Shown here: positions 1 to 64,000 of the stretch, piece by piece | Position numbering within the stretch: the first letter of the stretch is position 1 | How the letters are laid out: each line of letters opens with the position of its first letter | Assembly (NCBI GenBank): GCA_021324595.1 | Contig: JAJPIV010000048.1 | Coordinates: 1,876 to 65,875, forward strand | Reading direction: 5' to 3' | Length of the DNA stretch: 64,000 nucleotides | Source: Actinomycetota bacterium | Lineage (GTDB): Bacteria > Actinomycetota > Actinomycetes > Streptosporangiales > Streptosporangiaceae | Program-made: the position numbers and the translations under genes | Notes under the pieces: generated by a model | What the model was told of the DNA's origin: nothing | Databases searched by the model: none | What the model saw: only the letters and a program-made list of their open reading frames with translations

Positions 1-1383
1 AGCGCAACGGAGCTGGCCGAGGTGATCAGGGCGAGGCAGGCCTCCAGCGCCGAGGTCGTGACGGCCCACCTGCGGCGGATCGAGGCGGTGAACCCCGCGG
101 TCAACGCCGTCGTCACCGTGCTGGGCGAGCAGGCTCTCCAGGCGGCCGACGCGGCGGACCGCGCCCTTGCCGCGGGTGCCGACCTGCCGCCCTTCCACGG
201 CGTTCCGTTCACGATCAAGGACAACATCGACGTGGCCGGCACGCCGACCACCCAAGGGCTCAAGGCGCTGGCAGCGGCCTATCCGAGGCGGGACGCCCCG
301 GTCGTCGAGCGGATGAAGGCCGCGGGGGCGATTCCCCTGGGCCGCACCAACCTTCCCAGCGGCGCCGTGCGCTGGCACACCGACAGTGAACTGTGGGGCG
401 CGACGGTCAACCCGTGGGATCGGACCCGGACGCCCGGCGCGTCCAGCGCCGGGGAGGCCGCCGCGATCGCGACCGGCATGAGCCCGCTGGGGCTCGGGAG
501 CGACGGGCTGGGATCGCTCCGCCACCCCGCCCAGTGCTGCGGCATCGCCGCGCTGAAGCCGACGCTCGGGCGGATCCCGCACGCCACGACGAGCGGACCG
601 GATTTCGCCGCCATCGGAATGCAACTGACGGGCGTGTACGGCCCGCTGGCACGGCGGGTCGCCGACCTTCAGGCGGCCCTCGCCGTGCTCGCCGGGCCTT
701 CCTGGCGCGATCCCTGGACCGTGCCGGCGCCGCTGCGCGGGCCGGAGCGTCCGGGGCCCGTCCGGGTGGCGCTCGTCGTGGACCCGGCAGGCAACGGGAC
801 AGCGCCGCAGGTGCAGGAGGGCGTCCGGAAGGCGGCGGCCGCGCTTGAGGACTCCGGCTACGTGATCGAGGAGGCCGAGCCGCCGTCGATCGAGGCTGCC
901 GCGAATGCCCTGCTGGTCATGCTCAGCACTCCCGGCATCCGGCAGGGCTGGAAGGAGTTCCTGGCCCCCCTCGCGCCGCCCGGGACACGGCAGTTCATGT
1001 CGGCGTTCTTCGAGGCGGCCGGCCATCCGGGCGCGATGGCGGCCGAGCAGAGCTTCATGACGCGGCAGTCGGTGCTGCGGGCCTGGGGCGAGTTCCAGGA
1101 GGCCCGCCCGCTGATCGTCGCACCGGTCTGCACCGAGCCCCCGTTCGAGGCGGGGACGGACCTGAACGAGGGCCGGGTGGCCGAGACGATCGGCACCATG
1201 CGGATGGCCATGGCCGTCAACGCGCTCGGGCTGCCGGCCGTGGCGCTTCCCGTCGGCGTCGCGGGCGGTCTTCCGCAAGGCGTGCAGGTGATCGGCCCCC
1301 GCTACCGGGAAGACCTGTGCCTCGGTGCCGCGGGAGCGATTGAAAGCCGGCTCGGCGTCATCACGCCGATCGATCCGAGGTGA
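1..1383 (+). CDS. Amidase (amidase-signature family), 5' end outside the window
   Basis: The frame stays open to nt 1. Motifs FTIKDNIDVAG (catalytic Lys region) and GASSAGEAAAIATG (Ser-rich signature loop). Length about 460 aa. Confidence 0.85.
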   Translation, partial: SATELAEVIRARQASSAEVVTAHLRRIEAVNPAVNAVVTVLGEQALQAADAADRALAAGADLPPFHGVPFTIKDNIDVAGTPTTQGLKALAAAYPRRDAPVVERMKAAGAIPLGRTNLPSGAVRWHTDSELWGATVNPWDRTRTPGASSAGEAAAIATGMSPLGLGSDGLGSLRHPAQCCGIAALKPTLGRIPHATTSGPDFAAIGMQLTGVYGPLARRVADLQAALAVLAGPSWRDPWTVPAPLRGPERPGPVRVALVVDPAGNGTAPQVQEGVRKAAAALEDSGYVIEEAEPPSIEAAANALLVMLSTPGIRQGWKEFLAPLAPPGTRQFMSAFFEAAGHPGAMAAEQSFMTRQSVLRAWGEFQEARPLIVAPVCTEPPFEAGTDLNEGRVAETIGTMRMAMAVNALGLPAVALPVGVAGGLPQGVQVIGPRYREDLCLGAAGAIESRLGVITPIDPR

Positions 1384-1388
1384 GGACG

Positions 1389-2789
1389 ATGAGCGGATCC
1401 ATCGACAGGCTGACCCCGCTGGACCGGCTGATGGTGGCGGTGAGCGGGCGCTGGCCGCAGGACATCGGCGCCCTCGCGGTCCTCGACGGGACGGTCCTGC
1501 TGGATCCGGCCGGCGAGCTGCGGATCGACGCCGTGCGCGAGGCGATCGCGTCCCGCCTGGACCTGGCCCCCCGGTTCCGTCAGGTCATCCGGTCCCCCGC
1601 CCGAGGGCTCGGCGGGCCGCTGTGGGTGGACGCCCCGCGCTTCGACATCCGCGACCACGTGGTCACCCGCGCCCTTCCGCCCGGGACCGGCGAGGCAGGC
1701 CTGCTCGCGGTGACGGAGGAGCTCCGGGCCCAGCGGTTCGAGCCCGCGCGCCCGCCGTGGCGGATCTGGCTCATGCCCGGGCTGCCCGGCGGGCGGGTCG
1801 CGATGTTCGTGAAGCTCCACCATGCGATGGCGGACGGCATGGCCGCGATGGCGACGATCGCGGCCTTCCTGGACGCCGATCCGGGCGCGCCGGCTCCGCC
1901 GGCCTCGCCGTGGGCAGCCACGCCCGCTCCGCCGGACCGCGACCTGCTCATCGACAACGTCAGGCGGCGGGCCCGCGCCGCGGCGCGGGCCGGGTCGGTG
2001 CTCGTTCGGCCACGGGCGGCGCTGCGGCGCGCCCGCCGGGCCTGGCCCGCGGTCCGTGAGCTCATAGCCGAGGAGCCGTCCACCCCGACGAGCCTGGACC
2101 AGATGGTCGGCCCCGCTCGCCGCCTCGCCGTGATCCGGAGCGGGCTGGGCGAGGTCAAGGCCGTCGCCCACGCGCACGGGGCGACCGTGAACGACGTGCT
2201 CCTCGCCGCTACCGCCGGGGGCCTGCGCGCCGTCCTGCGCCACCGCCGGGAACCGGTGGAGGGCGTGATAGTGCGGGCATACGTCCCGGTTTCCCTGCGG
2301 CCGCGCGCCGACGGGCCTGTGGCCGGCAACCTGATCGCGCAGATGGCGGTCCCTCTCGCCATGGACGAGGCTGCCGCCGGGGACGAGCTCCGCCGCATCG
2401 CCGCGCAGACCGCGGCGAGGAAGGCGAGGGCCCGCGCGTCCCTGGACGTGCTCATCCGAGGCTGGCTCGCGCGCCGGCTCATGCTGGCCGCGGTGATGCG
2501 CCAGCGCGTCAACGTCGCGACCGCCAGCATCCCCGGTCCGACGGTGCCGCTCCACCTCGCTGGCGCGCGGGTGCTCGAGGTGTTCCCGGTGCTGCCCCTG
2601 ATCGCGAACGAGCCGCTCGGCGTGGGCGCGCTGTCGTACGCGGGAGCGCTCACCATCGGCATCGTCGCCGACCGGGACGCCTATCCCGATCTCGATGCCT
2701 TCGTGGCCGGAGCGCGGGAACGGCTGGGCATGCTCGGCGTGCGCACCCTCCCCGTGCCCGAGCCCGCGCCGAAGGGGGCACCCGCATGA
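1389..2789 (+). CDS. Wax ester synthase / diacylglycerol acyltransferase (WS/DGAT) family
   Basis: HHAMADG matches the HHxxxDG active-site motif. ATG 1389 is preceded by GAGGTGAGGA. An alternative GTG at 1380 overlaps the amidase stop. Confidence 0.85.
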   Translation: MSGSIDRLTPLDRLMVAVSGRWPQDIGALAVLDGTVLLDPAGELRIDAVREAIASRLDLAPRFRQVIRSPARGLGGPLWVDAPRFDIRDHVVTRALPPGTGEAGLLAVTEELRAQRFEPARPPWRIWLMPGLPGGRVAMFVKLHHAMADGMAAMATIAAFLDADPGAPAPPASPWAATPAPPDRDLLIDNVRRRARAAARAGSVLVRPRAALRRARRAWPAVRELIAEEPSTPTSLDQMVGPARRLAVIRSGLGEVKAVAHAHGATVNDVLLAATAGGLRAVLRHRREPVEGVIVRAYVPVSLRPRADGPVAGNLIAQMAVPLAMDEAAAGDELRRIAAQTAARKARARASLDVLIRGWLARRLMLAAVMRQRVNVATASIPGPTVPLHLAGARVLEVFPVLPLIANEPLGVGALSYAGALTIGIVADRDAYPDLDAFVAGARERLGMLGVRTLPVPEPAPKGAPA

Positions 2790-3670
2790 CGCTCATGCCG
2801 GTCCGCGACGTCCGCCTGTTCGTCGAGGTCGTCGGGCGCGGCCACCCGCTCGCGCTGATGCACGGCGGCCCCGGCGCCGATCACTGGACGCTGCTGCCGT
2901 TCCGGCAGCTCGCGGACCAGTTCACCGTCGTCTTTTACGACCATCGCTGCAACGGGCGGTCGGCCGGGCCGCCAGTCACGTCGATGACCTGGGAGAACCT
3001 GACCGCCGACGCCGACGCGCTCCGCGAGGGGCTCGGGTTCGGGAAATGGGCGGTGCTGGGCCACTCGTTCGGGGGCAAGGTGGCCCTGGAGTACGCGCTG
3101 CGGTACCCGCAGAGCCTGTCGCACCTCATCCTGCTGGACACCGGGGGCGACAGCTGGTGGGACCAGCAGAATGCGCCGGAGCTGCTCGCCAGGCGCGGGT
3201 ACAGCCGCAGGAAGGTGGAGCTCGCGCGGCGCTGGTTCAACGGCCAGATCGCGCCCTGGGAGTTCTACCCGGCGCTCATCAGGCTCGGCCGGGCCTACGA
3301 TCCCCACACCAGCCTCGCCTCGGCGGTGCGCACGATGTTCGCGGAGCGCCGCTCAAGGGCGCGGCCGCGCGCGGAGATCTTCGGATTTCGCCACCTGACG
3401 AAGGGCTGGACGGTCATGAGCCGCCTCGGCGAGATCACGGTCCCGACGCTGGTGATGGCCGGGCGGGACGACTTCGTGTTCCCGCCCGAGCACCAGGGTC
3501 AGCTGGCGGCCGCGATCCCGAACGCGCGCCTGGAGATCATCGAGCATGCCGGGCACAACCCGCACGACGAGCAGGCGACCCTGGTCATGAAGGCGATCAG
3601 GGACTTCATGGCGACGGCCGGCCCGCCCCGCGGGCCCGCCGCGCCCGGGGAGCGCTGGGCCGCTGGCTGA
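2786..3670 (+). CDS. Alpha/beta-fold hydrolase
   Basis: GHSFGG nucleophile elbow and an HGGPG region. ATGA overlap with the upstream gene. Confidence 0.8.
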   Translation: MTLMPVRDVRLFVEVVGRGHPLALMHGGPGADHWTLLPFRQLADQFTVVFYDHRCNGRSAGPPVTSMTWENLTADADALREGLGFGKWAVLGHSFGGKVALEYALRYPQSLSHLILLDTGGDSWWDQQNAPELLARRGYSRRKVELARRWFNGQIAPWEFYPALIRLGRAYDPHTSLASAVRTMFAERRSRARPRAEIFGFRHLTKGWTVMSRLGEITVPTLVMAGRDDFVFPPEHQGQLAAAIPNARLEIIEHAGHNPHDEQATLVMKAIRDFMATAGPPRGPAAPGERWAAG

Positions 3671-3671
3671 C

Positions 3672-6107
3672 TCACTGGCCGGCGATCCCTGGCCCGGTCC
3701 CGGCGGGGGCGCCGAGCACTGGCGCGGCCCCGGGCAGCCCGGTGACGGGCTGCCCGGCGGCCGTGCGGCGGGGCGCCGGCGCCCGGCCGGGCGGCTGGCT
3801 CGGCGGCGGCCGCTGCGGCACCGGGGGGATGGGGCGCTCCTGGGGCGCGCCCTCGGCCACCCGCACCAGGTCCCCGTGGTGCATGATCTCGATCGGCTCG
3901 CCGGCGGCCAGCACGTAGCGGGCGGCATCGTGGGTCACCTCGACCCTCAGCCGCCTGCCCCGCAGCAGCACGGTGAAGGTCAGGCGGGTCAGGCCGGCCG
4001 GGAGCCGCGGGGCGAAGCTCACGTTCCCGTGGTGGATGCGCATCCCGCCGAACCCGCCGACCAGGGCGATCCAGGCGCCCGCGAGCGAGGCGATGTGCAG
4101 CCCGTCGCGGGTGTCGTTCTCCAGGTCCCGCAGGTCCATCAGGGCGGCCTCGCCCAGGTAGTCGTAGGCGAGGTTCAGGTGGCCGACCTCCGCGGCGATG
4201 ACCGCCTGGGCGCACGCCGACAGCGAGGAGTCCCGGACCGTGAGCGCTTCGTAGTACTCGAAGTTCCTCGCCTTCTGCTCCGCGCTGAACGCGCGCCCGC
4301 GCAGGTACATGGCAAGCACGAGGTCGGCCTGCTTGATCACCTGCTTGCGGTAGAGGTCGAAGTACGGGGCGTGCAGCAGCAGCGGGTACTGGTCGGGCCG
4401 GGTGGCGGCGAAGTCCCAGACCTGGTGCTTGGTGAACCGCTCGTCCTGCGAGTGGACGCCCAGCGCCTCGTCGAACGGTATGTGCATGGCCTCGGCCGCG
4501 TCGCGCCAGCTCGCCGCCTCCTCGACGCCGACCCCGAGCTCCCTGGCGCGGTCCGGGTACCGGCCGGCCGCGTCGGCCGCGGCCACCAGGTTCTGCTTGG
4601 CCATCAGGTTCGTGTAGAGGTTGTCATCGGCCAGCGCGCTGTACTCGTCCGGCCCGGTCACCCCGTCGATGTGGAACCGGCCGGCCGGGTCGTGGTGGCC
4701 GAGCGACCGCCACAGCCGCGCCGTGTGGACGAGCAGGTCGAACCCGGGGCCCCGGTCGAACTCCTCGTCCCCCGTCGCGTCGACGTAGCGGATCACCGCG
4801 TCGGCGACGTCCGCGTTGATGTGGAACGCAGCCGTCCCCGCCGGCCAGTACCCGGAGCACTCCCTGCCGGTGATGGTGCGCCACGGGAACGCGGCGCCGG
4901 ACAGGCCGAGCTGCCCGGCGCGCTCGATCGCCAGCGGCAAGGTGGCGTGGCGCCAGCGCAGCGCGCTCGCCGCCGCCTCCGGCGCGGTCATGGTGAGCAG
5001 CGGCAGCACGAACGTCTCGGCGTCCCAGAACGTGTGCCCGTCGTACCCGGTGCCGGTCAGCCCCTTCGCGGGGATCGGCCGGTTCTCCCCCCGCGCGCCC
5101 GCCTGCAGGACGTGGAACAGCCCGAACCGCACCGCCTGCTGGACCTCGGCGTCCCCCTCGACCTGCACGTCGGCACGGTCCCAGAAGTCGCCGAGGAACG
5201 CCCGCTGCTCGGCGAGCAGGCCATCCCAGGTGGTCTGCCTCGCCGCGCTGAGCGCCGCCCAGACCTGGTCCCGCATGGCGGGCATCAGGCGCTGGCTGGA
5301 CCAGCTCAGGGCCACGAACTTCACCAGGCGCAGCCGCTGGCCGGGCGCGAGCGAGGCCGCCACGGTGACCATCCCGCCGTCCTCGTAGAGCCGGGCGTCG
5401 GTCAGCGTGCCCGGGGGGCCGTCGACGATGTGGTCCATCGCCGCCGCCACGCACAGCCGGCTGGCCCTGGTCCGGTGCACCAGGACCACGGACCTGTCGT
5501 CCTTGGCCTGGTGCTCCATGACCAGCGGCTGGTCGAGCACCGCCGCCCGCCGCGGGTCGCCGTCCGGCTCCGGCATCGGCTCGTTGGCGATCAGCACGGA
5601 CTGGATGGCGATGTGCGCCGGCCCGGAGACCGGCTCCACCTCGTAGCAGATCGCGCCGATCGCGCGCTGGGTGAACGAGACCAGGCGGCCGGAGCGGACG
5701 CGCACCGCCGCGCCCGCCGGGGACACCCACTCGGCGGTGCGGGTCAGCAGGCCGGTCCGGAAGTCCAGGATCCGCTCGTGCGACCTCAGCTCGCCGTAGC
5801 GGACGTCGAACGGCTCGTCGTCGACGAACAGCCTGACGATCTTGCCGTTGGTGACGTTGACGAGCGTCTGCCCGACCTCGGGCTGGCCGTAGGCGGCCTC
5901 GGCGTAGGGCAGCGGGTGCACCTCGTGGAAGCCGTTCAGGTAGCTGCCGGGGAGCCCACGGGGGTCGCCCTCGTCGAGGCTGCCGCGCCAGCCCAGGTGG
6001 CCGTTGGAGAGCGCGAACACCGACTCCGACTGGGCGAGCAGGTCCAGGTCGAGCGAGGTCTCCCGGAGCGACCACGGCTCGACCGCGAACACGTCCTGCC
6101 GGATCAC
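3672..6107 (-). CDS. Glycoside hydrolase family 65 disaccharide phosphorylase (trehalose/maltose/kojibiose type)
   Basis: 811 aa with the GH65-like segment TGYDGHTFWDAETF. 4-nt overlap with a downstream beta-PGM gene. Pro-rich C-terminal tail of about 55 aa. Confidence 0.85.
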   Translation of the reverse strand: MIRQDVFAVEPWSLRETSLDLDLLAQSESVFALSNGHLGWRGSLDEGDPRGLPGSYLNGFHEVHPLPYAEAAYGQPEVGQTLVNVTNGKIVRLFVDDEPFDVRYGELRSHERILDFRTGLLTRTAEWVSPAGAAVRVRSGRLVSFTQRAIGAICYEVEPVSGPAHIAIQSVLIANEPMPEPDGDPRRAAVLDQPLVMEHQAKDDRSVVLVHRTRASRLCVAAAMDHIVDGPPGTLTDARLYEDGGMVTVAASLAPGQRLRLVKFVALSWSSQRLMPAMRDQVWAALSAARQTTWDGLLAEQRAFLGDFWDRADVQVEGDAEVQQAVRFGLFHVLQAGARGENRPIPAKGLTGTGYDGHTFWDAETFVLPLLTMTAPEAAASALRWRHATLPLAIERAGQLGLSGAAFPWRTITGRECSGYWPAGTAAFHINADVADAVIRYVDATGDEEFDRGPGFDLLVHTARLWRSLGHHDPAGRFHIDGVTGPDEYSALADDNLYTNLMAKQNLVAAADAAGRYPDRARELGVGVEEAASWRDAAEAMHIPFDEALGVHSQDERFTKHQVWDFAATRPDQYPLLLHAPYFDLYRKQVIKQADLVLAMYLRGRAFSAEQKARNFEYYEALTVRDSSLSACAQAVIAAEVGHLNLAYDYLGEAALMDLRDLENDTRDGLHIASLAGAWIALVGGFGGMRIHHGNVSFAPRLPAGLTRLTFTVLLRGRRLRVEVTHDAARYVLAAGEPIEIMHHGDLVRVAEGAPQERPIPPVPQRPPPSQPPGRAPAPRRTAAGQPVTGLPGAAPVLGAPAGTGPGIAGQ

Positions 6108-6862
6108 GGCTCCGGCCTCCCCTCGGCGAGCAGGTCCGCCAGGTCCTTCACCACCACATCCGCGCCGTGCGCGGCCAGGGCCTCGGCCTGGCCGGCGCGA
6201 TCGACGCCGACCACGAACCCGAATCCGCCGGCCCGGCCCGCCGCCACCCCGGCGAGCGCGTCCTCGAACACCGCGGCGGCGGGGGGCTCAAGGCCGAGGG
6301 CGCGCGCCCCCGCGAGGAAGGTGTCGGGCGCGGGCTTGCCGCGCAGCTTGTCCCGCTCGGCCACCGCGCCGTCGATCCGCGCCTCGAACAGGTCCTCGAT
6401 GCCGGCCGCGGCCAAGACCGCCCGGCAGTTCGCGCTGGAGGACACCACGGCACGGCGCAGCCCGGCCCGCGCGGCGGCGCGGACGTAGCGCACCGAGCCG
6501 GGATAGGCGGCGACGCCGTCCTCGCGGATCCGGCGCAGCACGATCTCGTTCTTGCGCGCGCTGAGGCCGCGGATGGTCTCGGCGCCAGGCGGGTCACCCG
6601 GGCCGCCCTCGGGGAGCTCGATGCCCCGGGACGCCAGGAACGATCGGGTGCCGTCCTCCCGCGGCCTGCCGTCCACGTAGGCGTCGTAGTCGCGCACGGG
6701 GTCGAACGGCACGAACGGCTGGCCGGTCCGCCTGGCCCGCTCGCGCAGGTAGCCGTCGAACATCTCCTTCCAGGCAGCCGCATGCACCTCGGCGGTCCTG
6801 GTCAGGACTCCGTCCAGGTCGAACAGGCATCCGCGGATCGCGCCGGGCAGCCCGAGCGCCAC
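6104..6862 (-). CDS. pgmB: Beta-phosphoglucomutase (HAD superfamily)
   Basis: HAD motif I LFDLDGVLT. Classic partner of GH65 phosphorylases. Confidence 0.85.
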   Translation of the reverse strand: MALGLPGAIRGCLFDLDGVLTRTAEVHAAAWKEMFDGYLRERARRTGQPFVPFDPVRDYDAYVDGRPREDGTRSFLASRGIELPEGGPGDPPGAETIRGLSARKNEIVLRRIREDGVAAYPGSVRYVRAAARAGLRRAVVSSSANCRAVLAAAGIEDLFEARIDGAVAERDKLRGKPAPDTFLAGARALGLEPPAAAVFEDALAGVAAGRAGGFGFVVGVDRAGQAEALAAHGADVVVKDLADLLAEGRPEP

Positions 6863-6872
6863 GCTTCCCAGC

Positions 6873-7421
6873 CTACGAGCCCGGCCGCCACCGCGCGGGC
6901 AGGGAGGCCCAGACGGCCTTGCCGCCGGAGCCGACCAGCAGCCAGCCCCAGGCGAGCGCCAGCGCCTGCACGACCTGCAGGCCCCGGCCCGACTCGGCCC
7001 CCGGGTCGCCGCAGCGCGGCACCGGGCCGACCGGGTTCTCGTCGGTGACGACGCAGACCACCCGGCTGCCGTGCCACTGCCAAGCCAGGCAGATCACACC
7101 CGGCGGTTCCCCGGGGCCGGGCGCGCCCGGCCCCGGGGAACCGCCGTGCCGCGCCGCCGGACTGCGGCCGTGCACGATCGCGTTGGTCACCAGCTCGGAG
7201 GCGACGGTCACGGCGTCCGCGGCAAGGTCCTGCAGCTGCCAGGACGCGAGCGTGCGCGCCGTGAAGCCCCGGGCGGCCCGGGGCGACTCCGGGCAGGCCC
7301 CGAGCCGGATCACGCGGTGCCGGGCGGCGGGCCCGCAGGCCAGGTCGGGCACGCACGGCAGGTCCGCCCGCCGCGGTCCGCCCGGCCCGGCCGCCCTGGC
7401 CGGGCCGGGCGCGTCCCGCAT
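6873..7421 (-). CDS. ATP-binding protein, anti-sigma-factor/SpoIIAB-like HATPase
   Basis: ASELVTNAIVHG and ESGRGLQVVQALALAWGW motifs. The 360-aa track ORF was trimmed to ATG 7421 (MRDAPGP...). Typical size is 150-180 aa. Confidence 0.75.
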   Translation of the reverse strand: MRDAPGPARAAGPGGPRRADLPCVPDLACGPAARHRVIRLGACPESPRAARGFTARTLASWQLQDLAADAVTVASELVTNAIVHGRSPAARHGGSPGPGAPGPGEPPGVICLAWQWHGSRVVCVVTDENPVGPVPRCGDPGAESGRGLQVVQALALAWGWLLVGSGGKAVWASLPARWRPGS

Positions 7422-7504
7422 CCGCGTGAATGTCACAAAGCGCCCTTCGTGGCCCTCGCCCCCGGTCCTATACGGGACCGTTCGTCCGTTACGATGCCAT
7501 TGAT

Positions 7505-7516
7505 CATGTGCACATG
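7505..7516. promoter_or_regulatory. Perfect 12-bp palindrome CATGTGCACATG in a divergent intergenic region
   Basis: Read directly from the sequence. It lies between the HATPase-like gene (start 7421, minus) and the DUF397 gene (start 7617, plus). Confidence 0.3.
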
Positions 7517-7616
7517 CAAGTGCTGTAGCACAAGCAGCGTCACCTGCGGCCACCGCCTTCCCAGGACCCCGGGAGAAGCGCCGACGGGCGAATGTTCTAG
7601 GTGAGAGGGACCGACG

Positions 7617-7856
7617 ATGGACGAAGCGAGGGCGGATGACGCCTACAACGGCATGCGGGCATCCGCGATCCGGATTGCGCGGTGGCGGAAGAGCCGGCAC
7701 AGCAACTCCAGCGGCGACTGCGTGGAGACGGCCAGCCTGCCCGCAGGCGGCATGGCGGTCCGCAACTCCCGGCACCCCGACGGCCCGGCGCTGATCTTCA
7801 CCCGGAGCGAGTGGGAGGCGTTCGTGCGCGGCGTCAGGGACGGCGAGTTCGACTGA
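7617..7856 (+). CDS. DUF397 (BldB-like) small protein
   Basis: WRKSRHSNSSGDCVE...VRNSRHPDGPALIFTRSEWEAFVRGVRDGEFD is the canonical DUF397 pattern. Confidence 0.9.
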   Translation: MDEARADDAYNGMRASAIRIARWRKSRHSNSSGDCVETASLPAGGMAVRNSRHPDGPALIFTRSEWEAFVRGVRDGEFD

Positions 7857-7981
7857 CCGCGGCCTGCCGCGCCGCGCCCGGCCCGCCGCCCCGCGCCAGG
7901 GTGGCGGGCCGCCACTACCGGGCCGCCACCGCCGGGCCGGATGACACCACCGCAATGGCGGCGCGATAGAGTGGTCCGGCG

Positions 7982-8003
7982 CGTGCCATCAACCTGTGGC
8001 ACG
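7982..8003. promoter_or_regulatory. Inverted repeat CGTGCCA-N8-TGGCACG upstream of the XRE gene
   Basis: 7-bp perfect arms read from the sequence, about 65 nt upstream of start 8069. Confidence 0.25.
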
Positions 8004-8068
8004 ACGATGGCCGCGTATGGGACACTTCGGTAGCCTGATCTCATTGGCGGCGTAAAAGGGGAGGGCGC

Positions 8069-8971
8069 ATGGTCGCAGCCGCGGACTCCGCTGAAGGTGG
8101 CGTCGTCAGCCTGGCCCACGGCGCCAGCAGCCCCACGGCGCTGCGCATCCTGCTCGGCGCCCAGCTGCGCCGCCTCCGCGAGTCCCGGCGGATCTCGCTC
8201 GAGGAGGCCGGCCGGGTGATCCGTGCCTCGCACTCCAGGATCAGCCGCCTGGAGACCGGCCGGGTCGGCTTCAAGGACCGCGACATCGTCGACCTGCTCA
8301 CCTACTACGGCGTCACCGACGAGCAGGAGCGCGAGGCGCTGCGGGCGCTGGCCAGCAGGGCGAACGCGCCCGGATGGTGGCACGACTACTCCGACATCCT
8401 GCCGCCGTGGTTCGAGGCCTACGTGGGGCTGGAGGAGGCGGCCACCCAGATCCGCACCTACCAGGTCCAGTTCATCCCCGGGCTGCTGCAGACCGGGGAC
8501 TACGCCCGGGCGGTCACGCTCCTGGACCACGCCGAGAAGCCGAGCCGCGAGATCGACCGGAGAGTCAGCCTGCGCCTGGCCCGGCAGGTCGTGCTCACCA
8601 GGCCGGACCCGCCGACCATCTGGGCGGTGCTCGACGAGGCGGTGCTGCGGCGGCCGCTCGGCGGCCCGGCCGTGATGCGCGCGCAGCTCAAGCACCTGCT
8701 CGAGCTGTCGCAGCGGCCCAACATCACCATCCAGGTGCTCCCGTTCGCCGCGAGCGCCCAGGCGACGGCGGACGGCCCGTTCAGCATCCTGCGGTTCGGC
8801 GAGGAGGACCTGCCGGACATCGTCTACATCGAGCAGCTCGCCAGCGCCCTTTACCTGGACAAGAAGGAGATCATCGACCGCTACCTGATGGTCATGGAGC
8901 GCCTGTGCATGGCCGCGGCGACGCCTGCCAACAGCGCCAAGACCATCCGCTCGGTGCTCCGGCAGATCTGA
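8069..8971 (+). CDS. XRE-family (WhiJ-like) transcriptional regulator with DUF5753-type C-terminal domain
   Basis: N-terminal HTH (LRRLRESRRISLEEAGRVIRASHSRISRLETG) and a long C-terminal domain typical of actinomycete WhiJ paralogues. RBS AAAAGGGGAGGG. Confidence 0.85.
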   Translation: MVAAADSAEGGVVSLAHGASSPTALRILLGAQLRRLRESRRISLEEAGRVIRASHSRISRLETGRVGFKDRDIVDLLTYYGVTDEQEREALRALASRANAPGWWHDYSDILPPWFEAYVGLEEAATQIRTYQVQFIPGLLQTGDYARAVTLLDHAEKPSREIDRRVSLRLARQVVLTRPDPPTIWAVLDEAVLRRPLGGPAVMRAQLKHLLELSQRPNITIQVLPFAASAQATADGPFSILRFGEEDLPDIVYIEQLASALYLDKKEIIDRYLMVMERLCMAAATPANSAKTIRSVLRQI

Positions 8972-9646
8972 GCCCGAGCGCCGCTGGGGCGCCTGCGCGG
9001 CTGGGCCCGCGGGGCTCGCCGCCCCGGCGCACGGTCCTGGCCGGCGTAATCCGCTCCGGGGACCGCCCCGGCGGGCCCTGCCGTCGCTCACGGGCGGTGC
9101 CGCCGTCGGCGCGTCCTGCCCGGGGGGCGCCCCGGGCTGACGTGGAACGCCGGGCGCCGCGGGCTTCCCGGGCGCGCCTGCGGCCTCGCGCGGCCCCGCG
9201 CCTTCCCGGGCGCCACCCTGGCCCGCCGGCGCTTCCCAGGGGCCGGCGATCCGCTGCCGCGGTGCGCCTGGCCGACCGCCCGGCAGGGCCTGCCCGCCGG
9301 GGCCGGGACCAGGCTCGCTGGGATGGACCGGATGCGCGTCCGCGTAGAAGATCATCGCGAGCCAGAAGCCGAGCGCGAGCACCGCGCCGATCGGGATCAC
9401 GATCAGCGCCAGGCCGGAACCTGCCATGGGACCGCCCCCCTTCGCCGCCAGCGGCGATGTCCCACGCATGTCCCGTTCCCCGGATCCGGCTCATGATGCG
9501 GCAGGGGACGGCGTGGCGGGAGGTGCGCGCGACAGGACGGGGCAAGGCCGGGCATGCCCGGTGATCCGGCCGGGCCTGCGCGGATGCCAGGGCCAGCCCG
9601 GCCGTGCGGATCCCGGCGGGCCCCGGCGGGCCGTGCGGGGCCGCGG

Positions 9647-9823
9647 TCAGCCGGCCCGGGCCGCCGCCTTCTGCCTGACCTCGTCGGTCGAGATGTGCGC
9701 CTTGTGCGCCGCCCGGCGGGCCTGCCGCGGGGTCAGCGCCTTGCGACCGCCCTCCAGGTAGTTGGCGATGCGCTGCTCAAGCGTCAGCGTCCCGTTGCTG
9801 GCGGCGGCCCGGCTCTTGGCCAT
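9647..9823 (-). CDS. Small basic hypothetical protein (58 aa)
   Basis: ATG 9823 is preceded by GAGGGGAACG. Sequence MAKSRAAASNGTLTLEQRIANYLEGGRKALTPRQARRAAHKAHISTDEVRQKAAARAG. I recognise no family. Confidence 0.45.
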   Translation of the reverse strand: MAKSRAAASNGTLTLEQRIANYLEGGRKALTPRQARRAAHKAHISTDEVRQKAAARAG

Positions 9824-10018
9824 CGTTCCCCTCGCGGAGCGTCGATCGGTGGGTGCGGACAGCCGGGCGGCAACAACGCGGGGCCGATCGCCCGCGGCAA
9901 GGCCCGGCACGGTCACGCTACCAGTCCGCCGGGCCGCTCGCGGACCCGCGGCCGGCGCGGCGCCCGCTCATGCCGGACGGTGCCTGCGCGCGATGCCCGC
10001 GCGGATCCGGCGCCCGGC

Positions 10019-11518
10019 CTAGCTGGCCGTCTCCAGGGGCGGCAGCCCGGGCGCCGGCCCGGCACCGCCGAGGCCCTCGGCACGCGTCAGCAGCTCGCCG
10101 GCCCGCCGGGCGGCGGCCGGGCGGGCGAGCGCGCCGATGACGCCGAGGGCGAGCCAGGCGACCGCGACCGCCGGGCCCCACCAGGCGACTCCGGTGGGCA
10201 GCGGCCAGACGTTGCGGAACAGCGTGTACCCCAGGACGACGATGCCGAGCGCCGGGACGGCGATCTGCCAGCGCCCCACCGCGGGCCGGCCGGAGAAGAA
10301 CACGAGCTTGACCATGCCGATCGTGGCGAGGACGTAGACGACCAGCAGGATCAGCGTGCCGATGGTCCCGGCCTCGAGGAACAGGGTGAACGGGTCGCCC
10401 CGCAGTACGAACCACGTGAACGCGACCACCACGTACACCGCGACCGCGACCGCGCCGGTCGCGGCGGCCGGCGTGCGGCGCGCGGGCGAGACGCCGCCGA
10501 GGCGCACCGGCAGGATGCCGTCCCGGCCGAGCGCGTAGGCCAGCCGGGCCGCGCCGACCGTGCTGGCAAGCGCGCAGGAGAACGCCGAGATCATCGCGCC
10601 GATCGTGATCACGTTCCCGATCCAGGGCGAGACGTAGGCGGTGCCCAGGTCCCCGATCAGCGAGGGCGAGTTGATGAACGCGGCGACGCCCCTGGCCGAG
10701 GTGCCGAACCCCATCACCTCCACCGCGGTCACCACGAAGAAGTAGACGCCGCCGAAGACCGCGACGCCGAGGATCGCGCGCGGGATGTCCCGGTTCGGCC
10801 GCTTGGTCTCCTCGCCGAGCGTCGCCGCCGCCTCGAACCCGGCGAAGGACAGGAAGCCGAACACCACCCCCAGGAAGAGCGCCGACAGCGGCGTGCCGGA
10901 TGGCAGGCTGAAGGCCGAGCCGTCCACGCCCAGCCCGCCCGGGCCGCTGTGGCCGGCCAGCTTGGCGAACACGACCGCGATCACCACGAGGATCAGCGCC
11001 ACGGTGATCGCCTCCGCGGCGAGCAGCACCCGCGTCCCGCCCCGGGCCGGGGTGAGCGCCAGCCACCAGACCACCACCATGCCGATCGCCCCGAGCAGGA
11101 ACCCGGGCCAGGCCGAGCCGGTCTTCCAGATCCCGGTGGCGTCCAGGAACCCCGCGGCGAACCGGCCGCCCGCCATCGCCGTGGTGACCGCGTAGAACGT
11201 GTACGTCCCGGTCAGCGCCCAGCCGGCGATCACCCCGGCCCGCGGCCCGAGGGTCGCCCCGACGAACCCGTAGACCGAGCCCGAGTGGTGGAACCGCTGG
11301 GTCAGCCGCACGAACGTGTAGGCCACCAGCAGCACGCCGGCGAACGCGAGCGCGAACGCCACCGGCACCGCGCGGCCCACGGTGCTCGCGGTGCCCTGCG
11401 GGTTGATGCTCGCCGCCATGGATGGCGCCATCAGCGCCAGCGAGATGCCGATCGCCTCCCAGACGCTGAGGCTGCGGTGCAGCCCCGGCTGCCCGGCCCG
11501 CTGCTCATCTGCCGTCAT
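10019..11518 (-). CDS. APC-superfamily amino acid/polyamine permease
   Basis: 499 aa, about 12 hydrophobic segments, APC-like N-terminus (LSVWEAIGISLALMAPSMA). Confidence 0.85.
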   Translation of the reverse strand: MTADEQRAGQPGLHRSLSVWEAIGISLALMAPSMAASINPQGTASTVGRAVPVAFALAFAGVLLVAYTFVRLTQRFHHSGSVYGFVGATLGPRAGVIAGWALTGTYTFYAVTTAMAGGRFAAGFLDATGIWKTGSAWPGFLLGAIGMVVVWWLALTPARGGTRVLLAAEAITVALILVVIAVVFAKLAGHSGPGGLGVDGSAFSLPSGTPLSALFLGVVFGFLSFAGFEAAATLGEETKRPNRDIPRAILGVAVFGGVYFFVVTAVEVMGFGTSARGVAAFINSPSLIGDLGTAYVSPWIGNVITIGAMISAFSCALASTVGAARLAYALGRDGILPVRLGGVSPARRTPAAATGAVAVAVYVVVAFTWFVLRGDPFTLFLEAGTIGTLILLVVYVLATIGMVKLVFFSGRPAVGRWQIAVPALGIVVLGYTLFRNVWPLPTGVAWWGPAVAVAWLALGVIGALARPAAARRAGELLTRAEGLGGAGPAPGLPPLETAS

Positions 11519-11578
11519 CGATCCGATTCCTCCCCTCCTGCGGGCCGCCGCGCGGACCGCCTCGTGCCTGCGCCGCCG

Positions 11579-12829
11579 TCACGCCCTTCCCGCCGCCCCG
11601 CCCGCCGCCAGCAGGTCGAGCGCGCCCAGGTACCCCGCCAGCAGCGCGTCGGCGACCTGCCCGACCATCTCGTCCGGCGGCAGGAACGAGGGATGGTGCA
11701 GGGTGACCGGGCCGCCGGTGCCGAGGAAGAGCATGAGCGCCGGGACGTCGCGGGTGTAATACGAGAAGTCGTCGGCCCCGCAGGAGCGGAACGAGGCATC
11801 GACCGTGAACCCCGCCTCGCGCAGCCACGGCCAGCTCGCCTCGGCCAGCGCCGCGTCGTTGACCAGGGCGGGCTCGCCCTGGTCGATCGTCACGGCGCCG
11901 CGGCAGCCGTAGGCGAGGCAGGTGTGGGCGACGATCTCGCGGACGGCCCGGTGCAGCGCGGGCCGGTCGGCCTCGTCGAGGACCCGCAGCGTGCCCCGCG
12001 CCGTCGCGGTCGGGGGGATCACGTTCGCCGCGTGGCCGGCGCGGAGCATGCCGACCGAGACCACGACGGCGTGGGTCGGGTCGGCCCGCCGGCTCACGAT
12101 CTGCTGGAGCGCGAGCACGGCCTGGCACAGCGCGACCACCGGGTCGGCGGCCAGCTGCGGGTACCCGGCGTGACCGCCCACCCCCTCGACCGTCAGCTCG
12201 AAGTCGTCGGTCGCCGCGTTCACGGTGCCGGCGGCAGCGGCCACCGTGCCGGCCGGGAGCTGGTGCTGCAGGTGGACGGCGATGACCGCGGCCGGGGCGT
12301 GCGCGGCGAGCGCGCCGGAGGCGACGAGGTCGCGCGCCCCGGACGGGATCGCCTCCTCGCGCGGCTGCAGGACCGCCAGCACGGGGACGGGCAGCTCGCC
12401 GGCGTCGTCGGCGGCCCGCGCGGCGCGGCCGACCGCGGCCAGCGCGGCGAGGTGGACGTCGTGGCCGCAGGCGTGCATCACCGGGGAGCGGGACGCCCAG
12501 GGGACGCCGGTCTGCTCGGTGATCGGCAGCGCGTCCAGCTCTGCCCGCAGCGCCACGCACGGGCCGCCGTCCCGGCCGATCCGGATCAGCCGCCCGGTCC
12601 CGGCGACGGCGGGGGCCTGGGGCGCGCCGAGGGCCGCGGCGACCCGCGCGGCCGTCGCGTGCTCCGACCCGGACGGCTCGGGGTCGGCGTGCAGCTCGTG
12701 CCGGAGCGCGACGGCCGCCTCGACCTCGGCCCGCACCCTGGCCCGCAGCGAGGACGCCAGGCCCGGCGCGGCCCCGCCCGGTGGCCGTGGGCTGGACGCG
12801 CCCGGGCTGGCCAGGGCAGTCCCGCTCAC
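11579..12829 (-). CDS. M20D-family amidohydrolase (N-acyl-amino-acid / hippurate hydrolase type)
   Basis: MHACGHDVH metal-binding motif. GTG 12829 overlaps the stop of the upstream gene (GTGA). The 740-aa track ORF was trimmed. Confidence 0.8.
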   Translation of the reverse strand: MSGTALASPGASSPRPPGGAAPGLASSLRARVRAEVEAAVALRHELHADPEPSGSEHATAARVAAALGAPQAPAVAGTGRLIRIGRDGGPCVALRAELDALPITEQTGVPWASRSPVMHACGHDVHLAALAAVGRAARAADDAGELPVPVLAVLQPREEAIPSGARDLVASGALAAHAPAAVIAVHLQHQLPAGTVAAAAGTVNAATDDFELTVEGVGGHAGYPQLAADPVVALCQAVLALQQIVSRRADPTHAVVVSVGMLRAGHAANVIPPTATARGTLRVLDEADRPALHRAVREIVAHTCLAYGCRGAVTIDQGEPALVNDAALAEASWPWLREAGFTVDASFRSCGADDFSYYTRDVPALMLFLGTGGPVTLHHPSFLPPDEMVGQVADALLAGYLGALDLLAAGGAAGRA

Positions 12830-13968
12830 CGGTCGCCCAGCCGGTAGACGCGGACGGCGTTGGCCGACCCGATCAGCTCCGCGGCCCGCCCGGCGTCGGC
12901 CGCCGCCCAGGCGCCGTCGGCGACGAACGCGCTTGTGACCCGGGACAGGTCCCGGCGGAACCCGGCCGCGCCCAGGTAGTGCAGCTCCGGCAGGCCGAAT
13001 GCGTCCGAGGAGTACAGCATCTTGTGCAGCGGGGTCAGCTCGAGCGCCTCGGCGAGCACCGCCGCCGAGCGGGCGCCGACATGGTTGAGCGCCGCGCCGA
13101 CGTCCATGTAGACGTGCGGGAACACGTGCGCCAGGTAGCCGGCCTCCCGGTGGTACGGGTAGCAGTGCAGCAGCATGACCGGGGTGCCGGCCGGCCGGGT
13201 GGCGAGCAGGAAGTCGTGGAGCAGGGACGGGTTGCCGCGGTGCAGCCGCACGTCCGGGTCGCCGAATCCGACGTGGAACTGCAGCGGGAGGCCGGAGTCG
13301 ATCGCGTGCCAGGCCAGGTGCCGCAGCAGCACAGGGTCCTCCACCCGGGCGCGACCAGGCTCCGGCTCGGCCTCGATGGCGGCGAGCAGGCGCCCGGCAG
13401 CCGCCGTGACCTGCGCGGGGGCGGGCCGGGCAGGGTCCAGGCCGAGTCCGTGGCGGTAGGCGGCGACCGACTTGAACCCGACCGCGCCGGCCGAGGCGAC
13501 CGCTCCGGCCAGCGCCCTGGCGAGCGCGTCCGCGAACCCGGCCGCGCTCGTCCCGGCCCGGGCGACCTGCTCGGCGACGGCCTCCAGGCGCACGATGTGC
13601 CGCGCCGGGGCGCCGCTCGCCTGGGCCAGCTGCTCGGGCGTGGTCAGCCGGCCGCCCTGGTAACCGGTGTCCACCAGCCAGGCGGCGACCCCGGCGGCGC
13701 GCAGCAGCCGCCGGTTCACCTCGCTCGCGCCCAGCGCGGCCCGGCGGGCCAGGTAGTCCTCCGCCGGGGCCGACGGCTCCAGGCCCAGCACCGGGGCGCA
13801 CCAGCGGCGCACCGCGAGCCCGAGCTGGCTGTCGAACATCGTGGTCCCCGGCGGCGCCGGCCAGGGCGACTCGGAGAGCAGCCCCTCGAAGCCGGCCTGG
13901 TCCAGGTCCGCGGTGACCACGCCATGCACGTGGTGGTCAACCAGCGCGAACTCGCCCGCTGCGGTCAC
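12826..13968 (-). CDS. Metal-dependent amidohydrolase (amidohydrolase-2 / TIM-barrel family)
   Basis: N-terminal VDHHVHG (HxH motif). 4-nt overlaps on both sides. Confidence 0.75.
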   Translation of the reverse strand: MTAAGEFALVDHHVHGVVTADLDQAGFEGLLSESPWPAPPGTTMFDSQLGLAVRRWCAPVLGLEPSAPAEDYLARRAALGASEVNRRLLRAAGVAAWLVDTGYQGGRLTTPEQLAQASGAPARHIVRLEAVAEQVARAGTSAAGFADALARALAGAVASAGAVGFKSVAAYRHGLGLDPARPAPAQVTAAAGRLLAAIEAEPEPGRARVEDPVLLRHLAWHAIDSGLPLQFHVGFGDPDVRLHRGNPSLLHDFLLATRPAGTPVMLLHCYPYHREAGYLAHVFPHVYMDVGAALNHVGARSAAVLAEALELTPLHKMLYSSDAFGLPELHYLGAAGFRRDLSRVTSAFVADGAWAAADAGRAAELIGSANAVRVYRLGDR

Positions 13969-14951
13969 GTCCCCTCCCCTGGGCCGGCGCTCACCCCGGC
14001 GCCGGCCGCTTCGACCGTCCCGTGGTGCAGCGCGTCGTACCGGGCCATCCGGGCGAGCGGCGCGTCGCCCAGCCTGTCCACCACCGCGGTGACCAGCGCC
14101 TCGACGAGCGCGACCGCGGGCGTCAGCGCGTCGAACGGCGACGGCGACAGCACGCTGGAGGTCAGGACGACATCGGCGTGGGCGGCCAGCGGTGATAGGT
14201 ACGGGTCGGTGAACGCGACCAGCGTCGCCCCCTGCCGCTTGGCGGTCACCGCCAGCCGCACCGTGTCGTGCTGGTACCTGCGGTAGTCGAAGGCGACCAG
14301 CACGTCGCGGGGGCCGACGTCGAGCAGCGCGCTCACCCGGTCGGCCCCCGCGGAGGAGACCGAGCGCACCCCCGGCCGGAGGATGCGCAGGTGCGCGGCC
14401 AGGTGCTCGGCGAGCATCGAGCTGAACCGCCCGCCGATCAGGACCACGCCGCGCCGCTGATCGGTGAGCAGGCGCACCGCCTGCTCGAACTCGCTTCTCG
14501 GCATCCGGGCGAAGCTCGCCCGGATGCCCTCGCAGAGCATGTGCTCGGCCCGGTCGAGCGCGTGCCGGCCGGCGGCGGACCGGCCCGGGTGCAGGGCCAG
14601 CGGCGAGGAGAGCCGGGCCGAGACCTCGGACTTCAGGGAGGCCTGGAAGTCCGCGTAGCTGCCGAACGCGAGCTTGCCGACGAGCCTGACGACGGTGGGC
14701 GGGCTGACCCCGGCCGTGGCGGCGAGCCTGGCGACCGGCTCCAGGCCGCGCACCGGGTAGTCGGCGAGCAGCGCCCGGGCGACCTTCCGCTCGGCGGGGG
14801 TCAGCCGCTCCAGGCGCAGGGCGAGCCGCTCGGCGACCGTGGCCCCGGCCTCGGCGGCGCCGGGCACGCCGGGCGCGGATCCCGCAGCCCCGGGCCCAGC
14901 GGCCCCGCGCCCTGCGGCCGGCCCGGGACCTCCGGCTGCCCCCGTGCCCAT
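13965..14951 (-). CDS. MurR/RpiR-family transcriptional regulator (HTH + SIS domain)
   Basis: N-terminal HTH (LTPAERKVARALLADYP...VSPPTVVRLVGKLAF) and a SIS-like C-terminus (VVLIGGRFS). Confidence 0.8.
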   Translation of the reverse strand: MGTGAAGGPGPAAGRGAAGPGAAGSAPGVPGAAEAGATVAERLALRLERLTPAERKVARALLADYPVRGLEPVARLAATAGVSPPTVVRLVGKLAFGSYADFQASLKSEVSARLSSPLALHPGRSAAGRHALDRAEHMLCEGIRASFARMPRSEFEQAVRLLTDQRRGVVLIGGRFSSMLAEHLAAHLRILRPGVRSVSSAGADRVSALLDVGPRDVLVAFDYRRYQHDTVRLAVTAKRQGATLVAFTDPYLSPLAAHADVVLTSSVLSPSPFDALTPAVALVEALVTAVVDRLGDAPLARMARYDALHHGTVEAAGAGVSAGPGEGT

Positions 14952-14955
14952 GGGC

Positions 14956-16437
14956 TTACCACCGCCAGCGGGTGCGGGCGACGATCTCCTCGGCGGACGC
15001 CCCGGCGAACAGCTCGATCTCCGCGCGGCGGACGGCCAGGAACGCCTCGAACATCGGCTCGCCCATCGCCTCGCGGAGCGTCTCGCTGCCGCTGAGCAGG
15101 CTCACCGACTCGGCGAGCGACTCCGGCAGCCGCCGGGCGCCGCACGCCGCCAGGTCCTCGGGCGCGAGCGCGACCGGGTCTCCGACGATCTCCCCCGGCA
15201 GCCTGGCCCCGGCCTCGATCCCGGCCAGCCCCGCCGCGAGCAGCGACCCGGCCACCAGGTAGGGGTTCGCGGCCAGGTCGAAGCACTTGACCTCGAGGTT
15301 GGCGCGCTGTCCGCGCTCCCCTGCCGAGCCGGTGACCAGCCGCAGGGCCGCCTCCCGGTTCTCCCGGCCCCAGCACTGGTAGGCGCCCGCCCAGTGGGAC
15401 GGGACCAGGCGCAGGTAGCTCGCCACGCTCGGCGACCCGATGGCGGTCAGCGCGGGCAGCGCGTCGAGCACCCCGCCGGCGAACGCCTCGCCGTCGGCGG
15501 TCATGCCGTACCGGCCGGGGCCGCCGGCCAGCAGGTTCTCCCCGTCCCGCCACAGGCTCAGGTGAACGTGGCCCCCGTTGCCGACCCCCCCGGCGACCAC
15601 GGCGGGCGCGAACGAGGCCAGCAGGCCATGCCGCTGGGTCACGGCCCGGATCGTCTGCCTGACCAGGACGCTGTCGTCCGCAGCGCCGACCGGGTCATTC
15701 GGTGCCACCGAGAGCTCCATCTGGCCGGCCGCGTACTCGGGGTGGAACTGCTCGACGACGACGCCCTGGCGCTCGATCGCCTCGCACACCTCGCGGGCGT
15801 AGTCGGACATCTCGATCACCCGGGTCATGCCGTACGCGGGGCCGACGCAGGCCGGGGCGAACTGGCCGTCCTCCTCGGTGCCGACCGCCCACTCCACCTC
15901 GAAGGCCGCCTGGACCCGCAGGCCGGCCTCGCGCGCCCGGTCGGTCATCCGGCGGGCGAACGCCCGCTGGCAGCCCGCGTAGCGGCGGCCGTCCTGGGTG
16001 TACCGGTCGACCGGGGCGAACGCCCAGCCGGGCTGGGCGGCCAGCGGGGTGACCCGGTCCAGGTCAGGGACCAGCCGCAGGTCACCGCCCGGCCCGCCGA
16101 TGTGCGCGCTCGTGGTGATCGAGTCGTCGACGACGAACACGTCGAACACCGGGGACATGCCGATGCCCCAGCCGGCGGCGTGCTCGAACCGGCCGAGCGG
16201 CACCGCCTTGACCCGGGTGAGGCCGGCGTTGTCCACCCAGCACAGCGCGACCATCGCCGCCCCGGCCTCGGCCAGCCGCCTGGCGACCGGGCCCGCCCGG
16301 CGGGTCAGCTCGGCTCGCTCCGCGGGGCCGAGCAGCGCCGGGCCGTAGGCGGCCTCGCGCCCCCAGTCCGGCCCGCCGGGCTCCCCCGGAGCCCCGCCGG
16401 CCCGGCCAGGCTCCTCGGCAGCCCGCACGGTCATCAT
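14956..16437 (-). CDS. Glutamine synthetase family protein (GlnA-like gamma-glutamyl-amine ligase)
   Basis: 493 aa with a GS catalytic-domain signature (GNGGHVHLSLW). First gene of a five-gene, tightly spaced operon. Confidence 0.8.
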   Translation of the reverse strand: MMTVRAAEEPGRAGGAPGEPGGPDWGREAAYGPALLGPAERAELTRRAGPVARRLAEAGAAMVALCWVDNAGLTRVKAVPLGRFEHAAGWGIGMSPVFDVFVVDDSITTSAHIGGPGGDLRLVPDLDRVTPLAAQPGWAFAPVDRYTQDGRRYAGCQRAFARRMTDRAREAGLRVQAAFEVEWAVGTEEDGQFAPACVGPAYGMTRVIEMSDYAREVCEAIERQGVVVEQFHPEYAAGQMELSVAPNDPVGAADDSVLVRQTIRAVTQRHGLLASFAPAVVAGGVGNGGHVHLSLWRDGENLLAGGPGRYGMTADGEAFAGGVLDALPALTAIGSPSVASYLRLVPSHWAGAYQCWGRENREAALRLVTGSAGERGQRANLEVKCFDLAANPYLVAGSLLAAGLAGIEAGARLPGEIVGDPVALAPEDLAACGARRLPESLAESVSLLSGSETLREAMGEPMFEAFLAVRRAEIELFAGASAEEIVARTRWRW

Positions 16438-16623
16438 GCACCTCGCTTCGGATCACGTCCTCCGGCCGGGTGTCCGAAGCGTTACACGGAAGCGATCAAG
16501 TCGTCAATATGTAACGGAGCCCTCATAACCGCCGCTGACCTGGCCGGCCGCTGACGGCAACGGGCCGGTGACGGGCAGCGGCATATCCGGCACCTGGGGA
16601 CCGCGCTCCCGCCGCAGCCCGCC

Positions 16624-17595
16624 ATGGTGACCGACAATGAGCCGGTGACGGACGACGGCACAGGTGAGGCGGCGGCCGGAGGCGCCCTCCCGGCCGGAGG
16701 CTTCGCCGCGGCCGGGACGGCGGAACGGATCGAGCTGCTGGCCGACCTCGACCAGCCGGGCTCGTGGGTGCTGCTCGCCGACGGCGTGGTGCAATCCCAT
16801 GTCGACCTCGCTGACCCGGGCCACCTGGACCTTGAGTACGTGAGGCGCATCGGGCACCTGATCGACCTGGCCGCCCCGCCCGGCGCGCCGCTGCGGGTGC
16901 TGCACCTGGGCGGTGGCGCGCTCACCCTGGCCCGCTACGTCGCCGCCACCCGGCCAGGCTCGCGCCAGGTCGCCGCCGAGCCCGACCCGCGCGTGACGCG
17001 CCTGGTCGCCGAGCGGCTGCCGGTCCAGGGCCTGGCCGGGCAGCTCGACGTGCGGCTCGCCGACGCCCGCAGCGTGCTCGGCGAGGTCCCGCCCGGCTCG
17101 TTCGACGTGGTGATCGCCGACGCGTTCGCCGGCGGGCGGACGCCCGCCCACCTGACATCGGCGGAGTTCGCCGCCGAGGCGGCGCGGGCGCTGGCCCCGG
17201 CGGGGCTGTTCGCGGTCAACGTGGCCGACGGCCCTCCCCTCGCCCACGCCCGCGGCCGCATCGCCGCGCTGCGGTCGGCGCTCCCGCAGGTCTGCGTGCT
17301 CGCCGAGGCCGGGGTGCTGCGGGGACGCCGGTTCGGCAACCTGGTCGCGGTCGGGTCGCGCCGCGAGCCCCCGCTCGCCAGGCTCGCCCGCCGGGCCGCC
17401 GCCGACCCGTTCCCCGCGCGGCTGGTGCACGGCGCGGCGCTGGAGGAGTTCCTCGCCGGCGCCGCGCCGATCACCGATCGCACCGCCGAGCCGTCCCCGC
17501 CGCCTCCCCCCGGGCTCGCAGCCATCCCGCCGGGCCGCGGCGACGGCCCCGGGCGGGAGCGCCGCGGCCGGGCCGGGTCCCGCGAATCCCAGTGA
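16624..17595 (+). CDS. Spermidine-synthase-like SAM-dependent methyltransferase-fold protein
   Basis: LRVLHLGGGALTLARY (GxGxG) and FDVVIADAF motifs. Confidence 0.65.
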   Translation: MVTDNEPVTDDGTGEAAAGGALPAGGFAAAGTAERIELLADLDQPGSWVLLADGVVQSHVDLADPGHLDLEYVRRIGHLIDLAAPPGAPLRVLHLGGGALTLARYVAATRPGSRQVAAEPDPRVTRLVAERLPVQGLAGQLDVRLADARSVLGEVPPGSFDVVIADAFAGGRTPAHLTSAEFAAEAARALAPAGLFAVNVADGPPLAHARGRIAALRSALPQVCVLAEAGVLRGRRFGNLVAVGSRREPPLARLARRAAADPFPARLVHGAALEEFLAGAAPITDRTAEPSPPPPPGLAAIPPGRGDGPGRERRGRAGSRESQ

Positions 17596-17624
17596 CCCGG
17601 CCCGCCGGCCCCCCGGACCGCCGT

Positions 17625-18212
17625 TCAGGAGCTGTAGAGCGGGATGCCCGTCCCGGCCCTGAGCGCGGTGGCGCGGAGCACTCCCCCGCCAGGCATGCCC
17701 CGGCAGGCCGCGGCGGTCAGCCAGGAGTCCTGGCCGCGCTTCTGGCGGGGCAGGTAGACGATCACCCGCGCGGTGACCGGGTGGGCGCACACCGCGCCCG
17801 CGTCGCGGACGGTGAGCGTGAAGTGCCCGGTCGCGAGCGGCGCGAGCCTGATCAGCGGGCCCCGGCCCGAGGCCGGCGCCCTGGTCCCGACCATGTGGCC
17901 GCCCGGCCCGACCGCGGCCAGGCCGGGCACGCCGCGCAGCGCGCATGGCCGGCGCCCGGTGTTCGTCACCTCGACCTCGTAGGTCACGCCCCCGGCGAAC
18001 CCGTCGGCAGGATTCGCCGACCAGACGAACGCCCCGCCCCGCAGGGCCGGCCTGGCCGCGACGCACCCGCCCGCCCGGGCCGCCGCCCGGGCGCGGCCCT
18101 GCTGGGCCGACGGTGCCGCGAGGGCGGCGACGGGCAACGCGACGGCGGCGCACGCCGCGCCCCCGAGCAGCAGGACGCGGTGACCCCGCGGCCGCGTGAA
18201 TGGATTCCTCAT
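17625..18212 (-). CDS. Secreted protein, DUF4232-like
   Basis: Signal peptide (LLLGGAACAAVALPVAALAAPSA). Conserved Cys pairs and the beta-rich pattern of DUF4232. Confidence 0.6.
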   Translation of the reverse strand: MRNPFTRPRGHRVLLLGGAACAAVALPVAALAAPSAQQGRARAAARAGGCVAARPALRGGAFVWSANPADGFAGGVTYEVEVTNTGRRPCALRGVPGLAAVGPGGHMVGTRAPASGRGPLIRLAPLATGHFTLTVRDAGAVCAHPVTARVIVYLPRQKRGQDSWLTAAACRGMPGGGVLRATALRAGTGIPLYSS

Positions 18213-18354
18213 CGTGCGCTCCTCCGGCTCGTCGGATGTGCCGACTCCCAGGACGCCGGTGCCCGCGCCCGGGTTGCGCCGCCCGGCCCGGCGCCCGCCC
18301 GGCGCTGGCCCGGCGGGCCCGCCCGCGGCGCGGCGGGCACCGCGAGCCGGCGGA

Positions 18355-19353
18355 TCAGCGGGCGCGGCGGCGCCCGCGGTTGATCCGGTCGAGCAGCGCC
18401 GCGCAGGCGTGCACGGTGCGGATGTGCGGCACGTCGATCCCGAGCCGGCCGGCCAGCTCGATCACCGCTCCGGTCATGCAGTCCAGCTCGAGCCGCTTGC
18501 CGGCCTCCAGGTCCTGCAGCATCGAGGTGCGGTGGTCGCCGACCGCCAGGCCCGCCTCGAGCCGGCGGTCGAGCGAGACCGGGAAGCTGACCCCCAGGGC
18601 TGCGGCCACGGCCGCGACCTCGGCGAACACGGCCCGGAGCAGCTCGACCACCTCGGGGCTGCCGCCGAGCTCCCCGAGCGTGGCCCTGGTGAGCGCGGTG
18701 ACCGGGTTGAAGGCCACGTTCCCGATCAGCTTCAGCCAGATCTGGTCGCGCAGCCTGGGGTCCACCGGGGCCTTCAGCCCGCCCGCCGCGAACGCGCGCG
18801 AGATCTCCGCGCACCGCTGCGACGCCGACCCGTCGGGCTCGCCGATGCTGAACCTGGTCCCCTCGATGTGCCGGATCACCCCGGGCCCGGCGATCTCGGT
18901 CGAGCAGTAGACCACGCACCCGACGTTGTGCTGCGGGTCGATCGACCGGGCGATCACCCCGCCCGGGTCGACGCTCTCCAGCCGGCCCGCCTCGCCGCTG
19001 CCCGGCGAGCCGGCGGGCAGCCCCTGGAAGTACCAGAACGGGATGCCGTTCTGCGCCCAGATCACCGCGGCGCCCGGGGCGAGCGCCTCCCCCAGCCGCG
19101 GCGCGATCTCCGGCAGGCTGTAGGCCTTGAGCGCGACGAACACCACGTCCGCGCTGGCGACCGCGCCGAGGTCGTCGGTGGCCGGCGGCCGCGCCGTGAA
19201 GTCCCCGCGCGGCGAGCGCACGGTCACGCCGTTCTCCCGCATCGCAGCCAGGTGCGCCCCGCGCGCGATCAGCGTGACGTCCGCGCCGCCCCGGGCCAGG
19301 GCCGCCCCCACGTAGGCGCCGATCGCGCCGGCGCCGAGCACGGCGAACCTCAC
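18355..19353 (-). CDS. panE: 2-dehydropantoate 2-reductase (ApbA/PanE family)
   Basis: N-terminal Rossmann motif MRFAVLGAGAIGAYVG. Length 332 aa. 4-nt overlap with the upstream ligase gene. Confidence 0.75.
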   Translation of the reverse strand: MRFAVLGAGAIGAYVGAALARGGADVTLIARGAHLAAMRENGVTVRSPRGDFTARPPATDDLGAVASADVVFVALKAYSLPEIAPRLGEALAPGAAVIWAQNGIPFWYFQGLPAGSPGSGEAGRLESVDPGGVIARSIDPQHNVGCVVYCSTEIAGPGVIRHIEGTRFSIGEPDGSASQRCAEISRAFAAGGLKAPVDPRLRDQIWLKLIGNVAFNPVTALTRATLGELGGSPEVVELLRAVFAEVAAVAAALGVSFPVSLDRRLEAGLAVGDHRTSMLQDLEAGKRLELDCMTGAVIELAGRLGIDVPHIRTVHACAALLDRINRGRRRAR

Positions 19354-20948
19354 CGGGACCCCCGCTCCGCGACGTACTCGGCGACCCGGCGGCGCTGGAT
19401 CTTGCCGGTGGCGGTGCGCGGGATCTCGGGCAGCAGGTGGACGACCGACGGCACCTTGAACGGCGCCAGCGTGCGCCGGCAGTGCTCGATCAGCGCATGG
19501 GGATCCGCGTCGCCGTGCAGCGTGGCAGCGGCGCCGACCCGCTCACCGTACTTCTCGTCCGGGATGCCGAAGCAGACCGCCTCGCGCACGGCCGGATGAG
19601 ACAGCAGCGCCTCCTCCACCTCCGCAGGCGAGATGTTCTCGCCGCCGCGGATGATCATCTCCTTGATCCGCCCCTCCAGGTACAGGTAGCCGTCGCGCAG
19701 CACGCCGCGGTCCCCGGTCCGGAACCAGTCGCCGAAGAACGCCTCCGCGTTGGCAGCCGGGTTGTTCACGTACCCGGACATGACGCCCGGGCCGCGGACC
19801 ACCACCTCGCCTGCCTCGCCGGGGGGGAGCAGGGTCCCCTCCCTGTCGGCGATCGCGATCTGGGTGCCGGTCGGCACCCCGACGGAGCCGGGGAGGTGCG
19901 GGGCCGGCGGCAGCGGGTTCGACGCCATCTGGTGGCTCGCCTCGGTCATGCCGTACGCCTCGAGCATGGGCACGCCGTACTCGCGCTCGGCCCGCTCCAG
20001 CAGCGCAGGCGAGAGCGCCGAGCTGCACGAGCGGGTGAACCGCAGCGTCCCGGGCGGGCCGCCGTCGTCGGCCGCGTCGAGGATGATCCGGTGCAGCGTG
20101 GGCCCGGCCGACAGCCAGGTCACGCCGAGGCCGCGGGCCTGCGGCCAGAACCGGCGCGGGGTGAACCGCCGGGGCACGACCACCGCGCCGCCGGCCGCGA
20201 GCGCGGCGAACGACGAGGCGACCAGGCCGTGGACGTGGAAGAGCGGCATCACGCAGAACGAGACGTCCGACGGCCCGAGCCGGTAGTGCGCCGCGATCGT
20301 CCGCGCCGATGCCATGAGGTTGCGCTGCCGCAGCGGCACCTGCTTGGGCCGGCTGGTCGTCCCGCTGGTGTGCAAGATCAGCGCAACGTCGTCCGGCTCG
20401 CCGAGCGCGGCGGCCGCCCGCGGCGCGACCGGCTGCCCGCCGCCCCCGCAGGCGACCAGCGTGGCGGGCTCGGTGCCGCCGGAGGCGCGCACCGACAGCA
20501 GCGGGAGCCCGGCCGCGGCCGCCGCCCCGGCCGCGGCGGCCAGCCCCGTGGCCGGGACGAGCATCAGCCGGGGCGCTATGTCCTCCAGGTAGAAGCCGAA
20601 CTCGCTGGCGGTGTAGGCCGGGTTGAGCGGGGCGGCCGCCGCGCCCAGGCTCGTGATCGCCAGCAGCACCTGGATCACGTCCGGGCCGTTCGGCAGCGAG
20701 AACGCGACCCGGTCCCCGCGCCGCACTCCGGCGGCGGCGAGCTGGCCGGCCAGGCGGGCGACCCGCGCGGCGACCTCGGCGAAGCTGAGGACGTGGCCGT
20801 CCTCGCCGGTGATGATCGCCGGGGCGGCCGGGTCCGGCTGGTCGAGGATCGCGGCGAGCGCTTCCCCGGCGGAACTCACCCCCTCCGCGGCCTCGCCGGG
20901 CGCCCCGCCGGGCGGGGCGCAGCCCGCCCTGCCGCTCGCGTCCGCCAT
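19350..20948 (-). CDS. AMP-dependent acyl-CoA synthetase/ligase
   Basis: LHTSGTTSRPK, YGMTE, WFRTGDRG and PRTATGKIQRR motifs. ATG 20948 is preceded by GGGAGG. Confidence 0.85.
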   Translation of the reverse strand: MADASGRAGCAPPGGAPGEAAEGVSSAGEALAAILDQPDPAAPAIITGEDGHVLSFAEVAARVARLAGQLAAAGVRRGDRVAFSLPNGPDVIQVLLAITSLGAAAAPLNPAYTASEFGFYLEDIAPRLMLVPATGLAAAAGAAAAAGLPLLSVRASGGTEPATLVACGGGGQPVAPRAAAALGEPDDVALILHTSGTTSRPKQVPLRQRNLMASARTIAAHYRLGPSDVSFCVMPLFHVHGLVASSFAALAAGGAVVVPRRFTPRRFWPQARGLGVTWLSAGPTLHRIILDAADDGGPPGTLRFTRSCSSALSPALLERAEREYGVPMLEAYGMTEASHQMASNPLPPAPHLPGSVGVPTGTQIAIADREGTLLPPGEAGEVVVRGPGVMSGYVNNPAANAEAFFGDWFRTGDRGVLRDGYLYLEGRIKEMIIRGGENISPAEVEEALLSHPAVREAVCFGIPDEKYGERVGAAATLHGDADPHALIEHCRRTLAPFKVPSVVHLLPEIPRTATGKIQRRRVAEYVAERGSR

Positions 20949-21099
20949 GGTCGCCTCCCATCGCTGCTTCCGCCGGTACCTGCTAGTCTGCCCGGTTCTG
21001 CCCGACCGCGACAGCCTGGGTCCGCCCGGCCCGGGCGGCCCGGCACGGTGCCCCGCCCGCCACGCGCGCCTGCTGGCACAGGGCAAGGAGCCGGCCGCC

Positions 21100-22722
21100 T
21101 CACCGGCCGTCCGCCGTGAACGCCGCCGGCCACCTGCCGGGTGATCGCCGCGCGCGCCAGGCCAGCTCGGCCTCGCCGATCGGGGTGGCCGGCGGGCCGA
21201 GCACGAACGGCCAGATCTCCTCGGCGATCCCCCGCCAGTCCGCGGTCGCCCCCAGCTCGCCGAGCACGGCGAACAGGCCCAGGTTGATCCGCTGGAGCAC
21301 CACGTACGAGCGCGGGATGCTCACGTACGGCGCCACCGGGCTGCGCATGTCGAAGAACCGGCGCACCACCGCCGTGGCGTACTCCGGCGTCACCGTCACC
21401 GGCCCGCGCTCGCGGATCATCGCGTAGAACACCGCCAGGTGCTCGACCACCACCTCGGTGCTGACCGGGGCGCCCAAGGCCAGGAACCCGGCCGTCTCCA
21501 TCGCGCGCCGGAAGCCCTCGGGGTCGCCGCGGACGCACAGGTTCCTGGCCATCGCCGCGAGCGGCAGCAGCTCGGCGGCGGTGAAGTGCTTCATCAGCCC
21601 GAAGTCCAGGAACGTGACCTGCCCGTCCCCGTGGAACAGGTAGTTCCCCGGATGCGGGTCGCCGTTGAACGCCCGCAGCTCGTACAGGCTGCGGAAGACG
21701 AACCGGTAGATCGTCTCGGCGGCCTGGTCCCGCTCGCGCTGCGGCCAGCCGAGCACGTCGGCGAACCGGGCGCCCACCGCGAGCTCGCTGGTCACCACCC
21801 GGCGCGCGGACAGCTCCGGCACGATCGCCGGCACCCGGATCGTCGGGTGCCCGGCGTAGTACCGCGCCATCAGGGACTGGCTCGCCGCCTCCCGGCGGTA
21901 GTCGATCTCCTCGCCGATCCGCTCGCGCAGCTCGGCGATCAGCCCGTCCACGTCCTGGCTCGGCGCGGTGATCCGCAGCATCCGGCGCAGCAGCGCGACG
22001 TTGCGCAGGTCGGCGGCGATCGCCTCGGCGATGCCCGGGTACTGGACCTTCACCGCGACCGCCCGGCCATCGTGGGTGATCGCCCGGTGCACCTGCCCGA
22101 TCGAGGCGGCCGCGATCGGCTCGCCGTCCCACTCGGCGAACGCCCGCTCCGGCGGCGCGCCCAGCTCCTCCTCGACCACCCCCGCGGCGAGCGCGGCGCT
22201 CATCGGCGGCACGCTGTCCTGCAGCCGCGCCAGCGTCCGCCGCACGCCGGGCGCGAGTCCCTCGTCCAGGTAGCTGGCCATCTGGCCGATCTTCATCAGG
22301 ACGCCCTTCATCGCGCCGAGCGTCTGCGCGACGTCCTCGGCGGTCTGCAGCGCGAGGTCCTGGCGCAGGCGCTGGCGCTGCTCCCCCGCGGCCGCGAACA
22401 GCCGGGGCGCGCTCGCCGCGTACCGGGCGCCGCCCCGGGCGGCCAGCCGCAGGGCGGCCGCGCCGCGCCGCAACCGCAGGCTGCCGCTTCCCGTCGGGGC
22501 GCTTCCCGTCGGGGCGCTTCCCGGCGGTGCGCTCCCCGGGCTGCCGCCCGGCCGGCCGGGAACATGCCAGGGCCCGGCCGGCCGGCCCGCCGCCCGCCCG
22601 CGCCATGCCGCCACCCCGGCCCGGCCGGCGCCGCGAGCCGCCCGCCCCCGGGCGCGCAGGCCAAGGATCAGGAGGACAAGCCCCGCTCCGGCGCCGGCCC
22701 GGGCAAGCAGCCGCCGCCTCAC
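21100..22722 (-). CDS. ABC1/AarF/UbiB-family atypical kinase
   Basis: KIGQMASY, AAASIGQVHRA and VAVKVQYPG motifs. Start 22722 overlaps the upstream stop (ATGA). Confidence 0.8.
   Translation of the reverse strand: MRRRLLARAGAGAGLVLLILGLRARGRAARGAGRAGVAAWRGRAAGRPAGPWHVPGRPGGSPGSAPPGSAPTGSAPTGSGSLRLRRGAAALRLAARGGARYAASAPRLFAAAGEQRQRLRQDLALQTAEDVAQTLGAMKGVLMKIGQMASYLDEGLAPGVRRTLARLQDSVPPMSAALAAGVVEEELGAPPERAFAEWDGEPIAAASIGQVHRAITHDGRAVAVKVQYPGIAEAIAADLRNVALLRRMLRITAPSQDVDGLIAELRERIGEEIDYRREAASQSLMARYYAGHPTIRVPAIVPELSARRVVTSELAVGARFADVLGWPQRERDQAAETIYRFVFRSLYELRAFNGDPHPGNYLFHGDGQVTFLDFGLMKHFTAAELLPLAAMARNLCVRGDPEGFRRAMETAGFLALGAPVSTEVVVEHLAVFYAMIRERGPVTVTPEYATAVVRRFFDMRSPVAPYVSIPRSYVVLQRINLGLFAVLGELGATADWRGIAEEIWPFVLGPPATPIGEAELAWRARRSPGRWPAAFTADGR
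22486..22530. repeat. 15-bp tandem repeat x3 (GCTTCCCGTCGGGGC; third copy has 2 mismatches) inside the ABC1 kinase N-terminus
   Basis: Read directly. Encodes GSAPTGSAPTGS in frame. Confidence 0.85.
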
Positions 22723-23639
22723 GACTGGCGGGCGGCGCGGACCCGGGCGGCGATCCGCTGCCGCTGCTCAAGCACGCCGGGCTCGCCGAGGAACACCGCG
22801 TCCAGCACTCCCAGCGCCTGCCGGATCTCGGCCCGGCGCTGCTCGGTGAGCGCCTGCGCCCGGTACCCGTACATCGCGCGGGCCCACTCGGGCAGGGCCG
22901 CGACGGCCCCGTCGCCGATGTCCCGCCAGATCCCGGCGATCTCCTCGTCCAGGCCCGGCGGGTCGAGCAGGTAGGACATCGACTCGGCCGCGGCGGGAGT
23001 GCGGCGCAGGGCCGGCCGCGCCGACTCCAGGTACGCCGCGAGCTCGGCCGCGTTCGCCGGGGCCTTGCCCCGCGGCACCCCGACCAGCTCGGCCGCCACC
23101 ACCATCTCGGCCACGTAGCGGTCGGCGTCCGCGGCCGGCAGCGCGGTGCCGAACAGCGCGCGCGCCGCGATCACGGAGTCGACGAGGGCGGCGTGGACCC
23201 ACAGCAGCAGTGCGGGATCGCTCGCCGCGTAGCGCTGGCCGGTCACCGGATCGGTGCCGCGCACGTGCTCGTGGATCCGGCGCACGCGCTCGGCGGCCCG
23301 GTCCGCGCTGGCCCGGTCGCCGAAGCTCACCGTCGCCAGGTATGCCGACGTCGCCGCGAGCCGCCCGGCCGGGTCCTCGCGCCAGCCGCTGTGCTGGTCC
23401 ACCCCGGCCATGGCCAGGGGATGGAGCGCCTGGAGCAGCAGCGCGCGCAGGCCGGCCACCGGAGCGGACATATCGCCCGCCGTGCGCCAGGTGACGCTGG
23501 ACGGCCCGAAGTACCCGTCATCGGCTGGGTCCGGCGGCACCGCGGCGACCTGAGCCGCGGCCGACCGGGCGACCAGCCCGGCCGCCCCGGCGTACCGGCC
23601 GGGCCCGTTCGCCTCGTGGAAGGCGGCGTGCGCGCTCAT
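22719..23639 (-). CDS. MpaB/DUF2236-family oxygenase-like protein
   Basis: FGPSSVTWR...LLLQALHPLAMAGV...RRIHEHVRG pattern typical of DUF2236. Confidence 0.7.
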   Translation of the reverse strand: MSAHAAFHEANGPGRYAGAAGLVARSAAAQVAAVPPDPADDGYFGPSSVTWRTAGDMSAPVAGLRALLLQALHPLAMAGVDQHSGWREDPAGRLAATSAYLATVSFGDRASADRAAERVRRIHEHVRGTDPVTGQRYAASDPALLLWVHAALVDSVIAARALFGTALPAADADRYVAEMVVAAELVGVPRGKAPANAAELAAYLESARPALRRTPAAAESMSYLLDPPGLDEEIAGIWRDIGDGAVAALPEWARAMYGYRAQALTEQRRAEIRQALGVLDAVFLGEPGVLEQRQRIAARVRAARQS

Positions 23640-23667
23640 GCCATCAACGTACCTGCGGTCCGGCCGC

Positions 23668-24282
23668 TCACGCCTTGACGGCGACGCCCTCGTACGTGTA
23701 GCCGAGGAAGCGGGGGCCGCTCATGTAGTAGGTGTCCAGGCTGGCGATCCGCAGGCCCGCCGCGGCGATCAGCCGGCCGATCGGCCGGTCCAGGTTGCAG
23801 CCGCCGGCCATCCTGCGCTGGACGGGGTTGAGCCGGCGCTGCGCCCGGGCGACCCTCGCGTCCGGCGCGAGGCCGTGCTCGGCGAAGCGCAGCGTCCCGC
23901 CGGGGCGCAGCACCCGCCGGATCTCGGCGAGCGCGGCGGCGGCGTCGGGGACCGTGCACAGCGTCCAGGTGCTCAGCACGTGGTCCGCGCTGGCGTCGCC
24001 GAGCGGCAGGCGCCCGGCGTCCAGGCCGACGAACTCGACCGGGGCCGGCGAGGCCGCGACCCGGCTGGCCGCCAGCCTGCGTCCCACCGTGGCCGGGTCG
24101 ACCGCGCGGACCCGGCGGACTCCCGGCGGGTAGTGCGGGAGGTTCCGCCCCGAGCCGAACCCGATCTCGACGACCTCTCCGGCCAGCCCGGAGGCGGCGC
24201 GCGCCCGGATGCGCTCGATCTCGCCGCCCCGCATGAGCAGGTCGATGGCCCGGGGCAGGATCTGGTCGGCGTACAGGCCCAC
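23668..24282 (-). CDS. Class I SAM-dependent methyltransferase
   Basis: VVEIGFGSGRN (motif I). Trimmed to GTG 24282 (VGLYADQILPR...). Confidence 0.7.
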   Translation of the reverse strand: MGLYADQILPRAIDLLMRGGEIERIRARAASGLAGEVVEIGFGSGRNLPHYPPGVRRVRAVDPATVGRRLAASRVAASPAPVEFVGLDAGRLPLGDASADHVLSTWTLCTVPDAAAALAEIRRVLRPGGTLRFAEHGLAPDARVARAQRRLNPVQRRMAGGCNLDRPIGRLIAAAGLRIASLDTYYMSGPRFLGYTYEGVAVKA

Positions 24283-24385
24283 GCCGCCAGTCTGGCACGG
24301 CCCGGCCGGTGCCCCCGACTGCCCGCCGCGCGACCCGGCCGGGCCGCTCCCGGGCGCCGGGCCTGCCGCCGGGGCCGCCCGCCGC

Positions 24386-25006
24386 CTACTCGCCGCCCCG
24401 CGCCCCCGGCCCGGCCTCCGGGAGCGCCGGCGAGAGTATCCACAGCACCCGGGCCGGCCCGGCGCCGGGCGGGACGCGCCAGGCGTGGCGCGTGCCCGCC
24501 GGGAACGTGATCGCGTCCCCGGTGCCCAGCGCATGCGCCTCGCCGGCCACCTCGATCACCATCTGCCCGTCGAGCATGAACACGAACTCCACGTCGACCG
24601 GGAGCGCGTACGGCTCGTCTCCGCTGCCGCCGCCCGGCTCGATCTCGCTCAGGATCGCCTGCACCCGCTTCTCGCCGCCCGGCGTGAGCAGGTACTCCCG
24701 GATCCCGGTACCGCCGAAGTTGATCGGCGGGTACTGCCCGCTCCGGACCACCTCGCCCTTGGCGTCCTGGAACAGCGCGGCCACGGAGATCCGCAGCGCA
24801 TCGCACAGCCGCATCAGCGATGCAACGGACACGCTGGTCAGGTCGCGCTCGAGCTTGGACAGGAAGCCCTTGGTCAGGCCGCTCTCGGCGGCCACCTCCG
24901 CGATCGTCTTCCGGGCGGCCAGCCGCGCGGCGCGCAGGTGCGCGCCGATCCGCGGCGCATGCCCCGCGGCGCCGTCCCTGTCCTGCCTGTCCTCCCCGGC
25001 GGGCAT
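24386..25006 (-). CDS. XRE-family regulator with C-terminal cupin domain
   Basis: HTH (IGAHLRAARLAARKTIAEVAAESGLTKGFLSKLERD) plus a cupin segment (GDAITFPAGTRHAW). Confidence 0.85.
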   Translation of the reverse strand: MPAGEDRQDRDGAAGHAPRIGAHLRAARLAARKTIAEVAAESGLTKGFLSKLERDLTSVSVASLMRLCDALRISVAALFQDAKGEVVRSGQYPPINFGGTGIREYLLTPGGEKRVQAILSEIEPGGGSGDEPYALPVDVEFVFMLDGQMVIEVAGEAHALGTGDAITFPAGTRHAWRVPPGAGPARVLWILSPALPEAGPGARGGE

Positions 25007-25087
25007 GGGCCACCCTCCTCCCGGCCGGCGCGGCGATCACGGGCCATCCCCTCAGGCATACCACAGGCGCCCGCAGGGAAACGTGTG

Positions 25088-25116
25088 TTGACAATCAGGA
25101 AACTTCCGGGCACATT
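25088..25116 (+). promoter_or_regulatory. Candidate promoter TTGACA-N17-CACATT for the NCS1/ureohydrolase genes
   Basis: Perfect -35 hexamer in GC-rich DNA, about 55 nt upstream of ATG 25169. Confidence 0.35.
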
Positions 25117-25168
25117 CGTCTCACACCCGCCGCGGCGCGGCCGCGCCGCCCCACCCAGGGAGGGCCAC

Positions 25169-26665
25169 ATGGCATCCGCTGCCCGCACGCAGGCGCCGCC
25201 CGAGGGAGCCGAGGGCGCGCTCCTGAGCCAGATCGAGGTTCACTCGATCGACTGGATCCCCGACCCGGAGCGGCATGGCAGGAACTGGCAGCAGGCCATG
25301 CTCTGGTTCCTCGGGAACTTCCAGTACTTCACGATCCCGATCGGCTTCGTCGGCCCCGCCATGGGGCTCTCGCTCGGCTGGTCGATCCTGGCCGGGACGC
25401 TGGGCATCGCGTTCGGCACGCTGTTCATGGCCTTCCACGCGACCCAGGGGCCGGTCTTCGGGCTGCCGCAGATGATCCAGACCAGGGCGCAGCTCGGCTA
25501 CCGCGGCGTCATCGTGGCGCTGTTCGCGACGCTCTTCACCTACCTGGCGTTCAACGTTGCCGACCAGGTGCTGATGAGCCTGGGCCTGCACGACGCGTTC
25601 GGGTGGAACGCGGGCCTGGTCGCGATCGGCACCGCCGTGATCGCGGCCGTCCTGGCGATCTTCGGGTACGACTGGGTGCACCGGGTCTTCCGGGTGCTGC
25701 TGGTCGTCTCGTTCCCGTGCTACCTCATCATCTCCGTCGCGATCCTGCTCGGCGGCGCGGGCGGCCGGGCTCCCGCGCACCCGGGCGGCTTCGTGTTCGC
25801 CGCCTTCATGACGCAGTTCACCGTCGCCGCCGCCTACAACATCACCTATGCTCCGTACGTCTCCGACTACTCACGGTACATGCCCAGGCGGACCTCGCCC
25901 CGCGGCATCATCGCCGCCGTCTTCTTCGGCGCCTCCGGGTCGGCGGTCTGGCTGATCGCGCTGGGCGCGTGGCTGGCCACGCGGCTCGGCGCGACCGACG
26001 GCCTGGTCGGCCTGCTCACCGTCGGCGACAAGGTCGCCGCCCCGCTCGGGTCGGTCACCGCGGCGCTGTCCGCCACGGCGCTCCTGGCGACCATGGGGAT
26101 GAACGCCTACGGCGGAATGCTGAGCGTGCTCACGGCGATCGACTCCTTCCGGAAGGTCAGGACCAGCCGCGCGTGGCGGGCTGTCACGATCGTCGCGCTG
26201 GCGGCCGTCTGGTACCTGCTCGGCCTCGCCTGGAACACCCCGAGCGCGGCCTACGCCGTCCTCGACTCGCTCACGCTCATGCTCTACCTGCTGGTTCCGT
26301 GGACCGCGCTCAACCTGGTCGACTTCTTCTTCGTCCGCCGTGGCCACTACGCGATCACCGAGATCTTCAACCCGTCCGGGGTCTACGGGCGCTGGGGCTG
26401 GCGGGGCCTGGCCGCCTACGTCGCCGGCTTTCTGTGCGAGATCCCGTTCATGGTGATCCTGCCGATCGGCAGCTTCTCCTACACTGGGCCGGTCCCGGCT
26501 CACCTGACCAACGGCGTCGACTACTCCTGGGCCGTCGGCCTGCTCGTCTCCGGCGTGCTCTACCTGGCCCTCTCCCGCTCGCTGGACCTGGCCTCCGAGC
26601 AGGCGGCGATCGAGGCCAGCGAGCGCGAGCTGCGGGCGATCGACGCCGCCGCGGCGGCGGGCTGA
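25169..26665 (+). CDS. NCS1-family (purine-cytosine/allantoin-type) permease
   Basis: 498 aa, about 12 TM segments, N-terminal [16 protein letters not shown] motif. ATG 25169 is preceded by CAGGGAGGG. Confidence 0.85.
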
Positions 26666-26750
26666 GATCGCCAGCGCGGGAGGCCGGCCGCGCCGCGCCC
26701 CGGCCTCGCCGCCGGGCCCCACGGCGCGGGGAAGCCGACCCTGGAGGGAC

Positions 26751-27725
26751 ATGAACGAGCAGGAAGGCCGGATTCTCGCCGGCGAGAACGTCGGCCCCGT
26801 CGACTCCACGCGCGTGCCCAGGTACGCGGGGATCGCGACGTTCGCGCGGCTGCCCCGGATCGACGAGGTGCCCAGCGCCGACGTGGCGGTGCTCGGCGTC
26901 CCGTTCGACAGCGGGGTCACCTACCGGCCCGGCGCCCGGTTCGGCCCGGCGCACATCCGCGAGTCGTCGCGGCTGCTGCGCCCCTACAACCCGGCGCTCG
27001 GCGTCCTGCCGTTCGCCGCCCTCCAGGTGGCCGACGCCGGTGACCTGCCGGTCAACCCGTTCGACATCGCCGAGGCGATCGGCGCGATCGAGCGGGGCGC
27101 GCGGGAGCTGACCGAGCGCGTCCCGCACCTGCTCGCGCTCGGCGGGGACCACACGATCGCGCTGCCCCTGCTGCGGGCGTTCGCCGCGGCGCACGGCCCG
27201 CTCGCCGTGGTCCACTTCGACGCGCACCTGGACACCTGGGACACCTACTTCGGCGCCGCGTACACGCACGGCACGCCATTCCGCCGGGCGTTCGAGGAAG
27301 GGCTGCTCGACCCGTCCGGGTGCGTGCACGTCGGCATCCGGGGTCCCCTGTTCGGCTCCGGCGACCTGGCGCGGGACTCGGCAGTCGGATTCCAGGTGCT
27401 ATCCGCTCCGGAGGCCGGCGACCTCGGCCCGGCCGGCATCGCCGAGCGGATCGCCGCGCGCGTCGGCGACCGGCCGGCCTACGTGTCCCTCGACATCGAC
27501 GTGCTCGACCCCGCGTTCGCGCCGGGCACCGGCACGCCCGAGGCGGGCGGACTGACCAGCCGGGAGCTGCTGGCGGTGCTCCGCACGTTCGCCGGGCTCC
27601 GGCTGGTGGGCGCGGACATAGTCGAGGTGGCACCCGCCTACGACCACGCGCAGATCACCGGCATCGCCGCCGCGCACGCCGGCTTCGAGCTGATCTCCGC
27701 GATCGCCGCCCGGGCGAGCGGGTGA
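26751..27725 (+). CDS. Ureohydrolase (agmatinase / guanidino-acid hydrolase family)
   Basis: All Mn-binding motifs are present: [29 protein letters not shown]. Confidence 0.9.
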
Positions 27726-27809
27726 CGCCGGCGCCGCCGGCGGCCATCGGCCGCGCGCTCCGCCCGCGCCGAGGCGCCTTGGCGCCGACGACCTCGGCGG
27801 CTGGTGCCG

Positions 27810-27881
27810 CGTCTGCAGCGCCTCGGTCTCCGGTTCGGGCAGCACGAGCTTGAGCGCGGCCGAGGTGTCAAGATAGATCAT
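27810..27881 (-). pseudogene. VapC (PIN-domain) toxin remnant, N-terminal ~24 codons only
   Basis: MIYLDTSAALKLVLPEPETEAL is a typical PIN N-terminus. The similarity is lost after about 24 aa. A full PIN domain would run about 235 nt into the ureohydrolase gene. Confidence 0.65.
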
Positions 27882-28170
27882 CAGTACCGCTCGTCGCCGC
27901 GCATCTGGGCAAGAGTGCTGCTGAGCATCAGGCCCTTGTCGCGCTCGCCACGTGGCGGAGCGCGCGGGATCGGTCCCGGATGGGCCGCCGGGATCGCCCT
28001 GCCCTGAGCGATGAGGCGATCGAGCAGCGCGACGCCTGTCGCGGGGCGGCTGGCATGATCCGCGCGACCGGCCGCCCGTGCTCGCTGATGTCCGGCGACT
28101 CGCCGGCCTTGACGCGCTCCAGCACCTTCGCGGTCTGCCGGTTCAGCTCGCTCACGGCCACCGTGGCCAT
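27881..28170 (-). pseudogene. Phd/YefM-type antitoxin with an apparent -1 nt frameshift
   Basis: The N-terminus (MATVAVSELNRQTAKVLERVKAGESPDISEHGRPVARIMPAAP) and C-terminus (TGVALLDRLIAQGRAIPAA...LAQMRGDERY*) are in different frames. They join at the C4 run (plus strand GGGG 28043-28046). The stop overlaps the vapC ATG (TGATG). Confidence 0.65.
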
Positions 28171-28431
28171 GACGTTCATCGTCCCACCAAGTAGTACCAG
28201 GGGCCTGTCGCTCGTCGGCGGCTCCCCGTGATTGGTTCCGGCAGGCGCTGAGCCGCCGCTCACGGCCCGCCCGCGCAGGGCTCGCGCCCGCCCGGGCATC
28301 ACCGCAGCCCGCGGGCGGGCCGTCGCACGCCGGCCACGCCCTGCGGACCCCAGACTCCCGCTCCCGTGACGGCGCGGCGGCGCAGCGCCGCGCCCGGCCC
28401 GCGCGGGGCGCTAGGGACCGCTGCCCCGTTC

Positions 28432-28471
28432 ATAGGTGACAAGATTGACACGTGACTTTCGACTCACCTAT
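28432..28471. promoter_or_regulatory. Inverted repeat ATAGGTGA-N24-TCACCTAT bracketing the arsR-family promoter (candidate operator)
   Basis: 8-bp perfect arms read from the sequence. The right arm overlaps the -10 box. Confidence 0.45.
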
Positions 28472-28474
28472 AGT
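28445..28474 (+). promoter_or_regulatory. Promoter TTGACA-N18-TATAGT; predicted start site at or near GTG 28481 (leaderless)
   Basis: Near-consensus hexamers in an AT-rich patch. 6 nt separate the -10 box from the GTG. Confidence 0.55.
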
Positions 28475-28480
28475 GGTGGC

Positions 28481-28804
28481 GTGCAGGACGACGACCGTGT
28501 CTTCAAGGCGCTGGCCGACCCGACCCGGCGGCTGCTCCTGGACCGGCTCTTCGAGCGCGACGGCCAGACGCTGACCGAGCTCGAGGCGCAGGTCCCGGAG
28601 CTGACCAGGTTCGGCGTGATGCGGCACCTGGCGGTGCTCGAGGAGGCCGGGCTCGTCGTCACCCGCAGGCAGGGCCGTTACAAGCTCCACTTCCTCAACC
28701 CGGTCCCCGTGGCGATGATCGCCGAGCGGTGGCTGGGCAAGTACCGGGAGCGGCATGCGGCGGGCCTGCTGGAACTCAAGGATCACCTGGAGGGATCGAC
28801 ATGA
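28481..28804 (+). CDS. ArsR/SmtB-family transcriptional regulator
   Basis: FKALADPTRRLLLDRL...LTELEAQVPELTRFGVMRHLAVLEEAGLV winged HTH. The codons between the track start (28436) and 28481 have low GC3. Confidence 0.85.
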   Translation: MQDDDRVFKALADPTRRLLLDRLFERDGQTLTELEAQVPELTRFGVMRHLAVLEEAGLVVTRRQGRYKLHFLNPVPVAMIAERWLGKYRERHAAGLLELKDHLEGST

Positions 28805-29268
28805 CCAGCACCGCGACCACGACCGGCACCCAGGTCTACCAGATCTACATCAACGCCCCGCAGCAGAAGGTGTGGGAGGCGATCACCACCCCCGAGATCG
28901 TCTCGAAGTACTTCCACGGCGCCCGGGTCGAGGGCAGCTACCAGGCCGGGACCAGGATCCGCACGGTCTCCCCGGACGGCGCCCAGGAGTGGGGGAACAA
29001 CACCGTCCTGGAGGCCGATCCGCCGCGCCGGCTCGTGCACACCTGGCGCAGCCTGTACGACCCGGAACTGGCGGCCGAGCCCGAGAGCCGGGTCACCTGG
29101 GAGATCGAGGCCCTCCCCGGCGGGTTCTCCCGGCTCACCCTCATCCACGACCGGCTCGACGCCTCGCCCAGGACCGCCGCGAGCGTCACCGGCTGGTCCT
29201 ACTTCCTCAGCAGCCTCAAGTCGGTCCTGGAGACCGGCAGCCCGCTGCCGCCGGTTCCGGACATGTGA
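28801..29268 (+). CDS. SRPBCC/AHSA1 (START-like) family protein
   Basis: Typical ArsR partner. ATGA overlap. VWEAITTPEIVSKYF...TWEIEALPGGFSRLTLIHD pattern. Confidence 0.8.
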   Translation: MTSTATTTGTQVYQIYINAPQQKVWEAITTPEIVSKYFHGARVEGSYQAGTRIRTVSPDGAQEWGNNTVLEADPPRRLVHTWRSLYDPELAAEPESRVTWEIEALPGGFSRLTLIHDRLDASPRTAASVTGWSYFLSSLKSVLETGSPLPPVPDM

Positions 29269-29296
29269 AGGCCGGGCGCTCGCGCCGCCCGGCCTT
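29268..29296. terminator. Bidirectional hairpin AAGGCCGGGCG-N7-CGCCCGGCCTT between convergent genes
   Basis: 11-bp perfect stem with a 7-nt loop, starting at the SRPBCC stop codon. Confidence 0.6.
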
Positions 29297-29329
29297 CAGA
29301 TTCTGCCGGCCGGGCGGCGCGGCACTGGC

Positions 29330-29599
29330 TCAGTCGCCGGGCTCTCCCTCCCGCGCGAACTTGTCCCTGAAGTACTCCACGATCCGGCTCGCCTGCTCGT
29401 GGCTCACCTCGACCAGTTCCTCATCCAAGCTGCCGTGCTCCCACTCGACGATGAGCGAGGTCCGCGCCCAGCTCATGTCCCGGCGTAGGCCCTCGTCCTC
29501 CGGCCCGTCGTCATGGTGCAGGCGGCGCAGCAGCCCCAGCGGGCGTTCGGCCGTGGCCCCGCCGTCGGTGATCGCGTAGTACGTGATCGCGCCACTCAT
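29330..29599 (-). CDS. Small acidic protein (89 aa), candidate antitoxin/immunity partner
   Basis: The ATG overlaps the stop of the upstream gene (ATGA at 29596-29599). Rich in D/E (…HHDDGPEDEGL…SLDEELVEVSHEQ…). I recognise no family. Confidence 0.6.
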   Translation of the reverse strand: MSGAITYYAITDGGATAERPLGLLRRLHHDDGPEDEGLRRDMSWARTSLIVEWEHGSLDEELVEVSHEQASRIVEYFRDKFAREGEPGD

Positions 29600-30843
29600 C
29601 GCTGGTCACCTTCCTGCTCCCGGAATCCCGTGACCCCCGGGGGCCTCGGGATGGCGGCGCTCACCAAGCGCTGGTAGTCCTCCAGGGCGTGCCGCTCGGC
29701 GCGGGTGACGGCGAGCGACCGCAGGCGCCGGTAGGCGCGGTGGGTGAGGCTCTCCTTGGCGTAGAAGCTCTCCGGGGTGTGGAACTGCAGCTCGAACCTG
29801 CCCCCCGCCGGGGTCTGCCACCGCGTGTTGATGCCCTTGTACTCCGGGTCGTCCCGCCAGCCGTCCTTCCGGTGGATCATGGCGTACCCCGCCGCTTCCA
29901 GGCGCCGCCGCACGTCCTCACACCCGCGAACATACCGTTCCCGGTCGAAGCAGAAGGTGTACCGGACCGCGTCGCCGACGTGGCCAATGGCCTCCTCCGG
30001 AGTCATGCCAACCCGGGCCGTCAGCTTGTCCGCGATCTTCTCCTTGAGGCGCTGCTCGCCCTTGAGCCGGTGCTCGAAGCCCATCAGGCGGCCCCCGTGC
30101 GGGTTCTCGCGCTCGATCAGCCGCAGCACCCTGCTGACCTGTGATTCCGGCTCGCGAAGCCGGGCGATCATCCGGTCGGCGAGCGCGTTCTGCCCGGGGT
30201 CGAGGTACCGGCCCCCCTCGCCGCGCCAGGAGCCCGGCGGGTCGCCCGGGCGCCGCCCGGCGGCGTCGCGCTCACCGGGCGCCTCCGGCCACCGGGCGAG
30301 GTGCTGCGCCCAGACGCGCTCGAGCCGCCCGACCTGGTTCCAGAACGCCCGGTCCGGCGCGTCCGCCCCGGAACGCTCCTGCGGCGCGCCAGGCCGGTCC
30401 GCGCCGCCATCCCGCTGGCCCTGCTCCCGCTGGCCCTGGTCCCGCTGGCCGTCGCCGGGCCGATGGTCACCCCGCCGGCCGTCCTCGGACCGCCGGCCGG
30501 CCTCGCCGGCCGGCCACCCCGGCGCGACCATCCTGCCCGGCCGGTCCGCGACGGTGCCCGGCGCCTCTCGCTGACGGGCCCGCGAGGCACGCCGGGCGCC
30601 CGGCCCGGCGCGGTCCCCGGCGAGGACCCCGCCAGGCCCGCGCCCGTACTCCGGTGAGCTCGGGTGGAAGGCAGGCAGCCGCCGCAGGCGCGCCTGCAGC
30701 GCGTCGCGGAGCACGCTCCGGTCAGCAAAGGTGACAGCGTGGTCGGCCGCCCGGCCCGCGCGTGCGTCTAACCGCTCGGTGTTGTCCTCCCACCGCTCGG
30801 TGTTGTCCTCGCCCAACGGCCGCCTCGCCCCTTCCCGCGGCAC
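29596..30843 (-). CDS. RelA/SpoT-like (small-alarmone-synthetase / toxSAS-like) nucleotidyltransferase-domain protein with a long low-complexity N-terminus
   Basis: The C-terminal ~165 aa carry, in order, HRLKGEQRLKEK, GDAVRYT, EYKGIN, FELQFHT and THRAY. These mirror RxKSxxSxxEK, DxxGxR, GYRSxH, ExQIRT and HxxYK of RSH synthetase domains. There is no hydrolase, TGS or ACT domain. GTG start at 30843; the true start is uncertain. Confidence 0.6.
   Translation of the reverse strand: MPREGARRPLGEDNTERWEDNTERLDARAGRAADHAVTFADRSVLRDALQARLRRLPAFHPSSPEYGRGPGGVLAGDRAGPGARRASRARQREAPGTVADRPGRMVAPGWPAGEAGRRSEDGRRGDHRPGDGQRDQGQREQGQRDGGADRPGAPQERSGADAPDRAFWNQVGRLERVWAQHLARWPEAPGERDAAGRRPGDPPGSWRGEGGRYLDPGQNALADRMIARLREPESQVSRVLRLIERENPHGGRLMGFEHRLKGEQRLKEKIADKLTARVGMTPEEAIGHVGDAVRYTFCFDRERYVRGCEDVRRRLEAAGYAMIHRKDGWRDDPEYKGINTRWQTPAGGRFELQFHTPESFYAKESLTHRAYRRLRSLAVTRAERHALEDYQRLVSAAIPRPPGVTGFREQEGDQR
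30410..30454. repeat. 15-bp tandem repeat x3 (TCCCGCTGGCCCTGC and variants) in the toxin-like gene
   Basis: Read directly. Encodes GQRDQGQREQGQRDG. Confidence 0.8.
30771..30812. repeat. 21-bp tandem repeat x2 (1 mismatch) at the 5' end of the toxin-like gene
   Basis: Read directly. Encodes EDNTERW-EDNTERL. Confidence 0.85.
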
Positions 30844-30946
30844 CCGGTTGCTGCCCCGCCCGGCTGCTGCGGTACCCGGCTCCCGGTGGCAACCGGCACC
30901 GGTCCATTAGAGCATGACATTCGTCCGATGCGGGCCGGTCCCAGGA

Positions 30947-31306
30947 TCACCGGTAGCTGCCGCCCTTGACCGGCAGGCCGTTCGCTGCCCACGCCGACAT
31001 GCCGCCGCGCAGGTTGTAGGCCTCGCGGCCGGCGCGGGCGAGGAACCGGGCGGCTCGCGCCGAGCGCATGCCGGACTGGCAGACGGCGATCACCGGGCGG
31101 TCGTGCGGGATCTCCGCGAGCCGCGCGGGGAGCGATCCGAGAGGGATGTGGCGGGCCGCCGGGGCATGCCCCGTGCTCCACTCGTGCCGCTCCCGGACGT
31201 CGATCAGGACCGCGCGCCGCTGTGCGAGCAGCGCCTGGACCTCGCCCGCCGCGATCGTGCCGTATGGCCTGGTGAACATCTTCCTCAGCGTCGTGCCGAT
31301 GCCCAT
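30947..31306 (-). CDS. Single-domain rhodanese sulfurtransferase
   Basis: Active-site loop VCQSGMRSARAA. ATG 31306 is preceded by GGAGAGAG. The 346-aa track ORF was trimmed. Confidence 0.85.
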   Translation of the reverse strand: MGIGTTLRKMFTRPYGTIAAGEVQALLAQRRAVLIDVRERHEWSTGHAPAARHIPLGSLPARLAEIPHDRPVIAVCQSGMRSARAARFLARAGREAYNLRGGMSAWAANGLPVKGGSYR

Positions 31307-31489
31307 GCTCTCGCTCTCTCCGCCGATGCTCTCGCCCGGGACGGTGCCCCGGGCTGCCTGCGCCCCGCCCTGGCGTGCCCGCCCGCCTGCCCGCGGCCGC
31401 GGGACTGGGCGGCACGGGACCAAGGTCCCTGCAGGCGAGGGACAGGCGTCCCTGGCCAATATACCCCTGTGGGTATCTAGCCTGACCGC

Positions 31490-31876
31490 ATGGAGGTCAC
31501 GTTCGTCTCTGGGGAGTCCTACGAGGTCGCGATCCGGGGCCATCGGATCGTGGTCGACCAGCCGGCCGAGGACGGGGGCGAGGACACCGCCCCGACGCCG
31601 ACCGAGCTGTTCGTCGCGTCGCTGGCCAGTTGCGTCGCCTACTTCGCCGGCCGTTACCTGACCAGGCACGGGTACGACCGGACCGGCCTGGCCGTCTCCG
31701 CCGACGTCGAGCTCGCGCCGGACCGGCCTTCCCGCGTGGGCCGCATCGCGATTACCGTCAAGGTGCCGACCGAGGTGCCGGAGTCTCGGTGGCCCGCGCT
31801 CGCCGCGGTGGCCGAGCACTGCACGGTTCACAACAGCATGCGCCAGCCGCCGCGCGTCAGCATCGAGCTGACCTGA
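31490..31876 (+). CDS. OsmC/Ohr-family protein
   Basis: 128 aa with two conserved Cys contexts (LASCVAYF, AEHCTVHN). Confidence 0.8.
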   Translation: MEVTFVSGESYEVAIRGHRIVVDQPAEDGGEDTAPTPTELFVASLASCVAYFAGRYLTRHGYDRTGLAVSADVELAPDRPSRVGRIAITVKVPTEVPESRWPALAAVAEHCTVHNSMRQPPRVSIELT

Positions 31877-31920
31877 CGCCTCGGCCCGCGGGAGCTGGCG
31901 CAGGGGAGGTCGTGGTGAGC

Positions 31921-33702
31921 ATGGCGGACGGCACGGTCGGCACGGCAGCGGGCGCGGCGGCCCATCCATCGCCCGGCCCGGTGGCACCCGCCGATGCGCT
32001 GATCGAGCGGATCAGGAACGGGATCATCGGAGAGGGCGAGGTGCTGGACGGCCCGTTCGGGCCCCGGCGGATCACCTACGCGGACTACACCGCCTCCGGC
32101 AGATCGCTCGGCTTCATCGAGGACGCGATCCGCGCGCACGTGCTGCCGACCTACGCGAACACGCATACCGAGAGCTCGGGCACCGGCCTGGCGACGAGCC
32201 GCCTCCGCGAGGAGGCCAGGCGGATCATTCGTGACGCGGTCGGCGGCACGCAGGATGACCTGGTGATCTTCTGCGGATCCGGCTCGACGGCCGCGGTGAA
32301 CAAGCTCGTCGGGATCCTGGAGATCCGCGTGCCGGCCGGCCTGGACGACCGCCACCGGCTCACCCGCGCGATCCCCGCCGCCGAGCGCCCGGTGGTGTTC
32401 GTCGGCCCCTACGAGCACCACTCGAACGAGCTGCCCTGGCGGGAGTCGATCGCCGACGTGGTCGAGATCGGCGCGGATGCGGACGGCCACGTGGACCTGG
32501 CGGACCTGGAGGCCCGGCTCGCCGCCCACGCGGACCGGCCCCTGAAGATCGGCAGCTTCTCGGCCGCCTCGAACGTGACCGGCATCCTGACCGACACCGA
32601 GGCGATCGCCGCCCTGCTGCACGCCCACGGCGCGCTGTCCTTCTGGGACTACGCGGCCGCGGCCCCCTACGTCCGGATCCGGGTGCGCGAGTCCCGGCCG
32701 GGAGCGGGCGATCACAAGGACGCGGTGTTCATCTCCCCGCACAAGTTCATCGGAGGCCCGCAGACCCCTGGCGTCCTCGTCGTCCGCCGCGACCTGGTCC
32801 GCAACCGCGTGCCCACGGCACCCGGCGGCGGGACGGTCGCGTTCGTCGGCCCCGCCAGCCACCGGTACCTGGACGACCCGGTGGCCCGGGAGGAGGGCGG
32901 CACGCCCGCGATCATCGAGTCGATCCGCGCCGGCCTGGTCTTCGCGCTCAAGGAGGCGGTCGGCACCGACGTGATCAAGGAGCGCGAGGAGAGGCTGTGG
33001 AAGCGGGCCCTGGCCCGCTGGTCGGCCCACCCGGCGATCGAGGTGCTCGGCAACACCCACGCCCCCCGGCTGTCGATCGTCTCGCTGCGGATCAGGCACG
33101 GCGGGCGGTACCTGCACCACAACTTCGTGGTCGCGCTGCTCAACGACCTGTTCGGGATCCAGTCCCGCGGCGGCTGCTCGTGCGCCGGCCCCTACGGGCA
33201 CCGGCTGCTCGACATCAGCGCGGCGCGCTCGGTCGCCTTCGACCAGGAGATCGGGCGCGGCTGCGAGGGCATCAAGCCCGGCTGGGTCCGGATCAACTTC
33301 AACTACTTCATCTCCGACGCGGTCGCCGACTACCTGATCGACGCGGTCGTCGAGCTCGCCGAGCGCGGCCACCGACTGCTCCCCCAGTACCGCTTCGACC
33401 CGGCGACCGGCCTGTGGCGGCACCGCAGCGCCCGCCCGGCAGCACCCGCCCCGGCCGGCGGCCTCGCCGGCCTGGCTCTCGCCCCCGCCGCGGCCGCGGC
33501 CGCAGGGACCGCGAGCGCACCCGCCGCGGCGCCGGCCGCCCGCGCCCGGGCCGTCGGCGAGGAGGCGCTCCCGGGGTACCTGGCGCAAGCCCGCGACCTG
33601 CTCGCCGGCCTGCCCGACCCGTCCGAGGACGGCCCGACCGGCCTGGACGAGGACTTCGAGGCGCTCCGCTGGTTCGTGCTCCCGCCCGCCTGCCTCGCGT
33701 AG
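31921..33702 (+). CDS. Aminotransferase class V-fold PLP enzyme (cysteine-desulfurase-like)
   Basis: YADYTASGRSL, ANTHTESSGTG and SPHKFIGGP (PLP Lys) motifs. ATG 31921 lies 11 nt after GGGGAGG. Confidence 0.75.
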   Translation: MADGTVGTAAGAAAHPSPGPVAPADALIERIRNGIIGEGEVLDGPFGPRRITYADYTASGRSLGFIEDAIRAHVLPTYANTHTESSGTGLATSRLREEARRIIRDAVGGTQDDLVIFCGSGSTAAVNKLVGILEIRVPAGLDDRHRLTRAIPAAERPVVFVGPYEHHSNELPWRESIADVVEIGADADGHVDLADLEARLAAHADRPLKIGSFSAASNVTGILTDTEAIAALLHAHGALSFWDYAAAAPYVRIRVRESRPGAGDHKDAVFISPHKFIGGPQTPGVLVVRRDLVRNRVPTAPGGGTVAFVGPASHRYLDDPVAREEGGTPAIIESIRAGLVFALKEAVGTDVIKEREERLWKRALARWSAHPAIEVLGNTHAPRLSIVSLRIRHGGRYLHHNFVVALLNDLFGIQSRGGCSCAGPYGHRLLDISAARSVAFDQEIGRGCEGIKPGWVRINFNYFISDAVADYLIDAVVELAERGHRLLPQYRFDPATGLWRHRSARPAAPAPAGGLAGLALAPAAAAAAGTASAPAAAPAARARAVGEEALPGYLAQARDLLAGLPDPSEDGPTGLDEDFEALRWFVLPPACLA

Positions 33703-33763
33703 CGCGGGCGCGGCCGGGGACAACCGGGCGCGGCGCGGGGATGCCCGGGCGGGCGCGCCGCGC

Positions 33764-34279
33764 TCAGATGAACAGCAGCTGCGCGCCCTCGGTCTTCTCG
33801 ATGAAGTCCGCGGCGCTGATGATCCCCTCGACCCGCTCGTACAAGTCGCCCAGGTCCAGGTGCATCATGTCGGCCGACATCTTGCACGCCCACAGGTGCC
33901 CGCCGGAGTCGGTGATCTGCTCCAGGAACTCCGGCACGTCGGGAACGCCGACCTCCCTGATCTGCCTGCGCATCTGGTGGGTCGCCACGGCGGTCATCCC
34001 GGGCAGGCCGCCGAGCCCCTGCGGCATGTGCGTGGCCGTGTTGCCGAGCATGGTGAACTTCAGGTCCCCCATCCGCGACTTCGTGATGATGTCGAAGCCC
34101 CAGAAGGTGAAGAACAGATCGACCTGGACGCCCTCGCCCAGCGCGGCGTTGGCCAGGATCAGGCCCGGGTAGGCCATGTCCAGGTTCCCCTTGGAGCAGA
34201 TGATGGCGAGCTTGCGGCCCTCCGATGCGGCGTCGCCGAAGTCGGGGATGATGGCCGGCTCTTCCTGCGTGGTGCTCAT
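33764..34279 (-). CDS. DsrE/DsrF-like sulfur-relay family protein
   Basis: KLAIICSKGNLDMAYPGLILANAA...GHLWACKMS pattern. RBS GAGGAGGAGG. Confidence 0.75.
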   Translation of the reverse strand: MSTTQEEPAIIPDFGDAASEGRKLAIICSKGNLDMAYPGLILANAALGEGVQVDLFFTFWGFDIITKSRMGDLKFTMLGNTATHMPQGLGGLPGMTAVATHQMRRQIREVGVPDVPEFLEQITDSGGHLWACKMSADMMHLDLGDLYERVEGIISAADFIEKTEGAQLLFI

Positions 34280-34324
34280 CGCGTGCCTCCTCCTCGGTGC
34301 CCGTCTCACCCGCCCGGGCCGGCG

Positions 34325-34639
34325 TCAGACGCAGCCGACCGGCTTGGGCAGCCCGGCGATGTAGGCCATCTTCTTCGCCGGCTTGCCGGGGAACAGGGTG
34401 AACAACTCCCTCACCGGGATGCCGGCCACGGTCGAGACCCGGCGCAGCGTGGGGGTCTCGCCCTGCTCCTTGTAGTCCTCGCGCAGGAACCTGAGCACGC
34501 GCAGGTGTGCGTCGGTCAGCTCGATCCCGATGTTCGCGGCCAGCTGCCGGGCCAGGTCCTCGCTCCACTCGTCGTAGTCGGTCAGGAACCCCTCGGAGTC
34601 GACGTGGACCTGCGTGGCCCCGATCGTGGTGACAGGCAT
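34325..34639 (-). CDS. TusE/DsrC-family sulfur carrier
   Basis: C-terminus AGLPKPVGCV (invariant terminal Cys arm). No second Cys 10-11 residues upstream, so TusE-type. The ATG overlaps the SQR stop (TGATG). Confidence 0.85.
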   Translation of the reverse strand: MPVTTIGATQVHVDSEGFLTDYDEWSEDLARQLAANIGIELTDAHLRVLRFLREDYKEQGETPTLRRVSTVAGIPVRELFTLFPGKPAKKMAYIAGLPKPVGCV

Positions 34640-35883
34640 CAGTCCTCCCTCGGCTGGTGCTTTCCCGCCATCGACATCCGCGCCGGCAGCAGGGGGATCG
34701 GCCGGCCCGGCAGCATCACGTGCCAGTACATCCACCGGAAGGCGAGCTTCCCCCAGTGGTTGCGGGCGCTCTCCCGCAGCAGGCTGAACGGCCCGAGCGC
34801 CGGGACCGGGTAGCTGCCGGGGAGCGGCTCGGTGTCGTAGTTGAAGTCGAGGAGCAGTCCCTTGCCGTCCCCGGACTCCAGGAAGCAGTTGGCGTGCCCG
34901 TCGTAGGCGCCGGTCATCGGCTGGCCGGCCGCGTGCTGCAGGAAGTTCCCGGCGAAGACCTCGGCCTGGAAGTGCGCCGAGGACCCCGCCTTCGACGCGG
35001 GGAGATCGGCGGCGTCCCCGATGGCGAAGATGTTCGCGTGCGCGCGGGACAGCAGGGTGTGCTTGTCCGCGGGGACGTAGTTCAGCTCGTCGCCGAGCCC
35101 GGACCGCGCGATGTAGTCGGCGCCCATGTTCAGCGGGACGGTCACGAGGAGGTCGAACGGGACCTCGCGCTCGTCATAGGAGACCAGGACCTTGCGCTCG
35201 GCGTCGACCCGCTCGGTGACGAAGTCGGGCTCGACCGTGATCTTGCGCTCGTCCAGCATCGAGCCGAGGAGGGCGGAGGCGGCCGGCTTGGTGAACGCGC
35301 CATCCAGCGGCGTGACGTAGCTCAGCTCCACCCGGTCCCGCATCCCCAGCCGCCGGAAGCGGGCCTCGGCCAGGAACGCGAACTCCAGCGGCGCGACCGG
35401 GCACTTGATCGGCATGTCGACCAGGTGGACGACGAGGCGGCCGCCGTCGAACCGGGCCAGCGCCTCCGCGAGCGCGCGGGCCCCGTCCAGCGTGTAGAAG
35501 TCGAAGACGGACGCGCGCCACTGCCCGCCGAGCATGCCGGGGGTCTGGTCCGGCCGGGGCGCGGTGCCCGTGGCGATCACGAGGTAGTCGTAGCCGAGCC
35601 GGCGGCCGCCGGCGAGCAGCACCTCGCCGGCGTCGGCGTCGATCCGGTCGATCTCGCCGGGCACGAACTCGACGCCATCGGGGAGGAACCTGCGGCGCGG
35701 CTTGACGATCTGCGCGACCTGGTACTCCCCGAACGGGACGAACAGCAGGCCCGGCTGGTAGACATGCAGGTCGTCGCGGTCCACCACGGTGATCCGCCAA
35801 TCCGAGCGGCTCAGCCGCCGGCGGAGCTTGTTCACCACCATCGTCCCGGCCGTGCCGCCGCCGAGCACCAGCAGATGCCGCAT
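34639..35883 (-). CDS. FAD-dependent sulfide:quinone oxidoreductase-like pyridine-nucleotide-disulfide oxidoreductase
   Basis: N-terminal VLGGGTAGTMV (FAD fold). Length 414 aa. Coupled to tusE/dsrE-like genes. Confidence 0.75.
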   Translation of the reverse strand: MRHLLVLGGGTAGTMVVNKLRRRLSRSDWRITVVDRDDLHVYQPGLLFVPFGEYQVAQIVKPRRRFLPDGVEFVPGEIDRIDADAGEVLLAGGRRLGYDYLVIATGTAPRPDQTPGMLGGQWRASVFDFYTLDGARALAEALARFDGGRLVVHLVDMPIKCPVAPLEFAFLAEARFRRLGMRDRVELSYVTPLDGAFTKPAASALLGSMLDERKITVEPDFVTERVDAERKVLVSYDEREVPFDLLVTVPLNMGADYIARSGLGDELNYVPADKHTLLSRAHANIFAIGDAADLPASKAGSSAHFQAEVFAGNFLQHAAGQPMTGAYDGHANCFLESGDGKGLLLDFNYDTEPLPGSYPVPALGPFSLLRESARNHWGKLAFRWMYWHVMLPGRPIPLLPARMSMAGKHQPRED

Positions 35884-35948
35884 CGGGCTCCCCCTCCGGT
35901 CACGGTTCCTGCCCGGACCCTCACGCTAGGCCCCGGCGGCGGCCCAGG

Positions 35949-37090
<1,142 letters not shown>

Positions 37091-37094
<4 letters not shown>

Positions 37095-37993
37095 GACGCC
37101 ATCATGCCGCTCCCGCCCGTGAGGTGACGGGGCCAGAGCCGGCGGGCGCGCACCACGCACGCCTCGACCGCGTACAAGGTGACCTGCGCCTGCAGGTACA
37201 ACCAGGCGAGCAGGCCGAGGACCACGCCGAACACGCCGTACAGCGCCGAGCTGTGCGCGAGCGTCCGGCCCACGATGTAGCCGCCGAGGAGCTGGAGCAC
37301 CTGCCAGCTGACCGCCGCGAGCGCGGCCGCCAGCCGCAGGTCGCCCCAGCCGACCTCGGCCGCCGTGGCGAGGCGAAGGGCGAGCCAGAACACGCCGGCG
37401 TTCAGGGCGAGCGCGCAGGCGATGGTCGCGGCCTGGAGCCACGCCCCGGTGACCACGTGGCCGAGCCCGCCGGCCAGCGAGGACAGCGGCGTGGTGACGA
37501 TCTGGCCGATCCCGACCACCAGGACCAGCCCGATGCCGCGCAGCAGCGACCAGGGGAACGCGGGCCTGCGCTCGGGCGGGATGGCCCACACCGTGTTCAT
37601 GGCGTTCTGCGCGGCCATCGCCACGCCCCGCGCGCCCAGCAGCGCGCCGATCAGGCCGGCCGCCAGCGCCAGGCCGGTGGCCCGCAGCGGGTGAACGCTG
37701 CTGCCGATCTGCGGCCCGATCACCGGGTAGGCGCGCAGCGCGGAGCCGAGCACCCGGCGGCGCAGCGCCGGGTCGCGCCTGACCACGATGTCCAGCACCG
37801 TGACGAGCGCGAGCAGCAGGGGGAACGTGGCGACGAACGCGTAGTAGGCGATCAGCGCGGCCAGGCTCCCCGCCTGGTCGTCGCCGAACTTCCGCCACAC
37901 CGCCACCGGGAACGCCAGCGGCGGCCACCGGCGCTGTGCCCGGTCGGCCGCCTCCAGCGCCCTCGCCACGGCTGCTCGCATCACCTGCCACAT
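37091..37993 (-). CDS. YihY/BrkB-family membrane protein
   Basis: GDDQAGSLAALIAYYAFVATFPLLL motif and about 6 TM segments. Confidence 0.8.
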
Positions 37994-38106
37994 GCCCGCG
38001 CGCGCCCGGCGTCACCCGGAACGGGCGCGCCCCGCTGGAAACTCTTTAGCGAGGTGAAATATCGTGGGTGCCTGGCTCGTTGAGCAGATGACCCCGGACC
38101 ACACCA

Positions 38107-39912
38107 GTGAGGCGCGGCGACGTGGCGAGCACGGAACGAGAGCAGGGCATCGGGGCGGCGGCCGGGGCGGCCGCCGCCCCCGGGCGCGGCGGCGCGGGGC
38201 GCGGCCTGCGCGGCGCGCACTACAAGTGGGTCGCGCTGTCCAACACGACGCTCGGGATCCTGGCGGCCACGACGAACGCGTCCATCGTGATCATCTCGCT
38301 GCCGGCGATCTTCCGCGGCATCCACCTCAACCCCCTCACCCCGGGGAACATCAGCTACCTGCTGTGGATGCTCATGGGCTACCTGGTGGTCTCGGCGGTC
38401 CTGGTCGTGACGCTCGGCCGGCTCGGCGACATCTACGGCCGGGTCCGGATGTACAACGTGGGCTTCGCCCTGTTCGCGCTCGGCGCCCTCGCGCTCCCCT
38501 TCGACCCGCTCACCGGCCCGGGCGGGGCGCTGTGGCTGATCGGCTGGCGCATCCTGCAGGCGGTCGGCGGCGCGATGCTGATGGCCAACTCCCCCGCGAT
38601 CCTGACCGACGCGTTCCCCTACAACCAGCGCGGCATGGCGATGGGGGTCAACCAGATCGCCGGCATCTCCGGGCAGTTCATCGGCCTGATCCTCGGCGGC
38701 ATCCTGGCCGCGGTCGACTGGCGGCTGGTCTTCCTGGTGTCGGTCCCGATCGGCGTCGGCGGCGCGATCTGGTCCTACGTCAGCCTGCGCGAGGTCGGCG
38801 CCCGCACGCCGGCCAGGATCGACTGGCTGGGCAACCTGACCTTCGCGGTCGGCCTGGTCGGCCTGCTGACCGGGATCACCTACGGCATCCAGCCCTACGG
38901 CGGGCACACGATGGGCTGGACCAGCCCGTTCGTGCTGACCTACCTGCTCGGCGGCGTCGCGCTGCTCGCCGCGTTCTGCCTGATCGAGCTGCGGGTCGCC
39001 GCGCCGATGTTCGACCTGCGGCTGCTGCGGATCCGGGCGTTCTCCACCGGGGTGGGCGCGGCGCTGCTCGCCTCGATCGCCCGCGGCGGCCTGCAGTTCA
39101 TGCTGATCATCTGGCTGCAGGGCATCTGGCTGGTGCTGCACGGCTACTCCTTCATCGAGACCCCGCTGTGGTCCGGCATCTACCTGCTCCCGATGACGGC
39201 CGGGTTCCTGATCGCCGGCCCGGTCTCCGGCTGGCTCTCGGACCGGTTCGGCGCCCGGCTCTTCGCCTCGGGCGGGCTGCTGCTGTCCGCGGCGGCCTTC
39301 GGCGGGCTGCTGCTGATCCCGGTCAACTTCGGCTACCCGCTGTTCGCCTTCCTGGTCTTCCTGTCCGGCGCGGGCATGGGCCTGTTCTCCGCGCCGAACG
39401 CCGCCGCCGTCATGAACAGCGTCCCGCCGCGCCAGCGGGGCGCGGCCTCGGGCATGATGGCGACCTTCCAGAACTCCGGCTTCGTGCTGTCGATCGGCAT
39501 CTTCTTCTCGCTGATGATCGCCGGCCTGGCCGCGACGCTGCCGGTGACGCTCACCAGCGGCCTGGCCGGGCAGGGCGTGCCGCTGGCGATCGCTCGCGCG
39601 ATCGGCTCGCTGCCGCCGGTCGGCAGCCTGTTCGCCGCGTTCCTCGGCTACAACCCGGTCCACACCCTGCTCGCGCCGACCGGGGTGCTGGCGCACCTGC
39701 CCGCCGGCCACGTCGCCGTGCTCACCGGCCGGCGGTTCTTCCCGCAGCTGATCTCCGGCCCGTTCCACCACGGCCTGGCGATCGTCTTCGGCATGGCGAT
39801 GGGCGTGCTCGTGGCCGCCGCGCTGCTGTCGCTGCGCCACGGCGGGACCGAGGCGGTCAGGCAGCGCGAGGCCGCCGAGGCGGCGCGAGCCGAGCGGGCG
39901 CTCCAGGGCTGA
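38107..39912 (+). CDS. MFS transporter (DHA2/EmrB-QacA type, ~14 TM)
   Basis: 601 aa, many TM segments, LGRLGDIYGRVRMY motif. Confidence 0.85.
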   Translation: MRRGDVASTEREQGIGAAAGAAAAPGRGGAGRGLRGAHYKWVALSNTTLGILAATTNASIVIISLPAIFRGIHLNPLTPGNISYLLWMLMGYLVVSAVLVVTLGRLGDIYGRVRMYNVGFALFALGALALPFDPLTGPGGALWLIGWRILQAVGGAMLMANSPAILTDAFPYNQRGMAMGVNQIAGISGQFIGLILGGILAAVDWRLVFLVSVPIGVGGAIWSYVSLREVGARTPARIDWLGNLTFAVGLVGLLTGITYGIQPYGGHTMGWTSPFVLTYLLGGVALLAAFCLIELRVAAPMFDLRLLRIRAFSTGVGAALLASIARGGLQFMLIIWLQGIWLVLHGYSFIETPLWSGIYLLPMTAGFLIAGPVSGWLSDRFGARLFASGGLLLSAAAFGGLLLIPVNFGYPLFAFLVFLSGAGMGLFSAPNAAAVMNSVPPRQRGAASGMMATFQNSGFVLSIGIFFSLMIAGLAATLPVTLTSGLAGQGVPLAIARAIGSLPPVGSLFAAFLGYNPVHTLLAPTGVLAHLPAGHVAVLTGRRFFPQLISGPFHHGLAIVFGMAMGVLVAAALLSLRHGGTEAVRQREAAEAARAERALQG

Positions 39913-39942
39913 ACGGGCGGCCGGCTGCCCTCGGGCACGGGC

Positions 39943-41196
39943 TCAGCGCCGCGCGCCCACCTCGCGGGCGAGCAGGTCGTCGTAGGTCTCGCGGCGCACC
40001 CCGACCCTGGCCGTCCCGCCGTCGCAGAAGATCACCGGAGGGCGGAGCGCGCCGTTGTAGTTGTTCGCCATCGTGAAGCAGTACGCGCCGGTCACCGGAA
40101 CCACGACCAGGTCGCCGACCCTGGGGTCGGCGAGGGTGACGTCCGGGGTGATCACGTCCCCGGACTCGCAGTGCCGGCCGACCAGGTCCGCGGTGACCGG
40201 GCGGGCGTCCCAGCGGCCGACGACCAGCGGCGTGAACCGCTGGCCGTACAGGGAGTGCTCCAGGTTGTCCCCCATGCCGCCGTCCACTGCCACGTGCAGC
40301 GTGCCGGCGTCCTTCACCGTGACCACCCGGTACAGCGTGACGCAGGCCCGGGCGACCATCGAGCGGCCCGGCTCGACCAGGATCTCGATGTCGGTGCCCA
40401 GGTGCTTGTGGGCGGCGGCCACGAGCCGGCCGGCGTACTCATCCACCGAGGGGGCCGTGTCGCCGGGGCCGTACCGGACGCCCAGGCCCCCGCCGAAGTC
40501 GTAGACCTCGAACCGCTCCAGGCTCGCCAGCGCCTCCACCGCCGCCTCGAACTGCCCCACGTCGGTGATCTGCGACCCGATGTGGGCGTGCAGCCCGCGC
40601 AGGTCGGCCGCCGGCACCGCCCTCAGCCGTGCGATGGCCTCGGGGACGTGCTCGACCGGGACGCCGAACTTGGACCGCCTGCCGCCGGTCGCCAGGGCCG
40701 CGTGCGTGGCCGACTCGATGCCCGGGCTGACCCGCAGCAGCACCGGGACGGGCCGGGTGGCCAGCCGCTCGATCCGGTCGATGTCGTCGAAGCCGTCGAC
40801 CACGATGTAGCCGGCCCCGGCGGCGATCGCCGCCGCGATGTCGGCGTCGGACTTGGCGTTGCCGTGCAGGACGAGCGACCCCGGGTCGGCGCCGGCGGCC
40901 AGCGCGATCCGCATCTCGCCCTCCCCGACCACGTCACAGCCGAGTCCCGCGCGGGTGAGCACGCTGATCACCGACGCCGAGGGGAACGCCTTGACGGCGA
41001 AGCAGATCCGGCTGCGCGCGTGCCTGCCGGTGAACGCGGCCACGTACTCGGCGGCCCGGTCGCGCAGCGCCTGCTCGTCGATGACATAGGCGGGCGTGCC
41101 GAACTCACGGGCCAGCTCGGACAGAGCGCAGCCGCCGATCCGCAGGTCGTCGCCGTCGGCGCGGGCCGACGGCGGCAGAAGCGACAGGTCGGGCAT
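39943..41196 (-). CDS. lysA: Diaminopimelate decarboxylase
   Basis: FAVKAFP (PLP Lys), FGGGLGV and HCESGD motifs. ATG 41196 is preceded by GGAGG. Confidence 0.85.
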   Translation of the reverse strand: MPDLSLLPPSARADGDDLRIGGCALSELAREFGTPAYVIDEQALRDRAAEYVAAFTGRHARSRICFAVKAFPSASVISVLTRAGLGCDVVGEGEMRIALAAGADPGSLVLHGNAKSDADIAAAIAAGAGYIVVDGFDDIDRIERLATRPVPVLLRVSPGIESATHAALATGGRRSKFGVPVEHVPEAIARLRAVPAADLRGLHAHIGSQITDVGQFEAAVEALASLERFEVYDFGGGLGVRYGPGDTAPSVDEYAGRLVAAAHKHLGTDIEILVEPGRSMVARACVTLYRVVTVKDAGTLHVAVDGGMGDNLEHSLYGQRFTPLVVGRWDARPVTADLVGRHCESGDVITPDVTLADPRVGDLVVVPVTGAYCFTMANNYNGALRPPVIFCDGGTARVGVRRETYDDLLAREVGARR

Positions 41197-41318
41197 GGAT
41201 GAGCCTCCGGGTAGGTCGGGGCGGTCAGGGGGATGGCCCGGAGCGGGCCGGGCAGTGCCCACCAGGCTACGCGCCGCCCCGGCCCGCCCGCGCCGCCCCT
41301 GCGGATGGCCGCGGCCGC

Positions 41319-41798
41319 TCAGCGCACGACGCCGACCAGGTAGCTGAGCTCGTGGAACGCGGCCAGCCGGGCCGAGCAGCGGACGGGCCCGGTCTTGCGC
41401 AGGCGGCCGCGGATCATCGTCCGGTAGGTCCCGGCCTCGCGCAGGCCGCGGTACCGGCCGGTCGCGCGGACCACCCGGAAGTCACCCACCTGCCGGATCG
41501 TGAAGCGGCAGGTCGACGGGTCCGGGCCGGTGATCGTCTCGCCCCGCGGCACGCGCCGGATCCGGATCCGTCCCGAGGGGAACACGATCGTCGCGGTCCG
41601 CCTGACGTAGTGACCCGTGGCGCGGAACGCGCCGCTCGCCGTCACGCGCGCGTGAAGCTGACTCGGCGAGCTGATCACGAACGTGAAGACCTCCCGGCCG
41701 TGGTAGGCCGGGGCCAGCGGGCGCGCCGCCGCCGGCCCCGTGCCGAGCAGCGCGATCGCCGTGGCCGCGGCCAGCGCCGCCGGCAGCCTCATCCGCAT
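41319..41798 (-). CDS. Secreted hypothetical protein (159 aa)
   Basis: Signal peptide MRMRLPAALAAATAIALLGTGPAAA, then a beta-rich mature region. RBS AAGGAGGGAG. Confidence 0.6.
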   Translation of the reverse strand: MRMRLPAALAAATAIALLGTGPAAARPLAPAYHGREVFTFVISSPSQLHARVTASGAFRATGHYVRRTATIVFPSGRIRIRRVPRGETITGPDPSTCRFTIRQVGDFRVVRATGRYRGLREAGTYRTMIRGRLRKTGPVRCSARLAAFHELSYLVGVVR

Positions 41799-41810
41799 CG
41801 GGTGCTCCCT

Positions 41811-41855
41811 CCTTGCCCGGTCCGCCCTTGCCCGGTCCGCCCTTGCCCGGTCCGC
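41811..41855. repeat. Perfect 15-bp tandem repeat x3 (CCTTGCCCGGTCCGC), intergenic
   Basis: Read directly. Ends 13 nt upstream of start codon 41798 on the coding (minus) strand. Confidence 0.9.
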
Positions 41856-41877
41856 GCGGCAGGATCGCCGCGGGACG

Positions 41878-42459
41878 TCACTGAGCCGCCCACCACGCCA
41901 GCGCCGCGCCCGCCATGGCGAGCAGGACGAGCCCGTCCAGCCTGCGCCAGCGGACCACCCGGAGCAGCAGCCCCAGGTGCGCGGCGGGATCCCCGGCGAG
42001 CCCCGGCGCCCCGGGCGGCCCCTCCCGGCCGCAAGCCCGCAGCCCGCGCACGTCGCGCAGCAGGGCGCCGGCCCGTGCCGACCCGTGGGCGAGGCCGATC
42101 GCGGCGGCCAGCCACAGCCCGGCCACCGGGCCCGGCATCGCCGGGATCGCGGCGGGCAGGACCGCGAACCCCGCGTAGGGGTTCCGGGTGAGGAAGCCGG
42201 GGCCGAGGATCGCGCCCCAGACCAGCGCCCGCCGCCGGGGCGACGCGCCGATCATGAACTCCTGCGGCACCTGCCAGCGCCGGCCGGGCGGAGCCGGCCC
42301 GGGCCTGCCGGAGAGCTCCGCGGCGCCGTACCAGGCCGCGTAGGCGACCACGACCGCCAGGGCCAGCCACCGCGGCCACGGCCGCGCCGCCGCCGGCAGC
42401 GCGGCGGCCGGCAGCGACAGCGCGGCTCCCAGGAGGAGCCAGGCGATCACCGCGGGCAC
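41878..42459 (-). CDS. Integral membrane protein (193 aa), unknown family
   Basis: At least 4 hydrophobic segments. GTG start 42459. Follows the mau-like genes on the same strand. Confidence 0.55.
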   Translation of the reverse strand: MPAVIAWLLLGAALSLPAAALPAAARPWPRWLALAVVVAYAAWYGAAELSGRPGPAPPGRRWQVPQEFMIGASPRRRALVWGAILGPGFLTRNPYAGFAVLPAAIPAMPGPVAGLWLAAAIGLAHGSARAGALLRDVRGLRACGREGPPGAPGLAGDPAAHLGLLLRVVRWRRLDGLVLLAMAGAALAWWAAQ

Positions 42460-42543
42460 CGTGTAGGCGCTCAGGACCAGCGCCGGGCCGCTGAGCCTGC
42501 CGACCGGCAGGCCGGCCGCCAGCGAGGCGGCCGAGTTCGCGCC

Positions 42544-42621
42544 TCAAGGGGAGTACGCCTTGGAGTATCCGTTGACGGCCGCGAGCAGCACCACCACCGC
42601 GGCCAGGATCGCGGCGGTCAC
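42544..42621 (-). CDS. 25-aa hydrophobic mini-ORF (VTAAILAAVVVLLAAVNGYSKAYSP), or a frameshifted C-terminal TM anchor of the upstream gene
   Basis: GTG 42621 overlaps the upstream stop (GTGA). Contains a single clean TM helix. Confidence 0.35.
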   Translation of the reverse strand: MTAAILAAVVVLLAAVNGYSKAYSP

Positions 42622-43235
42622 CGCGGGCCTCCCGGAGCACCGCCGGCGGGCGCGCCGCCGGCTGCTGGCGCGGGGCCGCCTCCCGTCACGGGGCCGCCTC
42701 CCGTCACGGGGCCGCCGCCCGTCACGGGGCCGCCGCCCGTCACGGGGCCGCCGCCGTCGGCCTGCCCGGCGATCTGGAGGCGGCGCTGCTCGGCGCGGAT
42801 GTCCGCGGGAGTCTGGCAGCCGCAGCAGATGCACCGGGACAGGCAGGTGCACCAGCGCAGGCAGCCGCCGGGGCCGATGCAGTCGTAGCAGACCTTGTAG
42901 CCCAGGCCGCGGCCCAGGTTCATGCAGGCGATCCAGCTGCCCTGCGGCCACTCGCACCGATAGCCCTGGGCGTTGAAGCACTGGCTGGTGAACGAGCCCT
43001 TGCACAGGTGGTGGTGCGGCGGGCAGCCGACCTCCGGGCAGCCGTCGCAGCGCCGTGTCGGGCCGCACCAGCACTGGGCGGCCCGCGGGCGGCGCCCGGC
43101 GGCCAGCGCGGCCAGCCCGGCGGTCCCTCCGCCGACGGCGCGGCGCAGCGCGTCCCTGCGGCTCAGGCCGCGGGCCATCCGCTCGGCCAGCGAGCCGATC
43201 GCGGCGTCCAGGCCGGACAGCGGCCGGCGGCTCAC
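42618..43235 (-). CDS. Tat-signal, cysteine-rich protein resembling the methylamine dehydrogenase light chain (MauA-like)
   Basis: Long twin-arginine leader (…LDAAIGSLAERMARGLSRRDALRRAVGGGTAGLAALAAG). 18 Cys in about 88 aa, with CPPHHHLC, SWIAC and YKVCYDCIG segments. (GGGPVT)x4 tail. GTG 43235 overlaps the upstream stop. Confidence 0.6.
   Translation of the reverse strand: MSRRPLSGLDAAIGSLAERMARGLSRRDALRRAVGGGTAGLAALAAGRRPRAAQCWCGPTRRCDGCPEVGCPPHHHLCKGSFTSQCFNAQGYRCEWPQGSWIACMNLGRGLGYKVCYDCIGPGGCLRWCTCLSRCICCGCQTPADIRAEQRRLQIAGQADGGGPVTGGGPVTGGGPVTGGGPVTGGGPAPAAGGAPAGGAPGGPR
42672..42743. repeat. 18-bp tandem repeat x4 plus a partial fifth copy, coding (GGGPVT)n
   Basis: Read directly: GGGGCCGCC(T/G)CCCGTCAC units. 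Confidence 0.9.
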
Positions 43236-43882
43236 CGGGCGCCGCCTGCGCTGCCGATCGCGGCGACGCCCGGCCCGCGCGCGACAGCGCCCGGCCGCCC
43301 CGCCTCCGGCTCCCCGGCATCGCCGGCGGCCTCGGGCTCGCGGCACTGGCGGGCGAACGCCCGCACCTGGTCGAGGCGGACCACCGAGCCCGCCGCCCGG
43401 ACGATCCCCGCGGCGTCGACCGCCACCAGCAGCGGCGTGCCCGAGACCTGGTAGGAGTCCAGGCCGTCCCGCGCCGCGGGCCGTCCGATCTCCTCGGCCG
43501 TGGACTGGAACGGCCCGGAGATCGCCAGGTACTCCGGCGGGTCCGAGATCAGCAGCAGCACCCGCAGGCCGTCCAGGTCGCCTTCGGCCCGGGCGGCGCC
43601 GAGCGCCGCGACCAGCTCCTCGCAGGCGGGGCACGTCGGGTCGACGAAGCCGAGCAGGAGCGGCGTGCCGTCACCGGGCCGGACCCAGCGGACCTCCGGC
43701 TCCCCCGGCCTGGTGTAGGCCAGGGCCGCGGCCCGGGAGCCGGCCGGCGGGCCGAGCCCGGCCGCCTGGCCGTCCCCGGTGAGCAGCCGCCCGAGCTGCC
43801 GGAACAGGACGATCACGAGGACGCCCAGCGCGCACAGCAGCGCCCACTGGGCCACCACCACGTACAGCGGGACCTCGATCAC
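43232..43882 (-). CDS. Membrane-anchored thioredoxin-fold thiol:disulfide oxidoreductase (MauD/TlpA-like)
   Basis: N-terminal TM helix and a FVDPTCPAC (CxxC) motif. GTG 43882 overlaps the mauE-like stop (GTGA). Confidence 0.75.
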   Translation of the reverse strand: MIEVPLYVVVAQWALLCALGVLVIVLFRQLGRLLTGDGQAAGLGPPAGSRAAALAYTRPGEPEVRWVRPGDGTPLLLGFVDPTCPACEELVAALGAARAEGDLDGLRVLLLISDPPEYLAISGPFQSTAEEIGRPAARDGLDSYQVSGTPLLVAVDAAGIVRAAGSVVRLDQVRAFARQCREPEAAGDAGEPEAGRPGAVARGPGVAAIGSAGGAR

Positions 43883-44418
43883 CGGGACCTCCCCATCCCG
43901 TCCGGGCCGCCGGCGGCCCGGCCAGCCTTCGCGGCGCTGTACGTCGCCGCGGCCACCAGCAGCGCGCCGCCTGCCAGGGCGAGCTGGCCGGGCAGCCCCA
44001 CCGCCGCGCCTGACCCGCGGCCCGGCGCGGCGACCAGCGCCGCCGCCAGCGCGATGAGCACGGCCCGGACCGTCGCGGCGCGGCCGAAGCCGCGCCGCGA
44101 CAGCGCGCCGAAGCAGCGGCACGGGCTCCCCGGGTGGCGCGCCTGGCCGATCGCCGAGACCGCGACCAGGCAGCACGCGATCGCCAGCACGGCAAGGTTC
44201 ACCCAGGCGGCGGTGCTGACGAGGCTGGCGCCGCCGGCCGTGAGCTCGGTGATCGCCGCCAGGCGGGCGGCGGCCCGCGACAGCCGCGCCGGGGTGCCCG
44301 GCGGGGCGAACAGGGCGACTGCGGCGCTGAACCCGCCGATGTCGGCGAGCTTCGCGGCGCCCGCGGCGAGCAGCAGCACGGCCAGGGCGGCCTTGAGGCC
44401 AAGGGCGATCAGCGTCAT
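43879..44418 (-). CDS. MauE/DoxX-family redox-associated membrane protein
   Basis: 4 TM segments and a SPCRCFGAL (CxCFG) motif typical of MauE. Confidence 0.8.
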   Translation of the reverse strand: MTLIALGLKAALAVLLLAAGAAKLADIGGFSAAVALFAPPGTPARLSRAAARLAAITELTAGGASLVSTAAWVNLAVLAIACCLVAVSAIGQARHPGSPCRCFGALSRRGFGRAATVRAVLIALAAALVAAPGRGSGAAVGLPGQLALAGGALLVAAATYSAAKAGRAAGGPDGMGRSR

Positions 44419-44421
44419 CGG

Positions 44422-45039
44422 TCACGCCCCGGGCCCGCCGGCCCGCGCCGCCGCTGGCCCGCGCAGCGGCCTGCGCCGGGCCGTCGGCGGCGGCCCGGCC
44501 GGCAGCGCGGCCACCTGGCGCAGCTTGGCGAGCTGCCAGTCATGGTTGACCAGGCTGGAGCCGCGCACGATCCCGCCCGAGTCCACGAAGATCGCGAATG
44601 GCATGACGCGGACGTTGTACCGGGCATACAGCGCCGGCGACCCGGCGACCACGGGGATCTCGGCGAGGCCGAGCTCGGCCAGGGCGGCCCGCGCCATCGC
44701 GGAGGGGCCGCGGGTCAGGACCACGATCTCGGGAGGCGCCGGGTCTCGGCCCGGGGCGGCGGCGAGCAGCTCCCGCAGGCCGTCGGCCACGGACGGGAAC
44801 GACCGCAGCGAATGATCGGTGAACATGATCAGCTGCAACGGGCCGCGCGGCGGCGACGTGCGGGGCCGGCCCGTCGCGTCCGCCAGCGTCCACGCGGGCG
44901 CGCGGCCCCCTCTGGGCAGCCCGTCCCGCTCCAGCGCCGCGGCTCCGGACAGCGCCACCTGGCCCAGCCCGAGCAGGGCGTACCCGCCGGCCGCGCACAG
45001 CAGCGCGGCGACCGCGAGGAACGCCAGCGCGCCGGTCAT
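44422..45039 (-). CDS. Membrane-anchored thioredoxin-fold protein lacking the CxxC motif (MauD/TlpA-like paralogue)
   Basis: The fold pattern parallels the CPAC paralogue (…YNVRVMPFAIFVDSGGIVRGSSLV…), but the active-site region reads FTDHSLRSF. Start set at ATG 45039 because GC3 is higher from there; the track start is 45093. Confidence 0.6.
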   Translation of the reverse strand: MTGALAFLAVAALLCAAGGYALLGLGQVALSGAAALERDGLPRGGRAPAWTLADATGRPRTSPPRGPLQLIMFTDHSLRSFPSVADGLRELLAAAPGRDPAPPEIVVLTRGPSAMARAALAELGLAEIPVVAGSPALYARYNVRVMPFAIFVDSGGIVRGSSLVNHDWQLAKLRQVAALPAGPPPTARRRPLRGPAAARAGGPGA

Positions 45040-45207
45040 CGCCCGCGTGCCAGCACCGATCCGCCGCCATTCACCACCCGGGAATCCAATCATTGTGATT
45101 ATTCGGTGGTCAAGCGGGCGCGCTTGGCTCCCCGGGAACTCAGCGGCCGCGCGGGAGTAGTGCCCGGTGACCTTTGGCCTTGCCCCGCACGTGGGTACAC
45201 CGATGGA

Positions 45208-45696
45208 ATGACGGGGGCGCGCAGTGGCGACCGGGACGGAGGAGCGACGGTGGTGGCCAACGAGGGAGAGCTGGTCGTGGTCGGCGTCGATGGGTCACCG
45301 GAGTCGGCCCGGGCGCTGGCCTGGGCGGCCAGGTACGCCAGGGCGGTGGGGGCCAGTGTGCGGGCGGTGCTGGCCTGGCACTACCCCGCGCCGGCCGGCC
45401 CGGCGCCGATCGGCGTGGCGCCGGCCGCGGTCACCTCGGAGGTGGAGCAGGCCAAGCTGGACGAGCTCCGCGCGGTGATCGCCGAGACGCTGGGCCAGTC
45501 GCCGCAGGTGCCGGTCGAGCCCAGGCTGGCCTACGGCCATCCGGCGCAGGTGCTGATCGCCGAGTCCGCCGGGGCCGACCTGCTCGTGGTCGGCAGCCGT
45601 GGCCACGGCGGGTTCACCGGGATGCTGCTCGGCTCGGTGAGCACGCACTGCGTCACCCACGCCGCGTGCCCGGTCACCGTGGTGCGCGCCCGGTGA
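45208..45696 (+). CDS. Universal stress protein (UspA family)
   Basis: [10 protein letters not shown]…[35 protein letters not shown] (ATP-binding G-2x-G-9x-GS motif). Confidence 0.9.
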
Positions 45697-48179
45697 GCGC
45701 GCTCACGCAGGCTCAGGCCCGCGCGCTGGACGCCTACTGGCGCGCGGCGAACTACCTGTCCGCGGGCCAGATCTACCTGATGAGCAACCCGCTGCTCACC
45801 GAGCCGCTGCGCCCGGAGCACATCAAGCCGCGGCTGCTGGGGCACTGGGGCACCACGCCGGGCCTGAACTTCATCTGGGCGCACCTGGACCGGGTCATCT
45901 CGCTCGGCGACCTGAGCATGATGATCGTGATCGGCCCCGGCCACGGCGGCCCGGCGGCCCTGGCCAACACCTGGCTGGAGGGCAGCTACTCGGACGTCTA
46001 CCCGAGCGTGCCGCGGGATGCCACGGGGATGGCGATCCTCATGCGCCAGTTCTCGTTCCCCGGAGGGGTGCCGAGCCACGTCGCGCCGCAGACGCCCGGA
46101 TCGATCCACGAGGGCGGTGAGCTCGGCTACTCCCTCGCCCACGCGCACGGAGCGGCGTTCGACAACCCGGACCTGATCGTGGCGTGCGTGATCGGCGACG
46201 GAGAGGCCGAGACCGGGCCGCTCGCGGCGAGCTGGCACTCCAACAAGTTCCTGGACGCGGTGCACGACGGGGCCGTGCTCCCCATCCTCCACCTCAACGG
46301 CTACAAGATCGCCAATCCGGCCGTCCTGGCCCGGATCGGCGCGGAGGAGCTCGACGCGCTGCTGCGCGGCCACGGCTGGCGACCGTGGTACGTCGGCGGC
46401 GACGAGCCGATGGCGATGCACGAGCAGATGGCCGCCGCCCTCGACGAGGTCGTGGCGGAGATCCGGCGGATCCAGGCGGAGGCCCGGGGCGGCGGCGCGG
46501 GCCGGCGCGGCGGCGCGGGCCGGCGCGGCGCCCTGGGCGGGCGGGCCCGGCCGGCCTGGCCGATGATCGTGCTGCGCACCCCGAAGGGCTGGACCGGCCC
46601 GGGCGAGGTGGACGGCCTGCCGGTGGAGGGGACGTGGCGGTCCCATCAGGTGCCGCTCGGCGAGGTCCGGACCAACCCCGCCCACCTGGCCCAGCTTGAG
46701 CGGTGGCTGCGCTCCTACCGCCCCGGGGAGCTTTTCGACGAGCAGGGCCGCCCCCGCCCGGACCTGCTCGCCCTGGTGCCGGCCGGCGAGCGCCGACTCG
46801 GGATGAGCCCGCACGCGAACGGCGGCCTGCTGCTGCGCGACCTCGACCTGCCGGGCCCGCGCGAGCACGCGGTGGCGGTCGGGGCACCGGGGGCGCGCGC
46901 CTCGGCGCCGACCGAGGTGCTGGGCGCCATGCTCGCCGACGTCATGCGGCGCAACCTGCGGACGGGGAACTTCCGCGTCTTCGGCCCGGACGAGACCGCC
47001 TCCAACCGGCTCGGCGCTGTGATCGACGTCACCGGGAAGGCGTGGCAGGCGCAGGTGCTGCCGGTCGATGAGAACCTCGCGCCCGACGGCCGGGTCATGG
47101 AGATCCTCTCCGAGCACACCTGCCAGGGCTGGCTGGAGGGTTACCTGCTCACCGGCAGGCACGGGCTGTTCTCCTGCTACGAGGCGTTCATCCACATCGT
47201 CGATTCGATGGTGAACCAGCACATCAAGTGGCTGAAGGTGAGCCGCGGCCAGCCCTGGCGGCGTCCGGTCGCGTCGCTGAACTACGTCCTCGCCTCGCAT
47301 GTCTGGCGCCAGGACCACAACGGCTTCTCGCACCAGGACCCGGGCTTCATCGACCATGTCGTGAACAAGAAGGCCGAGGTGATCCGCGTCTACCTGCCGC
47401 CGGACGCGAACTGCCTGCTCGCCGTCGCCGATCACTGCCTGCGCAGCAGGAACCTGGTCAACGTGATCGTGGCGGGCAAGCACCCGACGCCCGACTGGCT
47501 GGACGCCGAGGCCGCGGTGCTGCACTGCGCCCGCGGCGCGGGAATCTGGGAGTGGGCGAGCAACGACCGGGTCAACCGCAGCGGCGTCGCCGAGCCGGAC
47601 GTGGTGCTCGCCTGCGCCGGCGACGTGCCCACGATCGAGGTCCTCGCCGCGACGAGCATCCTGCGCCAGCACCTGCCGGGCCTGCGGGTCCGGGTGGTCA
47701 ACGTCGTCGACCTGATGAAGCTGCAGCCGCCGTCGGAGCACCCGCACGGGATGAGCGACGCCGAGTACGACGCGCTGTTCACCCCCGACAAGCCGGTCAT
47801 CTTCGCCTACCACGGCTACCCGTGGCTCATCCACCGGCTCACCTACCGCCGCGCCGGCCACGACAACCTGCACGTGCGCGGGTACAAGGAGGAGGGCACC
47901 ACCACGACGCCCTTCGACATGCTCGTGCTGAACGACATGGACCGGTTCCACCTGGTGATGGACGTGATCGACCGGGTTCCCGGCCTGGGCCCGAAAGCGG
48001 CGGCCCTGCGCGGCGCGATGTGCGACGCCCGGGCCAGGCACACCCGCTGGATCCGCGAGCACGGCGAGGACATGCCCGAGGTCGCCCAGTGGACCTGGCC
48101 GGGATCCGCGCGCCGGCGGGCGGCCGACGCCGGGGCCAGGACCGCGGGGGGCCGCGCGCTGCACGTCCCGGTGCCGTGA
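45693..48179 (+). CDS. xfp: Xylulose-5-phosphate/fructose-6-phosphate phosphoketolase
   Basis: [13 protein letters not shown] and EGGELGYSL motifs. 828 aa. The GTG overlaps the usp stop (GTGA). Confidence 0.9.
46491..46526. repeat. Perfect 18-bp tandem duplication (GGCGGCGCGGGCCGGCGC x2) inside xfp
   Basis: Read directly. Encodes [12 protein letters not shown]. Confidence 0.9.
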
Positions 48180-49471
48180 CCCCTGGGCCCGCCGCCCCGG
48201 GCCCCGCGCCGGACGGCCCCGGCCTTCCGGTGCTGGTCGTCAACGCGGGATCGTCCAGCCTGAAGCTCTCGGTGGTCGCCGCCGACGGCACGCCCGCCGC
48301 GCGCGCCGACCTGGAGCGCTGGGACGGCGACCCGGACGCGCCGCAGGTCGGCCGCGCCCTGGCCCGCCTCGCCGGCGCGGCGCCGGCCGCGGTCGGGCAC
48401 CGCGTCGTGCACGGCGGCAGCGCGCTCGTCTCCCCGATGCCGATCGACGACGCGGTGCTCGCGCAGATCGCCGCGCTCACGCCGCTGGCCCCGCTGCACC
48501 AGCCGCGGGCCCTGGCCGGAATCGCCGCCGCCACGGCGGCCCTGCCCGGGCTGCCGCAGGTGGCCTGCTTCGACACCGCGTTCCATGCGACGATCCCGCC
48601 GGAGGCGGCCACCTACGCGCTGCCGGCCGACTGGCGGGAGCGGTTCGGGCTGCGCAAGTTCGGGTTCCACGGGCTGTCGCACGGGTACGCCTCCGCCCGG
48701 GCGGCGCGGCTCCTCGGGATCGCCGAGGGCGGCGCGTTCCGGGTGGTGACCTGCCACCTGGGCGCCGGCTCGTCGCTCGCCGCGGTCCGGGACGGCCGCA
48801 GCGTGGAGACCACCATGGGGTTCACGCCGCTGGACGGGCTCGTGATGGCGACCAGGTCCGGCAGCGTCGACCCCGGGCTGATCGCCTGGCTGGCAGACCA
48901 GGGGCGGATCCCCCCCGCCGAGCTGGCCGCCGGCCTGGAGCGCCGGTCCGGCCTGGCCGGCCTGGCCGGCCTGCCCGACGGCAGCGGGGACTTCAGGGCG
49001 GTCGCCGCCGCCGCCGAGCGCGGGGAGCCGGCGGCGCGCCTTGCGCTGGCGGTGCACGCCCACCGCCTCGTCGCGGCCGTCGCCGCGATGGCCGCGGCGA
49101 TGAACGGCCTCGACGCCCTCGTGTTCACCGGCGGGATCGGCGAGCACTTTCCGCCGCTGCGCGCCGCCGCCGCCGCCGGGCTCGCCTTCCTCGGCGTGCG
49201 CCTGGACCCGGAGCGCAACGCCGCCGCGCGCGCCGACGCGGACATCTCGGCCGACGGGGCGCGGGTGCGGACCCTGGTGGTGACGGCCCGGGAGGACGCG
49301 GAGATCGCGCGCCAGGTCGCCGGCGTGCTCGGCGCGGTCAGCGGCGGCTGGTCCAGCGCGGCCCCACCAGCGCCCACTCAAGCGCCCACAGCGACATCCG
49401 GCGCCGGTCCAGCCACCACCGGACCAGGCTCGCGACCAGCAGGAGCACGACGGCGAACCCGGCCAGCGTGA
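48176..49471 (+). CDS. ackA: Acetate kinase
   Basis: [12 protein letters not shown] and FTGGIGEH motifs. The GTG overlaps the xfp stop (GTGA). Extra C-terminal tail of about 45 aa. Confidence 0.85.
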
Positions 49472-49958
49472 CGGCCCCGGCCACGACCACCCGGACGGTC
49501 ACCAGGGCCGGCGTCACCGGGGCGTGACCGGTCAGGCGGCCCGCCCGGTCCACCCAGACCGGCATCCGCAGGCCCGCGGGGCTCCCGGGCGGCGCCGCCA
49601 CCAGGCCGGTGCGCTCCGCGCCCGAGGGCAGCCGCCAGCGGGCCGGGACCAGGAAGGCCGACGACCCGTCGTACGGGTAGTAGGGCTGCGGCGCCGGGCG
49701 GAGCAGCACCGCCGTGGCCGGCCTCCAGGCTCGCTCGGCCCGGGCCTGGCGGTCGCCAAGGGCGCCGACCCGGGCGCCGACCGAGGCGGCCAGCACCGGC
49801 CCGGCGCCCAGGAACGCGAGCACGAGCAGGATGCGCACCGCGCTCTCGAACCGGTCGGCCGGGCGGCGCAGCGGGTTGCGGTCGACGCCCAGCCACCGGA
49901 TGAGCCCGCGGATCGGCGTGCGCGCCCGGCCTGCGTGCCGGTCCCCCGTCCGTCGCAC
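49338..49958 (-). CDS. Rv1733c-like membrane protein
   Basis: DRNPLRRPADRFESAVRILLVL… N-terminal motif and two TM segments. The start is uncertain (GTG 49958 or 49991). Confidence 0.6.
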   Translation of the reverse strand: MRRTGDRHAGRARTPIRGLIRWLGVDRNPLRRPADRFESAVRILLVLAFLGAGPVLAASVGARVGALGDRQARAERAWRPATAVLLRPAPQPYYPYDGSSAFLVPARWRLPSGAERTGLVAAPPGSPAGLRMPVWVDRAGRLTGHAPVTPALVTVRVVVAGAVTLAGFAVVLLLVASLVRWWLDRRRMSLWALEWALVGPRWTSRR

Positions 49959-50150
49959 ACGGCAAGCATTCCCGCGGGCGGGCCGGGCCACCCATGACGA
50001 TCGCCGCCCCGGCGGGCGGGCGCCCGGTCCCCTGCGGATGGGACGTTCCGCCCTGGCCGGCGGCCGGGGCGAGGGCGAGACTGGCCCTGAGCGCGGGACC
50101 GGGCGCGGGCGCGCCCGGGCATCCGGCGCACCGACCGAGGGAGGCGCGAG

Positions 50151-50663
50151 ATGAGCGAACGACCGGTCATCGTGGTGGGATTCGGCGGTTCGGTCGCTTC
50201 GGTCGCCGCGCTCGCGTGGGCGGCCGGGGAGGCCAGCCGCCGGGGCGCCGTGCTGCGCGTGATCCATGCCCGGCAGGAGCACCCGGCCCGCGCGCCCTAC
50301 GCCGGGCCGGCCGGGCAGCAGCCGCCCGAGCCGGAGCCGACCGCGGCCCAGCGGCTGGCGGCCTGGGTCCGGACGGTGACCGGCGACCTCCCCGGCGCCG
50401 ACGTGGTCACCGAGGTGGTCGGCGGCGCGCCCGAGCGCGCCCTGGCCGAGGCCTCGGACCACGCCGACCTGCTCGTCCTCGGCGCGGGCCAGGTCTCGCC
50501 GGTCGCGCAGCCGGATCCGCTGATCGTGGACCGCCCGGTCGGGCCGGTGATCCGGGCGTGCCTGAGCCACGCCCGGTGCCCGGTGGTGGTCATCGGCCCT
50601 GGCGCAAGCGCCGGCCAGCCCGGGAGCCGCGCCGCGCCCCAGCCGGCGGTCAGCCGGGCCTGA
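50151..50663 (+). CDS. Universal stress protein
   Basis: VIVVGFGGSVAS…LLVLGAG…CPVVVI pattern. RBS GAGGGAGG. Confidence 0.8.
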   Translation: MSERPVIVVGFGGSVASVAALAWAAGEASRRGAVLRVIHARQEHPARAPYAGPAGQQPPEPEPTAAQRLAAWVRTVTGDLPGADVVTEVVGGAPERALAEASDHADLLVLGAGQVSPVAQPDPLIVDRPVGPVIRACLSHARCPVVVIGPGASAGQPGSRAAPQPAVSRA

Positions 50664-50732
50664 GCCGACGGCGCGCGGTGCAGATCTTGGGGAGGAAGCG
50701 CTGCCATATGACCAGGAGCCTCCGTGATCTTC

Positions 50733-53222
50733 TCACCCGGCGAGCAGCCCGTCCCGCGGGGCGCCGCCCGGCTGGACCTCCGCTTGCGGGATGTCCCGGG
50801 CCGGCCCAGGCCCGCCGTCCGGCCCCGGCCCGCCGTCCGGATGCCCGGCGGTGAGCCTGGACGGCCACCAGTTCCACCGGCCCAGCAGGACCACCGCCGA
50901 CGGCACCAGCAGCGTGCGCACCAGGAACGTGTCCATCAGCACGCCGAGCGCGAGCCCGAAGCCGATGTCGCGGACCTCGCTGCCGCCCGGCCCGTTCCCG
51001 CCCACGATCGCCAGCACGAGGAACGTCCCGGCTAGCACCAGGCCGGCTGAGGTCACCGTCGTCCCGGTGACCGAGAGCGCCCGGGCGACCGCCTCGCGCA
51101 GCCGCAGCGCGTGCGCCTCCTCGCGGATCCTCGTCATGACCAGGATGTTGTAGTCCTCGCCGAGGGCGAGCAGGAAGATGAACATCAGGAACGGCATGAA
51201 GAAGACCAGGCCGCTGGCGCTGCCGAGGTCGATGAAGAGCAGGACGGACAGCCCCAGGGCGGCGAGGTAGGACAGGCCGACCGAGGCGATCAGGTACAGG
51301 GGCGCGACCAGGCTGCGCAGCACCAGCGCCAGCAGCACGCCGATCGCGAGGATCGCCACGGGGATGATCTTGACCAGGTCGCTGCCGGAGATGCTGCTGA
51401 TGTCGTGCAGCGCCGGCGCCTCGCCCAGCACCCCGGATGCGCGCGCGCCGGTCGCGCGCGCCACCCGCGAGGTCTTCGCCCGGATCGCGGGGACCGCGTT
51501 CATCGCGGCGGTGCTGGCCGGATCGCCGGCCGTCAGCCCGACGGAGAACTGGACGGTGCGCCCGTCGCCGCTGACGTAGTTGGCGGTGTCCCGGTACATC
51601 TCGTACGCGGCCGGGGGGATGGTCAGCCCCGGCGGCGGCACCGCGGGCAGCGCGGCCGCCGGCCCGAGCAGCGCGTGCAGCCGCGCGTAATCCGCCGCCG
51701 GGATCGGCACGCCCACCGGGTCGAGGGGACCGGTGACGTGCGTGAACAACGCGCTGGCCGACAGCAGCGCCGTGGCCCTGGCCAGCACCGACGGGTTGTC
51801 CCAGACCGGCCGGCGGTACTGGAGGATCAGGCTGGTCGGGTTCGCGGCGGCGTGCGGGTAGTACCTGGCCTCCAGCGCCATGCCCCGGGCCGAGTCGCTG
51901 CCGGGCGGCGCCGACGTGTTGCCCGCGAAGCCGCCCGCCTTGTAGCCGGTCACCGCGAGGGCCAGCGCGCCGAAGAAGACCAGCCCGGCGGCGAGCGTCG
52001 GCACCGGGCGGCGGACGATCCTGGTGGCGATCCGGCCCCACGTCCCCGGCCTGCCGGAGCCCTGGATGTCCCACGGGATGAGCTTGTGGCGGCCGAAGGC
52101 GGCCTGGAACAGCGTCCGCTTGACCCCGAGCAGCGACAGCCGCAGCGACAGCAGCGCCGGCAGCAGGGTCAGCGCGGCCAGCAGGGTCACCGCGATCGCG
52201 ATGGCGAACGGCCCGCCGAGGTCGGCGTAGAACGGGAAGCTGGCCAGCAGCAGGGTCAGCACGGCGGCGATCACCGTCGCGGCCGAGAACGTGATCGACT
52301 CGCCGACCTTGGTGATCGCGCGGACGATCGCCTGCCGCTCCGGCTCCCGCGGCCTGCGCAGGTCCCCGGCGATCGCGCGGGCCAGCCCGCGCGACCGGTC
52401 GGCCGCCTCCGCCCGGTGGCCGGCCACCCGCAGCTGCTCGCGCACCCGGAAGACCAGGAACAGGCCGTAGTCGGTGCCCGCGCCGAGCACCAGCACGATC
52501 AGCAGGAACTGCGCGATCGGCGAGACCTTCAGGCCGTGCCTGGCCGCCTCGGCGACCAGCGGGCCGGAGATGGTGAAGGCGATGAACGGCGGGATCAGCG
52601 TCGCCATCGCCAGGGTGAAGGACCGGAAGATGAGGATCAGCAGCACCAGGATGAACGCGATCGAGATCAGCTGGATCTCGTTTCCCGACGTGCCGTTCGC
52701 CTTCTGCTGGTCGACCTGGATGGCCAGATTCCCGGCCAGGTGGACCTGCAGCCCGGCCGGCCTGGGCACGGAACGGATCGCCGCGCGCAGGTCGTCCACG
52801 AGCGCGGCGGCCGCGTTCTGGTTGTCGCCGAGCGGCGCCGACAGGACGACGTACTGATGCGCCTGCCCGTTTGCGGACGGGCCGACGTCCAGCACCCGGC
52901 GGACCGTCGGCACCCGCCTCAGCCTGGCCTGGATCGCGGCGAGCGCCGCGTCGTCGGCCGCGCTCAGGGCACGACCCGGCGTCGCCGCGATCACCGGCGT
53001 GGGCACCATGCCGGATGTGCCCAGCGGCCCGGCCAGCGCGGCGGCCCGCTCCACCGGCGCGCTCGCCGGGAGGAACTTACTGTTGTCGTTCTGCGTCGCC
53101 CCGGACAGCGAGGGCAGGGCGGTGACGGCGGCCGCCGCCGCGGCGACCCAGGCGAGCAGCACCAGCCACCGGAACCGGACGCTCAGGCGGCCCAGGGCCG
53201 CGAAGATCGCATCAGCACGCAT
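50733..53222 (-). CDS. MMPL-family (RND superfamily) transporter
   Basis: 829 aa with two 6-TM bundles and two extracytoplasmic loops. GTDYGLFLVFR and GEDYNILVMTRIRE motifs. Confidence 0.9.
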   Translation of the reverse strand: MRADAIFAALGRLSVRFRWLVLLAWVAAAAAAVTALPSLSGATQNDNSKFLPASAPVERAAALAGPLGTSGMVPTPVIAATPGRALSAADDAALAAIQARLRRVPTVRRVLDVGPSANGQAHQYVVLSAPLGDNQNAAAALVDDLRAAIRSVPRPAGLQVHLAGNLAIQVDQQKANGTSGNEIQLISIAFILVLLILIFRSFTLAMATLIPPFIAFTISGPLVAEAARHGLKVSPIAQFLLIVLVLGAGTDYGLFLVFRVREQLRVAGHRAEAADRSRGLARAIAGDLRRPREPERQAIVRAITKVGESITFSAATVIAAVLTLLLASFPFYADLGGPFAIAIAVTLLAALTLLPALLSLRLSLLGVKRTLFQAAFGRHKLIPWDIQGSGRPGTWGRIATRIVRRPVPTLAAGLVFFGALALAVTGYKAGGFAGNTSAPPGSDSARGMALEARYYPHAAANPTSLILQYRRPVWDNPSVLARATALLSASALFTHVTGPLDPVGVPIPAADYARLHALLGPAAALPAVPPPGLTIPPAAYEMYRDTANYVSGDGRTVQFSVGLTAGDPASTAAMNAVPAIRAKTSRVARATGARASGVLGEAPALHDISSISGSDLVKIIPVAILAIGVLLALVLRSLVAPLYLIASVGLSYLAALGLSVLLFIDLGSASGLVFFMPFLMFIFLLALGEDYNILVMTRIREEAHALRLREAVARALSVTGTTVTSAGLVLAGTFLVLAIVGGNGPGGSEVRDIGFGLALGVLMDTFLVRTLLVPSAVVLLGRWNWWPSRLTAGHPDGGPGPDGGPGPARDIPQAEVQPGGAPRDGLLAG

Positions 53223-53276
53223 GACCGCGAGGGTACGCGAACGGCCGCCGTGACGCCGCCCGCCCGGCGCGCCGGG

Positions 53277-54362
53277 TCACGGGATCAGGCCGGCGGCGAT
53301 GCGCTCCGCGGCCCGGCCGTCCCACAGCGCGGGCCTGCGCGGGGCGGGCGGGTCGGCGAGCACCATCCTGGCCGCCTCCGCGATCACGTCGGGGTCGGTC
53401 CCCACCAGCCGGTTCGTCCCCTCGGTGATCGTCACCGGGCGCTCGGTGCTCTCCCGCAGGGTCAGGCAGGGCACGCCGAGCACGGTCGTCTCCTCCTGCA
53501 CGCCGCCCGAATCGGTGAGCACGAGCCGCGCCGACGCCTCCAGGGCGACGAAGTCCAGGTACCCGGCGGGCGGGATGACCCGGAGGGCGCCGACCGGGAG
53601 CCGGCGGCCCGGCGCGGCCGCGCCGAGGCCCGCGAGCCTGGCCGTGAGCCTTGGGTGGGCGGGGAGCACGAGCGGGCACAGGCGGCCCACCCGGCCGAGC
53701 CCGGCGATGAGCCGGGCGAGCACCCCCGGGTCGTCCACGTTCGCGCTCCGGTGCAGGGTGACCAGGCCGTACCCGCCCGGGGTGAGGCCGAGCCCGGCCA
53801 GCGTGCCCCGCCGGCGCGCCCGGCCCAGGTTGGCCAGCAGCGTGTCCACCATCACGTTGCCCACCAGGCGGATCCGCTCCGGCGGGCAGCCCTCGGCGCG
53901 CAGGTTCCCGGCCGCGTCCGGCGAGGGCGCGAACAGCAAGTCGCTCACCCGGTCGGTGATCACCCGGTTGACCTCCTCGGGCATCGACCGGTCCCCGCTG
54001 CGCAGGCCTGCCTCGACGTGGGCGAGCCGCGCCGCCGACTTGGCCGTCACCAGCGCGCACGCCAGCGTCGAGTTCACGTCGCCGACCACCACGACCGCGT
54101 CCGGCCGCAGGCGCTCGACCAGCGGCTCGAACGCCAGCATGACCCGCGCGACCTGCTCGGCATGGCTGCCCGAGCCCGCGCCGAGGTGGTGGTCCGGGGG
54201 GCGGAGCCCGAGGTCGGCGAGGAACACCTCGCTCATCGCCTGGTCGTAGTGCTGGCCCGTGTGGACGAACACGACCCGCGCCCCCCGCGCGGCGAGCGCG
54301 TCCATGACGGGCTTGACCTTCATGAAGTTCGGCCGCGCGCCGGCCACGCAGATCACCCGCAT
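53277..54362 (-). CDS. UDP-N-acetylglucosamine 2-epimerase (non-hydrolysing)
   Basis: GARPNFMK and HVEAGLRS motifs. Trimmed to ATG 54362. Confidence 0.85.
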   Translation of the reverse strand: MRVICVAGARPNFMKVKPVMDALAARGARVVFVHTGQHYDQAMSEVFLADLGLRPPDHHLGAGSGSHAEQVARVMLAFEPLVERLRPDAVVVVGDVNSTLACALVTAKSAARLAHVEAGLRSGDRSMPEEVNRVITDRVSDLLFAPSPDAAGNLRAEGCPPERIRLVGNVMVDTLLANLGRARRRGTLAGLGLTPGGYGLVTLHRSANVDDPGVLARLIAGLGRVGRLCPLVLPAHPRLTARLAGLGAAAPGRRLPVGALRVIPPAGYLDFVALEASARLVLTDSGGVQEETTVLGVPCLTLRESTERPVTITEGTNRLVGTDPDVIAEAARMVLADPPAPRRPALWDGRAAERIAAGLIP

Positions 54363-54378
54363 GACGCGGACCCGGGGC

Positions 54379-55716
54379 CTACAGGGTCTCGACGTTCGGG
54401 CCCGACAGCGCCCGGCGGCAGTCGAGCACGTAGCTGGCGTGACCGGTGATCGCCGTGGGGTCGAACGCGTCATGGTCGGTGAGCAGCACGACCGCGTCGG
54501 CCCGGGCCAGCTCCGCGGGCACCGGGTCCACCCGCCGCACCGGCGCGGTGATCAGCCCGGACTCCATCACGTGCGGGTCCGCCGCGACCACGTCGGCGCC
54601 CAGGCCGGTCAGCAGGGCGGCGACCCGGACCGCCGGCGACTCCCGCGCGTCGCCGGTGTTCTTCTTGTACGCGAGCCCCAGCAGCAGCACCCGCGAGCCG
54701 CAGACCGGCTTGCCGCGCCGGTTCAGCCCGAGCATCAGGCGCCGGACCACGTAGTCCGGCATGTGGCCGTTGATGTCGTTGGCCAGCTCCACGAACCGGA
54801 AGCTCTGGCCGAGCGCCCGCTCCACCCGCCACGACAGGTACGACGGGTCGATCGGCAGGCAGTGCCCGCCGACCCCGGGCCCGGGGGCGAACGGCATGAA
54901 CCCGAAGGGCTTGGTCGATGCCGCGTCGATCGCCTCCCACACATCGACCCCGAGGTCATGGGCGACCATCGCGAACTCATTGACCAGCGCGATGTTCACG
55001 TGGCGGAACGTGTTCTCGATGATCTTGGCGAGCTCCGCCTCGGCCGGGGAGGAGACCGGGACGACCCGGTCCACGATCCCGGAGTAGAACGCGCTCACCG
55101 CCGCGAGCGAGGCCTCGCCGATCCCGGAGACGATCTTCGGCGTGGTCGCCAGCGTCCACTGCCGGTTCCCCGGGTCGATGCGCTCCGGGCTGTAGCCGAC
55201 GTGGAAGTCCGTGCCGGCGATCAGCCCCGATCCGTCCTCCAGCCAGGGGAGCACCTTCTCCTGGGTGGTCCCGGGATAGGTGGTGGACTCGACGATCACG
55301 GTGGCGCCCGGGCGCAGGTACCGCGCGAGCGTGCGGCACGCCGCCTCCACGTGGCTCAGGTCCGGCAGGCCGTCCCGCAGCGGGGTGGGAACGCAGATCA
55401 CCGCCACGTCGAAGCCCGCGCAGGAGCGCGGCTCGGACGAGGGCCGCAGCGTGCCGCTCTCCAGCACGGCGGCGAGCTCGCCGTCCGGCACGTCCTCCAC
55501 GTACGAGCCGGACGCCAGCAGCTTGACCCTGGCCTCGTCGGTGTCGAAGCCCACGACCCGGTGGCCGGCCTGCGCGCACCGGACGGCGAGGGGCAGCCCG
55601 ACATAGCCGAGGCCGACCACGACGACGTTCACGGCCGCTCCCGCGCGGGCGCGGGCTCCGGCGGGAGCGGCCCCGCGGCGCGGTTCCGGGGTCCGGCTGC
55701 CGCTGCCACGGGCCAC
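54379..55716 (-). CDS. Nucleotide-sugar dehydrogenase (UDP-ManNAc/UDP-glucose dehydrogenase family)
   Basis: VVGLGYVGLP Rossmann motif and GVGGHCLPIDP catalytic Cys. The start may be GTG 55632. Confidence 0.85.
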   Translation of the reverse strand: MARGSGSRTPEPRRGAAPAGARARAGAAVNVVVVGLGYVGLPLAVRCAQAGHRVVGFDTDEARVKLLASGSYVEDVPDGELAAVLESGTLRPSSEPRSCAGFDVAVICVPTPLRDGLPDLSHVEAACRTLARYLRPGATVIVESTTYPGTTQEKVLPWLEDGSGLIAGTDFHVGYSPERIDPGNRQWTLATTPKIVSGIGEASLAAVSAFYSGIVDRVVPVSSPAEAELAKIIENTFRHVNIALVNEFAMVAHDLGVDVWEAIDAASTKPFGFMPFAPGPGVGGHCLPIDPSYLSWRVERALGQSFRFVELANDINGHMPDYVVRRLMLGLNRRGKPVCGSRVLLLGLAYKKNTGDARESPAVRVAALLTGLGADVVAADPHVMESGLITAPVRRVDPVPAELARADAVVLLTDHDAFDPTAITGHASYVLDCRRALSGPNVETL

Positions 55717-55771
55717 CTCCGTGCGGTCGCGGGCCGTGCCCGCACCCGGTCAGTACGATGAGCATTTGAAT

Positions 55772-55796
55772 GACTACTTTCCGTAAGAGAGTAGTC
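55772..55796. promoter_or_regulatory. Inverted repeat GACTACT-N11-AGTAGTC in an AT-rich divergent intergenic region
   Basis: Read directly. Lies between the sugar dehydrogenase gene and the HDAC-like gene. Confidence 0.25.
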
Positions 55797-55956
55797 GCCT
55801 GCCCCTCCCCGCGTCCGCGGTTTGGCACGGGCCGGCTCAATGGCCGCCGCGGCCGGGTGAATGGCGCCCCGGACGCGCGCCGCCGCGGCCGTGAGCCCCC
55901 CGCAGTTCACCCGCCCGATTCCGTCCCGGGCCGCGGCCGAGTGAGACAATGCGGCG

Positions 55957-57138
55957 ATGAGCGGCACCCTGCACGTCGCGTGGGACGACCGGCTCACCGG
56001 GTACGACTTCGGGCCCGGGCACCCGCTCGCGCCGGTCCGGGTCGAGCTCACCATCGAGCTGGCCCGGGCGTTCGGCGTGCTGGACGCCCCGGGCGTCACC
56101 GTCGCGGCGCCCGCGCCGGCCACCGACGGCGAGATCGCCCTCGTCCACGATCGCCGCTACATCGAGGCGGTGCGGCAGGCGAGCGGCCCGGACCCGGGCC
56201 CGGTCGCGGGCCGGTTCGGGCTCGGCACCGACGACGACCCGATCTTCCCCGGGATGCACGACGCCTCCGCGCTGGTCGCCGGGGCGACCCTGGCCGCCGC
56301 CCGCGCGGTCTGGTCCGGGGCGGCGTCGCACGGCGTGAACATCGCCGGCGGGCTGCACCACGCGATGCGCGGCCACGCCAGCGGGTTCTGCGTCTACAAC
56401 GACCCGGCGATCGCCATCGCCTGGCTGCTGTCCCAGGGCGCCGAGCGGATCGGGTACGTCGACATCGACGTCCACCACGGCGACGGCGTCCAGGCCGCGT
56501 TCTGGGACGACCCGCGCGTGCTGACGATCAGCCTGCACGAGCACCCGGCCACGCTCTTCCCCGGCACCGGCCGGCCGGCCGAGACGGGGGCGCCGGGCGC
56601 CGAGGGCTACGCGGTCAACGTGGCGCTGCCCGCCGGGACGAGGGACGCGGGCTGGCTGCGGGCGTTCCACGCGGTCGTGCCCCCGCTGCTGCGGGCGTTC
56701 CGGCCCCAGGTCCTGGTCAGCCAGCATGGCTGCGACACCCACTGGATGGACCCGCTGGCGAACCTGGCGCTCACCATCGACGCGCAGCGGGCCGCGCACG
56801 CCGCCATCCACCGGCTCGCCCACGAGGTGGCCGGCGGGCGCTGGCTGCTGACCGGCGGCGGCGGATACGAGCTGGTCCAGGTGGTGCCGCGGACCTGGGC
56901 GCACCTGCTCGCCGAGGCCGCCGGCCGCCCGCTCGACCCCGGGCTGCCGACCCCGCCCGGCTGGCGGGACTACGTCGCCCGGCGCACCAGGACAGCGGCC
57001 CCGGAGTTCATGACCGAGCGGGCGCCGGCGACCTGGCCGCCCTTCGAGGCGGGCTGGGACCCGGACGAGCCGGTCGACCAGGCCATCATGGCCACCCGCC
57101 GGGCGGTGTTCCCGCTGCACGGCCTGGTGCCGCAGTAG
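55957..57138 (+). CDS. Histone-deacetylase-family protein (AcuC / acetoin utilisation type)
   Basis: GGLHHA and DIDVHHGDG motifs. Confidence 0.85.
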   Translation: MSGTLHVAWDDRLTGYDFGPGHPLAPVRVELTIELARAFGVLDAPGVTVAAPAPATDGEIALVHDRRYIEAVRQASGPDPGPVAGRFGLGTDDDPIFPGMHDASALVAGATLAAARAVWSGAASHGVNIAGGLHHAMRGHASGFCVYNDPAIAIAWLLSQGAERIGYVDIDVHHGDGVQAAFWDDPRVLTISLHEHPATLFPGTGRPAETGAPGAEGYAVNVALPAGTRDAGWLRAFHAVVPPLLRAFRPQVLVSQHGCDTHWMDPLANLALTIDAQRAAHAAIHRLAHEVAGGRWLLTGGGGYELVQVVPRTWAHLLAEAAGRPLDPGLPTPPGWRDYVARRTRTAAPEFMTERAPATWPPFEAGWDPDEPVDQAIMATRRAVFPLHGLVPQ

Positions 57139-57284
57139 GGCGGCCGGGCGGCCGCGCTGGCCGCCTGCGTGCTGCGGGAGCTGCGCGCCGGGACGCCCGC
57201 CTCGCACGCGCTCACCGGCTCGGTCCCGGTCACCCGGGCCGGCATGGCGCCGGGCACCGCGCCGGGCTCGTTCCCGTCATGATT

Positions 57285-57304
57285 TATCACTTCTCACAGT
57301 GATA
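57285..57304. promoter_or_regulatory. Inverted repeat TATCACT-N6-AGTGATA upstream of the KARI-like gene
   Basis: Read directly. AT-rich patch about 120 nt upstream of ATG 57425. Confidence 0.3.
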
Positions 57305-57424
57305 TCGGCAATGATGTTTCCTGCCGCCGGATGACAGCGAGCCGCGCCTCCGCTTACCCTCGTCCGGAATGGCCGCGGCAGCGGTCGGTGACGCCCCGGA
57401 CGGGGAGCGAGGAGGCGGATCGCC

Positions 57425-58429
57425 ATGACTGCAAGGCCGAGGTTCTTCACGCAGGCCGACGCGGACCCGGGCGTGCTCGACGGCCACGCGGTCGCGGTGC
57501 TCGGGTACGGGACGCTGGGCCGGTCGGTGGCCCTCAACCTGCGCGACAGCGGCGTCACCGTGGTCGTGGGGAACATCGAGGACGGCTACCGCGAGCAGGC
57601 GGTCGCCGACGGCTTCGAGCCGGCGGACCTCGGCGACGCGGCCGAGGCGGCCGACGAGATGCTCGTGCTGCTGCCGGACGAGGTGATCCCCGAGTGCTTC
57701 GACCAGGTGATCGCCCCCAGGGTGCGGCCCGGCTCGGCGGTCTGCTTCGCCTCGGGCTACGCGCTGGCCTACCGCCTGGTGTCGCCGCCGCGCGGGGCAG
57801 ACGTGCTGCTGATGGCACCGCGCATGTCGGGCGCCCTGGTCCGCGAGGTGTACCTGGCCGGGGAGGGCTTCTACACCTACCTGTCGGTCGAGGCCGATGC
57901 GACGGGCAAGGCCCTGGCCCGGCTGCTGGCCCTCGCGGGCGCGGTCGGGTCGCTGCGCAAGGGCGCCCTTGAGCTGCCGGCCGAGCAGGAGGCGCTGCTC
58001 GACCTGCTCGTGGAGCAGACGTTCGGCGTGTACCTCGGCCTCGGGGTGCAGCTGGCGTTCCGGGTGGGGACCGAGGCGGGGCTGCCGCCCGAGGCGATGG
58101 TGCTCGAGACCTACATGTCCGGGGAGATGGGCAAGACGCTGGAGGCGTTCGCCTCCGACGGGTTCTACGGCTCGCTGCTCAACCACGGGCTGACCGCGCT
58201 GTTCGGCGGGTTCATCAGGACCGGCGAGGTGGACAGCGAGGGGATGGAGCGGATGTTCCGCTCGGTTCTCGCCGACATCCGCGGCGGGGGCTTCGCCCGG
58301 CGCTTCCAGCGGGAGAAGGCCGACGGCTACCCGACCGTGAGCGTCATCCGGGAGGTCATCGCCGGCAACGATCCGATCACCGCAGCGGAGCGGAGCGTCC
58401 GCGCCGCCCTGGGCCTCGGCAGCGGCTGA
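57425..58429 (+). CDS. Ketol-acid-reductoisomerase-family NAD(P) oxidoreductase, divergent paralogue
   Basis: KARI-like N-terminus (LDGHAVAVLGYGTLGRSVALNLRDSGVTVVVG) and the length of a class I KARI. Canonical GYGSQGHA and APKGPG motifs are altered. RBS GAGGAGG. Confidence 0.7.
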   Translation: MTARPRFFTQADADPGVLDGHAVAVLGYGTLGRSVALNLRDSGVTVVVGNIEDGYREQAVADGFEPADLGDAAEAADEMLVLLPDEVIPECFDQVIAPRVRPGSAVCFASGYALAYRLVSPPRGADVLLMAPRMSGALVREVYLAGEGFYTYLSVEADATGKALARLLALAGAVGSLRKGALELPAEQEALLDLLVEQTFGVYLGLGVQLAFRVGTEAGLPPEAMVLETYMSGEMGKTLEAFASDGFYGSLLNHGLTALFGGFIRTGEVDSEGMERMFRSVLADIRGGGFARRFQREKADGYPTVSVIREVIAGNDPITAAERSVRAALGLGSG

Positions 58430-58454
58430 GCAGCAGGCTGGCGCCCGTCCGGGG

Positions 58455-59438
58455 TCAGGCGGCCAGCGCGGCGGCGTTGCGGGCGACCCGGTGCGCCAGG
58501 GCCCGCTGGCCGTCGGCCAGCCGCGCGGCCTCCCCGCGCCAGGCCGCGAGCGCGGGATCGACCAGCGCCCGGCCGAACGAGAACGTGAGCGGCCACGGGG
58601 CGGGCCGGGCGCAGATCGCCGCCAGGTTGGCGGTGGCCTGGGCGGCCCCCTGCCCGCCGGACAGGAACGCGATGCCGGCCACCGCCTCGGGCACGGCGGC
58701 GCGCAGGGTGGCCAGGGTCGCGCCGGCGACCTCGTCCGGCGCCGCCACCTGGCCCGAGTCGCCGCCGGGCACGACCATGTTGGGCTTGAGCACGACCGCG
58801 TCCAGCCCGATCTCGAACTCGGCCAGCTCGGCGAAGACGGCGCGCAGCGCCCGCTCGGTCGCCTCCGCGCACTCCCGGAGGCTGTGCGAGCCGTCCATCA
58901 GCACCTCGGGCTCGACGATCGGCACCAGCCCGGCCTCGTGGCACGCGCCGGCGTAGCGTGCGAGCGCGTGCGCGTTCGCCCGCAGCGCCTGCGGTGACGG
59001 CCGGCCCGCGCCGATCCGCAGCACCGCCCGCCACTTGGCGAACGCCGCGCCGAGCCGGGCGTACTCGGCCAGCCGCTCGCGCAGCCCGTCGAGCCCCTCG
59101 GTGACCGTCTCGCCCGGCCGGCCGGCCAGCGGCCTCGCCCCGGTGTCCACCTTGATGCCGGGCAGGATGCCGCGCGCGGCAAGCGCCTGGGGAAACGTCG
59201 CTGCACCCGTCACGCGCTGCCGGAACGTCTCGTCGCACAAGATCACGCCGCTTACCCCTCCCGCCAGCCCGGGGGTGGTCACGAGCATCTCCCGGTAGGC
59301 GCGGCGGTTCTCCTCAGTCGGCGCCACGCCGGCCCGCTCCAGCCGGGCCGACATCGTGCTCACGCTCTCGTCGGCGGCCAGTATCCCCTTGCCGGGGCGC
59401 ACCATCGCGGCGGCGGTCGCTGCCAGGTCTGCCATGCG
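58455..59438 (-). CDS. Class I fructose-bisphosphate aldolase
   Basis: GKGILAADES and VVLKPNMV (Schiff-base Lys) motifs. Trimmed to ATG 59438. Confidence 0.85.
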   Translation of the reverse strand, partial: RMADLAATAAAMVRPGKGILAADESVSTMSARLERAGVAPTEENRRAYREMLVTTPGLAGGVSGVILCDETFRQRVTGAATFPQALAARGILPGIKVDTGARPLAGRPGETVTEGLDGLRERLAEYARLGAAFAKWRAVLRIGAGRPSPQALRANAHALARYAGACHEAGLVPIVEPEVLMDGSHSLRECAEATERALRAVFAELAEFEIGLDAVVLKPNMVVPGGDSGQVAAPDEVAGATLATLRAAVPEAVAGIAFLSGGQGAAQATANLAAICARPAPWPLTFSFGRALVDPALAAWRGEAARLADGQRALAHRVARNAAALAA

Positions 59439-59692
59439 GCTCACCCTCCTCGCCGTCGCGGCCCGCCGGGCCGCGCACCGTGCCGCCGCGCCCCGTCCCG
59501 CCGGGTCGCGGCCCGGCCGAGCGGCCGGTGGCTCGGCACCGTACGACCCGCAGGCACGCCGCCGCATCCCTGGCGCGGTGGAACGCCCGGGGGACTCCGG
59601 AGCGGAACCCGCCGCCCGGCCCGCTCGTTCCCCACGATGACGATCGAATAATTACCTTTATCGCGTTTACCACTTATTAATGACTTCTTTGC

Positions 59693-61366
59693 ATGGCTGG
59701 GACGCCGCGTGCCGCCGACCAGGCACCCGCGGAGGGCGCCGGGGAAGAGCGATGCGCGATGACTGACGCGGCCGTCACGGCATCAGGTCCGGGCTCTCCT
59801 TCGCTGCCCGGGCGGACGGCACGGGCCGCGCCAGGCCGGCTGACGCGGGCACTGCCCGGTATCGCCGTGGCCGGGATTGCCGCGTCGCTGCTCATCATGA
59901 TCGCGGCCTCGCTGCTGCGGAGCAGCTGGATGTTCCCGCACCTGGCCGTCCCGGCCGCGGGCCCGCCGTTCGAGCTGGGCTCCGTCCGGGTGCCCGCGGC
60001 GGCCGTGCTCGGCGCACTCTGGCTCGCCGGGCTCGCGGGAACGGCCGGCGTCGCCGCGGGGCTGCTCGCGGTTCACCGGGGGGCACGGCTTCCCGCGGGC
60101 CTGCTCATCGTGACCGGCGCGGCGGCCGCCCTGGCCCTGGCCTTCCTGCCGCCGGTCGGATCGAGCGACGCGCTCGACTACGCCACCTATGGGCGGATCG
60201 CGGTGCTCGGCCACAGCCCCTACGTGATGACCCCGGTCCACCTGCGGCAGATCCACGACGCGTTCGCCAGGTCGGTGCCGCGCAAGTGGGAGCACCAGGT
60301 CAGCGTCTACGGGCCGCTGGCGACGGCGGAGCAGTTCCTCGCGGCCTTTCTCGGCGGGGCCTCGATGGCGCGGATCACCTTCTGGCTGAAGCTGTGGACG
60401 GCCCTGTCCTTCGGCGTGGTGGCGCTCGCGCTCGAGCTTGCGCTGCGCCGTGACCCGACCAGGCGGGCCCGCGGCCACCTGCTGTGGACCGCCAACCCGC
60501 TGCTGCTGTGGGTGCTGGTCGCCGCCGGGCACGTCGACGCGCTTCCCGCGGCCGCGGGGGTCATCGCGATCCTCCTCGCCCGGTCCGGGCCGTCGCTCTG
60601 GCGGGCGGCGGTGGCGGGCGCGCTCGTCGGGATCGCCGCCGATTTCAAGATCAACTATATCCTCTTCGCGCTGGGCATTGCCTGGGCGCTCCGCCGCTCG
60701 CTCGCCGCCATGGCGGCGGCGGCGGCCGCGGGGCTGGCGACCGTGGTGCCCCCGTACGCGGCCTTCGGCCTTCCGCTGGTCAGGGCCATCCTGCACCGGG
60801 GCAACAAGAGCAGCGCGGATGACTTCTACCGGCTGATCACCAGCGCCTACCCGCACCTGCTCCACGTGATCACGTGGGTGTCGGCCACGCTCGTGATCGT
60901 CATGGCCGGGGCGCTCCTGCTGCGCCTGCCGCCGGGTGCCCCGGCCAGGCCGGCCGTGCGGCCCGCGCTGGCGGCGGGCGTCGCCTGGGTGTTCTTCTGG
61001 TCGTACCTGCTGCCCTGGTACGACGCCATGATCATCTGCCTGCTCCCGCTGTACCCGGTGACCCTGCTCGACTGGCTCGTCCTGGCCAGGCTGGCGGCGG
61101 GCACGATCGCCAGCCTCCCGGGGAACCCGTGGCCGCCCCGGAGCCCCGTCGCGGCGTGGATCGAGTCGCAGCTGGTTGGCCGCGCCGCCCCGCTGGTCAT
61201 GCTCCTCGCCGGCCTGGGCCTCATCGCCTTGTGCGCATCCGGGCGCTGGACGGCGCGCTGGTACGGCGAGCGCCTGTCGCGGCCGGGCGGGCGCGGCGGC
61301 GGCTGGCCCGCCTGCGGGACATTCGCCCCTAGCGGGAAGCGGGCGGATGCTCCAGGCTCGGATTGA
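59693..61366 (+). CDS. GT-C-fold polyprenyl-phosphate-sugar-dependent glycosyl(mannosyl)transferase-like membrane protein (DUF2029/MptB-like)
   Basis: At least 10 TM segments. First-loop motif SSDALDYATYGRIAVLGHSPY. An alternative start is ATG 59759. Confidence 0.65.
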   Translation: MAGTPRAADQAPAEGAGEERCAMTDAAVTASGPGSPSLPGRTARAAPGRLTRALPGIAVAGIAASLLIMIAASLLRSSWMFPHLAVPAAGPPFELGSVRVPAAAVLGALWLAGLAGTAGVAAGLLAVHRGARLPAGLLIVTGAAAALALAFLPPVGSSDALDYATYGRIAVLGHSPYVMTPVHLRQIHDAFARSVPRKWEHQVSVYGPLATAEQFLAAFLGGASMARITFWLKLWTALSFGVVALALELALRRDPTRRARGHLLWTANPLLLWVLVAAGHVDALPAAAGVIAILLARSGPSLWRAAVAGALVGIAADFKINYILFALGIAWALRRSLAAMAAAAAAGLATVVPPYAAFGLPLVRAILHRGNKSSADDFYRLITSAYPHLLHVITWVSATLVIVMAGALLLRLPPGAPARPAVRPALAAGVAWVFFWSYLLPWYDAMIICLLPLYPVTLLDWLVLARLAAGTIASLPGNPWPPRSPVAAWIESQLVGRAAPLVMLLAGLGLIALCASGRWTARWYGERLSRPGGRGGGWPACGTFAPSGKRADAPGSD

Positions 61367-61408
61367 CGTGCCGGGGCCGGCCCGGCCCGTAGCATCGGAG
61401 GAGCCCGG

Positions 61409-62578
61409 GTGACCCAGCCAGACGGAACGTGGCCGCCGCCGGAGCCGGGCGCCGCAGGCGCCCGGGCCAGCGACGACCAGGTCAGGCGCTGGCGGCAGAT
61501 GCTGGCCAGCGAGCGGGACGCCGCCGAGCTGTACGCGAGGCTGGCCCGGGCCGAGGCCGGCGAGCGCAGGAACATCCTCGAGGAGCTTGCGGCGGTCGAG
61601 CGCCGCCACGCCGCCCACTGGGAGGCCAAGCTCACCGCGGCGGGGGCGGCCGTGCCGCCAGCCGGCGCGCCGAGCCTGCGGACCAGGCTCCTGGCCACCG
61701 CGGCGCGCGCGTTCTCCGCGCGGGCCGTCCTGCCGATGATCGAGCGGGCGGAACGAGCCGACGCGGGCATGTACGACCACGAGCCGGACGCGGCTCCGGG
61801 GATGGCGCAGGACGAGCGGGGGCACGCCCGCGCCCTGGCCAGGCTGGCCGCCAGCCGGCCCGGGCCCCGCGAGCAGATATCCCGGCGCGAGCCCTGGCAC
61901 CGGGGGGACCGCTCGGGCGCGCTGCGCGCCGCGGTCTTCGGCGTCAGCGACGGGCTGGTGTCCAACACCTCGCTGGTGATGGGATTCGCCGGCTCGGGGG
62001 CGGCCAGGACCACGGTCCTGCTGGCCGGGGTGGCCGGGCTGCTCGCCGGGTCCTTCTCGATGGCGGCCGGGGAGTACGTCTCGATGACCAGCCAGCGGGA
62101 GATGTACCAGCGCGAGATCTCGCTGGAGGCGGCCGAGCTGGCCGAGAACCCCGAGGAGGAGCGGGCCGAGCTGGCGCTGCTGTACCGGGCCAAGGGGCTG
62201 CCGCGAGCCGACGCCGAGCGCCTGGCCGCCCAGATCATGAGCGACCGGAAGGTCGCGCTGGACACCCTGGCCCGCGAGGAGCTGGGCCTGGACCCCACCG
62301 CGCTCGGCTCCCCGTGGGCGGCCGCGATCTGGAGCTTCCTCGCGTTCGCCGCGGGCGCGCTCGTCGTCGTGCTGCCGTACCTGGCCGCGTCCGGCACCGT
62401 CGCGCTGCTCATCGCGATCGGGCTCGCGGCGGCGGCCCTGCTGCTGGTCGGCGGCGGGATCGGCGCGCTGAACGGCCGCCCCGCGATCCGCTCCGGGCTG
62501 CGCCAGCTCCTCGTCGGCGCGCTCGCCGCGGCGGTCACCTTCGGCGTCGGCCACCTGATCGGGGTGAGCGTCTCCTAG
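61409..62578 (+). CDS. VIT1/CCC1-family iron/manganese transporter with an N-terminal ferritin-like domain
   Basis: ERDAAELYARLA…ERRHAAHWE (ferritin-like) followed by VFGVSDGLVSNTSLVMG and the TM core. Confidence 0.85.
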   Translation: MTQPDGTWPPPEPGAAGARASDDQVRRWRQMLASERDAAELYARLARAEAGERRNILEELAAVERRHAAHWEAKLTAAGAAVPPAGAPSLRTRLLATAARAFSARAVLPMIERAERADAGMYDHEPDAAPGMAQDERGHARALARLAASRPGPREQISRREPWHRGDRSGALRAAVFGVSDGLVSNTSLVMGFAGSGAARTTVLLAGVAGLLAGSFSMAAGEYVSMTSQREMYQREISLEAAELAENPEEERAELALLYRAKGLPRADAERLAAQIMSDRKVALDTLAREELGLDPTALGSPWAAAIWSFLAFAAGALVVVLPYLAASGTVALLIAIGLAAAALLLVGGGIGALNGRPAIRSGLRQLLVGALAAAVTFGVGHLIGVSVS

Positions 62579-62623
62579 CGGGACGGCCGGGCCTGGCGCG
62601 GAGCCGGCCAGCGGGCGCGGCGC

Positions 62624-63112
62624 TCAGCCAGCCGCCACCCGCACGGCAAGGCCGGGGCGGTGCGCCAGCCGCTCCGCCGGGCAGTGGTGCAGGCGCCCGC
62701 GCACGCGGCTGTGCGACCGCCGCCCCACCACCAGCAGGACCGCGCCGACCTCGCGCGCGGCCCGCTCCAGCTCGGTGGCCGGATCCCCGGTCCGGACCAG
62801 GAATCGCCAGGCCAAGCCGCCGGATCCGAGGATCTGCGCGGCGTCGAGGAACGCGGCGGCCTCCGTCTCGCTCACCTCGGGCGGGGTCAGCGCGACCGCC
62901 ACGCCGGACAGCCCGGAAAGCCACATCCACCACGGCGGCCAGTGATCGACGTGCACGGCGACCACCGCCGCGCCCAGGCACCCGGCGGCGTCCGCGGCGG
63001 CACGCAGCGCCAGCCGGCCGGAGTCGGACCCGTCCACGCCCGCCACCACCGGCCCCGCTCGCCACCCGGCGGGCAGCGCGCCGCCTCGCTCGACGCCCGG
63101 GGACGCGGCCAC
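62624..63112 (-). CDS. Universal-stress-protein-like protein (ATP motif degenerate)
   Basis: VVAGVDGSDSGRLALRAAA…LLVVGRRSH pattern. Lacks the G-2x-G-9x-G(S/T) motif. Confidence 0.6.
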   Translation of the reverse strand: MAASPGVERGGALPAGWRAGPVVAGVDGSDSGRLALRAAADAAGCLGAAVVAVHVDHWPPWWMWLSGLSGVAVALTPPEVSETEAAAFLDAAQILGSGGLAWRFLVRTGDPATELERAAREVGAVLLVVGRRSHSRVRGRLHHCPAERLAHRPGLAVRVAAG

Positions 63113-63169
63113 CAGAACCTCACGCCGGCACTGAACGCACCAACCACCTGATGTGACGATACACCTGCA

Positions 63170-64000
63170 CTACGCAGAGCCGCACGACGCAGGACGGCCG
63201 GCGGTCCCCTGCGGCCCGGCGGTCCCCTGCGGCCCGGCGGTCCCCTGCGGCCCGGCGGCGGGCCGGCGCTCATCTCCCGGCGGGCCGCCGCGGGGAGCGG
63301 GCCGGCGCCAGCCGCCGTCCCGCGCGAGCAGGTGCCCCACCAGCAGGGCGGTGCTCCCGGCGACCTGCCGCGAGGTGACCGCGTGCCACGGCCGCCGCAT
63401 CGGCGTCCCGGGCACCGGCACCTCGGCCAGCTCGCCGGAGGCCAGGCGGGCCGCTACCGCCTCGCGCGAGACCAGCGTGACGCCCAGCCCGGCCATGGCG
63501 CCCGCGACCACCGCGCCGTGCGATCCGAGGGTGAGCCGGGGCGGGTCGGCCTCCCACCCGGCGAGCAGCGCCTCGCAGGCCGCCCGGGTCCCCGAGCCGG
63601 CCTCGCGGAGCAGCCAGCGCGTCCGGCCGAGGTCGAAACTGGCCGCCACGGCGGGGGCCGCCACCACCACGAGCGTGTTCGCCCGCAGCGCCTGGATGCG
63701 GACCGACCCGGCCAGGTGGCGCGGGGGCCGGCCGGCGATCGCCAGGTCCGCCTGGTGGGTGACCAGCAGCTCCCACACCCGCTCGCTGGTGGCCACCTCC
63801 AGGCGCAGGTCCACGCCAGGATGGCGGGCCAGGAACGAGGCTAGCAGCGCGGGCAGCACGTGCTCCCCGGCCGTGGTCACCGCGGCCACCCGGATCCGGC
63901 CGTGCTCAGGGTCCTGGACCCCGCGCGCCGCGGCGAGCGCCTCCTCGTGCAGGCCCAGGATCGTCCTGGCGTACCCGGCGTATGCCTCGCCGGGTACGGT
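63170..64000 (-). CDS. LysR-family transcriptional regulator, N-terminal HTH outside the window
   Basis: The frame is open to nt 64000. Effector-domain pattern (RIRVAAVTTAGEHVLPALLASFLARHPGVDLRLEV…). Repeat-containing C-terminal tail. Confidence 0.8.
   Translation of the reverse strand, partial: TVPGEAYAGYARTILGLHEEALAAARGVQDPEHGRIRVAAVTTAGEHVLPALLASFLARHPGVDLRLEVATSERVWELLVTHQADLAIAGRPPRHLAGSVRIQALRANTLVVVAAPAVAASFDLGRTRWLLREAGSGTRAACEALLAGWEADPPRLTLGSHGAVVAGAMAGLGVTLVSREAVAARLASGELAEVPVPGTPMRRPWHAVTSRQVAGSTALLVGHLLARDGGWRRPAPRGGPPGDERRPAAGPQGTAGPQGTAGPQGTAGRPASCGSA
63198..63251. repeat. Perfect 18-bp tandem repeat x3 (CCGGCGGTCCCCTGCGGC) in the LysR 3' tail
   Basis: Read directly. Encodes (AGPQGT)x3. 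Confidence 0.9.

Follow-up and report, generated by a model that had tools for sequence, protein, structure and literature searches.

Alarmone synthetases that serve as toxins form a young field: Tas1 dates from 2019, the toxSAS systems followed in 2020 and exported synthetases were added in 2025. Modules of the toxSAS kind are conserved bicistrons whose two genes often overlap (PMC7229694). In November 2025, Ahmad et al. (mBio, PMC12691689) described the clade of exported alarmone synthetases (EASs), Apk1/Tas1-SaEAS. Its members SaEAS, VpEAS and AaEAS are alarmone synthetases found experimentally to be toxic when cytoplasmic, and the same study describes EASs with Sec export as devoid of immunity genes, whereas signal-peptide-less EASs have them (PMC12691689).

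In the 64,000-nucleotide stretch of DNA analysed here (the window), which comes from a soil actinobacterium, we find a two-gene cassette that pairs a synthetase of this type with a small acidic protein. The toxin is not new, since the clade has already been published and a protein of the same subfamily, A0A358SQY4, is listed in File S4 of PMC12691689. A toxin without a signal peptide that is accompanied by a partner gene is consistent with the EAS pattern reported in that study. An earlier note on this DNA had put forward a candidate new toxSAS-like pair: the pairing of an RSH toxin with a partner stands, whereas the novelty of the toxin does not, and the toxin belongs to none of the five named toxSAS subfamilies.

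Layout of the cassette and its synthetase domain

The cassette lies on the minus strand, the toxin ORF coming first and the small acidic ORF second (ORF list and sequence). Its features are as follows.

29596..30843, minus strand: toxin gene, 415 aa from the GTG at 30843, stop codon included (ORF list and sequence)
29596..29599, minus strand: ATGA stop/start overlap between the toxin TGA and the ATG of the small ORF, read from the sequence
29330..29599, minus strand: candidate immunity/antitoxin gene, 89 aa, ATG start, acidic product (pI 4.7)
30771..30810, minus strand: perfect 21-bp tandem duplication (x1.9, 100% matches, TRF), encoding EDNTERW/EDNTERL at the extreme N-terminus
30634..30729, minus strand: conserved N-terminal leader, residues 39-70, comprising a helix (39-54) followed by RLRRLPAFHPSSPEY; motif L..RL..LPxxHPSS
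30364..30633, minus strand: disordered low-complexity linker, residues 71-160, rich in Arg, Gly, Ala, Pro and Asp (pLDDT 35-50, GC 82%)
30410-30450, minus strand: 15-bp tandem repeat (x2.7) within the disordered linker, encoding GQR[DE]Q (tandem-repeat scan)
30247..30363, minus strand: conserved pre-domain element, residues 161-199, comprising the helix FWNQVGRLERVWAQHLARWPE and a short linker
29629..30246, minus strand: RSH-type synthetase (SYNTH, pyrophosphokinase) domain, residues 200-405 (phmmer, profile, Foldseek, NCBIfam)

Both ORFs had been described by the earlier note, as had the ATGA overlap and the presence of repeats in the N-terminal extension, and all of these were recovered. Through the overlap, the small ORF is translationally coupled to the toxin gene. 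The toxin may start at the TTG at 30816 rather than at the GTG at 30843; this alternative yields a 406-aa protein that matches the public gene call, and an identical 406-aa protein has been called in a JGI metagenome.

The closest solved and characterized relative of the toxin is SaEAS (PDB entry 8VX3), aligned by phmmer with residues 204-405 (E=1.7e-26; 34.5% identity over 200 aligned residues) and recovered by the family profile at E=4.3e-42. The AF2 model of the toxin has a pLDDT above 90 for residues 163-405 and shows the SYNTH fold, in which helices flank a central antiparallel beta-sheet. A Foldseek search with this model also places 8VX3 first (E=1e-14, TM 0.86), followed by Tas1 (6e-6), RelQ/RelP (about 1e-4) and CapRel (3e-4; 7ZTB), with SpoT, Rel and CapRel all at 1e-3 or better; the CapRel superposition is poor (rmsd 13-14 Å). 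A significant match to the RSH fold, on which the earlier note had made its reading depend, was thus obtained from both the 8VX3 sequence and its structure. Of the comparisons that it had suggested, those by Foldseek with Tas1, RelQ/RelP and CapRel were positive, whereas the Pfam RelA_SpoT profile (PF04607) does not match the toxin even at E<=1. Precomputed Pfam domains are likewise absent from the 120 homologues listed. Membership of the SYNTH clade rests on homology to 8VX3 and on the fold, because the clade is too divergent for the PF04607 model. Further relatives are found in the C-terminus of XopAD (positions 1944-2127), which matches the toxin in NCBIfam (E=1.7e-29), and in MuF-linked phage minor-head proteins (28-30% identity, E down to 8e-22); sequence resemblance to Tas1 is marginal (E=0.06). 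In all, 290 homologues of the toxin were collected at E<=1e-3. Taken on sequence and on the predicted fold, the toxin is assigned to the Apk1/Tas1-SaEAS clade of RelA/SpoT homologues.

The five RSH-like motifs listed by the earlier note are all present in the right order, at positions 258-269 (HRLKGEQRLKEK), 290-296 (GDAVRYT), 334-339 (EYKGIN), 350-356 (FELQFHT) and 367-371 (THRAY), and occupy invariant or near-invariant columns of the family alignment (88 sequences). Five of the six active-site residues of SaEAS are kept: Asp121, Arg124, Asn169, Glu182 and Gln184 correspond to Asp291, Arg294, Asn339, Glu351 and Gln353, which are invariant or near-invariant in the 88 homologues. The sixth, Lys154 of SaEAS, aligns with His324, and Lys326 lies two residues away. 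The domain is basic (pI 9.6). It covers about 206 residues (200-405), so that the earlier note was right in its nature but not in its extent, which it had put at the last ~165 residues. In line with that note, a Pfam search of the toxin detected neither a hydrolase nor a TGS or ACT domain; a long RSH was rejected on the absence of HD, TGS and ACT domains.

The small acidic partner and the genomic setting

The 89-aa protein contains 20 Asp/Glu against 10 Lys/Arg residues, and its pI of 4.7 agrees with its earlier description as D/E-rich. The charge is opposite to that of the toxin domain (pI 4.7 versus 9.6), and we count this in favour of neutralization by direct binding, which the 89-aa protein would presumably exert. 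Its 390 homologues (60-76% identity) come mainly from uncultured acid-soil Streptosporangiaceae. The AF2 model is confident (pLDDT 90.8). The protein has no match in Pfam, NCBIfam or, by profile search, the PDB sequences; Foldseek of the model against the PDB gives nothing better than E=0.35, with no chain of 6OX6 among the matches listed, and a search of phage proteins for sequence homologues found none. The partner, called unrecognized by the earlier note, thus has no relative in these family, sequence and fold collections, and the immunity family appears to be undescribed so far.

Among 78 related genome loci, about 66 have the small ORF directly 3' of the toxin gene, and so does every inspected leader-bearing synthetase locus. 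The partner family at synthetase loci consists of 85-100-aa proteins of the YYAIV...VEWE type. The start-stop distance is 0, -1, -4 or -8 in 38 of 44 homologous pairs. Conservation of the small ORF beside toxin homologues, on which the earlier note had staked the pairing, was therefore found, together with translational coupling. The identity matrices of toxin and partner correlate (Mantel r=0.82, a value reached by none of 999 permutations). Homologues of the partner are also found downstream of two other synthetase toxins: one in Mycolicibacterium (L067), which has a WXG100 domain, and one in Spongiactinospora (L068), whose N-terminal domain is of another, unassigned kind. On these sequence comparisons, the small gene tracks the toxin domain. 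One orphan partner gene was found, with no toxin nearby.

The mean identity is 58% for the partner versus 46% for the toxin. This higher conservation of the partner is unusual for an immunity protein engaged in an arms race, and counts against the polymorphic-toxin model set out below.

Around the cassette lie an ArsR-type HTH_20 and AHSA1 pair, half a Phd/YefM match (26.7 bits, under the Pfam cut-off) and a PIN-like remnant without a Pfam match; beyond these come an arginase gene at one end and rhodanese/OsmC at the other. The neighbours are thus those of the islet described earlier, in which a decayed Phd-VapC module and an ArsR pair sit among housekeeping genes, but the islet is not distinct in composition: its GC is that of its flanks, and we rejected a horizontally acquired island on this flat profile. 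As for the -10-like promoter suggested by the earlier note, the sequence TGCTCTAAT is located at 30906-30914 and scanning 29100-31100 with the consensus gave no sigma-70-like promoter, which leaves the suggestion unsupported either way.

At the scale of the family, the cassette is found in several copies per genome, with a patchy distribution and in many unrelated chromosomal contexts. All-against-all clustering of the ORFs of 78 loci revealed no conserved secretion genes near the toxin; all that recurs is the toxin itself, ORFs that are its antisense shadows, and a few generic families (MFS, ABC, transketolase and aminotransferase). A conserved secretion or defence operon was rejected, there being no conserved neighbours except the pair itself. 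PADLOC gives no match.

Leader, linker and pre-domain helix

The ~250-residue disordered N-terminus proposed by the earlier note is not borne out as a whole. Disorder holds for about residues 71-160 only; the stretches 39-70 and 163-199 are conserved, and the AF2 model is confident there. The leader motif is present in 72 of the 88 family members, and the leader is predicted with a pLDDT of about 85, with disorder on either side. Neither the length nor the sequence of the linker is conserved in homologues (about 20 to about 650 aa, the latter in one variant). In the pre-domain element Trp178, His181, Trp185 and Pro186 are invariant in the family alignment, and the helix 163-184 is modelled with a pLDDT of 81-98; this element is absent from mature SaEAS, with which the alignment begins at residue 204. 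We rejected the idea that the N-terminus is a spurious high-GC extension of the ORF, given the conservation of the leader and pre-domain helix in homologues. Neither a signal peptide nor a hydrophobic segment is present in the toxin (the Kyte-Doolittle average over 19 residues peaks at 0.1), residues 1-200 contain no Pfam or NCBIfam domain, and searches of these two collections with the leader gave no known trafficking domain. A literature text search for 'GHPSSP' returned no papers. The leader appears not to have been described so far.

A 24-sequence alignment of the leader, searched against a word-indexed set of 5.8 billion proteins, recovered only nine short proteins, which served as seeds for an exhaustive search. 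The profile built from leader-only proteins retrieves 251 representative proteins at E<=1e-3, among which the C-terminal domains behind the leader include the synthetase (54), Zeta_toxin (five) and an unassigned type. The same leader (LPPGHPSSP...) is carried by Zeta_toxin (PF06414) proteins (L094, L101, L156, P0360, P0328, P0341, P0356 and P0311), and the three leader-Zeta loci that were inspected all have their own overlapping downstream small gene, which encodes a different protein of 92-104 aa. Small proteins consisting of the leader only also exist, in a conserved chromosomal context. Two traits of polymorphic toxins are therefore observed, namely an N-terminal module shared by alternative C-terminal toxin domains and a toxin-domain-specific small gene immediately 3'. 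No link to a secretion or delivery apparatus was detected, either by neighbour clustering at the 78 loci or by domain searches with the leader. Since Zeta toxins share this leader while being followed by a different small gene, the cassette follows polymorphic-toxin logic.

Proposed function, alternatives and known systems

We propose that the locus forms a self-contained toxin-immunity cassette organized by polymorphic-toxin logic, with a delivered SYNTH toxin and its binding partner, a reading to which we give an even chance. The toxin would consist of the leader (L..RL..LPxxHPSS), a disordered linker that varies freely in length, the conserved helix and the C-terminal SYNTH domain. Once free in the cytoplasm, this domain would transfer pyrophosphate from ATP to the 3'-OH of purine nucleotides, yielding (p)ppGpp and/or (p)ppApp, and the flood of alarmone together with the drain on ATP would lead to growth arrest or death. 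The producer would make the 89-aa protein in step with the toxin through the ATGA coupling, and this protein would bind the basic SYNTH domain directly and block its activity. The leader, as a module common to Zeta-type kinases, would most likely direct delivery or export, or otherwise control deployment. Only generic MFS/ABC families recur nearby, without conserved secretion genes, which weighs against the putative export step. Also counting against the proposal are the absence of a signal peptide and of a known secretion domain, the lack of a Pfam RelA_SpoT match and the His324 that aligns with Lys154 of SaEAS. A more ambitious proposal, which we make tentatively and regard as rather unlikely, is that the leader (L..RL..LPPGHPSSP) is the recognition signal of a previously unrecognized polymorphic-toxin delivery or export route in Streptosporangiales and related Actinomycetota, by which alarmone-synthetase and Zeta-kinase toxins lacking a signal peptide would leave the cell or pass into neighbours, and the 89-aa protein a new immunity fold; the leader-only proteins and the free-length linkers would fit such a route.

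The toxin could also remain inside the cell, as part of a toxSAS-like type II toxin-antitoxin module that may serve abortive infection or plasmid/island stabilization, with the partner as a labile or displaceable antitoxin and the leader and linker as a regulatory or sensor region (autoinhibition, trigger binding). This is a serious possibility, even if we lean against it. An autonomous overlapping bicistron, present in several copies per genome and in unrelated chromosomal contexts, is what such a module would look like, and toxSAS modules are likewise conserved and often overlapping (PMC7229694). Moreover, the toxin has neither signal peptide nor secretion domain nor secretion genes, the cassette adjoins a decayed Phd/VapC module and the Zeta toxins that share the leader are classical toxins of toxin-antitoxin systems; the leader pLDDT of about 85, even outside its helix, hints in the model at docking on the folded domain. 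Yet the nearest relatives are exported or delivered proteins (SaEAS, Tas1, MuF-linked phage proteins and XopAD) rather than FaRel, PhRel or CapRel, PADLOC is negative and the small protein is acidic without a DNA-binding fold. Delivered polymorphic toxins are marked by just such a combination of a shared leader, disordered linkers of free length (here reaching about 650 aa) and downstream genes specific to each toxin. In addition, the same partner family serves a WXG100-type toxin, and an orphan partner gene exists.

Two further readings concern the activity of the domain. It may pyrophosphorylate the 3'-CCA end of tRNA, as do CapRel, FaRel2 and PhRel2, instead of free nucleotides, with the pairing to the small protein unchanged. 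The fold shared with CapRel and the very basic toxin domain, which would suit RNA binding, speak for this substrate; however, the toxin is much nearer to SaEAS and Tas1, whose products are (p)ppGpp and/or (p)ppApp, the CapRel alignment is poor and the ATP-site residues of SaEAS are conserved, and we therefore hold tRNA pyrophosphorylation to be improbable. Very improbable, in our view, is a non-toxic small alarmone synthetase that the cell uses for its own signalling, with the 89-aa protein as its regulatory subunit. In its favour, the partner is more conserved than the enzyme, and the pair sits among ordinary metabolic genes with native GC, but all characterized members of the clade are toxic in the cytoplasm (PMC12691689), the cassette is multi-copy and patchy with variable contexts, the same domain and partner form the C-terminal cassette of a WXG100-type toxin and the leader is common to Zeta toxins.

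The partner, with hundreds of homologues and no known fold or family, is a ready candidate for a new mode of SYNTH-domain inhibition. The short leader, which also heads Zeta-kinase toxins, makes the deployment of these toxins a testable question: if it is a delivery signal, it would define a new toxin-trafficking route in Actinomycetota, and if it is regulatory, toxSAS-like toxin-antitoxin systems would gain a further means of control that is new.

Among the toxSAS (FaRel, FaRel2, PhRel, PhRel2 and CapRel; Jimmy et al., PNAS 2020, PMC7229694), the likeness lies in the overlapping bicistron of an RSH toxin and a small neutralizer, an arrangement found here in about 66 of 78 loci and, with its ATGA overlap, in the window. 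The window toxin nevertheless falls outside these five groups, far nearer to SaEAS/Tas1, and its partner is unrelated to anything found in Pfam and the PDB. With the Zeta-toxin (PF06414) polymorphic systems only the leader is in common, whereas the toxin fold (UNAG-kinase-type P-loop) and the partner differ. The XopAD/skwp type III effectors and the MuF-fused phage synthetases (Apk2-like) have a homologous C-terminal domain, but their SKWP repeats or MuF domain, and their delivery by T3SS or phage capsid, are absent from the window toxin. Apk1/Tas1-Tis1 of the Pseudomonas aeruginosa T6SS (PDB entry 6OX6) resembles the cassette in its SYNTH fold and toxin-then-immunity order, and neutralization by a small partner, as in Tas1-Tis1, is the mode expected here. 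In contrast, Tas1 has a PAAR/Rhs delivery domain and lies within a T6SS cluster, neither of which applies to the window toxin, and no homology was found between Tis1 and the 89-aa protein (PDB sequence; Foldseek, matches listed).

The EASs are the closest comparison. SaEAS of Streptomyces albidoflavus has in common with the window toxin the GxW[KR]GEGG motif that opens the mature domain, as well as the active-site Asp, Arg, Asn, Glu and Gln residues. In SaEAS, however, the domain comes immediately after a Sec signal peptide and an immunity gene is lacking, whereas the window toxin has no signal peptide, an extension of ~200 aa (leader, linker and helix) and a tightly coupled putative immunity gene. 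Homology places the toxin in the EAS clade, within which its own export would be a further step: a Sec signal peptide and LXG/WXG, XopAD, MuF, DUF4157 and Rhs/PAAR domains are all absent from it, and the HPSS leader is not among the five export-associated domains of PMC12691689. Its stand-alone, signal-peptide-less architecture lies outside the secretion categories listed for the clade. AaEAS and the Streptomyces clusters A and B, which are linked to T7SS or conjugation and have putative immunity genes (PMC12691689), differ from the window toxin, which lacks an LXG/WXG domain and has neither T7SS nor Trw genes in its vicinity. They nonetheless resemble it in having no signal peptide, a small downstream ORF and extra conserved residues before the SYNTH core that seem to fold with it, the counterpart here being the helix 163-184, and a relative with a WXG100 domain, L067, carries the partner family of the window.

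Synthetase domain and gene pair

The toxin carries an RSH synthetase domain of the Apk1/Tas1–SaEAS clade. Its gene is followed by that of the small protein, whose ATG overlaps the toxin TGA as ATGA.

30843 to 29596, minus strand: toxin ORF, 415 aa, GTG start
29599 to 29330, minus strand: small ORF, 89 aa, ATG start
30771-30810: tandem repeat, 21 bp x1.9, in the toxin N-terminal third
30410-30450: tandem repeat, 15 bp x2.7, in the toxin N-terminal third
Toxin residues 258-269: motif HRLKGEQRLKEK
Toxin residues 290-296: motif GDAVRYT
Toxin residues 334-339: motif EYKGIN
Toxin residues 350-356: motif FELQFHT
Toxin residues 367-371: motif THRAY
Neighbours of the pair: an ArsR-type HTH_20 gene and an AHSA1/SRPBCC gene
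Flanks of the cassette: arginase on one side, rhodanese and OsmC on the other

The public gene call starts the toxin at a TTG (30816), giving 406 aa. The five motifs from which the earlier note had called an RSH synthetase are all present in the 415-aa ORF in the same order, and the call was right, as shown by matches to 8VX3 in sequence and fold and by the retained active-site residues. Pfam recognizes no family in the toxin, PF04607 included, even at E<=1. Using phmmer against PDB sequences, residues 204-405 match 8VX3 (‘SaSAS’; E=1.7e-26, rising to 4.3e-42 with a profile of 88 homologues), and Tas1 (6OX6) is matched at E=0.06. Ahmad et al. (mBio, November 2025, PMC12691689) describe the 8VX3 protein, SaEAS, as an exported alarmone synthetase from Streptomyces albidoflavus. 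NCBIfam gives a match to the C-terminus of XopAD/skwp type III effectors (E=1.7e-29). From the alignment of the 88 homologues, AlphaFold2 gave a model with pLDDT >90 over residues 163-405; its best Foldseek match is 8VX3 (E=1e-14, target TM 0.86, 32% identity), with Tas1 at 6e-6 and RelQ, RelP, SpoT, CapRel and Rel at 1e-4 to 1e-3. Residues D291, R294, N339, E351 and Q353 align with the SaEAS active-site residues D121, R124, N169, E182 and Q184 and are invariant or nearly so across the toxin family, while SaEAS K154 is aligned with H324, K326 lying two residues further. The domain is C-terminal, as the earlier note had it, but it spans residues ~200-405 and is thus longer than stated there.

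The proposed extended -10 element TGCTCTAAT is present at 30906-30914. A consensus scan called neither promoter nor terminator in 29100-31100, so transcriptional autonomy is deduced only from the differing upstream gene in homologous loci. The neighbours are as previously described, with a sub-threshold Phd half-match and a PIN-like stub lacking a Pfam match. GC content is flat throughout the cassette region, which is therefore not marked as an island by composition. A decayed TA module lies on the minus strand at 27399-28302. What remains of a Phd/YefM antitoxin is its N-terminal half (26.7 bits, below the Pfam cut-off), followed by an ORF without Pfam match that begins like a VapC PIN toxin (MIYLDTSAALKLV...) and overlaps the arginase-family gene (26751-27725) in antisense at its 3' end. 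The window matches a JGI soil-metagenome contig identically, and the precomputed Pfam annotation of that contig places a sulfur-handling cluster upstream of the cassette (30947-35883), with rhodanese, OsmC, a class-V aminotransferase (cysteine-desulfurase-like), DsrE-like and DsrC-like genes and a Pyr_redox_2 flavoprotein.

The partner and the conserved module

The toxin and the small gene form a conserved, autonomous two-gene module. We found 290 toxin homologues at E<=1e-3 (40-60% identity over the C-terminal ~250 residues) and 390 small-protein homologues (60-76% identity). Taking one genome per species gave 78 loci, mostly from Streptosporangiaceae and Trebonia-like MAGs. In ~66 of them the toxin gene is followed immediately by the start of a gene for a homologue of the 89-aa protein; the others lie at contig ends or belong to the most distant relatives. 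The start–stop distance is 0, -1, -4 or -8 in 38 of the 44 cleanly extracted pairs, and pairwise identities of toxin and partner are strongly correlated (Mantel r=0.82, reached by 0 of 999 permutations). Clustering all ORFs within +/-10 kb revealed no other conserved neighbour, generic MFS and ABC genes alone recurring. Several genomes hold at least two copies of the cassette, some tandem or convergent. Two pairs lie within a few kb in tandem at MAG loci L012, L026, L036 and L051, and convergently at L017, L024, L035, L038 and L062; in the convergent loci the second toxin is shorter and more divergent (37-40% identity over residues ~240-403) and has its own immunity homologue (about 40% identity).

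The small protein has no match in Pfam, NCBIfam, PADLOC or PDB sequences. Its AlphaFold2 model (pLDDT 90.8) shows five short strands and two helices, a short one and a long one at the C-terminus, with no meaningful fold match in the PDB (best E 0.35) and no chain of the Tas1–immunity complex 6OX6 among the matches listed. In BFVD the model resembles two unnamed viral proteins, A0A516KX65 (92 aa, TM 0.69, E=3e-4) and A0A1B0XTJ1 (236 aa, TM 0.63, E=6e-3); the phage genome collection contains no sequence homologue.

Small-protein homologues follow synthetase domains behind quite different N-terminal regions, as in a Mycolicibacterium protein of 853 aa that has a WXG100-like domain (L067) and a 459-aa Spongiactinospora protein (L068). 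Zeta-toxin kinases with the same leader have a different downstream small gene. Moreover, an orphan homologue (66% identity; L164:3001-3264 and L165:3001-3264), identical on four contigs, is flanked by ispH (LYTB) on one side and an MFS transporter gene on the other, and no toxin homologue lies within 3 kb of it. The partner is thus tied to the toxin domain and not to the rest of the protein, behaviour that suggests a cognate neutralizer of the synthetase domain. Given that the partner lacks a DNA-binding fold and is opposite in charge to the toxin (pI 4.7 versus 9.6 for the toxin C-terminal domain), direct binding would be the most economical mechanism of neutralization.

In Saccharopolyspora sp. 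HNM0986, a 201-aa protein (L057:11157-11762) has an immunity-like segment (tblastn E=5e-6) as its C-terminal half, showing that the immunity module can be fused to another domain. The synthetase toxin upstream of it has 912 aa, with an N-terminal region that is similar to those at L055 and L065 and gives nothing in Pfam. In the Nocardia sp. NBC_01499 chromosome (L076:9821-12343) the synthetase domain is N-terminal in an 840-aa protein; its C-terminal two-thirds look phage tape-measure-like by eye, with nothing in Pfam, and the end of the upstream 226-aa ORF is, by eye only, a candidate immunity-like segment.

Leader and linker

The Arg-, Gly-, Ala-, Pro- and Asp-rich N-terminal third had been described as disordered. 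This holds for the linker (pLDDT <50 for residues 72-160), but the N-terminus consists of a modular leader followed by a spacer, and the leader (residues 39-70) is conserved and confidently modelled (pLDDT about 85). Behind a short segment R-A-D-R-L common to the homologues, the motif s-R-x-a-L-l-x-R-L-x-x-L-P-p-G-H-P-S-[SA] occurs in 72 of 88 sequences (RLRRLPAFHPSSPEY in the window toxin); distant members extend it to LPPGHPSSPY.DDG.RKPP.P.L.D.ELP.PG. The linker is conserved in neither length nor sequence, and is followed by a conserved helix, FW..V..FE.LW..H..RWP, and then by DPPGSWRG, the counterpart of the first residues of mature SaEAS. In an 895-aa stop-to-stop ORF that encodes a family member (L033:8048-10732), leader and synthetase domain are ~650 aa apart, separated by Pro/Arg/Asp/Glu-rich repeats (PAEPR, ARPD...), so there is essentially no constraint on the length of the linker.

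The leader has no match in Pfam or NCBIfam, and the string GHPSSP appears in no paper of the searchable literature. It contains no hydrophobic stretch, which rules out a Sec or Tat signal. The leader is common to different toxin domains. Among 80 metagenome loci fetched via its motif we found many synthetase proteins, three complete Zeta_toxin proteins (PF06414) and ~15 short leader-only ORFs. An exhaustive search of 1.84 billion representative proteins, with a profile built from leader-only sequences, returned 251 at E<=1e-3 and 76 at E<=1e-10. The best 150 of the 251 plus seeds (154 sequences) comprise 54 synthetase proteins, 73 short or truncated ones and 27 others; Pfam on 23 of these 27 gave five Zeta_toxin/AAA_33 proteins, and P0361 has a distinct, unassigned C-terminal domain. 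The Zeta toxins with this leader are L094:177-1475, L101:697-1884 and L156:1355-2446 from the loci and P0360, P0328, P0341, P0356 (with an additional N-terminal HATPase_c_2 domain) and P0311 from the search. Each of the three locus-borne genes overlaps a downstream ORF of 92-104 aa, whose product (MTNEV.DLIAALRDGSL.L.EVAQRFRERSWPR...) is unrelated to the 89-aa protein.

The leader-only ORFs (about 60-105 aa; L084-L093, L098, L125 and L126, e.g. L085:2044-2358) terminate 48-66 residues past the HPSSP motif. They lie in a recurrent order: an inositol-monophosphatase-family gene, a CBS-domain gene, the leader ORF and a 480-530-aa protein without Pfam match. Their appearance is that of a conserved small gene, not of toxin remnants.

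Proposed action and relation to known systems

Characterized relatives of the toxin are toxic pyrophosphokinases; SaEAS makes both G- and A-type alarmones, AaEAS and VpEAS (p)ppGpp only (PMC12691689). The toxin domain would pyrophosphorylate purine nucleotides, giving G-type alarmones, A-type alarmones or both; this activity would arrest growth or kill cells, and the translationally coupled, co-inherited and domain-specific 89-aa partner would block the domain by binding.

For the deployment of the cassette we lean, at about an even chance at best, towards a delivered or exported polymorphic toxin, given the leader/linker/toxin/immunity modularity, the delivered or exported nature of the closest relatives, the reuse of the same immunity family by a WXG100-type toxin and the orphan immunity gene. 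In addition, clade members without a signal peptide have immunity genes, whereas Sec-exported ones do not (Ahmad et al., PMC12691689). An intracellular TA or abortive-infection module is plausible, if the less probable reading: secretion determinants of any known kind are lacking, the bicistrons are scattered and multi-copy, TA debris adjoins the cassette in the window, and the confidently modelled leader could dock on the enzyme as a regulator.

This kind of toxin is already known from recent work, and an actinobacterial toxSAS-like toxin paired with an immunity gene is pre-empted by Ahmad et al., whose File S4 includes a member of the same subfamily, A0A358SQY4 (its annotation N-terminally truncated). 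That paper discusses neither the subfamily nor its partner or leader, and its list of export-associated domains does not include the leader (PMC12691689). The apparently undescribed immunity fold and the leader common to Zeta toxins are worth following. The window toxin falls outside the five named toxSAS subfamilies and belongs with Apk1/Tas1 and SaEAS.

Follow-up and report, generated by a model that had tools for sequence, protein, structure and literature searches.

A hydrophobic 25-codon reading frame as the probable start of a MauF-like membrane protein with a predicted selenocysteine at an in-frame UGA

What does a short hydrophobic open reading frame (ORF) stand for when it opens at the stop codon of a Cys-rich protein with a Tat signal? 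In the window, a 64,000-nucleotide stretch of actinomycetotal DNA, the TGA of such a Cys-rich gene (42620-42618, minus strand) lies within a GTGA, and the GTG at 42621 starts VTAAILAAVVVLLAAVNGYSKAYSP, with its first in-frame TGA at 42546-42544. A Shine-Dalgarno-like GGGAGG (42633-42628) can be read from the sequence 6 nt 5' of this GTG. The original prediction, in which the overlap and the hydrophobic 25-codon ORF in the other frame were described correctly, as we confirmed on the minus strand, proposed three meanings: an assembly indel that hides a tail-anchored Tat protein, a genuine separate micro-protein, and an anchor turned on and off by slippage. The frame of the 25-codon ORF stays open and hydrophobic beyond its TGA, down to 41878; this continuation had been overlooked. 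The features around the junction are as follows.

42618..43235, minus strand: Cys-rich protein with a Tat signal (SRRDALRR) and 18 Cys; the gene starts with a GTG that overlaps the MauD-like gene's stop codon, and its TGA overlaps the GTG of the predicted selenoprotein gene
42671..42755, minus strand: tandem repeat (unit 18 bp, 4.7 copies) that codes for (GGGPVT)n; the C-terminal tail of the Cys-rich protein, in which it lies, is not conserved
42547..42621, minus strand: the "25-aa micro-ORF", an N-terminal transmembrane (TM) helix, residues 1-25 (conservation; pN/pS 0.12; pLDDT 97)
42544..42546, minus strand: in-frame UGA, predicted selenocysteine (Sec) codon, residue 26 (conservation and alignment to Cys75 of MauF)
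41878..42621, minus strand: full gene of the predicted selenoprotein, a MauF-like polytopic membrane protein of 247 residues plus stop, from the GTG at 42621 to the terminal TGA at 41880-41878 (translation with TGA=U, homologues, AlphaFold2, hhalign)

We propose that the 25-codon ORF is very probably the start of this 247-residue MauF-related membrane protein and that its in-frame UGA is a predicted Sec codon; translated with TGA=U, the site reads AYSP-U-GANSAASLAAGLPVGR. A TGA was present at codon 26 in 37/37 close loci and likewise in each of the 12 distant loci that could be read at this position; these belonged to Chloroflexia, Ktedonobacteraceae, Limnocylindrales, Solirubrobacteraceae, other Actinomycetota and one contig of 41% GC. 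It was also found in each of the 15 positive genomes (14 of them newly examined) among 121 sampled from the taxonomic family. Overall, the same TGA was seen at all of the more than 60 loci examined in Actinomycetota and Chloroflexota. The N-terminal helix kept the sequence ...NGY[AS]KAYSP in 37/37 close loci, and the motif around the predicted Sec was K-x-x-S-P-U-G-x-N-S/A-A. Coding constraint was found on both sides of the TGA, pN/pS being 0.12 over the 10 codons that precede it and 0.13 over the 14 that follow, and the column entropy for codon positions 1, 2 and 3 was 0.13, 0.16 and 0.85, respectively.

These data bear on a two-gene arrangement, in which the TGA is a true stop that ends a membrane micro-protein of 25 aa (to approximately 65 aa in relatives), the downstream protein is made by termination-reinitiation, and both products assemble as subunits. 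A GTG two codons past the TGA, which gene callers do use as a start, is present in 16/37 close loci. However, this Val codon drifts synonymously to GTC and GTA and also to Ala and Ile (GTG, GTC, GTA, GCG, GCC or ATC among the close loci). In 21/37 close loci the next in-frame ATG, GTG or TTG is reached only 8-53 codons past the TGA, no such codon occurs within 24 codons in the inspected Chloroflexota examples (e.g. L082), and the intervening peptide is nevertheless under strong purifying selection (pN/pS 0.13). The codon directly after the TGA specifies Gly throughout, although its third base differs among loci. The helix, being well packed in the AlphaFold2 model, could be a separate subunit, and Sec codons normally cause a certain amount of premature termination; nevertheless, the remote homologue MauF is a single polypeptide with Cys at the UGA site. 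We consider the two-gene arrangement improbable. The separate micro-protein of the original prediction was right in part: the ORF does code for a TM helix, is coupled through GTGA/ATGA, has its own initiation and is conserved in every orthologue examined. A stand-alone 25-aa product does not fit, since conserved coding sequence without a start codon follows the TGA in frame, and since a SECIS-like structure 3' of the TGA occurs in a Sec-decoding genome.

The read-through protein was predicted by AlphaFold2 to fold as one unit (pLDDT 91.5, pTM 0.90), the N-terminal helix having a pLDDT of 97. Pfam and NCBIfam scans of this protein gave no match, tblastn against plasmids gave none, and no relative was found by Foldseek against the PDB (best E 0.25) or by PDB sequence searches. 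When 400 genomes of the class were searched with the one protein, matches outside the genus did not exceed chance level; the family relatives outside the genus were detected by profile search. When the family alignment was compared with an alignment of MauF by hhalign, a probability of 94.1% (E 1.3e-7, 158 columns) was obtained, with U placed on the invariant Cys75; a single sequence against MauF gave 85%, and profile against profile 94%. The MauF examples were those of Paracoccus yeei (WP_150349307.1) and Methylobacterium sp. DM1 (AWI91945.1), encoded in mauFBEDACJG methylamine-dehydrogenase clusters, and their identity to the family was too low for phmmer or tblastn. The MauF block reads ...TWSPCGYSS..., so that SPCG stands against SPUG. 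The two families share the motifs SPCG/SPUG, P-x-GR, YG..E/Q, a (W/A)QVP block after PPGR/YPQRR, and G..LG...T, and each has a single invariant Cys or Sec position, Cys in MauF and predicted Sec here. U26 is the sole conserved Cys/Sec of the protein family, and no CxxU, UxxC or neighbouring Cys lies around it. No member of the close family was found to have Cys at the UGA site, and the remote MauF is the sole homologue that does.

Two stem-loops can be folded directly 3' of the UGA.

42514..42532, minus strand: hairpin 1, +15 to +33 after the UGA, GGCCGCC-UCGCU-GGCGGCC (fold; 89% of cells paired)
42494..42513, minus strand: hairpin 2, +34 to +53, GGCCUGCC-GGUC-GGCAGGCU (93% paired; compensatory changes)

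Both hairpins recur in other phyla at equal distances and with different sequences. Judged from the alignments, hairpin 2 is most likely the best SECIS candidate. Its core CCGGUCGG (alignment columns 40-47) is invariant, the pair 36-51 is CG in 21 sequences and UA in 12, and the pair 39-48 occurs as four pair types. The observed covariation score was reached by 0/500 shuffles, a control that overstates covariation because the sequences are related. The loop of hairpin 2 starts at +42 and varies among GGUC (GGUC/GGG), CGGGC and GGA; the loop starts 34-38 nt after the UGA. In the distant homologues a YCCUCC/GGAGGR stem is retained, and the loop on it, at +38 to +42, contains GG. Hairpin 1 is located at the canonical SECIS distance and has a counterpart of different sequence at the same place in Chloroflexota homologues. 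It may act as the sole SECIS, a reading that we considered and did not adopt. Hairpin 1 has no conserved G-first loop, shows 12/36 mismatches at one pair and is less well kept than hairpin 2. A covariance model, when scanned over this genome, matched its own site only.

The gene can be compared with the SelB/SECIS genes, of which E. coli fdhF is the prototype. It shares with them an in-frame UGA, an intragenic stem-loop directly downstream, a GGUC/GG apical loop, selA, selB, selC and selD in the genome, and a Cys-containing homologue family. A downstream stem-loop with G in a small apical loop is thus present, and its role as the SelB-binding hairpin is putative. Unlike fdhF, the gene has two tandem hairpins. 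In fdhF the SECIS loop lies approximately 18 nt after the UGA, whereas the GG loop here lies at approximately 35-38 nt; a GGUC loop at 38 nt is approximately 20 nt beyond the fdhF distance, which puts it on the border of the bSECIS window described in the literature. A further difference is that the predicted Sec is residue 26 of a polytopic membrane protein, close to its N-terminus and outside any CxxU/UxxC motif.

The genome carries a tRNA-Sec gene (selC) with a TCA anticodon together with selA, selB and selD. Across the genus, tRNA-Sec was found in 36/39 genomes and selA in 34/39, and tRNA-Sec was present in 4/5 distant genomes. In the family sample, selA occurred in 14/15 carriers of the gene versus 61/106 non-carriers. 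Neither selA nor tRNA-Sec was found in two genomes that carry the gene, G022 (94% complete) and G025 (88% complete). No second selenoprotein gene for a SECIS comparison was found in this genome: its formate dehydrogenases of the FdnG and FdhF types lack an in-frame stop, its FdhA is of the Cys type (RLCHASS), and its SelD lacks a UGA. Three heuristic selenoprotein scans based on TGA, GC3 and hairpins were either too strict or too noisy, as antisense frames mimic coding ones.

Programmed read-through of the UGA without Sec, for instance with Trp or Cys delivered by a near-cognate tRNA and with the hairpins as stimulators, would also account for a frame that is clearly read through. The hairpin spacing, which is atypical for an E. 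coli-type SECIS, and the absence of a redox partner Cys nearby would agree with it. Nevertheless, the Sec machinery accompanies the gene in 14/15 family carriers and in 4/5 distant genomes, the UGA is aligned to the invariant Cys of MauF as in a classic Sec/Cys pair, and we know of no conserved UGA read-through of such a kind in bacteria; read-through without Sec is accordingly quite unlikely. A pseudogene, in which a nonsense mutation inactivated a membrane protein gene, could explain an in-frame stop that splits an otherwise continuous ORF, and ENA contig L072 does have TCA at the site and a frameshift downstream, but the presence of this TGA at every locus examined in two phyla, flanked on either side by sequence under purifying selection, leaves this explanation with next to no weight. 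We therefore prefer the Sec codon, for which a conserved in-frame UGA under coding constraint, a SECIS-like stem-loop, the Sec machinery and a remote Cys homologue were all found. The MauF-like family is not among the 119 selenoprotein families listed in 2026 (PMC13188914).

The gene is the last of a five-gene cassette, of which the further members are as follows.

43232..43882, minus strand: MauD-like membrane-anchored thioredoxin-fold protein with CPAC (TIGR02661 MauD, E 3.4e-6, below cut-off)
43879..44418, minus strand: MauE-like membrane protein with a C-x-C (CRCFG) (PF07291 MauE, E 8e-13, 49 bits, above cut-off)
44422..45093, minus strand: first gene of the cassette, MauD/TlpA-like without CxxC (weak TIGR02661 match, E 0.0028)

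The cassette, made up of CxxC-less TlpA-like protein, MauE, MauD-like CxxC thioredoxin, 18-Cys Tat protein and MauF-like selenoprotein (predicted), is conserved across phyla. The CxxC-less first gene was also seen in the cassettes of Chloroflexota and Solirubrobacteraceae, and the Cys-rich gene, which has orthologues in 34/36 other genus genomes searched, holds an unchanged position in those of Chloroflexota. The MauD-like protein has weak thioredoxin Pfam matches, and its tblastn search retrieves annotated mauD genes. The cassette is flanked by a gene for a small secreted protein and a gene of the diaminopimelate-decarboxylase type.

MauF, too, is encoded in an operon that also specifies MauE, MauD and a small exported protein rich in Cys. 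However, MauF is first in its cluster and the MauF-like gene is last in its cassette; MauF has Cys and the family here has a predicted Sec; and the family here occurs in Actinomycetota and Chloroflexota, MauF in Pseudomonadota. No mauB, mauG, amicyanin or MauA-type (Pfam Me-amine-dh_L) gene adjoins the cassette, and the Cys-rich protein has no Me-amine-dh_L Pfam match. The protein has homology to MauF, including the S-P-C-G block, and is encoded with mauE and mauD; since it is not part of a methylamine dehydrogenase cluster, we call it MauF-like and not a MauF orthologue. A likeness to the CcdA/DsbD-type thiol-disulfide transporters was also considered. They too are polytopic and have an S-P-C/U motif where a membrane segment begins. 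"CcdA" is a name that certain sources give to MauF proteins, and a DsbD_2 score of 24.4 bits, against a cut-off of 24.9, was obtained for one MauF homologue. However, the transporters have two conserved redox residues and the protein here has one, and neither the read-through protein nor its family homologues gave a Pfam DsbD or DsbD_2 match.

We propose that translation of the MauF-like gene would be coupled to that of the Cys-rich Tat gene through the GTGA overlap and the GGGAGG site. SelB with Sec-tRNA(Sec) would then bind the stem-loop just 3' of the UGA, most likely hairpin 2 with its GGUC loop, and the UGA of codon 26 would be read as selenocysteine. The product would be a polytopic membrane protein with K-x-x-S-P-U-G-x-N, having Sec in place of the single invariant Cys of MauF, and by the positive-inside rule this Sec would face the cytoplasm. 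If SelB were inactive, as it might be when selenium is scarce, translation would end at the UGA and only the 25-residue helix would be released. MauE has been reported as a DsbB-like CXC oxidase (bioRxiv 10.64898/2026.03.05.709764). The cassette most likely serves the oxidative folding of a Cys-rich client, and we infer for the Sec the role of the redox-active residue of the membrane component. As a more speculative and rather doubtful extension, the protein may represent a new class of membrane selenoenzyme, whose catalytic Sec would act with MauE and MauD-like thioredoxins in folding hyper-Cys-rich Tat proteins, and selenium would gate the full-length enzyme against a 25-residue stub. It might also be the main selenoprotein for which the genus keeps its Sec machinery, since FdhA is of the Cys type and SelD lacks a UGA.

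Gene callers cut the gene in two at the UGA, and every database entry inspected shows either a truncated "hypothetical protein" starting past the UGA or, under code 4, Trp at the UGA. Therefore, with the predicted Sec, the public gene model would be wrong for many soil Actinomycetota and Chloroflexota. The known selenoproteins would gain a polytopic membrane protein, selenium would be tied to the MauE/MauD disulfide-forming pathway, recently recognised as a general oxidative-folding system, and the single Cys of MauF would be pointed to as a functional residue. The MauF-like family would probably escape Sec scans that need a close homologue with Cys or a narrowly defined SECIS spacing.

The two remaining proposals concern a TM anchor on the Cys-rich Tat protein, hidden by a one-base assembly error or switched by slippage in the GGG/CCC run at 42625-42627. 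By simple counting, a base added in this run would indeed join both frames, and the neighbouring repeat is length-polymorphic. C-tail-anchored Tat substrates do exist, such as the hydrogenase small subunit HybO and FdnH, with which the locus shares a Tat signal upstream and a TM helix encoded directly after. However, the two genes were split in 20/20 genus orthologues with the junction read, the Cys-rich Tat protein ending at the same stop junction in all of them and the G/ATGA overlap being kept in 18/20. They are separate in the distant cassettes too. The junction was also identical in 4 further assemblies of this species (two from NCBI, one from ENA and one from Logan), and no same-frame C-terminal TM helix was found on the Tat-signal protein in the 20/20 orthologues or these 4 assemblies. 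Unlike the anchor of HybO or FdnH, the helix is encoded by a separate gene, in a different frame, in all orthologues examined, and homology and predicted fold assign it to the N-terminus of the next protein. A hidden or switched anchor is thus scarcely credible.

The repeat itself was found by Tandem Repeats Finder at 42671-42755 (minus strand), with 4.7 copies and 98% matches. Its translation is GGGPVT x4, followed by GGGPAPAAGGAPAGGAPGGPR-stop at the C-terminal tail of the Cys-rich Tat protein, and it does encode (GGGPVT)n as originally described, although the range given there as "42672-43743" should read 42672-42743. In another assembly of this species there are 3 full units versus the 4 here; the same-species assemblies differ by whole 18-bp units only and the reading frame is never altered, which argues against slippage-switched anchoring. 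The repeat was absent from the other 19 genus orthologues of the Cys-rich protein examined. The (GGGPVT)n stretch has no anchoring role; it is a tail of the client protein, variable in copy number and present in this species alone among those examined.

The small hydrophobic ORF that opens at the end of a Cys-rich Tat gene is very probably the 5' end of a UGA-recoded gene for a MauF-like membrane selenoprotein. The features of this junction are as follows.

43235-42618, minus strand, gene for a Tat-signal protein with 18 Cys residues
42671-42755, minus strand, 18-bp tandem repeat at the 3' end of the Cys-rich gene (4.7 copies, 98% matches)
42620-42618, minus strand, TGA stop of the Cys-rich gene, inside GTGA
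42621-41878, minus strand, probable selenoprotein gene of 247 codons, with UGA as codon 26 (U26)

The 18-bp repeats, the GTGA overlap, and the hydrophobic ORF noted in the original prediction were confirmed on the minus strand. The repeat is translated as four copies of GGGPVT, followed by GGGPAPAAGGAPAGGAPGGPR and the stop at the C terminus of the Cys-rich protein. The GTG at 42621, with GGGAGG 6 nt 5' of it, opens VTAAILAAVVVLLAAVNGYSKAYSP, which ends at the TGA at 42546-42544 (minus strand). An indel had been proposed to hide a tail-anchored Tat protein here. As for the 20 same-genus orthologous loci, the Cys-rich gene was fused to the hydrophobic ORF in none and split from it in all; its protein ended a few residues past the conserved ...RAEQxRLQ in the same arrangement in 20/20, and its stop lay inside GTGA or ATGA in 18. 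Moreover, the junction and the TGA were identical in four more same-species assemblies (two NCBI, one ENA, and one Logan). Given the unfused orthologues and the identical junction, a C-tail anchor on the Cys-rich protein is rejected, and, judging from the compared assemblies, the homopolymer at 42625-42627 is no assembly error.

The (GGGPVT)n tail was found in none of the other 19 genus loci, and the ENA assembly carried three full 18-bp units versus four here, an in-frame change. Since the repeat is absent from the orthologues and its unit number varies within the species, it is a young, length-polymorphic, low-complexity tail. A 15-bp tandem array (GCGGACCGGGCAAGG, coding strand) follows the selenoprotein stop, ahead of the next gene, at 41811-41855 (compare locus L101); this assembly and two NCBI assemblies have 3 copies, and the ENA assembly has 2. 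The ENA assembly thus has one unit fewer in both arrays, which indicates that both are length-polymorphic within the species.

The original prediction missed that the frame of the small ORF runs on through the TGA as GANSAASLAAGLPVGR... and joins a 193-codon membrane ORF, listed with a GTG start at 42459. In 37/37 close loci, taken from 35 genus genomes (one of which adds a diverged paralogue) and a JGI contig, the end of the small ORF read ...NGY[AS]K[AS][YFCH]SP-TGA-G[VAI]NSAA.... The pN/pS was 0.13 over the 14 codons after the TGA versus 0.12 over the 10 codons before it, and the entropy at codon positions 1, 2, and 3 was 0.13, 0.16, and 0.85, the variation falling mostly on third positions. 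The called start two codons past the TGA was GTG in only 16 loci and otherwise GTC, GTA, GCG, GCC, or ATC; the next in-frame ATG, GTG, or TTG came 8-53 codons further on in 21 of the 37. A stand-alone micro-protein, another reading put forward, is rejected in view of the conserved TGA, the constraint continuing in the same frame on both sides of it, and the missing start codons. The protein was recovered in one JGI and one Logan gene call only with the TGA read as Trp, so that the callers meet the same open frame. The gene calls of three protein database entries (P0004, P0197, and P0225) were inconsistent; two, made under code 4, have Trp at the TGA, and one 294-aa call combined the membrane protein with out-of-frame pieces of the Cys-rich gene.

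A representative-library search yielded 157 relatives, nearly all called from just past the TGA position. The distant loci came from Chloroflexia, Ktedonobacteraceae, Limnocylindrales, Solirubrobacteraceae, other Actinomycetota, and one 41% GC contig, and TGA occupied the homologous codon in all 12 with a readable site, within G-x-[GS]-K-x-x-[ST]-[PA]-U-G-x-N-[AS]-A and after one or two TM helices. In the Streptosporangiaceae, the family named in the source records of the close homologues, the gene was carried by 15 of 121 sampled genomes, with one TGA in each of the 15. The sole exception to TGA was a close homologue (L072 3313-3711, ENA contig_147971) with TCA (Ser) at the Sec codon; its hairpins are kept, its frame shifts approximately 110 codons in, and it is likely a pseudogene or decaying copy, or the product of an error-prone long-read assembly. 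One genus genome (G018) carries a second, diverged selenoprotein gene copy (C10:2127513-2128136, L068; 51% identity, TGA kept), a second selA with an in-frame TGA (C10:450939-452219), and a second tRNA-Sec (C10:464461-464552).

The genome encodes a tRNA-Sec whose anticodon is TCA; selD and selB lie on either side of it, and a separate contig carries selA. Within the genus, tRNA-Sec was present in 36/39 genomes and selA in 34/39, the misses being in fragmented MAGs; four of five distant carriers had tRNA-Sec. In the family sample, selA was found in 14/15 carriers versus 61/106 non-carriers, which is given without a statistical test because relatives are not independent. FdhA of this genome is of the Cys type (RLCHASS), selD has no stop, and crude scans of the genome found no other selenoprotein gene. 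Outside the window, the selD, tRNA-Sec, and selB locus and a formate dehydrogenase of the FdhF type (C132:4723-6861, 22945-25161) are separated by approximately 16 kb; the dehydrogenase has Cys (RLCHASS) at the position that U occupies in Sec-type enzymes.

RNA folding gave two hairpins 3' of the UGA, H1 and H2.

+34 to +53 from the UGA, hairpin 2 (H2), GGCCUGCC-GGUC-GGCAGGCU

The H2 core CCGGUCGG was nucleotide-invariant despite degenerate codons, and 93% of cells were paired over 36 sequences. Pair 36-51 was C-G in 21 sequences and U-A in 12, and pair 39-48 occurred as U-G, C-G, G-C, and U-A. Slid registers lowered pairing to 33-59%. The observed covariation score exceeded all 500 shuffles, a control that overstates the signal since the sequences are related. 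Both hairpins recurred at the same distances with other sequences in Chloroflexota and other distant homologues (for example, UAUCCUC-CGGGC-GAGGAUA and UUCCUCC-GGA-GGAGGAA), the loops starting at +17 to +23 for H1 and +38 to +42 for H2, and the peptide encoded there differs by group (LPVGR versus SSGRG). This distant conservation is more telling than the shuffle control. The loop of E. coli fdhF is likewise GGUC. The spacing window of bSECISearch is reportedly about 16-37 nt, which would place H2 at its outer limit and give H1 a canonical spacing, both being SECIS candidates to which SelB may bind.

The read-through protein matched nothing in Pfam or NCBIfam, and the PDB held no relative by sequence or by fold (best E 0.25). 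AlphaFold2 predicted eight helices for the full protein (30-row alignment; pLDDT 91.5, pTM 0.90), with the micro-ORF helix at pLDDT 97 and U26 where the second helix, a short one, begins. The annotated MauF of Paracoccus yeei contains ...GLLSTWSPCGYSSISLLRPTGRG..., and hhalign matched the family alignment to a 19-sequence MauF alignment (probability 94.1%, E 1.3e-7, 158 columns), aligning U with the invariant Cys75. P-x-GR, YG..E/Q, a (W/A)QVP block after PPGR/YPQRR, and a G..LG...T block were also matched. With U on Cys75 and these blocks shared, MauF is the Cys-containing homologue of the selenoprotein. Some sources name MauF CcdA, and one MauF homologue scored 24.4 bits against Pfam DsbD_2 (cut-off 24.9); because a single Cys/Sec is conserved, the CcdA link is a lead only. 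By the positive-inside rule, residues 21-43 would lie on the cytoplasmic face, with 16 Arg/Lys on that side versus 2 on the other when the sequence is divided by the AlphaFold2 helices.

A 2026 compilation of prokaryotic selenoproteins (PMC13188914), with 119 families and subfamilies, does not include the family, and no NCBIfam model (June 2026) matches it. Searching the deep-Sep and BSepDB papers by term brought up no comparable family, either membrane or actinobacterial, and no publication describing a MauF-like selenoprotein family was found in the literature.

The selenoprotein gene is the last of a five-gene cassette kept from Streptosporangiaceae to Chloroflexota, in the order TlpA/MauD-like without CxxC, MauE with CxC, MauD-like thioredoxin with CPAC, Tat-signal hyper-Cys protein, and MauF-like selenoprotein. 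Its neighbours include no gene for a MADH heavy chain or MauG and no MauA-type domain. MauE is reported to replace DsbB in E. coli via a CXC site (bioRxiv 10.64898/2026.03.05.709764). We tentatively suggest that a membrane partner might take part in the oxidative folding of the Cys-rich client with Sec as its redox-active residue, a role we hold possible rather than probable. The two MauD/TlpA-like paralogues flank mauE (44422-45093 and 43232-43882), with CxxC (CPAC) in the second only; the CxxC-less gene is kept in the Chloroflexota and Solirubrobacteraceae cassettes, so that the absence of CxxC is not a recent loss. In a Ktedonobacteraceae MAG (L083 2006-3055), two tandem Tat-signal Cys-rich paralogues precede the selenoprotein gene.
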